Under the pieces are notes generated by a model, which searched no databases, was not told the DNA's origin, and worked only from the letters and a program-made list of their open reading frames with translations. A stretch of 25,056 nucleotides of DNA, from contig JAHEDN010000002.1 in the NCBI GenBank assembly GCA_024641225.1, positions 1 to 25,056 on the forward strand. The letters run 5' to 3'. Positions 1 to 25,056 of the stretch are shown piece by piece. Position 1 is the first letter of the stretch. Each line of letters starts with the position of its first letter. Source of the stretch: Burkholderiales bacterium. Lineage in GTDB: Bacteria; Pseudomonadota; Gammaproteobacteria; Burkholderiales; Burkholderiaceae_F. The translations under genes and the position numbers were made by a program.

Positions 1-1
1 C

Positions 2-511
2 TTCTGCTACACGGGAGCGTTCTCGGTGGCGCTGGGCGCCGCTGGCGCCGCCAGCGTGCTGTCGATCGATTCTTCGGTCGAAGCACTTGCACTGGCCAAG
101 GAAAACTGGCGGTTCAACGGGCTGCCCGAGGCGGTTGCCCAATGGCAGGCTGCCAACGTATTCGATGCGCTGCGCTCGCTGCGCGCCGAGGCGCGCTCGT
201 TTGACCTGATCGTTCTCGACCCGCCGAAGTTCGCCGCCAGTCATCGGCATGTCGAGCGCGCCGCGCGCGCCTACAAGGACATCAATCTGAGCGCGTTACG
301 CCTGCTGGCCCGCGGCGGCTACCTGCTGACCTTCTCCTGCTCCGGCGCGATCGGGGTCGAACTGTTCCAGAAGATCGTTGCCGGCGCGGTCATCGACGCC
401 GGCGTCGAGGCCCAACTGCTGCGCCGGCTGGCAGCCGGAGAGGATCACCCGTTGCGGATGACCCACCCCGAGGGCGAATACCTCAAGGGCCTGCTGCTGC
501 AGCGGCTCTGA
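2..511 (+). CDS. rlmI: Class I SAM-dependent rRNA methyltransferase, RlmI (23S m5C1962) family; 5'-truncated by window edge
   Basis: Frame is open from position 2 (FCYTGAFSV, the RlmI-type SAM-binding motif), so the GTG at 26 is not the real start. Also DPPKFA, FSCSG and the C-terminal DHP..PEGEYLKG motif. Confidence 0.8.
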   Translation, partial: FCYTGAFSVALGAAGAASVLSIDSSVEALALAKENWRFNGLPEAVAQWQAANVFDALRSLRAEARSFDLIVLDPPKFAASHRHVERAARAYKDINLSALRLLARGGYLLTFSCSGAIGVELFQKIVAGAVIDAGVEAQLLRRLAAGEDHPLRMTHPEGEYLKGLLLQRL

Positions 512-529
512 GCGCGGCCGCGAATCTTC

Positions 530-535
530 TACAAT
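530..535 (+). promoter_or_regulatory. Putative sigma70 -10 element (TACAAT) for the COG0523-dksA unit
   Basis: TACAAT is the only AT-rich hexamer in the 68-nt GC-rich spacer, 44 nt before the ATG at 580; no clear -35. Confidence 0.5.
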
Positions 536-579
536 CGCGCCCCTTCTGCACCGGCCGCGATGCCGACCCGGTTTCCGCC

Positions 580-1668
580 ATGAACGAACCGAACGTCCCC
601 GTCACCGTACTGACCGGGTTCCTCGGCGCCGGCAAGACGACGCTGCTGAACCGGATCCTGAAGGAGAGCCACGGCCACCGCATCGCGGTGATCGAGAATG
701 AATTCGGCCCTGCAGGAGTGGACAACGATCTGCTGGTCGCCGACACCGAGGAACAGATCGTCGAGATGAACAACGGCTGCATCTGCTGCACGGTGCGCGG
801 CGACCTGGTCCGCATCCTGGCGGAACTGAAGGACAAACGCAGCCGTGGCGAACTCGTCTTCGAGCGAGTGATCATCGAGACGACCGGCATGGCCAATCCG
901 GGTCCGGTGACGCAGACCTTCTTCATGGACGACGACATCGCCTCGTATTACCTGCTCGACGCGGTCGTCACGCTGGTCGACGCCAAGCACGGCCACGCCA
1001 CGCTCGACGCTCAGCCCGAGGCGCAGAACCAGGTCGGTTTCGCCGACCGCATCCTGCTGACCAAGACCGACCTGGTGCCAGCCGATGAAGTGGAGTCGCT
1101 GCACGAACGGCTGCTGCAGATGAATCCGCGCGCACCGATCCGGGCCGTACACATGGGCGAGATCCCGCTGGCCGAGGTGCTCGACCTGCGCGGCTTCAAC
1201 CTGAACGCCATCCTCGAGATCGATCCGCAGTTCCTCGCTGCCGAGCATCCCGATGCGGCGCGCACACCTGGCGCCGATGATCATCACGATCATGACGATG
1301 ATCATGTCCACCACCACGATCACGGTGATCATGAACAGGGCGGTCACCATCGGCATCACCATCACGATGATGCGATCAAGGCCTTCGTGTTTCAGTCGGC
1401 GCGGCCTTTCGACGCCGGCAAGCTTGAGGAATACATGGGGGCGCTAACCCAGGTTTACGGTCAGGACATGCTTCGGTATAAAGGCGTGCTTTTTATGAAC
1501 GGCAGCCCGCGGCGGATGATCCTCCAGGGCGTGCACATGCTGATGGGCGCCGACGTTGGCCGCCCCTGGGGCAAGGACGAGAAGCCCGGCAGCAAGATGG
1601 TGTTCATCGGGCGCAACCTTCCGAAGGACGCGATTCTCAAGGGATTAGAGGCCTGTCTGGCGCGCTGA
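580..1668 (+). CDS. COG0523 (CobW/YjiA/ZigA family) G3E GTPase metallochaperone with His-rich insert
   Basis: Walker A GFLGAGKTT, ENEFG, metal-binding GCICC, Walker B ETTG, CobW_C-type end (LRYKGVL..ILQGVH). His/Asp-rich segment at 1276-1371. Confidence 0.93.
   Translation: MNEPNVPVTVLTGFLGAGKTTLLNRILKESHGHRIAVIENEFGPAGVDNDLLVADTEEQIVEMNNGCICCTVRGDLVRILAELKDKRSRGELVFERVIIETTGMANPGPVTQTFFMDDDIASYYLLDAVVTLVDAKHGHATLDAQPEAQNQVGFADRILLTKTDLVPADEVESLHERLLQMNPRAPIRAVHMGEIPLAEVLDLRGFNLNAILEIDPQFLAAEHPDAARTPGADDHHDHDDDHVHHHDHGDHEQGGHHRHHHHDDAIKAFVFQSARPFDAGKLEEYMGALTQVYGQDMLRYKGVLFMNGSPRRMILQGVHMLMGADVGRPWGKDEKPGSKMVFIGRNLPKDAILKGLEACLAR
1276..1371 (+). repeat. His/Asp-rich low-complexity tract within the COG0523 protein
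   Basis: DDHHDHDDDHVHHHDHGDHEQGGHHRHHHHDD: 15 His in 32 residues, encoded by mixed CAT/CAC/GAT codons. Confidence 0.95.
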
Positions 1669-1706
1669 GTGCGCACCCGGCAGGAGCGGCTACGAGGCAC
1701 AAGAAC

Positions 1707-2474
1707 ATGGTTGCAAAGACAAAGACAGCAAAGCCGGCAAAGAAGGCGGCGACCAAGACAGCGAAGGCGGCTGCGCGGAAGGCGCCGGCCAAGCCGGCAC
1801 GCAAGGGCGGGGTGAAGACCGCGGCAAAGACGGCGAAGAAAGCTGCGCCGAAGCCCGCCCGCGCTCCGGCCAAGGCGCGACCTGTTGCCGCAAAGACTGC
1901 GCCCCGCAAGCCTGCGCCAGCGGCGCCCGCCGCTGCCGGGCCGCGCCCGGCACCAGCGCCGAAAGCCGCGCCTCCGGCCAGCGCCAAGGAGGTTGCCGCG
2001 GCACACGAATACCTGCTCAGCCGATCGGCGCATCGAAGCGAGGAGCCGGTCATGGTCAATGGCCGCCGGCTGCCCTCCGAAGAGCAGCTCCTCAAGATGT
2101 CGGATGCCTCCTACATGAACGACGAGCAGCTGGCGTTCTTCAAGTACCGGCTTCAGCGCATGGAGCAGGAGCTGCTCGCCAACGCCGGCGAGACGACCGA
2201 GCACCTGCGCGAGACGGTGATCGTGCCCGATCCGGCCGACCGCGCCACGATCGAGGAAGAGCACGCCCTGGAGCTGCGCACGCGCGATCGCGAGCGCAAG
2301 CTGCTGAAGAAAGTGCAATCGGCGCTGCAGCGTATCGAAAGCGGTGAGTACGGCTACTGCGAGGAGACCGGTGACCCGATCGGTATCCCGCGACTCCTTG
2401 CCCGGCCGACGGCGACCCTGTCGCTCGAGGCGCAACAGCGCCGGGAGCTCAAGCAGAAGCTGTTCGGCGACTGA
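1707..2474 (+). CDS. dksA: RNA polymerase-binding transcription factor DksA (zinc-finger-less, one Cys) with Lys/Ala/Pro-rich N-terminal extension
   Basis: Coiled-coil tip PDPADRAT (DxxDxA), ELRTRDRERKLLKK, and YGYCEETGDPIGIPRLLARPTATLSLEAQ aligning to the DksA C-terminal domain. GAGG lies 9 nt before ATG 1707; an alternative start exists at 2052. Confidence 0.95.
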   Translation: MVAKTKTAKPAKKAATKTAKAAARKAPAKPARKGGVKTAAKTAKKAAPKPARAPAKARPVAAKTAPRKPAPAAPAAAGPRPAPAPKAAPPASAKEVAAAHEYLLSRSAHRSEEPVMVNGRRLPSEEQLLKMSDASYMNDEQLAFFKYRLQRMEQELLANAGETTEHLRETVIVPDPADRATIEEEHALELRTRDRERKLLKKVQSALQRIESGEYGYCEETGDPIGIPRLLARPTATLSLEAQQRRELKQKLFGD

Positions 2475-2501
2475 CGCCGGGCTGGCTCCTCAAAGGCCCT
2501 G

Positions 2502-2525
2502 CCGCGGCGCGTACGTGCGCCGCGG
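2502..2525. other. Perfect 9-bp GC hairpin downstream of dksA (no U-tract)
   Basis: CCGCGGCGC-gtacgt-GCGCCGCGG is an exact inverted repeat starting 27 nt after the dksA stop. Confidence 0.6.
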
Positions 2526-2634
2526 GGCTGCTCCACTCGGCCGGCGGATCGTAGCGAGGTTCTAGCCCGTTGGCGGTACGGCCCCGGCGGCGCCCTAGTC
2601 CGTAAGTATCGGCGTGCCAGCGAAGCAAAGTTGA

Positions 2635-2640
2635 TATAGT
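2635..2640 (+). promoter_or_regulatory. Putative sigma70 -10 element (TATAGT) upstream of the STAS-domain gene
   Basis: TATAGT sits in an AT-richer patch (AAAGTTGATATAGT); it would give a leader of about 145 nt. Confidence 0.35.
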
Positions 2641-2707
2641 CGTCGAGCACGGTCCCTCTTATCACGTAGACAGGCCGGCCCGACGCCAGCGCGGGCCCTT
2701 TTGCCCC

Positions 2708-2741
2708 AAAAAGGTGGCGGCTTCGCCGTCAGGCGGCCACC
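2708..2741 (-). terminator. Intrinsic-terminator-like hairpin plus T5 on the minus strand
   Basis: Minus strand reads GGTGGC-(17 nt, partly paired)-GCCACC-TTTTT. No annotated minus-strand gene leads into it. Confidence 0.3.
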
Positions 2742-2792
2742 CTGGCCCGGCCTATTGGTACGCGGGAAACCGGAATCTGATCTGGACAGGCT

Positions 2793-4298
2793 GTGGTGTT
2801 TTCCTTTTTCAAGAAGGATCCGAAGGACGCCAGAAAGGGCGCAGGTGGCCGGACCAAGCCGCCCGCGGGCACGAGCCGCGCGTCCGGGGCGACTGATCTG
2901 GCAACGCGCCCGATGCCAAAACCGATCGGACGCCCTCTCGCCGGGCCAACGACCCGATCGCTGGATCGCTTGACTTCGCCGTCGACGGGCTCGCTGCCTC
3001 CGGACACCAACTTGCCGGAGCGTGAACGCGTGCGCCACAACGCTCGGCGAACAGCAGAAAAGATCGACGCGATCGAGGCCGAAATGGCCCGCGACCTGAT
3101 GGGAAACCCGAGCCCGACCACGGTTGCGCCGGCGACGAGACCCAGGATTTCCATCGTGGGCGAGACGACCGTGGCGCCTTTCCCAACGACCCGGCCGCTC
3201 GAGCCCGCCGAGTCCGTCGAGATCAACTCGGAAATGCTCGGCGGGAACATCGACGCGATAGAAATCAACACGTCCGGCGGCAGTTCCGTCATCGATGAGA
3301 CCGCGATCCTCTTTTCGAATGGCCAGGCCGATGCCGCAGAAAACGTGCTCCGCGCCGGCCTGCGCCGCGACGACCTCGGATCCTCGACGCGCATGGCCTG
3401 GCACATGCTGTTCGAACTCGTCAACCAGCGTGGCGACCGGGACGCTTTCGAAAAATTGACCATGAATTACGCGCTGCGCTTCGAGGATTCGCCGCCGGCC
3501 TGGGTCGAATTCGATGACACAGTCGCACCGCGGACAGTCACCGGCATGGCGCCTCAACCCACAACCAAGGGTTGGCCCGGTGTTCGCCTCCCTGAATCCG
3601 TCGACGCGGGCATTGTCAGCCATCTCGAGCAGTTGCGCGGCCTGACGGCGGCGCACGCAGAGGTGCAACTCGACTTATCCGACGCCAAGCGCATCGACAT
3701 CGCCGGAGCCAGTCTGCTGCTGCGCGTGGTCGGCGCGTTCAGGCGTTCCCATCGCGAACTGACACTGGTTGGTGCGGCGCATTTCGCGGGAGTCCTGTCA
3801 CAGATGGTCGAGTCGGGCCGCCGCGACCCTTCGGATGCGCTGTGGATGCTTCTGCTGGAAGTGCTGCGCATGCTCGACAGGCAGGACGATTTCGAAGAGG
3901 CGGCGATCCAGTACTGCATCACGTTCGAGGTCTCGCCGCCATCGTGGGAGCCTCCTCCGGCCAATCTGAAGGTCGCTCCGGCAAGCAGCGCGCCCGCTGC
4001 CGGTGCCGTAGCGCCAGTGGCAACGCCGATGGAACTGCGCGGCACGGTAGACGGTGAAGGCGAGCCGCACTTCAGCCGGCTGGTCGCCGCAGCGAAGAAT
4101 CAGACGGAGGTCGTGATCGACTGCGCCAGGCTTCGCCGACTGACCTTTTCGGCCGGTTCGGCGCTCGTGGGTACGCTGCGCAAGATCAGGCAGGGTGGTT
4201 CAGCCGTCGAACTGCGCAACGTCAGCGCACTGGTGACTGCGCTGCTGCACCTGCTCGGCATTGCGTCGATCGCCTCGGTGCGATCGCGCTACCTCTGA
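2793..4298 (+). CDS. Uncharacterised protein with two STAS-like domains, each preceded by a repeated helical W..SPPxW module
   Basis: 501-aa ORF with GC3-biased codons (GTG start at 2793 or 2796). STAS-like segments VQLDLSDAKRIDIAGASLL and VVIDCARLRRLTFSAGSAL; 35-aa internal repeat at 3399-3503 and 3843-3947. Confidence 0.8.
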   Translation: MVFSFFKKDPKDARKGAGGRTKPPAGTSRASGATDLATRPMPKPIGRPLAGPTTRSLDRLTSPSTGSLPPDTNLPERERVRHNARRTAEKIDAIEAEMARDLMGNPSPTTVAPATRPRISIVGETTVAPFPTTRPLEPAESVEINSEMLGGNIDAIEINTSGGSSVIDETAILFSNGQADAAENVLRAGLRRDDLGSSTRMAWHMLFELVNQRGDRDAFEKLTMNYALRFEDSPPAWVEFDDTVAPRTVTGMAPQPTTKGWPGVRLPESVDAGIVSHLEQLRGLTAAHAEVQLDLSDAKRIDIAGASLLLRVVGAFRRSHRELTLVGAAHFAGVLSQMVESGRRDPSDALWMLLLEVLRMLDRQDDFEEAAIQYCITFEVSPPSWEPPPANLKVAPASSAPAAGAVAPVATPMELRGTVDGEGEPHFSRLVAAAKNQTEVVIDCARLRRLTFSAGSALVGTLRKIRQGGSAVELRNVSALVTALLHLLGIASIASVRSRYL

Positions 4299-4316
4299 AG
4301 CGGGCAGCCGGCCGCG

Positions 4317-4344
4317 GTTGAATCCCGCGCCGGCGCCCCCAGAT
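4317..4344 (+). promoter_or_regulatory. Putative sigma32 (RpoH) promoter of hslVU
   Basis: GTTGAA (4317-4322), 14-nt spacer, CCCCAGAT (4337-4344), versus consensus CTTGAA-N13/14-CCCCATnT. hslVU is a canonical RpoH target. Confidence 0.75.
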
Positions 4345-4351
4345 CACTGCG

Positions 4352-4888
4352 ATGGAACCGTTCCACGGCACAACGATCGTCAGCGCCCGCCGCGGCGCTC
4401 GCGTGGCAATGGGAGGCGATGGCCAGGTCACGCTAGGCAATGTGGTCGTCAAGCAGACCGCGCGCAAGGTTCGACGCCTGTATCACGACCGCATTCTTGC
4501 CGGTTTCGCGGGCGCCACCGCCGATGCGTTCACCCTCTTCGAGCGCTTCGAGGCGAAACTGGAAAAGCACCAGGGCAACCTGCTGCGCTCTGCGGTAGAA
4601 CTGGCCAAGGACTGGGGGACCGACCGGATCCTGCGTCGCCTGGAGGCGATGCTGGCAGTCGCCGACCGCGAGACCTCGCTCATCATCACCGGCAACGGCG
4701 ACGTGCTCGAGCCCGAGCTCGGCTTGATCTCCATCGGCTCCGGTGGCCCCTACGCTCAGGCCGCCGCGCGCGCGCTACTCGACAACACCGAACTGGCGCC
4801 TGTCGACATCGTCAAGAAATCACTCACCATCGCCGGTGACCTGTGCATCTACACCAACCAGTCGCATACCATCGAATCGATCGACTGA
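4352..4888 (+). CDS. hslV: ATP-dependent protease subunit HslV (ClpQ)
   Basis: GTTIVS N-terminal Thr nucleophile, [38 protein letters not shown]. Confidence 0.98.
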
Positions 4889-4923
4889 CGGCATGCCGCC
4901 GGCTTTTTCGTGGCTTTTGTCGT

Positions 4924-4958
4924 GCGCGCGCCCGCCCGGCCGCCCGAAGGGCGCGCGC
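4924..4958. other. 10-bp inverted repeat in the hslV-hslU spacer
   Basis: GCGCGCGCCC (4924-4933) / GGGCGCGCGC (4949-4958), 15-nt loop. Confidence 0.65.
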
Positions 4959-4968
4959 CTAACCTGAC

Positions 4969-5017
4969 CGCTTCGCGTGCACGTGCGACCGCGCAGCGGT
5001 CGCGTACACGCGAAGCG
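4969..5017. other. Long two-tier stem-loop ending 8 nt before the hslU start
   Basis: Outer stem CGCTTCGCGTG (4969-4979) / CACGCGAAGCG (5007-5017), 11 bp. Inner stem GCGACCGC (4985-4992) / GCGGTCGC (4996-5003), 8 bp with a 3-nt loop. Confidence 0.75.
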
Positions 5018-5025
5018 AAGCACCC

Positions 5026-6339
5026 ATGATGACCCCCCGTGAAATCGTCCACGAACTGAACAAGAACATCATCGGCCAGGACCGCGCCAAGCGCGCAGTG
5101 GCCATCGCGCTGCGCAATCGCTGGCGCCGGCAGCACGTCGACGAGCCGCTGCGCGGCGAGATCACGCCGAAGAACATCCTGATGATCGGGCCGACCGGCG
5201 TGGGCAAGACCGAAATCGCCCGCCGGCTGGCAAAACTGGCCGATGCGCCGTTCATCAAGGTCGAAGCCACCAAGTTCACCGAAGTCGGTTACGTGGGCCG
5301 CGATGTCGACTCGATCATCCGCGATCTGGTCGATATCGCCGTCAAGCAGACGCGCGAGGCAGAGATGAAGAAGATGCGCGCCCGCGCCGAAGATGCCGCC
5401 GAAGACCGCATCCTCGACGTGCTGGTGCCTCTGCCCCTCGGCGAGACCCGCCGTGACGACGAGGGTGCGGCGCGGCAGAAGTTCCGCAAAAAGTTGCGCG
5501 AAGGCCAGCTCGACGACACCGAGATCGAGATCGACCTTGCGCAACCGGCGCCGACGATGGAGGTGATGGCGCCGCCGGGAATGGAGGAACTGACGCAGCA
5601 GATCCAGTCGATGTTCGCCAACCTCGGCCAGAGCCGGCGCCGCAGCCGCAAGCTGCGCGTGCGCGATGCCTTCAAGCTGCTGGTCGACGAGGAAGCGGCG
5701 AAGCTCGTCAACGAGGAAGAACTGAAGTCACGTGCCCTCAGTAGCGTCGAGCAGAACGGCATCGTCTTCCTCGACGAGATCGACAAGATCGCAGCCCGCT
5801 CCGAGGTCGCCGGCGCCGACGTGTCTCGACAGGGCGTGCAGCGCGACCTGTTGCCGCTGGTCGAAGGCACCGCGGTCAATACGAAGTTCGGCATGATCAA
5901 GACAGACCACATCCTGTTCATCGCCTCGGGCGCCTTTCACTACGCCAAGCCATCGGACCTGATCCCGGAACTGCAGGGACGATTCCCGATCCGGGTCGAA
6001 CTCGACTCGCTTTCGGCGAAGGACTTCGAGCGCATCCTGACCGGGACCGATGCCTGCCTGACGCGGCAGTACGAGGCGCTGCTGGCGACCGACGAGGTAG
6101 CGCTGAGCTTCACGCCGGACGGCATCACCCGGCTGGCGGAGATCGCCTATTCGGTCAACGAAAGGACCGAGAACATCGGCGCCCGCCGCCTGTACACGGC
6201 GATGGAACGGCTGCTGGAGGAGATCTCCTTCGACGCCGGCAGCGGCCAGCGGCGCGAGCTGCGCGTCGACGCCGCCTACGTCGACGAACGCCTGGCCGAC
6301 CTGTCGCGCAACGAGGATCTGGCCCGCTACGTGCTCTGA
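5026..6339 (+). CDS. hslU: ATP-dependent protease ATPase subunit HslU (ClpY)
   Basis: MTPREIV, Walker A GPTGVGKT, pore loop GYVG, Walker [29 protein letters not shown]-terminal DLARYVL. Confidence 0.98.
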
Positions 6340-6364
6340 GCGCAGGCCGGCGGCACGCGCCGCG

Positions 6365-6571
6365 CTAGGCGAACTCGCTGGCGCGGTAGTCGCCGATCTT
6401 TGCCAGGGCTGCGTTGACGCTATCAAGCGAGATCTGTGCCTCGGCCGAAAAGGTCGCGCGCGGCGGCTCGAGCGTAACGGCGACGTCGGCGTCGAGTGTG
6501 CGCAGCGCCTTGGCAACGCGATTGACGCAACCGCCGCAGTGCATGCCGGTAATCTCGAATTCCTGAGCCAT
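6365..6571 (-). CDS. Stand-alone heavy-metal-associated (HMA, CopZ-like) protein
   Basis: ITGMHCGGCV = MxCxxC motif in a 68-aa protein; strong SD GGAGG upstream of the ATG on the minus strand. Confidence 0.85.
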   Translation of the reverse strand: MAQEFEITGMHCGGCVNRVAKALRTLDADVAVTLEPPRATFSAEAQISLDSVNAALAKIGDYRASEFA

Positions 6572-6595
6572 GTCCTGTCCTCCGCACTTCGGCGC

Positions 6596-6601
6596 ATCTT
6601 A
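6596..6601 (-). promoter_or_regulatory. Putative -10 (TAAGAT) for the HMA gene
   Basis: Minus-strand TAAGAT 24 nt upstream of the ATG at 6571. Confidence 0.4.
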
Positions 6602-6652
6602 GTACCTCGCCCGCGACAGCCATTCAGCGGGCGCCGCGCACAGGGCGCTTGC

Positions 6653-6658
6653 TAGACT
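6653..6658 (+). promoter_or_regulatory. Putative -10 (TAGACT) for argB
   Basis: TGC-TAGACT, extended-10-like, 37 nt before the argB ATG. Confidence 0.4.
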
Positions 6659-6695
6659 CGCGCAGCCCACTGGACGCCGACGGACGCCACCTTAA

Positions 6696-7583
<888 letters not shown>

Positions 7584-7638
7584 GCCCCTTGGCTGCCCCA
7601 TCTCCTCGGCGCGCGACCGCGCGTCCTCGTTGCAATTG

Positions 7639-8400
7639 ATGCCGGGCCGGCGGACCGGCCGCCCGCAGGGCGGCCCGCCGACTGAACCGGCTGGCGCGCT
7701 CGCGCAACCCGGAGGCTCGCGTACCCGCCGGCCGCCCCCCGTCTGGTTCTTCGACCTCGACAACACGCTGCATGACGCGTCGCACGCGATCTTCCGAGCT
7801 ATCAATGGCCGTATGACCGACTACGTCGAGCGACATCTGCGCGTCGATCGCGAGCAGGCCAACCAGTTACGCCTGACCTACTGGCGCCGATACGGCGCCA
7901 CGATGCTTGGCCTGATGCGCCATCACGCGGTGGACCCGCACCATTTTCTCCGCGAGACACACGATTTCGACGTCGCGGGACTGCTACGCGCGGAGCGCGG
8001 CCTGGCGCGGCTGTTCGCCCGGCTGCCGGGCCGCAAAGTGCTGCTGACGAATGCGCCCGGCGCGTACGCTGACGATATCCTGCGCGCGCTCGGCCTCCAC
8101 CGGCGCGTGCTCGCCCGCTATGCGATCGAGCAGATGCGCCTGCATCGCATTTTCCGACCCAAGCCGTCGCGCAGCATGCTGCGCCACATGCTTGCTCGCG
8201 AACGGGTCCCAAGAGGCGCGGCCATCCTGGTCGAGGACAGCACCGCCAACCTGCGCTCGGCGCGGGCAGTCGGCTTTCGAACCGTGCTCGTGTTCGGACA
8301 CAGCCGTGCGCCGTCGCGCCTGAACAGCGGCAGGCAATTTGGCTTGCGCGTGCGTTCGGTGCGCGAACTGCCCCGCGCCCACGCGCGGCTGCGCGGCTGA
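7639..8400 (+). CDS. Pyrimidine 5'-nucleotidase, HAD superfamily (start uncertain)
   Basis: HAD motifs FDLDNTL (I), LLTNAP (II), RPKP (III), LVEDS (IV). The only in-frame starts before the domain are TTG 7630/7636 and ATG 7639. Confidence 0.85.
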   Translation: MPGRRTGRPQGGPPTEPAGALAQPGGSRTRRPPPVWFFDLDNTLHDASHAIFRAINGRMTDYVERHLRVDREQANQLRLTYWRRYGATMLGLMRHHAVDPHHFLRETHDFDVAGLLRAERGLARLFARLPGRKVLLTNAPGAYADDILRALGLHRRVLARYAIEQMRLHRIFRPKPSRSMLRHMLARERVPRGAAILVEDSTANLRSARAVGFRTVLVFGHSRAPSRLNSGRQFGLRVRSVRELPRAHARLRG

Positions 8401-8457
8401 CCGAGCCCAGCAGGTAAGCTTTCGGGCACAGTCCCTGTCTGGACAACGGAGTCTTTC

Positions 8458-10320
8458 ATGGCGTCTCGACCCGGCCTGATCCGCCGGTTCTTCGGTTTCA
8501 TCTGGAGTGCGATCGGCTTCTTTCGCACCCTCGTGCTTAACCTGCTTTTCCTGGCGATCGTAGTCGCGATCGTGGCCGCCTGGCTGTATGAGGAACGTCC
8601 GACCGTGGCTCCGGATACGGCGCTGGTGCTCGACCTTTCCGGGCCGATCGTCGAGCAGCGGACCGGTGCTCCGGCAAGCGTGACGCTGCTGCAGGTGCTG
8701 GCCGATCGCGAGCGCGAAACGCAGCTGCGCGACGTGCTGGCCGCGCTCGATGCGGCTGCGCAAGATCCGAAGATCTCCCGCGTCGTGCTCCTGCTCGATG
8801 ACATGGAGGGCGCGGGGTTGGCCACGCTGCGCGAGATCGCCGCGGCAGTCAGCCGCTTCAGGACCAGCGGCAAGCCAGTGGTTGCATGGGGCTCGGTCTT
8901 CGACCAGCGCCGCTACTACATCGCTGCGCATGCCGACGAAGTGCTGATGCACCCTTTCGGACGCGTCCTGCTGCTCGGTTTCGGCGGCTACCGCAATTAC
9001 TACCGGGACGCGCTCGACTCGATCGGCGTCACCGTCAGCGTGTTCAAAGTCGGCCGCTACAAGAGCGCAGTAGAACCGTTTTCACAGAACGAGCCGTCGG
9101 AAGCCGCGCGGCGCGACGAGGCCGAACTGCTCGGCGATCTATGGGCGCAGTACATGTCGGCAGTCGAAACGGCGCGCCGTCTGCCGGCGGGCAGCATCAC
9201 GCGGCTGATCGACGAACTCCCGCAACGTTTCGCAACCGCCGGCGGCGATGCAGCGAAGCTCGCAGTCGACGAGCGGCTGATCGACGGCCTGAAGACGCGT
9301 GACGAGCTTCGGGCGATGCTGATCGAAAAGGGCGCACCGGACCTCGAACACAGGACATTCCGTCAGATCAACTTGTCACAGTACCTCGCCACGCTGCCGC
9401 AAAGGCACGGCGACGCAGTCGGCGTCGTTATCGCTTCGGGCGAGATGCTCGACGGCGAGCAGCCGCAGGGGCTCGTGGGTGGCCGCTCCACGGCAAACTT
9501 GATCCGACGCGCCCGCGAGGACGAATCGATCAAGGCGGTGCTGCTGCGGGTGCGCTCGCCTGGCGGCAGCATCTTCGCCGCCGAGGAGATCCGTCGCGAG
9601 CTGGAACTGACGCGTAACGCGGGCAAGCCCGTGCTGGTTTCGTTCGGCGACGTCGCCGCCTCCGCAGGCTATTACGTCGCCATGTCGGCCGATGAGGTGC
9701 TTTCCGATCCGGCGGCCATCACAGGCTCGATCGGCGTTTACGCGCTGCTGCCTTCGGTTGACCGGGCATGGGAAAAGCTTTTGCTGCACACGCACGGCAC
9801 GACGACCACGTGGCTGGCTGGAGCGCTCGATCCGCGCCGGCCGCTCGATCCGCGGATGCGGGAACTGCTGCAGGCCGGCGTGGAGCGCGTTTACAGGGAT
9901 TTCGTCGGCCGCGCCGCTGTTGCGCGCAACGTGACACCGGAGCGAATGGACGAACTCGCCCAGGGACGGGTGTGGACCGGACGCCAGGCTCAGGAGCTCA
10001 AGCTGGTCGACCGGCTCGCCACCTATCACGAGGCATTGCAGTTGGCCGCCAAGCGAGGCGGGCTCGGCGAGGATTTTCGCGTCTCCTATATCGAGAGTGA
10101 GCCGCGCGGCATCGATCGCGTGCTCGGCATCTTGTTGGGCGAGGCGTCGCTCGCACCGCTGCCCTGGCTCAGCTCGTTGCTCCAATTCGCGGGCGCGACG
10201 CCCGAGGCCGTTCGGTCGATCGGGATCGACATGCGCTGGCTGCGCAACGCTGCGCAGACGCCGCTGAAGCCCCAGTCGCACTGCCTGTGCTCGCCTGACA
10301 GTCTGCTCGGACCGGATTGA
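8458..10320 (+). CDS. sppA: Signal peptide peptidase SppA, 67-kDa type (protease IV)
   Basis: N-terminal TM, catalytic Lys in VGRYKSAVEPF, RVRSPGGS, catalytic Ser in VAASAGYY, TGSIGV, AQGRVWTG. GGAG SD before the ATG. Confidence 0.95.
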   Translation: MASRPGLIRRFFGFIWSAIGFFRTLVLNLLFLAIVVAIVAAWLYEERPTVAPDTALVLDLSGPIVEQRTGAPASVTLLQVLADRERETQLRDVLAALDAAAQDPKISRVVLLLDDMEGAGLATLREIAAAVSRFRTSGKPVVAWGSVFDQRRYYIAAHADEVLMHPFGRVLLLGFGGYRNYYRDALDSIGVTVSVFKVGRYKSAVEPFSQNEPSEAARRDEAELLGDLWAQYMSAVETARRLPAGSITRLIDELPQRFATAGGDAAKLAVDERLIDGLKTRDELRAMLIEKGAPDLEHRTFRQINLSQYLATLPQRHGDAVGVVIASGEMLDGEQPQGLVGGRSTANLIRRAREDESIKAVLLRVRSPGGSIFAAEEIRRELELTRNAGKPVLVSFGDVAASAGYYVAMSADEVLSDPAAITGSIGVYALLPSVDRAWEKLLLHTHGTTTTWLAGALDPRRPLDPRMRELLQAGVERVYRDFVGRAAVARNVTPERMDELAQGRVWTGRQAQELKLVDRLATYHEALQLAAKRGGLGEDFRVSYIESEPRGIDRVLGILLGEASLAPLPWLSSLLQFAGATPEAVRSIGIDMRWLRNAAQTPLKPQSHCLCSPDSLLGPD

Positions 10321-10557
10321 CGGCACGCTTCGAAGGACCAGCGGCCGGCTCGCGCCGACGCAAGCGACCTTGTATAAGCGCAGTATCCGCAAGGCCTAAT
10401 GCGAAAGTAACTCCCCACGTCGGTGCTCCATCAGCCAGAATCCCGCCAGCGGTCCCCCGCCGCAATCGAGGTCATCGAGCATGAGTCAGCGCACCAGGAA
10501 ACGAGACCGTCACGCGCGCTGCGTGAGAGGCGGCTCGACGCGGGCACTGCAGGAAGC

Positions 10558-11169
10558 ATGAAAATGGAGTCCGTCACCACGCTGGGTTCAGCAACACGCC
10601 GCAAACCCGGTGCCCGCCGGCTGCAGATTCTGCAGACGCTGGCGTCGATGCTCGAGGATCCCAAAGGCGAGAAAGTCACGACAGCCGCGCTCGCCGAGCG
10701 GCTCTCGGTGTCGGAAGCGGCGCTTTACCGGCACTTCGCCAGCAAGGCGCAGATGTTCGAGGGACTGATCGAGTTCATCGAGACCACGATCTTTGGGCTG
10801 ATCAATGACATCGCGGAGCGCGAGCAATCGGGGCTGAAGCAGGCCCGCAGCACCGTGCTGATGCTGCTCGAGTTCGCGCAGACCAACCGGGGCATGACGC
10901 GCGTTCTGATCGGCGACGCCCTGGTCAACGAGAACGAGCGCCTCCAGGAGCGCATGAACCAGATGTTCGAGCGCATCGAGTCGTCGCTCAAGCAGAGCTT
11001 CCGCCTCGCCGTCACGGAAAACGAGCTGCCGGGAGATTTCGACGCGGCGGCGCGCGCGGCGCTCGCCGTCGCCTACGTCATCGGCCGCTGGCACCGCTTC
11101 GCGAAGAGCGGGTTCCGCAAACCGCCGGCCGACGGCATCGACGCGCAGTTGCCCGTGCTTCTCTCGTAG
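10558..11169 (+). CDS. slmA: Nucleoid occlusion factor SlmA (TetR family)
   Basis: RRKPGARRLQILQ..EKVTTAALA..VSEAALYRHFASKAQMFEGLIEFIE is the SlmA signature. AGGAAG precedes ATG 10558; the ORF-track start at 10423 is probably too long. Confidence 0.9.
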   Translation: MKMESVTTLGSATRRKPGARRLQILQTLASMLEDPKGEKVTTAALAERLSVSEAALYRHFASKAQMFEGLIEFIETTIFGLINDIAEREQSGLKQARSTVLMLLEFAQTNRGMTRVLIGDALVNENERLQERMNQMFERIESSLKQSFRLAVTENELPGDFDAAARAALAVAYVIGRWHRFAKSGFRKPPADGIDAQLPVLLS

Positions 11170-11187
11170 CGCCGAAAGCGCGGTGTC

Positions 11188-11706
11188 CTAGCGAAGCCGC
11201 CGCCACGCCCCCCGCACCGCCAGCAAGGCGGTGATGATCAGCAGCAGGAACGCAATCAGCGACAGGTTCGGAATCGCCAGCCCGAGGAAGGTCCAGTCGA
11301 CCTTCAGGCAGTCACCCTCGCCGGCAAAAAGCTTCGGGAGCCAGGTGGCGAGAGGGAAGTCGTCGTGAAACCACTGGAACGGTCGCCCGCAGGTCATCGA
11401 CTCCGGCGGAAACACGAGAATCCAGCTGTGCCATCCGGCGACACCGGCGCCTGCAAGGGCAAAAGCCGTTGCCATCCCTGCCGCAAGCAGCTGGCCGAAC
11501 GCGCCGGCCGCCAGCAACCCGAGTGCGGCGAAGATTCCAGCGCCGATGATCGCGACCCGCTGCAGCACGCACAGCGGGCACGGCTCGAGCAGCAGAACGT
11601 ACTGGAAGAAAATCCCGCCGGCCATCGACAACACGACGAGCAGCACGATCAGTGCCAGCATCGTTCGAGGACTGGCGCCGCTCACCGAGCTCGGAAGGAA
11701 GGCCAT
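11188..11706 (-). CDS. dsbB: Disulfide bond formation protein DsbB
   Basis: Four TM segments, LEPCPLCVLQR first Cys pair, second pair TCG..GDC 26 residues apart. Start at ATG 11706 or TTG 11718. Confidence 0.9.
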   Translation of the reverse strand: MAFLPSSVSGASPRTMLALIVLLVVLSMAGGIFFQYVLLLEPCPLCVLQRVAIIGAGIFAALGLLAAGAFGQLLAAGMATAFALAGAGVAGWHSWILVFPPESMTCGRPFQWFHDDFPLATWLPKLFAGEGDCLKVDWTFLGLAIPNLSLIAFLLLIITALLAVRGAWRRLR

Positions 11707-11722
11707 GGCCGGAATCAAGAAC

Positions 11723-12505
11723 TCAGACTTGTAAGGGCACCGCGACCGCCTGCCCGCGGCCGCCCCGCCGGCAAACCGGGCAGTGAGGATCGGGCACGAA
11801 TCGTACCGTGCGCACGTCCATGGTCAACGCGTCTAGCATCAGGAGTCGGTCGATCATCGCCGTGCCTGCCCGCGCCACGAGCTTGAGCGCCTCGGCCGCC
11901 TGCATGGCGCCGATGATGCCGGTCACCGGTGCGAACACACCCATCACTGCACACGGGTCGTCCTGCGCCTCTCCTTCGGGAAACAGGCAGGCGTAGCAGG
12001 AAGAATCCGGCTTGCGTAGATCGAACACGGCGAGCTGACCCTCGAAGCGAACCGCCGCGCCCGAGACGAGCGGCCGCCGATTCGCCACGCAAGCCCGGTT
12101 GATTGCGTGGCGGGTTTCGAAGTTATCAGTGCAGTCGAGCACGACGTCGACAGCCGCAACAAGCGTGTCCAGCTCCGCCGCGCCAACCCGCTCCGTGATC
12201 GCGGACAGGCGCACCTGCGGATTGAGAGCGGCCAACGTGGTGAGTCCTGAGGCCGCCTTGTTCGTGCCGACCCGCTCGGACGTGTGCAGTATCTGCCTCT
12301 GCAGATTGGTCAGGTCCACCGTGTCGCCGTCGACCAGCATCAGCCGCGCTATACCAGCCGAGGCAAGAAACATCGCCGCGGGCGAGCCCAGTCCGCCGGC
12401 GCCCACGACCAGCGCCGAGGCAGCCCGGATGCGCGCCTGTCCCTCGATGCCGATCTCCTGCAACAGGATGTGGCGGGAATAGCGCAGAAGCTCTTCGTCG
12501 TTCAT
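11723..12505 (-). CDS. moeB: HesA/MoeB/ThiF family adenylyltransferase (MoeB-like)
   Basis: MNDEELLRYSRHILL, GAGGLGS, DGDTVDLTNLQRQ, DCTDNF, Zn motifs CYAC and CPVC. Start moved to ATG 12505. MoeB versus ThiF cannot be settled from sequence alone. Confidence 0.85.
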   Translation of the reverse strand: MNDEELLRYSRHILLQEIGIEGQARIRAASALVVGAGGLGSPAAMFLASAGIARLMLVDGDTVDLTNLQRQILHTSERVGTNKAASGLTTLAALNPQVRLSAITERVGAAELDTLVAAVDVVLDCTDNFETRHAINRACVANRRPLVSGAAVRFEGQLAVFDLRKPDSSCYACLFPEGEAQDDPCAVMGVFAPVTGIIGAMQAAEALKLVARAGTAMIDRLLMLDALTMDVRTVRFVPDPHCPVCRRGGRGQAVAVPLQV

Positions 12506-12588
12506 CAGCCCTTGCCGGCGGGAACGAATGTTGCGCGGCGCGCCGTCCAATCGTGGTCGATGTCTCCGTCAGGCGCCTTGCGACTCAC

Positions 12589-12610
12589 CGCCAGGGTGCG
12601 CTCCCTGGCG
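12589..12610. other. Perfect 8-bp hairpin between ctpA and moeB
   Basis: CGCCAGGG-tgcgct-CCCTGGCG, starting 25 nt past the ctpA stop on the minus strand; no U-tract. Confidence 0.6.
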
Positions 12611-12635
12611 CGAACGCTTACGACACGCCGCAGCG

Positions 12636-14075
12636 CTAGCGCACGCCAGTGGCGGAAGCGGCGACGTTATCGCCCTTCTTGGCGGTTTCGACTGGCAATC
12701 CCTTGAGGTGGTTCATCGCCTGCCGCAACTGGAAGTCCTCGGCCGAACCGAATTCGTAACGCGTTGGCGCCGGTCGTTCCGTTTGCGTTTCCGCGTGCGA
12801 TTCCACCAGAGTTTCCCGTGCCGCCGCGCCGCCGGCCTCTGGTGAAGCCGTCTTCACTTCGAGGTGCCGCGCCAGGTCCGCTTCGCGGATCTGCAGCCCG
12901 GCAAAACTGCCCTGCGCCGTGTCCTCCACGGGCAGATCGGGCTCGATGCCCTTGGCCTGGATCGAGCGGCCATTGGGCGTGAAGTAGCGTGCCGTCGTAA
13001 GCTTGATTGCGGCCGGACGATCGCTATCGGAGCGCAACGGAATGATCGTCTGCACGGATCCCTTGCCGAACGTCTGCGAGCCGATCACTGTCGCGCGCTT
13101 GTGGTCCTGCAGTGCGCCGGCGACGATTTCAGAGGCCGACGCGCTTGCGCCGTTGACCAGGACGACCATCGGGACCGACTTCACGTCAGCGGGCAGACGC
13201 GCCAGCACGTCCTCACCGCGGCCCCGTTGATAGTCCTCCGGCGCGGCAACGAAACGTCGCTTCGCGTCGCTCATGCGGCCATCGGTGCTGACCACCAGTG
13301 CGCGCTTGGGCAGGAACGCCGCCGAAACCCCGATGGCCGAATGCAGCAGACCGCCCGGATCGTTGCGCAGGTCGAGCACGATGCCCTTCAAGGGCCCGGC
13401 CTTGTAGGCATCCGACAGGTGCCGGGCCAGATCTTCTACGGTGCGTTCCTGGAACTGCGAAACGCGCACGAACGCGTACCCGGGCTCGATGATCCGGCTG
13501 CGGACCGATTGCGTCCGGATCACGTCGCGCACCAGCTTGAACTCGAGCGGCTTGGCCTCGCCTTTGCGCGCCACGGTCAGCGTGACCGAGGTCCCCTTCT
13601 TGCCGCGCATCAGCTTGACTGCATCGGACAACGGCATGCCGCGCGTCAGGGTGTCGTCGATCTTGATGATCAGATCGCCTGCCTTGATGCCGGCCCGGAA
13701 CGCCGGCGTGTCATCGATCGGCGCCACGACCCGAACCGCGCCGTCTTCGGGCGCGACCTCTATACCGAGCCCGCCAAACTCGCCCTGCGTACTCGTCTGC
13801 AGGTCGCGGAAGGCATCGGCGTCGAGGAATGCCGAGTGCGGGTCGAGCCCCGTGAGCATGCCGGAGATCGCCTCGTGGATCAGCTTGCGATCCTCGACCG
13901 GCTCGACGTAGTGATTCTTGATCGCGCCGAAGACATCGGTCAGCTGGCGGATCTCCTCGAGCGGAATCGGGCCGCGGCTGTCGCGAAACGCGTAGGCCGA
14001 GATGCCAAGACTCGCCGCGACACCCGCAACGGCACCGACACTGATCAGTGCGAAAGTCCGCAAACGTCCGCTCAT
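12636..14075 (-). CDS. ctpA: Carboxyl-terminal processing protease, S41 family (CtpA)
   Basis: N-terminal signal/TM, PDZ GEFGGLGIE, DLRNDPGGLL, catalytic Ser in SASASEIVAGALQD, Lys in TFGKGSVQ. GGAGG SD. Confidence 0.95.
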   Translation of the reverse strand: MSGRLRTFALISVGAVAGVAASLGISAYAFRDSRGPIPLEEIRQLTDVFGAIKNHYVEPVEDRKLIHEAISGMLTGLDPHSAFLDADAFRDLQTSTQGEFGGLGIEVAPEDGAVRVVAPIDDTPAFRAGIKAGDLIIKIDDTLTRGMPLSDAVKLMRGKKGTSVTLTVARKGEAKPLEFKLVRDVIRTQSVRSRIIEPGYAFVRVSQFQERTVEDLARHLSDAYKAGPLKGIVLDLRNDPGGLLHSAIGVSAAFLPKRALVVSTDGRMSDAKRRFVAAPEDYQRGRGEDVLARLPADVKSVPMVVLVNGASASASEIVAGALQDHKRATVIGSQTFGKGSVQTIIPLRSDSDRPAAIKLTTARYFTPNGRSIQAKGIEPDLPVEDTAQGSFAGLQIREADLARHLEVKTASPEAGGAAARETLVESHAETQTERPAPTRYEFGSAEDFQLRQAMNHLKGLPVETAKKGDNVAASATGVR

Positions 14076-14132
14076 GGAACCTCCAGAAACAGGGCAGGCA
14101 AGGTGCGTTCGCCGGACGGCAGAAACCCGACG

Positions 14133-15431
14133 TCAACGTGCCCGCGCCCAGCGCAGCGGGTCGATCGGCCGACCCTTGAAGCGCAGTTCGAAGTATAGGC
14201 CCGCCTCGGTGGCGCCCCCCGTGCTGCCCACGGTGGCAACCGGGTCTCCGGCGCGGACATCGGCGCCAACATCTGCGAGCAGGGACTCATTGTTGCCGTA
14301 CACAGAGAGAAAGCCTTCACCGTGATCGATCACCAGCAGGTTGCCGAACCCGCGCAGCCAGTCGGCGAACACGACCTGACCGGCGGCCACCGCGTGCACG
14401 TCGGCGCCAGCGGCCGCCCGGATGAACACGCCCTTCCACGTCGGCGCATCGACCTGCGCCTCGGTGCGCCGCGGGCTGCCGAACCGCGCGACGATCTCGC
14501 CGCGTACGGGCAGTACCAGCCGGCCCTGAAGCCGGGCAAAGTCGCTGCCGGCGGGCACGTCCACCGGGGCCTCGGGAGCGGACCCTTGCGGCGGCCGGCG
14601 TGTCGGAGTCGGTTCGCGCGGGCGTCGACGCGCCTGCTCGGCCAGCAACTTCTCTATCTCGCCGACCAGCGACGCAAGCCGCTTCTCGTCGCGCTGCGCG
14701 GCCTCCAGCGAGCGCCGCTGACCCGCGAGCTGCCTGGCGAGTCGATCCAGCGCGCCGCTGCGCGCACTTTGCTGCTGTTGCAGTGCGGCCCGGTTGCGCT
14801 GCTCGTCTTCGGCCAGCGCTGCAAGTTCGAGTTGCTTCCCCTCCGACTGCGACCTCAGTTGAGCCAGTTCCTCGCCGCGCGCGCGCAACTCGCCGACGGT
14901 ACGTGAGCGACCGCTCGCAAGACGATCGAGATAAACCAGTTCGCGCTGCAGTTCACCGGGGCTGGCGCCGTCCAGCAACCGCTGAAAAGGAGTCTGTCGC
15001 GCGAGCACATACTGACTGCGCAACACCAGGCTGAGGCCATATTCCTCTTCGATGCGCCTGGCGCCGATAGCCTGGCCGCGAGAGGCCAGCGCGTCGATCT
15101 CCTCCTGCACCCGCCGCCTTTCAGCGGTCAGTTCGCGCTGCCGACGGTTCGCGTCCGAGATCGCCGCTTCCGACTCGCGCAGCGCATCGGCGGCCTCGGC
15201 ACGCGAAGCCTCGGCGCGGGCCACCTGGCGGCGGAGCTGAACCAGCTTCTGTCTGAGCCGGCGCCGCTCCGCCTCGAGTTGCTGCTGCCGTTGCGGGCTG
15301 GCGGCAGCCTTTGCGGCTGCCTCGCCTGAACCCGCGGGTTGCGCGGCGGAGCCGGCAGGTGCGGCCGCGACAAGCGCGAGCGCAAGCGCGAGAAGACTAT
15401 GGCGCAGACGCGAGGTCAATCGATAGATCAA
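14133..15431 (-). CDS. envC: Murein hydrolase activator EnvC (coiled coil plus degenerate LytM/M23)
   Basis: Signal peptide, long coiled coil, LytM lacking Zn ligands (WKGVFI, VYGNN), LYFELR. TTG start overlaps the gpmA stop (TTGA). Confidence 0.9.
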
Positions 15432-16183
15432 GCCGACGGCTTGGCCTTGCCCTGCGCAGCGACAGCCGCCATCGCCCGCGCGATTTCCTCGGCATCGCCA
15501 AGGTAGTAGCTACGCAGCGGTTTCAGCTTTTCGTCGAGGTCGTAAACCAGCGGCCGCGCCGTCGGGATGTTCAAGTTCACAATGTCATCTTCCGAGATTC
15601 CGTCAAGGTACTTGACGAGCGCGCGCAGCGAGTTGCCGTGTGCAGCCACCATCACGCGGCGCCCCCGCCTGATCGCGGGCGCGATCGAGTCGTTCCAGAA
15701 CGGCAGCACCCGCGCGACGGTGTCCTTCAGGCACTCGGTGGCAGGGATCTCTTCCGGCTTGAGATGCCGGTAACGCGGGTCATTGCCCGCCCAGCGCGGA
15801 TCGTCGGGCGCAAGCGGTTCGGGCGCGATGGCGTAGGCCCGGCGCCAGGCCAGCACCTGCTTCTCGCCGTACTTTGCCGCGGTCTCCGCCTTGTTCAGCC
15901 CCTGCAGCGCGCCGTAGTGACGCTCGTTCAGGCGCCAGGAGTGGACTACCGGCAGCCACATGAGATCGAGGGCATCCAACGCCAGCCACAGCGTGCGGAT
16001 CGCCCGCTTGAGGACCGACGTGTAGGCGATGTCGAAGCCGTAGCCTTCGCGCTTGAGCAGTTCGCCAGCCGCGCGCGCCTCGCGTATTCCCGCCTCGGTC
16101 AGATCGACGTCAGTCCACCCCGTGAAGCGATTGTCCAGGTTCCACTGGCTCTCGCCATGGCGCAGCAGCACGAGCTTGTACAT
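15428..16183 (-). CDS. gpmA: 2,3-bisphosphoglycerate-dependent phosphoglycerate mutase
   Basis: [39 protein letters not shown]. Confidence 0.98.
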
Positions 16184-16213
16184 GTCAGGTTCCGGGTGAT
16201 CGGTCGCAACGTC

Positions 16214-16223
16214 ATTTTATAAT
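16214..16223. promoter_or_regulatory. Bidirectional promoter core: overlapping -10 elements for gpmA (minus, TAAAAT) and the rhodanese operon (plus, TATAAT)
   Basis: ATTTTATAAT: plus TATAAT at 16218-16223, minus TAAAAT at 16219-16214, in a 70-nt divergent spacer. Confidence 0.65.
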
Positions 16224-16253
16224 CTCGCTCCCTTGACGGAAGCGGGAGCATCC

Positions 16254-16658
16254 GTGCAGTTCTTCATCGACAACGCGCTGCTGATCGCAGTGGCCTTCTT
16301 CAGCGGCGGCATGCTGCTGTGGCCGCTCCTGCGCTCGCGGGCCGGCGGCCCGGCTCTGACCACCCTGCAGGCCACGCAGTTGATCAACGGAAAGCATGCC
16401 CAGGTCGTCGACATTCGCGACGCCGCGGAGTTTTCGCGTGGCTCTCTTCCCAACGCAAGGAACATTCCCCTCGCTGAACTCGGCACGCGTGGGCCAAAGG
16501 AACTCAAGAAGGACCGGCCGGTCATCGTGCTCTGCAATGCCGGCAACATCGCGGGTCGGGCAGCGGCACAGCTGCGCGCCACCGGCGTGGCAGAGGTCTA
16601 TGTTCTGGCCGGCGGCCTGAACGCATGGCGCGAGGCCGGTCTGCCGCTGAAGGCATGA
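16254..16658 (+). CDS. Membrane-anchored rhodanese-like protein (YibN-like position and architecture)
   Basis: GTG 16254 with GGGAG SD. N-terminal TM (NALLIAVAFFSGGMLLW), VDIRDAAEFSRGSLPNARNIP, loop LCNAGN, LAGGLNAW. Confidence 0.9.
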   Translation: MQFFIDNALLIAVAFFSGGMLLWPLLRSRAGGPALTTLQATQLINGKHAQVVDIRDAAEFSRGSLPNARNIPLAELGTRGPKELKKDRPVIVLCNAGNIAGRAAAQLRATGVAEVYVLAGGLNAWREAGLPLKA

Positions 16659-16690
16659 GCACCCTGAGCGGACCCGAGCAGGATCCCTGC

Positions 16691-16710
16691 GCGCGACGGA
16701 AGCGTCGCGC
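16691..16710. other. 8-bp hairpin between rhodanese and grxC
   Basis: GCGCGACG-gaag-CGTCGCGC, extendable by CCT/AGG with a bulge. Confidence 0.55.
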
Positions 16711-16755
16711 AGGCGCCGCAGTTCGATAAGGCCGCAAACCGAACGACACACGATC

Positions 16756-17016
16756 ATGACCGCCAAAGTATTGATGTACCGCACCCAGCACTGCCCGTAC
16801 TGCCATCGTGCCGAGGCGCTGCTGAAGGCGCGCGGCGTCACGGAGATCGAAACCGTCCGCGTCGACCTCGACCCAGCGCGCCGTGACGAGATGGTCGAGA
16901 GGACCGGCCGTCGTACGGTGCCGCAGATCTTCATTGGCGCCACGCACGTCGGCGGCTTCGATGACCTGGCGGAACTCGACCACGAAGGACGGCTCACTTC
17001 GTTGCTTGCCGGCTGA
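16756..17016 (+). CDS. grxC: Glutaredoxin 3
   Basis: CPYC active site, [18 protein letters not shown]. Confidence 0.97.
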
Positions 17017-17057
17017 ATCAGTCCGGCTCCCCCAATCCAACAACCCCAGGAATCGCC

Positions 17058-17567
17058 ATGGCAGAAGTCAAAGGGGCCGGCCAGCCGGCCGGCAACGGTC
17101 CGCAGGGAACCCCTGCCGGACCAGTATTCCAGCTGCAGCGCTGCTACCTCAAGGATGCCTCGCTCGAACTGCCGAATGCGCCGCACATTTTTCTCGAGCA
17201 GCAGTCGCCGAACATCGATGTGCAGCTCGAAGTCAACAACAGCGCGGTGGTGGACGGGATCTACGAAGTCGTGGTGCGCGTCACCGCCACGGCCAAGCTG
17301 GGCGACAAGGTGCTGTTCCTCGTCGAAGGCAAGCAGGGCGGCATCTTCGAGATACGGGGCGTGCCGAACGAGCAGTTCGAGCCGATCGTTGGCATCGTCT
17401 GCCCGAACATCATTTATCCGTACCTGCGTGCCAATGTCGCCGACCTGATCAGCCGCACCGGCCTGCCTCCGATCCATCTGGCGGAGATCAATTTCGAGGC
17501 GCTGTACCAGCAGCGACAGGCACAGCAGGCACAAGCGGGCGCAGCCGCGACGACCCCGACCCAGTAA
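17058..17567 (+). CDS. secB: Protein-export chaperone SecB
   Basis: [49 protein letters not shown]. Confidence 0.97.
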
Positions 17568-17614
17568 CCGTCGCAACCCGGCCGCCGCCGGCGGCAGTAG
17601 CGGACGCACCGGCC

Positions 17615-18607
17615 GTGAACATCACCATACTGGGCGCGGGCGCCTGGGGCACGGCGCTGGCCGCCTCGCTTTCGGAGCGTCACGACGTACAGTTGTGGGG
17701 GCGCGGCCGCGAGGCGGTGGCGGCAATCGCCGAGAAACGGCGCAACGGGCGCTATCTTCCCGGGATCGATCTGCCCTCAGCCCTGCAGTGCACGGCAGAT
17801 TTCGTCGGCGCCGTTTCGCACGCGCGGCACGGCTTGCTGCTCATCGCCACGCCAACGGCGGCGCTCCGCATGCTTCTGCGCCGACTGAGTGGCAGCGCGC
17901 CGCTGCCCCCGGTGATCTGGCTGTGCAAGGGTCTGGAAGGCAGCAGCGCCGCGATGGCGCACGAGATCGTGCGCGACGAGCTCGGCGCGCATCCCGCGGG
18001 GCCGCTGGCCGGGCCCAGCTTCGCCCAGGAAGTTGCCCGAGCACTGCCGACTGCGCTCGTGGTCGCCGGACACGATTCGTTCTGCCGCCTCGTCACTGAA
18101 ACGCTGCACGGACCGTCGCTACGCATCTATTCGACACACGACGTCGTCGGTGTCGAGGTCGGTGGCGCGGTCAAGAACGTGATGGCGATCGCCACCGGCA
18201 TCTGCGATGCACTGGCGCTCGGCCACAACGCGCGCGCCGCACTGATCACCCGCGGCCTGGCGGAGATCACGCGTTTCGGACTTGCGATCGGCGCGTCGGC
18301 GCAGACGTTCATGGGCCTGACCGGCGTCGGCGACCTGATCCTGACCTGCACCGGAGAGCTGTCGCGCAACCGGCAGGTAGGCATCATGCTCGGCGAGGGA
18401 CTCTCGCTGACGGACGCCCTCGCCCGTCTCGGCCACGTCGCCGAAGGGGTGTGGTCGGCAGGCGCTGTGCGCCAGCGTGCTGCAACGCTCGGTGTCCAGA
18501 TGCCAATCACCGAGGCGGTGTGCGCCGTTCTCGATGAACAGATCTCGCCGCGCCAGGCCCTCGAGCGGCTGCTGGCCCGCGATCCAAAGCGCGAGACTCT
18601 CGAATGA
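17615..18607 (+). CDS. gpsA: NAD(P)H-dependent glycerol-3-phosphate dehydrogenase
   Basis: GTG at 17615 gives MNITILGAGAWGTALA; GPSFAQE, KNVMAIATG, GVGDLILTCTGELSRN. Confidence 0.96.
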   Translation: MNITILGAGAWGTALAASLSERHDVQLWGRGREAVAAIAEKRRNGRYLPGIDLPSALQCTADFVGAVSHARHGLLLIATPTAALRMLLRRLSGSAPLPPVIWLCKGLEGSSAAMAHEIVRDELGAHPAGPLAGPSFAQEVARALPTALVVAGHDSFCRLVTETLHGPSLRIYSTHDVVGVEVGGAVKNVMAIATGICDALALGHNARAALITRGLAEITRFGLAIGASAQTFMGLTGVGDLILTCTGELSRNRQVGIMLGEGLSLTDALARLGHVAEGVWSAGAVRQRAATLGVQMPITEAVCAVLDEQISPRQALERLLARDPKRETLE

Positions 18608-19194
18608 CGCCGCGCGCGGTCTGTGTCTTCTGCGGCTCGCAACCGGGCGCCACATCGGCCTATTTGGACGCTGCACGCGAACTCGGCGCGGAACTGGCGC
18701 GCCGGAGTGTGGCCGTGATTTACGGCGGCGGCCACGTCGGCATGATGGGCGCGCTCGCCGACAGTGCACTGGCCGCCGGCGGCGAGGTGATCGGCGTGAT
18801 TCCCGAGCATCTGATGCGGCCGGAAGTCGCCCATCAGCGGCTGACCGAATTGCTGATCGTCGACTCGATGCACACGCGCAAGCGCACGATGGCCAGCCGC
18901 GCCGACGCGTTCGTCGTTCTCCCCGGAGGCTACGGCACCTTCGAGGAAATGTTCGAGATGGTGACGTGGCGGCAGCTGCGGTTGCACGCCAAGCCGGTCG
19001 GACTCGTCAACGTCGACGGCTACTTCGATCACCTGCTGGCCTTCCTGCAGCATGCCGCGCAGCAGGAGTTCATCCGACCGCAGCACCGCGATCTGCTGCT
19101 CGTCGCTCCGAGTCCGTCGGACCTGCTCGAGCGCCTGCTACGTCACATGGCCGCAGCGCGAAGCCCGGCGCTCGGCGACCTGGAAAGGAGCTGA
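18604..19194 (+). CDS. LOG family (TIGR00730) nucleotide 5'-monophosphate phosphoribohydrolase
   Basis: VFCGS, YGGGHVGMMG, MHTRK, PGGYGTFEE (PGGxGTxxE). ATGA overlap with the gpsA stop. Confidence 0.92.
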   Translation: MTPRAVCVFCGSQPGATSAYLDAARELGAELARRSVAVIYGGGHVGMMGALADSALAAGGEVIGVIPEHLMRPEVAHQRLTELLIVDSMHTRKRTMASRADAFVVLPGGYGTFEEMFEMVTWRQLRLHAKPVGLVNVDGYFDHLLAFLQHAAQQEFIRPQHRDLLLVAPSPSDLLERLLRHMAAARSPALGDLERS

Positions 19195-19209
19195 CCCGGA
19201 TTCGGCGCC

Positions 19210-19680
19210 TCAGGCGCCGCCGGCGAAGCCCTGCTGTCGCCAGGCCTCGAAAACAACCACGGCCACCGCGTTGCTCAAATTCAGGCTGCGGCTGCCGGGC
19301 TGCATCGGCAGTCGCAACGACTGCGACGGCGCGAAGTGTTCGCGCACGCCGGCGGCCAGGCCACACGTTTCGCCGCCGAAGACGAGCCAGTCACCGGCGG
19401 CAAAGCGCACGGCCGTAAACAGCCGCTGCGCGCGCGTCGACAGCGCGAACATCCGCTCCGGATCGGGCTGCTCGGCCGCCATTAATGCATCGAAGCTGTC
19501 GTGCACGGCAACGCGCGCATATTCGTGATAGTCGAGACCGGCCCGGCGCAGCTGCTTGTCGGTCAACTCGAAACCGAGCGGGCGCACCAGATGCAGCCGT
19601 GCGCCGGTATTGGCGGCCAGGCGGATCACGTTGCCCGTGTTCGGCGGGATCTCGGGCGCAACGAGCACGATGTTGAACAT
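19210..19680 (-). CDS. trmL: tRNA (cytidine(34)-2'-O)-methyltransferase TrmL (SPOUT)
   Basis: PEIPPNTGNVIRL, RRAGLDY, FGGETCGL, RSLNLSNAVA. Confidence 0.95.
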   Translation of the reverse strand: MFNIVLVAPEIPPNTGNVIRLAANTGARLHLVRPLGFELTDKQLRRAGLDYHEYARVAVHDSFDALMAAEQPDPERMFALSTRAQRLFTAVRFAAGDWLVFGGETCGLAAGVREHFAPSQSLRLPMQPGSRSLNLSNAVAVVVFEAWRQQGFAGGA

Positions 19681-19728
19681 GGCGAATGACGCCCTCCGGC
19701 ACTGGCCAGACGATGCGGCGCAGCAAGA

Positions 19729-20394
19729 TCAGTTGGCACAGGCGCCGAGCTGGCTCTGCGGGAATTCCTTCTGGATCTCCGCCAGCTGCTGCGTCAGCGC
19801 GGGATCCACGCCACGGATCTCGAAGCGGGTCGTTTCGCTGCCCGAGGCGCGCTCGGTCACCTGCACGCCTTTGAGGCCACGCCGCGTCAGGTCCACCTGA
19901 TGTCGCTGCGCGAGTTCCTGGTCGCGAAACGAGCCGAGCACGATCGCATTCGGCATCTGCGTTGCCGGTCCCATCACGCGCAGGTCGCGGAATCCGCGAC
20001 TGCGCAGATCCTGCGCGAGCCGTTCGGCCTCCACCCGCGTTGCGGCGGGCGGCAGGTAGACAATGAACCAGCCCGGTGCATCGACACGACGCGCCCGCAG
20101 CCGATCGCCGAGGGCCAGCGCCGCCAGCCGCGGCTGGATGCGGGCCAGGGCGGCCTCGTCGAAATCGCCGAGTTCGACGCACGCCAGTGTCCCGTTGCCG
20201 CCGCGCGCCGCTGGTGCTGGACCGCGCAACGCGGCGACCTGATCGGAGGACAGTACGCGAATCTGCTCCGGCGCGATCTGCCGCGCAAGTCGTTGCGGCT
20301 CGCGACCCGCGTCAGCCACAGGGCCGAACGCGCCCTGCCGCCAGGCGAGCAGAACAAGATTGGCAAGCAGCAGGAGCAGGAACGCCAGTCTCAT
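19729..20394 (-). CDS. SPOR-domain-containing membrane-anchored protein
   Basis: N-terminal hydrophobic anchor (LLLLLANLVLLAW), then WFIVYLPPAA and IVLGSFRDQELA typical of the SPOR gene after coaX. ATGA overlap with coaX. Confidence 0.8.
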   Translation of the reverse strand: MRLAFLLLLLANLVLLAWRQGAFGPVADAGREPQRLARQIAPEQIRVLSSDQVAALRGPAPAARGGNGTLACVELGDFDEAALARIQPRLAALALGDRLRARRVDAPGWFIVYLPPAATRVEAERLAQDLRSRGFRDLRVMGPATQMPNAIVLGSFRDQELAQRHQVDLTRRGLKGVQVTERASGSETTRFEIRGVDPALTQQLAEIQKEFPQSQLGACAN

Positions 20395-21224
20395 TGGCTG
20401 CTGCCCGTGGCATCCTGGGGTGCCGTCGCCACCGTGGCGCAGGCGCGCAAGAAGACGCCGCGCAGCACCAGGTTCTCCTCGCGGACGGCCGACGGCAGCG
20501 CGGTGCCGGCACCGACGTACGGCGCCAGCAGCACCGCATACCCACCGGTCAGCACGACCATCGGATCGCCATTCTCATTGCGGAAATTGCGCACGAACCG
20601 CTCGATCAAGCCGAGCTGGCTGCCCAGCACACCCGAGGCGATCGCGTCGTCGGTGTTGTCGGGGTAGGCGACCATCTGGCCGCTCGCAAAAGGCAGATTC
20701 GCCGTGCCACGGGCAAGCGCCTCGTACATGAGGCGCACGCCCGGGGCGATGGCGCCGCCGACGAAGGAACCGTCGCCGGTCACTCCGTCCACCGTCGTCG
20801 CGGTGCCCGCGGTCACCACCACGAGCGAGCGGTCGGGGTGTGCGGCGCGGGCCGCGATCAGTGAATGCCAGCGGTCTACGCCGAGTTGGGCACTGTCGCG
20901 GTACCCGTTGCGGAGGACGACACCCTCATGCGCGAAGCGAGGTTGTGTTTCGAACCAGTGCACTGGCAACGCGAAGACCTTCTGCACCGCCTGCTCGACG
21001 GACCGCATCAGAACCGGTGCCGCCACGCCGCAGCCATAGGCCGCCCGTACCGGAACACGGGCGCGATCGGTCCATTCGCGCACCAGCGCGGGCGTCAATT
21101 CGGCAGGTGGCGCGTTGCGCATCGATCCGAATGCCGGCCCGACACGGCCGTCGAGCGTCATCAGCACCCATTTCAGCGCCGAGTTGCCGGCATCGAGCAG
21201 CAGCCAGTGCGCCGGCCCGTTCAC
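20391..21224 (-). CDS. coaX: Type III pantothenate kinase
   Basis: LLLDAGNSALKW, LGVDRW, AGTATTVD, GGAIAPG, VLTGG, LVLRG. GGGGA SD before the GTG. Confidence 0.95.
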   Translation of the reverse strand: MNGPAHWLLLDAGNSALKWVLMTLDGRVGPAFGSMRNAPPAELTPALVREWTDRARVPVRAAYGCGVAAPVLMRSVEQAVQKVFALPVHWFETQPRFAHEGVVLRNGYRDSAQLGVDRWHSLIAARAAHPDRSLVVVTAGTATTVDGVTGDGSFVGGAIAPGVRLMYEALARGTANLPFASGQMVAYPDNTDDAIASGVLGSQLGLIERFVRNFRNENGDPMVVLTGGYAVLLAPYVGAGTALPSAVREENLVLRGVFLRACATVATAPQDATGSSQ

Positions 21225-21357
21225 GCCGTCCCCTGCACGCTGCCGGCATGTCCGCCCGCGAGGGCGAGTGCGGGACGCAGGTGACGCCGTTCGGCGTGGC
21301 CCATGCAGGCGAGCGCGGCCTGCCAGGCTGAACGTTCTTGGAGCGACCGTGCGGCGC

Positions 21358-22194
21358 TCATCCGCTCACCCGCATCGACAGTTCGCCGCTGCTGCACGCG
21401 CGCAGGCCCTGCTCGGTCGCCAGCAGCAACCGCCCTTCGCCATCGACCCCGAGCGCTCGCCCGCGAGCCACGCGCACCCCGAGTTCGAGCAGGTCGACCA
21501 TCGCATCGCGCTGAGCGAACAGCGCCATGAAGCGTGGCTGCAACGGGACGAATCCGCTCGCCTCGTAAATCTGCAGCGCCTCGAGGATCGCGGCAGCGAT
21601 GTCCCCGATCAGCACCTCGCGCTTCCCAGCCTCCACCGAGGTCTCGTCGAGCGCCGCGGCCGGCTGGCCAATCGAATCACGAGTCGCAGGGTCAAGGTGC
21701 AGATTGATGCCGACGCCGATGACCAGCGTTCGCCGTCCCAGGCCATCGACGGCCAGTTCGCACAACACCCCGCCCAGCTTGCGGCCCGCGAGAAGCAGGT
21801 CGTTGGGCCACTTCAGGTCCACCGCTGCACCGGCGGCGCGCAGCGCCTCGGCGGCGCCGATGCCGCAGGCCAACGTCGCGGCGGCTATGCGTGCTTCCCC
21901 CACCGTCATCGGTACCGCCAGCGAGAACAACAGCGCGCCACCCGGACCGGCAAACCAGCGCCGGCCTTGACGACCGCGCCCCGCGGTCTGGTGAAGCGCC
22001 GCGCGCAGCAGCGGGCATCTCGGCTGCTCCAGCCGAACTCGCTGGAGCAGATCCGCATTGGTCGATCCGGTTTCCTGGACGGCCTCGACGTCGAACTGCG
22101 GCGCCACCTTCGCGATCAGTTCACCGGCAAGCGGCGAGACAGCTGCGCGGCGGCTCTCAACGGCCCCCCCATTGGAATTAGCGATGCAGGACAA
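21358..22194 (-). CDS. birA: Biotin--[acetyl-CoA-carboxylase] ligase, no N-terminal HTH (group I)
   Basis: TGSTN, QTAGRGRQGRRW, KWPND, KLGGVL, IGVGINL, C-terminal SH3-like domain ending SGELS. TTG start with GGTGA SD 6 nt upstream. Confidence 0.93.
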   Translation of the reverse strand: MSCIANSNGGAVESRRAAVSPLAGELIAKVAPQFDVEAVQETGSTNADLLQRVRLEQPRCPLLRAALHQTAGRGRQGRRWFAGPGGALLFSLAVPMTVGEARIAAATLACGIGAAEALRAAGAAVDLKWPNDLLLAGRKLGGVLCELAVDGLGRRTLVIGVGINLHLDPATRDSIGQPAAALDETSVEAGKREVLIGDIAAAILEALQIYEASGFVPLQPRFMALFAQRDAMVDLLELGVRVARGRALGVDGEGRLLLATEQGLRACSSGELSMRVSG

Positions 22195-22275
22195 AGTGAA
22201 TCACCGGCGGGGCATGAGGCACGAATGCCACAGACGCGGCCATTCGCGTCGCTGCGCAAGACCGCAATTGCTCAA

Positions 22276-22285
22276 AATTTACCAT
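22276..22285. promoter_or_regulatory. Bidirectional promoter core for birA (minus, TAAATT) and the VanZ-like gene (plus, TACCAT)
   Basis: AATTTACCAT: minus TAAATT at 22281-22276, plus TACCAT at 22280-22285; same geometry as 16214-16223. Confidence 0.5.
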
Positions 22286-22353
22286 CGGCGCGTGGCGCAG
22301 CCATCGTCGCCTTGCCTGTTCCGGAGGCGGTCACCACAATCACGGCGCCCGAC

Positions 22354-23511
22354 ATGACTTCCGCCCCTTCCCCCCTGCCGCTCGCCGGTCGCCGCCCCGG
22401 GCCAGTGCCAGCACGGCGCGCCTCGCCGCTCGCGCGCGTCGCGCTGCTTGCCTACGTCGTGCTGCTGGTCTACGGCAGCCTGTCGCCATGGGCAGGCTGG
22501 CGATCGCTCGGCGTCGGCCCGCTCGAATTCGTTCGAGCGCCATGGCCCGCCTACGTGACCGGCTTCGACCTGACCCTGAACGTGCTGGCCTACGCCCCGT
22601 TGGGGCTGCTCATTCCTCTCGCGCTGCACCCGCGCCTGCGCGGCCTGCCTGCGTTCGTGGCCGCCGCCGGGGCGGCGGCGGTCCTGTCGTTGGTGATCGA
22701 AAGTCTGCAGAACTACCTGCCGGCCCGCATCGCGTCGAACCTCGACGTACTCACCAACGTCGCCGGCGCATCGCTAGGCGCGCTTGCCGCGACGGTGCTG
22801 GCGCCAAAGCTGATCGATGGGCGTCAGGTGCAGCTGGCGCGCCAGCGCTGGTTCCGCCCACGCTCGGCGGTCCTGCTGCTGCTCGTTGCGCTCTGGCCCC
22901 TGGCGCAGATCCACCCGGGCCCCATGCTGTTCGGCAACGGCGAGCTGGACCGCGAACTGATCGCCGCGCTGCTCGAACTCGCCAACCGCCGGCTGCCGGT
23001 CTTCGATGCCGGCCAGTTCGCGGCGGCGGAAGTGCTGGTCACCGCATGCGGCATGCTCGCCGCCGGCGCGGCGCTCTCCGCCGCGACGAAGCAGGACGCG
23101 CCGCGGCTGCGCCTGCTGCTGCTGTTGCTCGCCACCGCGCTGGGAACCAAGGGAATCACCTATGGCCACGAATTCGGTCCCGAACGCGCGCTTGCCTGGT
23201 TGACGCCCGGAGCGGTCGCCGGCCTGGCTATCGGCCTGCTGGCAGTGACCGCGGCAGCAACGGCCGCGTCCGCACACGCGGCCTCGATGCTGTCCGCCGC
23301 GGCACTGTTGGTGCTGGTCGTCGCTGTCAATGCAGTGCCTCCCAACCCCTATCACGCCCATTGGCTGGCGGCCTGGCAGCCCGGTCGCCTGCGCGACCTC
23401 GCGGCGGCCACAGACTGGCTGGCGCAAGCCTGGCCGTACGCAACGCTGGCAGCGCTGCTTTGGGCGCTGCGGCTGGGGCGCCGTCCGCCGGGGCAGCCGC
23501 AGGACGCGTGA
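22354..23511 (+). CDS. VanZ-family polytopic membrane protein
   Basis: ATG 22354. YGSLSPW, DLTLNVLAYAPLG and SLVIESLQNYLPARIASNLDVLTN form the VanZ-like N-terminal domain, followed by several more TM helices. Confidence 0.85.
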   Translation: MTSAPSPLPLAGRRPGPVPARRASPLARVALLAYVVLLVYGSLSPWAGWRSLGVGPLEFVRAPWPAYVTGFDLTLNVLAYAPLGLLIPLALHPRLRGLPAFVAAAGAAAVLSLVIESLQNYLPARIASNLDVLTNVAGASLGALAATVLAPKLIDGRQVQLARQRWFRPRSAVLLLLVALWPLAQIHPGPMLFGNGELDRELIAALLELANRRLPVFDAGQFAAAEVLVTACGMLAAGAALSAATKQDAPRLRLLLLLLATALGTKGITYGHEFGPERALAWLTPGAVAGLAIGLLAVTAAATAASAHAASMLSAAALLVLVVAVNAVPPNPYHAHWLAAWQPGRLRDLAAATDWLAQAWPYATLAALLWALRLGRRPPGQPQDA

Positions 23512-23531
23512 GCCTGCCAATCGGGGCTTCG

Positions 23532-23537
23532 TAGAAT
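23532..23537 (+). promoter_or_regulatory. Putative -10 (TAGAAT) for ferredoxin-hydrolase
   Basis: TAGAAT 20 nt upstream of ATG 23558. Confidence 0.5.
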
Positions 23538-23557
23538 CGGCCTTTCGCGAGAACGCA

Positions 23558-23878
23558 ATGAGTTACTACGAACGCCACGTCTTCTTCTGCCTGAACCAGC
23601 GCGACGACGGGCGCGCCTGCTGCGCGATGCACGATGCCGAGCGACTGCAGGCCCATGCGAAAGCAAGGATCAAGACGCTCGGCCTCAACGGAAGGGGCAT
23701 GGTGCGCATCAACAAGGCGGGTTGCCTGGACCGCTGCGACGAAGGACCCTGCATGGTCGTATACCCGGACGCCATCTGGTACACGTACGTCGACGAGCAG
23801 GACATCGACGAAATCATCGACCGCCATCTGGTCGGCGGCGAGCCTGTCGAAAGGCTGCGCCTGCCGAGCGGCGATTGA
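23558..23878 (+). CDS. Thioredoxin-like [2Fe-2S] ferredoxin
   Basis: HVFFCLNQR..CC..KAGCLDRCDEGP..VVYPDAIWY: Cys pattern of the Aquifex Fd4/NuoE-like class. Confidence 0.92.
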   Translation: MSYYERHVFFCLNQRDDGRACCAMHDAERLQAHAKARIKTLGLNGRGMVRINKAGCLDRCDEGPCMVVYPDAIWYTYVDEQDIDEIIDRHLVGGEPVERLRLPSGD

Positions 23879-23936
23879 GCCGGCGCACCCGCTTCGAGTG
23901 CCTGGCACACCACCCGCAGCGGCCAGGCCTCCGCCC

Positions 23937-24590
23937 ATGACTGCACGATTGCACGCACGCAGCGATCGGCGGCTGGTCGACGGGCCGGCTGGTCGCATCG
24001 AAGTCGCCGTCGACTCGCCGCAGAGCGCGCCGGCGGGGCTGGCCTTCATCGGCCACCCGCATCCGCTGTACGGCGGCACACTGGAGAACAAGGTGGCGGC
24101 GACGCTGGCGCGCGCCTTCACCAGCGTTGGCTGGCTGGCGGTTAGGCCGAACTTCCGCGGGGTAGGCGCCAGCGAAGGCGAGCACGATCATGGGCGCGGC
24201 GAGACCGACGACTTCCTCCACCTGATCGAAAGTTCGCCGCATTGGCTGGGCATCAGCGGCGCCGAGCTGCCACGGGCGCTTGCGGGGTTCTCCTTCGGCA
24301 GCTTCGTCGCTGCGCAGGCCGCCACGCGGCTGGCGCCACCGGCGTCGCACCTGGTCCTGGTGGGTGCGGCGGCCGGAAAGTGGCCGCTGCCACCGGTGGC
24401 CACCGACACGCTGGTGATCCATGGCGAATTCGACGAGACGATTCCGCTGGCGCATGTCTTCGAATGGGCGCGACCGCAGGACCTTCCGGTGGTCGTGCTA
24501 CCCGGCGCCGATCACTTCTTTCATCGCCGGCTGTCAACGCTAAAGAGGCTGGTCTGCGAGCATGTGCTGGCGCGTCGCGTGCACGGATGA
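23937..24590 (+). CDS. Alpha/beta hydrolase (COG2945-like)
   Basis: HPHPLYGGT, NFRGVGASEG, nucleophile elbow GFSFG, Asp in HGEFDET, His in GADHFFH. Confidence 0.9.
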   Translation: MTARLHARSDRRLVDGPAGRIEVAVDSPQSAPAGLAFIGHPHPLYGGTLENKVAATLARAFTSVGWLAVRPNFRGVGASEGEHDHGRGETDDFLHLIESSPHWLGISGAELPRALAGFSFGSFVAAQAATRLAPPASHLVLVGAAAGKWPLPPVATDTLVIHGEFDETIPLAHVFEWARPQDLPVVVLPGADHFFHRRLSTLKRLVCEHVLARRVHG

Positions 24591-24744
24591 CGGAAGGCGG
24601 CAGCGTCCACTAAGATTGGCTCCCGGGGCTGCGCAGCGGACCCCGTAGTGGTCGGGGCATGCGATTTGAACCTCCGTCGCGCGGCCACGCAATCCTCTGC
24701 GACCATGGCCATGCGGGTTGCTCCGCTGACTGAAGAAGAACTCA

Positions 24745-25056
24745 ATGGCTGACCTGCGCATATTCGGCAAGACACCCAAGGGCACCGAGGAACTCGCCTC
24801 ACGGAGCGGCGCGCTGTCGATGGCCCAGCGCCGGCTGTTGATCCTCGTCGACGGCGTGCGCGACGCCGCGCAGCTGGCCGCAATCGTGCCGTCGGCTTTC
24901 GACGAATCGCTCACCGTGCTCGAGGAGGGCGGCTACATCGTGCTGGTCGGCCAGAGCGCGCGTGGCGCGGACGCCGCGCCGACCCCATCGATGTCGATTC
25001 CCGTATCGGAAATGACCACGGTGCACGAGGCCAGGCAGCGTGCTGCGCAGGAAGTG
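24745..25056 (+). CDS. Hypothetical protein, 3'-truncated by window edge (absent from the ORF track)
   Basis: ATG 24745 opens a stop-free, GC3-biased frame to the edge: MADLRIFGKTPKGTEELASRSGALSMAQRRLLILVDGVRDAAQLAAIVPSAFDESLTVLEEGGYIVLV... Confidence 0.75.
   Translation, partial: MADLRIFGKTPKGTEELASRSGALSMAQRRLLILVDGVRDAAQLAAIVPSAFDESLTVLEEGGYIVLVGQSARGADAAPTPSMSIPVSEMTTVHEARQRAAQEV

Follow-up and report, generated by a model that had tools for sequence, protein, structure and literature searches.

HslVU is, with respect to the choice of its substrates, the least understood bacterial AAA+ protease, and we know of no adaptor described as dedicated to HslUV. Other AAA+ proteases are served by such proteins, including ClpS for ClpA, SspB for ClpX and LapB, a TPR adaptor, for FtsH. 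SspB and ClpS combine a folded cargo domain with a short docking peptide at a terminus, the two being connected through a long flexible linker; the clpS gene is located directly upstream of clpA. Among STAS proteins, MlaB binds the ABC-type ATPase MlaF, acting by binding and not by phosphorylation, and the antagonists SpoIIAA and RsbV (PDB 6m36, 1th8/1tid and 1h4x) consist of a single STAS domain.

Here, we analyzed a gene directly ahead of hslVU in a window (the whole stretch of DNA under analysis) of 25,056 nucleotides from a Burkholderiales bacterium. Its product, referred to below as the TPR-STAS protein, has the STAS fold in common with SpoIIAA/RsbV, but it contains two STAS domains, a TPR hairpin ahead of each of them and a 160-aa N-terminal tail, and it has neither a Ser/Thr phospho-acceptor nor a linked kinase or phosphatase. 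Like MlaB, it would act by binding, whereas it is five times larger and no mlaFEDC genes were adjacent in any surveyed locus. Proteins of the FimV/HubP type share with it the cytoplasmic TPR segment alone; the TPR-STAS protein is soluble, fused to STAS domains and devoid of a signal. The resemblance to AAA+ adaptors is one of analogy and not of homology: a non-catalytic binding domain, a flexible linker and a conserved terminal peptide are found in both, and the gene precedes hslVU as clpS precedes clpA, whereas neither ClpS nor SspB is related to the TPR-STAS protein in sequence or fold.

Gene and N-terminal tail of the TPR-STAS protein

The open reading frame encodes 501 aa and is uninterrupted by stops. 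Its long N-terminus was validated by homologues at 100% coverage that start with M/V-V-F-S-F-F-K-K, whereas the database gene call on this contig comprises only 404 aa and is truncated relative to the 501-aa frame. The frame and the parts of its tail are as follows (positions are those of the window):

2793..4298, + strand: full open reading frame, tandem (TPR hairpin + STAS) protein; GTG start, stop at 4296-4298
2793..2828, + strand: extreme N-terminal aromatic-basic motif MVFSFFKKDPKD, aa 1-12 (conservation in 75 homologues)
2829..3017, + strand: basic, Pro-rich disordered linker 1, aa 13-75 (pLDDT below 50; length and sequence variable among homologues)
3018..3101, + strand: conserved helix with the motif K-I-D-A-I-E-A-E-M-A-R-D, aa 76-103 (AF2 helix, pLDDT ~80; conservation)
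3102..3278, + strand: disordered linker 2, aa 104-162, ending in a second IDAIE (aa 153-157, nt 3249-3263; pLDDT below 50)

The protein is thus built from a conserved short N-terminal peptide, a flexible linker of ~160 aa that carries two IDAIE-type motifs, and two folded TPR-STAS modules. It contains protein-binding domains of two kinds only, TPR and STAS, and lacks a catalytic domain, and this make-up supports a non-enzymatic protein-binding scaffold or adaptor. The sequence-only reading of this DNA had described the N-terminus as basic, Pro-rich and probably disordered. The Pro-rich composition and the AlphaFold pLDDT values below 50 at aa 1-74 and 104-162 agree with this description; however, the tail is not featureless and carries the most conserved short motifs of the family. 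Among 75 homologues, F3, S4 and F6 as well as I91, D92, I94, E95 and M98 were near-invariant, giving the family consensus motifs M-x-F-S-F-F-K-K at the N-terminal end and K-I-D-x-I-E-x-x-M in the helix. Across families the former was found at the very start of the protein (MAFSLFGKK, MGIFSLFGK and MVFSFFKKK); in Comamonadaceae it is replaced by an amphipathic GLLSKxxxFVR segment, and the helix motif has KKIDEIEAQM as its counterpart. Residues D154, A155, I156 and E157 of the second IDAIE were also conserved, and a repeat seen at both DNA and protein level (D1) ties 3060-3093 to 3246-3279. A genome search found the N-terminal motif in no other protein of this genome. It should be noted that the N-terminal V-F-S-F-F is aromatic-rich and adjoins a long unstructured initiation region, features that were counted for HslU engagement; the abstract of PMC10743992 describes an aromatic residue of the SulA degron that contacts Tyr91 of the HslU (ClpY) pore.

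Folded modules and their relatives

The folded part of the protein comprises the following features:

3282..3503, + strand: two TPR units, four helices, aa 164-237, the second being hairpin 1, W203...SPPAW237 (AlphaFold, TPR structural matches, hhalign)
3579..3806, + strand: STAS domain 1, aa 263-338, with Ile303 at the phospho-acceptor position (second stretch of the Pfam STAS/STAS_2 matches; AF2 beta-alpha fold)
3828..3947, + strand: TPR hairpin 2, aa 346-385, W351...SPPSW385, with near-invariant Cys375 (repeat and profile alignments, model)
4029..4286, + strand: STAS domain 2, aa 413-498, with Phe452 at the phospho-acceptor position and near-invariant Cys444 (Pfam STAS_2 at 413-490; structural matches)

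A repeated hairpin, each copy followed by a STAS-like domain, had been proposed from the sequence alone, together with a TPR/FimV-like helix ahead of the first copy, and all of these elements were recovered. BLASTP of aa 160-345 against aa 346-501 aligned aa 203-237 with aa 351-385 without gaps (13/35 identities, E 2e-8, offset 148 aa), and comparison of family profiles showed that the duplication spans hairpin, linker and STAS domain (135 columns; hhalign probability 97.6%, E 2.6e-12). The helices of the TPR pair (aa 164-175, 179-192, 196-213 and 216-230) were modeled by AF2 with pLDDT above 90, and hairpin 2 aligns to and resembles the designed-TPR consensus. The Pfam TPR_14 match at aa 172-193, which agrees with a TPR-like helix there, was weak and below threshold (16.9 bits against a cut-off of 23.5). 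In a structure search, however, aa 160-242 matched the TPRs of BamD, Rap, MamA and LapB at Z 8.8-10.1; since such values are common among helical repeats, the hairpins belong to the TPR repeats at the level of fold only.

A closer relationship was observed with FimV-like proteins. The double TPR unit (aa 169-267, including W..LF.L....GDR..FE......F..S.P.W) matched the cytoplasmic segment of a FimV_N protein by hhalign (96.6%, E 6.9e-10), and a search across genomes returned FimV_N-containing TPR relatives of 700-740 aa at E 1e-9 to 1e-12; the match to the genome's own FimV fragment was weak. The likeness to FimV/HubP-like proteins is thus a matter of real homology. Membership in the FimV/HubP family was rejected, as searches of Pfam and NCBIfam detected no FimV_N Ig-like domain, LysM/FimV_core, transmembrane helix or FimV C-terminal motif. 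One way to read this homology is that the protein is a soluble hub or scaffold of the FimV/HubP type for polar or envelope-associated partners, that its N-terminal hydrophobic-basic peptide possibly touches the membrane, and that its position ahead of hslVU is merely inherited gene order. We consider such a role, the main alternative to the one proposed below, somewhat unlikely. It is favored by the TPR pair itself and by the N-terminus of Comamonadaceae, which differs in sequence and yet alone stands out as amphipathic (z 1.7-3.5 against shuffled controls), as would fit a biophysical role such as membrane contact. On the other hand, the common FSFFKK form had a hydrophobic moment no higher than that of shuffled controls (mean z about 0), and the other hallmarks of FimV are all missing.

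With regard to the STAS domains, both STAS_2 (PF13466; E 4.8e-16, 59.1 bits against a cut-off of 29.2) and STAS (PF01740; E 8.3e-10, 38.8 bits against a cut-off of 22.6) matched the protein in two stretches, and AlphaFold gave beta-alpha STAS folds with pLDDT above 90 for both regions (~aa 263-338 and 413-498). Thus, profile scores and fold alike place them in the STAS superfamily. STAS2 superposes on RsbV (6m36_B) with Z 10.7 and 2.1 A over 91 residues; further structural matches were the STAS domain of SLC26A11 (Z 11.0) and RsbS (Z 9.9). On the basis of alignments to RsbV and Pseudomonas aeruginosa MlaB, and of the hhalign comparison of module 1 with module 2, the equivalents of RsbV Ser56 are Ile303 in STAS1 and Phe452 in STAS2. 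Position 452 was F in 72 of 75 homologues, and position 303 was occupied by L, P, A, I, V or T. The DSSG phospho-acceptor is missing as had been noted at first sight, and the canonical site cannot accept a phosphate in either STAS domain. The absence of a nearby anti-sigma kinase was likewise borne out: all matches to PF13581 were on other contigs and none was in the window, the genome encoding two small RsbW-like kinases elsewhere.

Two identities were tried and rejected for these domains. An anti-anti-sigma factor (TIGR00377) scored 24.4 bits against an NCBIfam cut-off of 53.45, with no Ser/Thr in D-S-x-G and no nearby kinase or PP2C phosphatase. MlaB (NF033618, mlaB_1; cut-off 90 bits) gave 27.4 bits, the match being confined to 41 residues (aa 289-329); many family members carry the label 'MlaB component' in JGI auto-annotation.

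It might still be proposed that the protein is a phosphorylation-independent STAS antagonist, in which one or both STAS domains would bind and hold back a partner such as an anti-sigma factor, a kinase or an ABC-type ATPase, in a manner resembling partner switching, and so couple stress to transcription or transport. This role would be in keeping with the two bona fide STAS folds, whose nearest matches are RsbV, SpoIIAA, RsbS and the SLC26 STAS domain, with the sub-threshold TIGR00377 and mlaB_1 matches, with the two RsbW-like kinases and with the stress-gene surroundings (dksA and hslVU). However, the phospho-acceptor site is Ile/Leu/Pro in STAS1 and a near-invariant Phe in STAS2, both scores lie far below their cut-offs, and in ~100 loci none of the genes linked to the TPR-STAS gene encoded a kinase, a phosphatase, a sigma factor or an Mla protein, so that we regard an antagonist as improbable.

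Two cysteines of module 2 were highly conserved, C375 of the hairpin in 68 of 75 homologues and C444 of STAS2 in 70 of 75, and neither has a Cys equivalent in module 1. A disulfide or metal site formed by them could alter the binding state of module 2, which would be compatible with any hypothesis about its partner, and the frequent neighbor cobW is a metallochaperone-type gene (COG0523). Nevertheless, a classical Zn site takes more than two cysteines, and buried structural cysteines are often conserved too. A redox or metal switch therefore appears very improbable.

Family distribution, gene neighborhood and transcription

The family comprises 705 clusters at E<1e-30. In the betaproteobacterial order to which the window belongs, the gene was present in 161 of 401 sampled genomes, and no full-length copy was found in ~400 other genomes of the class. 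Most of the 240 genomes without it, which include a genus of the window's own family, retain hslVU, indicating that HslVU does not need the gene.

Public annotation describes the members merely as "STAS domain-containing/hypothetical". A conserved and undescribed family had been suspected, and profile and structure searches indeed assigned the protein to nothing more specific than its STAS and TPR domains. Besides single STAS domains, a Foldseek search of the PDB with the whole protein yielded nothing but noise, the architecture occurring in no solved structure, and shape and feature searches of the ESM Atlas both returned only unnamed STAS clusters. Neither longer forms nor fusions to HslU, HslV or another domain were found. 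Shorter matches were same-family fragments on short contigs and thus establish no single-module relatives. A full-text literature search found no paper joining 'STAS domain' with hslV, or with hslU and dksA, a looser search gave no STAS-HslUV link among the 20 best of 416 papers, and six accession numbers of family members were mentioned in no paper.

The genes around the TPR-STAS gene, and the spacer that follows it, are as follows:

1707..2474, + strand: dksA, upstream neighbor, linked in part of the family only (Pfam DksA_N and zf-dskA_traR)
4299..4351, + strand: 53-nt spacer from the TPR-STAS gene to hslV, with a sigma32-like GTTGAA-N14-CCCCAGAT at 4317-4344; no terminator-like site
4352..4888, + strand: hslV, proteasome-like peptidase (Pfam Proteasome, E 6.4e-21)
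5026..6339, + strand: hslU, AAA+ unfoldase (Pfam AAA_2/AAA), behind hslV in surveyed loci

The linkage to hslVU suggested by the sequence-only reading was upheld by a neighborhood survey: of 91 evaluable loci, 87 had hslV-hslU as the next genes downstream on the same strand, separated from the TPR-STAS gene by a median of 62 nt. Among them are 19 of the 20 distant members that were picked by hand, whose identity is only 26-35%. The loci as a whole span Burkholderiaceae-like MAGs, Oxalobacteraceae (Collimonas and Massilia), Comamonadaceae (Hydrogenophaga, Acidovorax and Roseateles), Rhodocyclaceae, Lautropia and Sulfurimicrobium. The upstream neighbors varied among loci, and the adjacency to hslV persisted where other neighbors had changed; thus, the gene moves together with hslVU. 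Exceptions were three loci with the gene or a paralogue apart from hslV, once just behind a chemoreceptor gene. The linkage to dksA, which had been proposed as well, was only partial: of 77 loci, 28 had dksA at most 1.2 kb upstream, and in genomes that lack the gene hslV has dksA or cobW as its immediate neighbor. A role with DksA or RNA polymerase accordingly has little backing.

The neighborhood also bears on the somewhat unlikely role as a scaffold of the FimV type. The order cobW-dksA-X-hslV-hslU (X being the TPR-STAS gene) recurs, and the loci without the gene look as expected from simple deletion within an ancestral block. In addition, no co-variation of the protease with the gene was found, in that no alignment column of HslU or HslV separated the 85-97 sequences of gene-carrying genomes from those of 8 gene-lacking ones, a comparison whose power is low at n=8. 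Against this, the adjacency to hslV outlasts all other neighbors, and drift over a whole order explains it poorly.

In nearly every locus the gene opens an X-hslV-hslU array, and the spacer behind it is short and, here, free of a terminator. The sigma32-like motif of the spacer was common mostly to close kin (13 of 90 loci with a loose pattern); a scan for the sigma32 consensus upstream of hslV gave 6 of 102, and no consensus-like site was present upstream of the TPR-STAS gene in 34 regions scanned. Because close kin carry such a promoter inside the spacer, hslVU may be transcribed alone. In a soil RNA library, one contig of 1067 nt with 95.5% identity runs from 3341 to 4407. It extends from the 3' portion of the gene across the spacer into the beginning of hslV, which hints weakly at read-through. 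RNA contigs also cover 2689-3225; they reveal neither transcript ends nor strand, and the uncovered parts are uninformative. Rfam gave no match anywhere in the window, and the spacer between dksA and the TPR-STAS gene thus contains no known RNA family.

A possible HslVU-coupled accessory factor

The almost constant position of the gene directly ahead of hslVU makes its product a candidate helper or client of the protease. Taking gene order and architecture together, we tentatively propose for the TPR-STAS protein a non-enzymatic accessory role coupled to HslVU, either as an adaptor or tether that would bring clients to HslU or as a regulator that would itself be degraded by HslVU. By analogy, its layout matches that of known AAA+ adaptors, with the terminal and linker motifs as the most conserved short elements. 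The aromatic-basic N-terminal peptide and the linker may engage HslU at the pore or the I-domain, and the TPR-STAS modules may hold one or more client proteins. As an outcome, the activity or specificity of HslVU would be directed, or the level of the factor itself would be set by HslVU. The more specific version of this proposal, namely the first dedicated HslVU accessory factor, encoded in the protease operon as an adaptor or anti-adaptor, whose aromatic-basic N-terminal peptide would dock on HslU while its FimV-type TPR and non-phosphorylatable STAS modules would hold the clients to be presented, is in our view unlikely.

Conserved synteny alone is no proof of function. In enterobacteria, for example, ftsN precedes hslVU, and we know of no functional link between them. 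Further points against the proposal are the lack of HslU/HslV columns that track the gene, the many genomes that keep hslVU and lack the gene, the lack of fusions, the three loci apart from hslV and the sigma32-like promoter in the spacer of close kin. A complex prediction of HslU (41-row alignment) with the full TPR-STAS protein (75-row alignment) gave no answer (score 0.00, no controls) and speaks neither for nor against binding. The scaffold or adaptor imagined at the outset for HslU, DksA/RNA polymerase or polar proteins thus retains its uncharacterised family, its binding domains, its gene order with hslVU and its homology to FimV, whereas the DksA/RNA polymerase part has little backing and HslU is a candidate partner by gene order and architecture.

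A family that is attached to hslVU across a whole order, and whose parts (a terminal peptide, a flexible linker and cargo-binding domains) are laid out as in an adaptor, offers for this reason a concrete and testable entry point to substrate selection by HslVU. Members occur in cultivable and genetically tractable Collimonas, Massilia, Acidovorax and Hydrogenophaga, among them AEK63866.1 of Collimonas fungivorans Ter331. The protein also represents a new use of two common parts, a STAS domain without its phospho-switch and a TPR hairpin otherwise found in the cytoplasmic part of FimV/HubP. If it is indeed a dedicated accessory factor, HslVU of betaproteobacteria would gain a layer of substrate selection that is unknown in the Escherichia coli model.

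Gene order around hslVU

The gene for the tandem TPR-STAS protein lies between dksA and the genes of the HslVU protease (HslV peptidase and HslU AAA+ unfoldase):

1707-2474, + strand: dksA, upstream of the TPR-STAS gene; ORF of 255 aa
2793-4298, + strand: TPR-STAS gene, open for 501 codons
4352-4888, + strand: hslV, downstream of the TPR-STAS gene
5026-6339, + strand: hslU, downstream of hslV

A COG0523/CobW GTPase gene precedes dksA in the window, and the genes downstream include argB, one for a HAD hydrolase and sppA. The true start of the TPR-STAS gene is the GTG at 2793, as homologs at 100% coverage start with M/V-V-F-S-F-F-K-K. The public prediction on this contig (404 aa) starts at Met98 and drops 2793-3083, so that the first linker is lost along with the conserved motif at the N-terminus; thus, family members are often truncated N-terminally by automated gene calling. 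The contig is part of a MAG (77% complete, 463 contigs), and sequencing runs with DNA near-identical to the window were soil and sediment metagenomes. In the dksA product of the window (255 aa), the DksA_N domain starts only at residue 141, which implies a long N-terminal extension; since tblastn matches start at about residue 105-124 in most related loci, this tail is not widely conserved.

We surveyed 79 loci from species-representative genomes, together with 20 hand-picked distant members of different families. The linkage to hslVU proposed by the sequence-only reading was borne out: hslV-hslU followed immediately downstream and in the same orientation in 87 of 91 evaluable loci (a count among kin and not a statistic), with a median of 62 nt between the alignment ends of the TPR-STAS gene and hslV. 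In the four exceptions, hslV was 1.8 kb off (one locus) or absent from the locus (three). The adjacency includes members at 26-35% identity with otherwise different neighbors, and this linkage is striking and previously unreported. 'STAS domain' was not found in the literature together with hslV, nor with hslU and dksA, and the accession numbers of six members were not found either; a looser search gave no STAS-HslUV link among the best matches listed. The proposed dksA linkage was only partial: in 28 of 77 loci, dksA was found no more than 1.2 kb upstream. Where the TPR-STAS gene is absent, including in a genus with small genomes from the window's own family, cobW or dksA adjoins hslV, which suggests an ancestral cobW-dksA-TPR-STAS-hslVU block with repeated loss of the TPR-STAS gene. 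Two such loci are consistent with its clean deletion:

L112 (G013:C3:628512-632039): TPR-STAS gene absent; cobW 24 nt upstream of hslV
L113 (G079:C53:10139-13666; window's own family, genomes of 2.0-2.6 Mb): TPR-STAS gene absent; dksA about 370 nt upstream of hslV

No terminator-like site was detected between the TPR-STAS gene and hslV, and the spacer contains a sigma32-like GTTGAA-N14-CCCCAGAT common to close kin only. Metatranscriptome contigs from four runs (three studies) map onto the gene, covering its N-terminal extension and most of the dksA-side spacer. One of them (1067 nt, 95.5% identical) bridges 3341-4407, that is, the gene, the spacer and hslV, and hints at read-through; it should be noted that such contigs cannot prove one transcript and that RNA libraries may contain DNA. 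The spacer between dksA and the TPR-STAS gene (2475-2792, 318 nt) had no Rfam match and no promoter- or terminator-like site in simple scans. It is almost fully covered by RNA-library contigs (2400-2643, 2523-2691, 2656-2822 and 2689-3225), which could reflect a long 5' leader or read-through from dksA.

Family range and annotation

When 1.84 billion cluster representatives were searched with a profile, 1,699 clusters matched at E<=1e-3, of which 705 reached E<=1e-30. Of 401 genomes sampled evenly across GTDB Burkholderiales (the betaproteobacteria), 161 possessed the gene, with 8-10 of 10 genomes in some bacterial families and 0 of 10 in others; beyond this order, a class-wide search of genomes with the core profile gave no full-length relative. 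Carriers include Collimonas fungivorans Ter331, Massilia forsythiae, Lautropia mirabilis, Chitinimonas koreensis, Ferribacterium limneticum, Sulfurimicrobium lacus, Hydrogenophaga, Acidovorax and Roseateles. Named members are annotated solely as STAS-domain or hypothetical proteins, except for VEG99596.1 of L. mirabilis (cluster of L089:4995-6332, - strand), which is mislabelled 'ATP-dependent protease HslVU (ClpYQ), peptidase subunit', probably due to its position beside hslV. Two closely similar Rhodocyclaceae loci (L067:5896-6963, + strand, and L073) contain a 355-aa paralog with the same double TPR-STAS core, without the N-terminal tail and motif and with no hslV nearby; in L067, only 15 nt separate its start from a preceding methyl-accepting chemotaxis protein gene (4250-5881).

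Architecture and relatives of the protein

The duplication claimed from the sequence was exact, since aa 203-237 and 351-385 aligned gap-free with 13/35 identities (E 2e-8, two-sequence BLASTP). When profiles were taken from a family alignment of 26 sequences, modules 1 (aa 160-345) and 2 (aa 346-501) aligned over 135 columns spanning hairpin, linker and STAS (hhalign 97.6% probability, E 2.6e-12); therefore, the whole module was duplicated, not the motif alone. The STAS-like domain expected after each hairpin was recovered as two STAS stretches in Pfam and as STAS folds in two AlphaFold2 models (about aa 263-338 and 413-498). The full-length model had a pLDDT of 70 (folded parts above 90), and the core model (aa 160-501, 75 sequences) a pLDDT of 91 and a pTM of 0.57. 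STAS2 superposes at Z about 10 on RsbV, RsbS, SpoIIAA and SLC26 STAS domains. No solved structure with a TPR-STAS-TPR-STAS architecture was found in structure searches.

As the first reading had it, the phospho-acceptor is absent: Ile303 (STAS1) and Phe452 (STAS2; in 72 of 75 homologs, mostly as D-F) occupy the phosphorylated-serine position in alignments to RsbV, to P. aeruginosa MlaB and between modules. No RsbW-type anti-sigma kinase is present in the window, and PF13581 matches of the genome are on other contigs. All elements of that earlier observation were confirmed. The modules are thus unable to use the canonical phospho-switch. The protein is a TPR-containing member of the STAS superfamily that falls outside both SpoIIAA/RsbV antagonists (acceptor and kinase absent, score below threshold) and MlaB (27 bits where the cut-off is 90, mla genes absent). 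A role as a partner-switch independent of phosphorylation, or one like that of MlaB, is improbable, because no such genes were ever linked to the family. Two near-invariant cysteines, Cys375 (3915-3917; hairpin; 68 of 75 homologs) and Cys444 (4122-4124; STAS strand; 70 of 75), form a pair found only in module 2, which may add redox or metal input under any reading of the protein.

The hairpins are TPR units. With Z values of 9-10, the four helices of aa 160-242 match TPR proteins such as BamD, Rap, MamA and LapB, and hairpin 2 aligns to consensus-designed TPRs. The FimV likeness proposed for the first helix also stood: by profile comparison, the TPR unit is homologous to FimV/HubP-like polar landmark proteins (hhalign 96.6%, E 6.9e-10, 89 columns), and in the class-wide search the core profile matched the cytoplasmic part of 700-740-aa FimV_N-domain proteins (E 1e-9 to 1e-12). 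The FimV fragment of the source genome matches weakly (E 0.003). A W..LFDL..GDR..F....F...P.W hairpin occurs in:

L123:3124-5349 (-), L124:3234-5378 (-) and L125:1887-3989 (+): FimV_N-containing proteins, 700-740 aa
L126:3141-4040 (+) and L127:2996-3877 (+): small single-TM proteins of about 300 aa, other Gammaproteobacteria

After the hairpin, all five share an unannotated C-terminal segment (..LL.DD.G.R.GF....EI.FL..LL); hairpin and segment together appear to constitute a cytoplasmic module, not described so far, of FimV-like proteins. The main rival to a role with HslVU is that of an independent soluble FimV-type hub, which we consider only slightly less likely. The protein itself falls outside FimV/HubP, with which it has only the cytoplasmic TPR segment in common.

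The N-terminus, previously read as disordered, is indeed a flexible linker and is not featureless, as it bears conserved short motifs. F3, S4 and F6 are conserved at the extreme N-terminus, and I91, D92, I94, E95 and M98 in a predicted helix. The flexible region contains two copies of IDAIE (aa 91-95 and 153-157), both being conserved in the family and detectable as a DNA direct repeat (3060-3093 and 3246-3279). Comamonadaceae members have, in place of the terminal motif, an amphipathic GLLSKxxxFVRxPT segment and then KRRNDFVRKREFDMLRK, and they retain the KKIDEIEAQM helix.

A possible role with HslVU

The protein is non-catalytic, consisting of a terminal peptide, a ~160-aa flexible linker with conserved short motifs and two TPR-STAS binding modules, and is tied to hslVU by gene order. 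We tentatively propose, at somewhat less than even probability, that it works with HslVU, either as an adaptor or as a degraded regulator. Its layout is that of AAA+ adaptors such as SspB and ClpS, in which a long linker joins the cargo domain to a short peptide at the terminus that docks or engages the pore; like clpS, its gene is located just upstream of that of its putative protease. Contact between an aromatic degron residue and the HslU pore tyrosine has been reported (PMC10743992). Against a role with HslVU, the protease does without this protein in most of the order, no HslU or HslV column tracks its presence and no fusions were found. Gene order may also stay conserved without function. 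We infer the function of this family, which is real, widespread and uncharacterized, has a new domain arrangement and is worth experiments.
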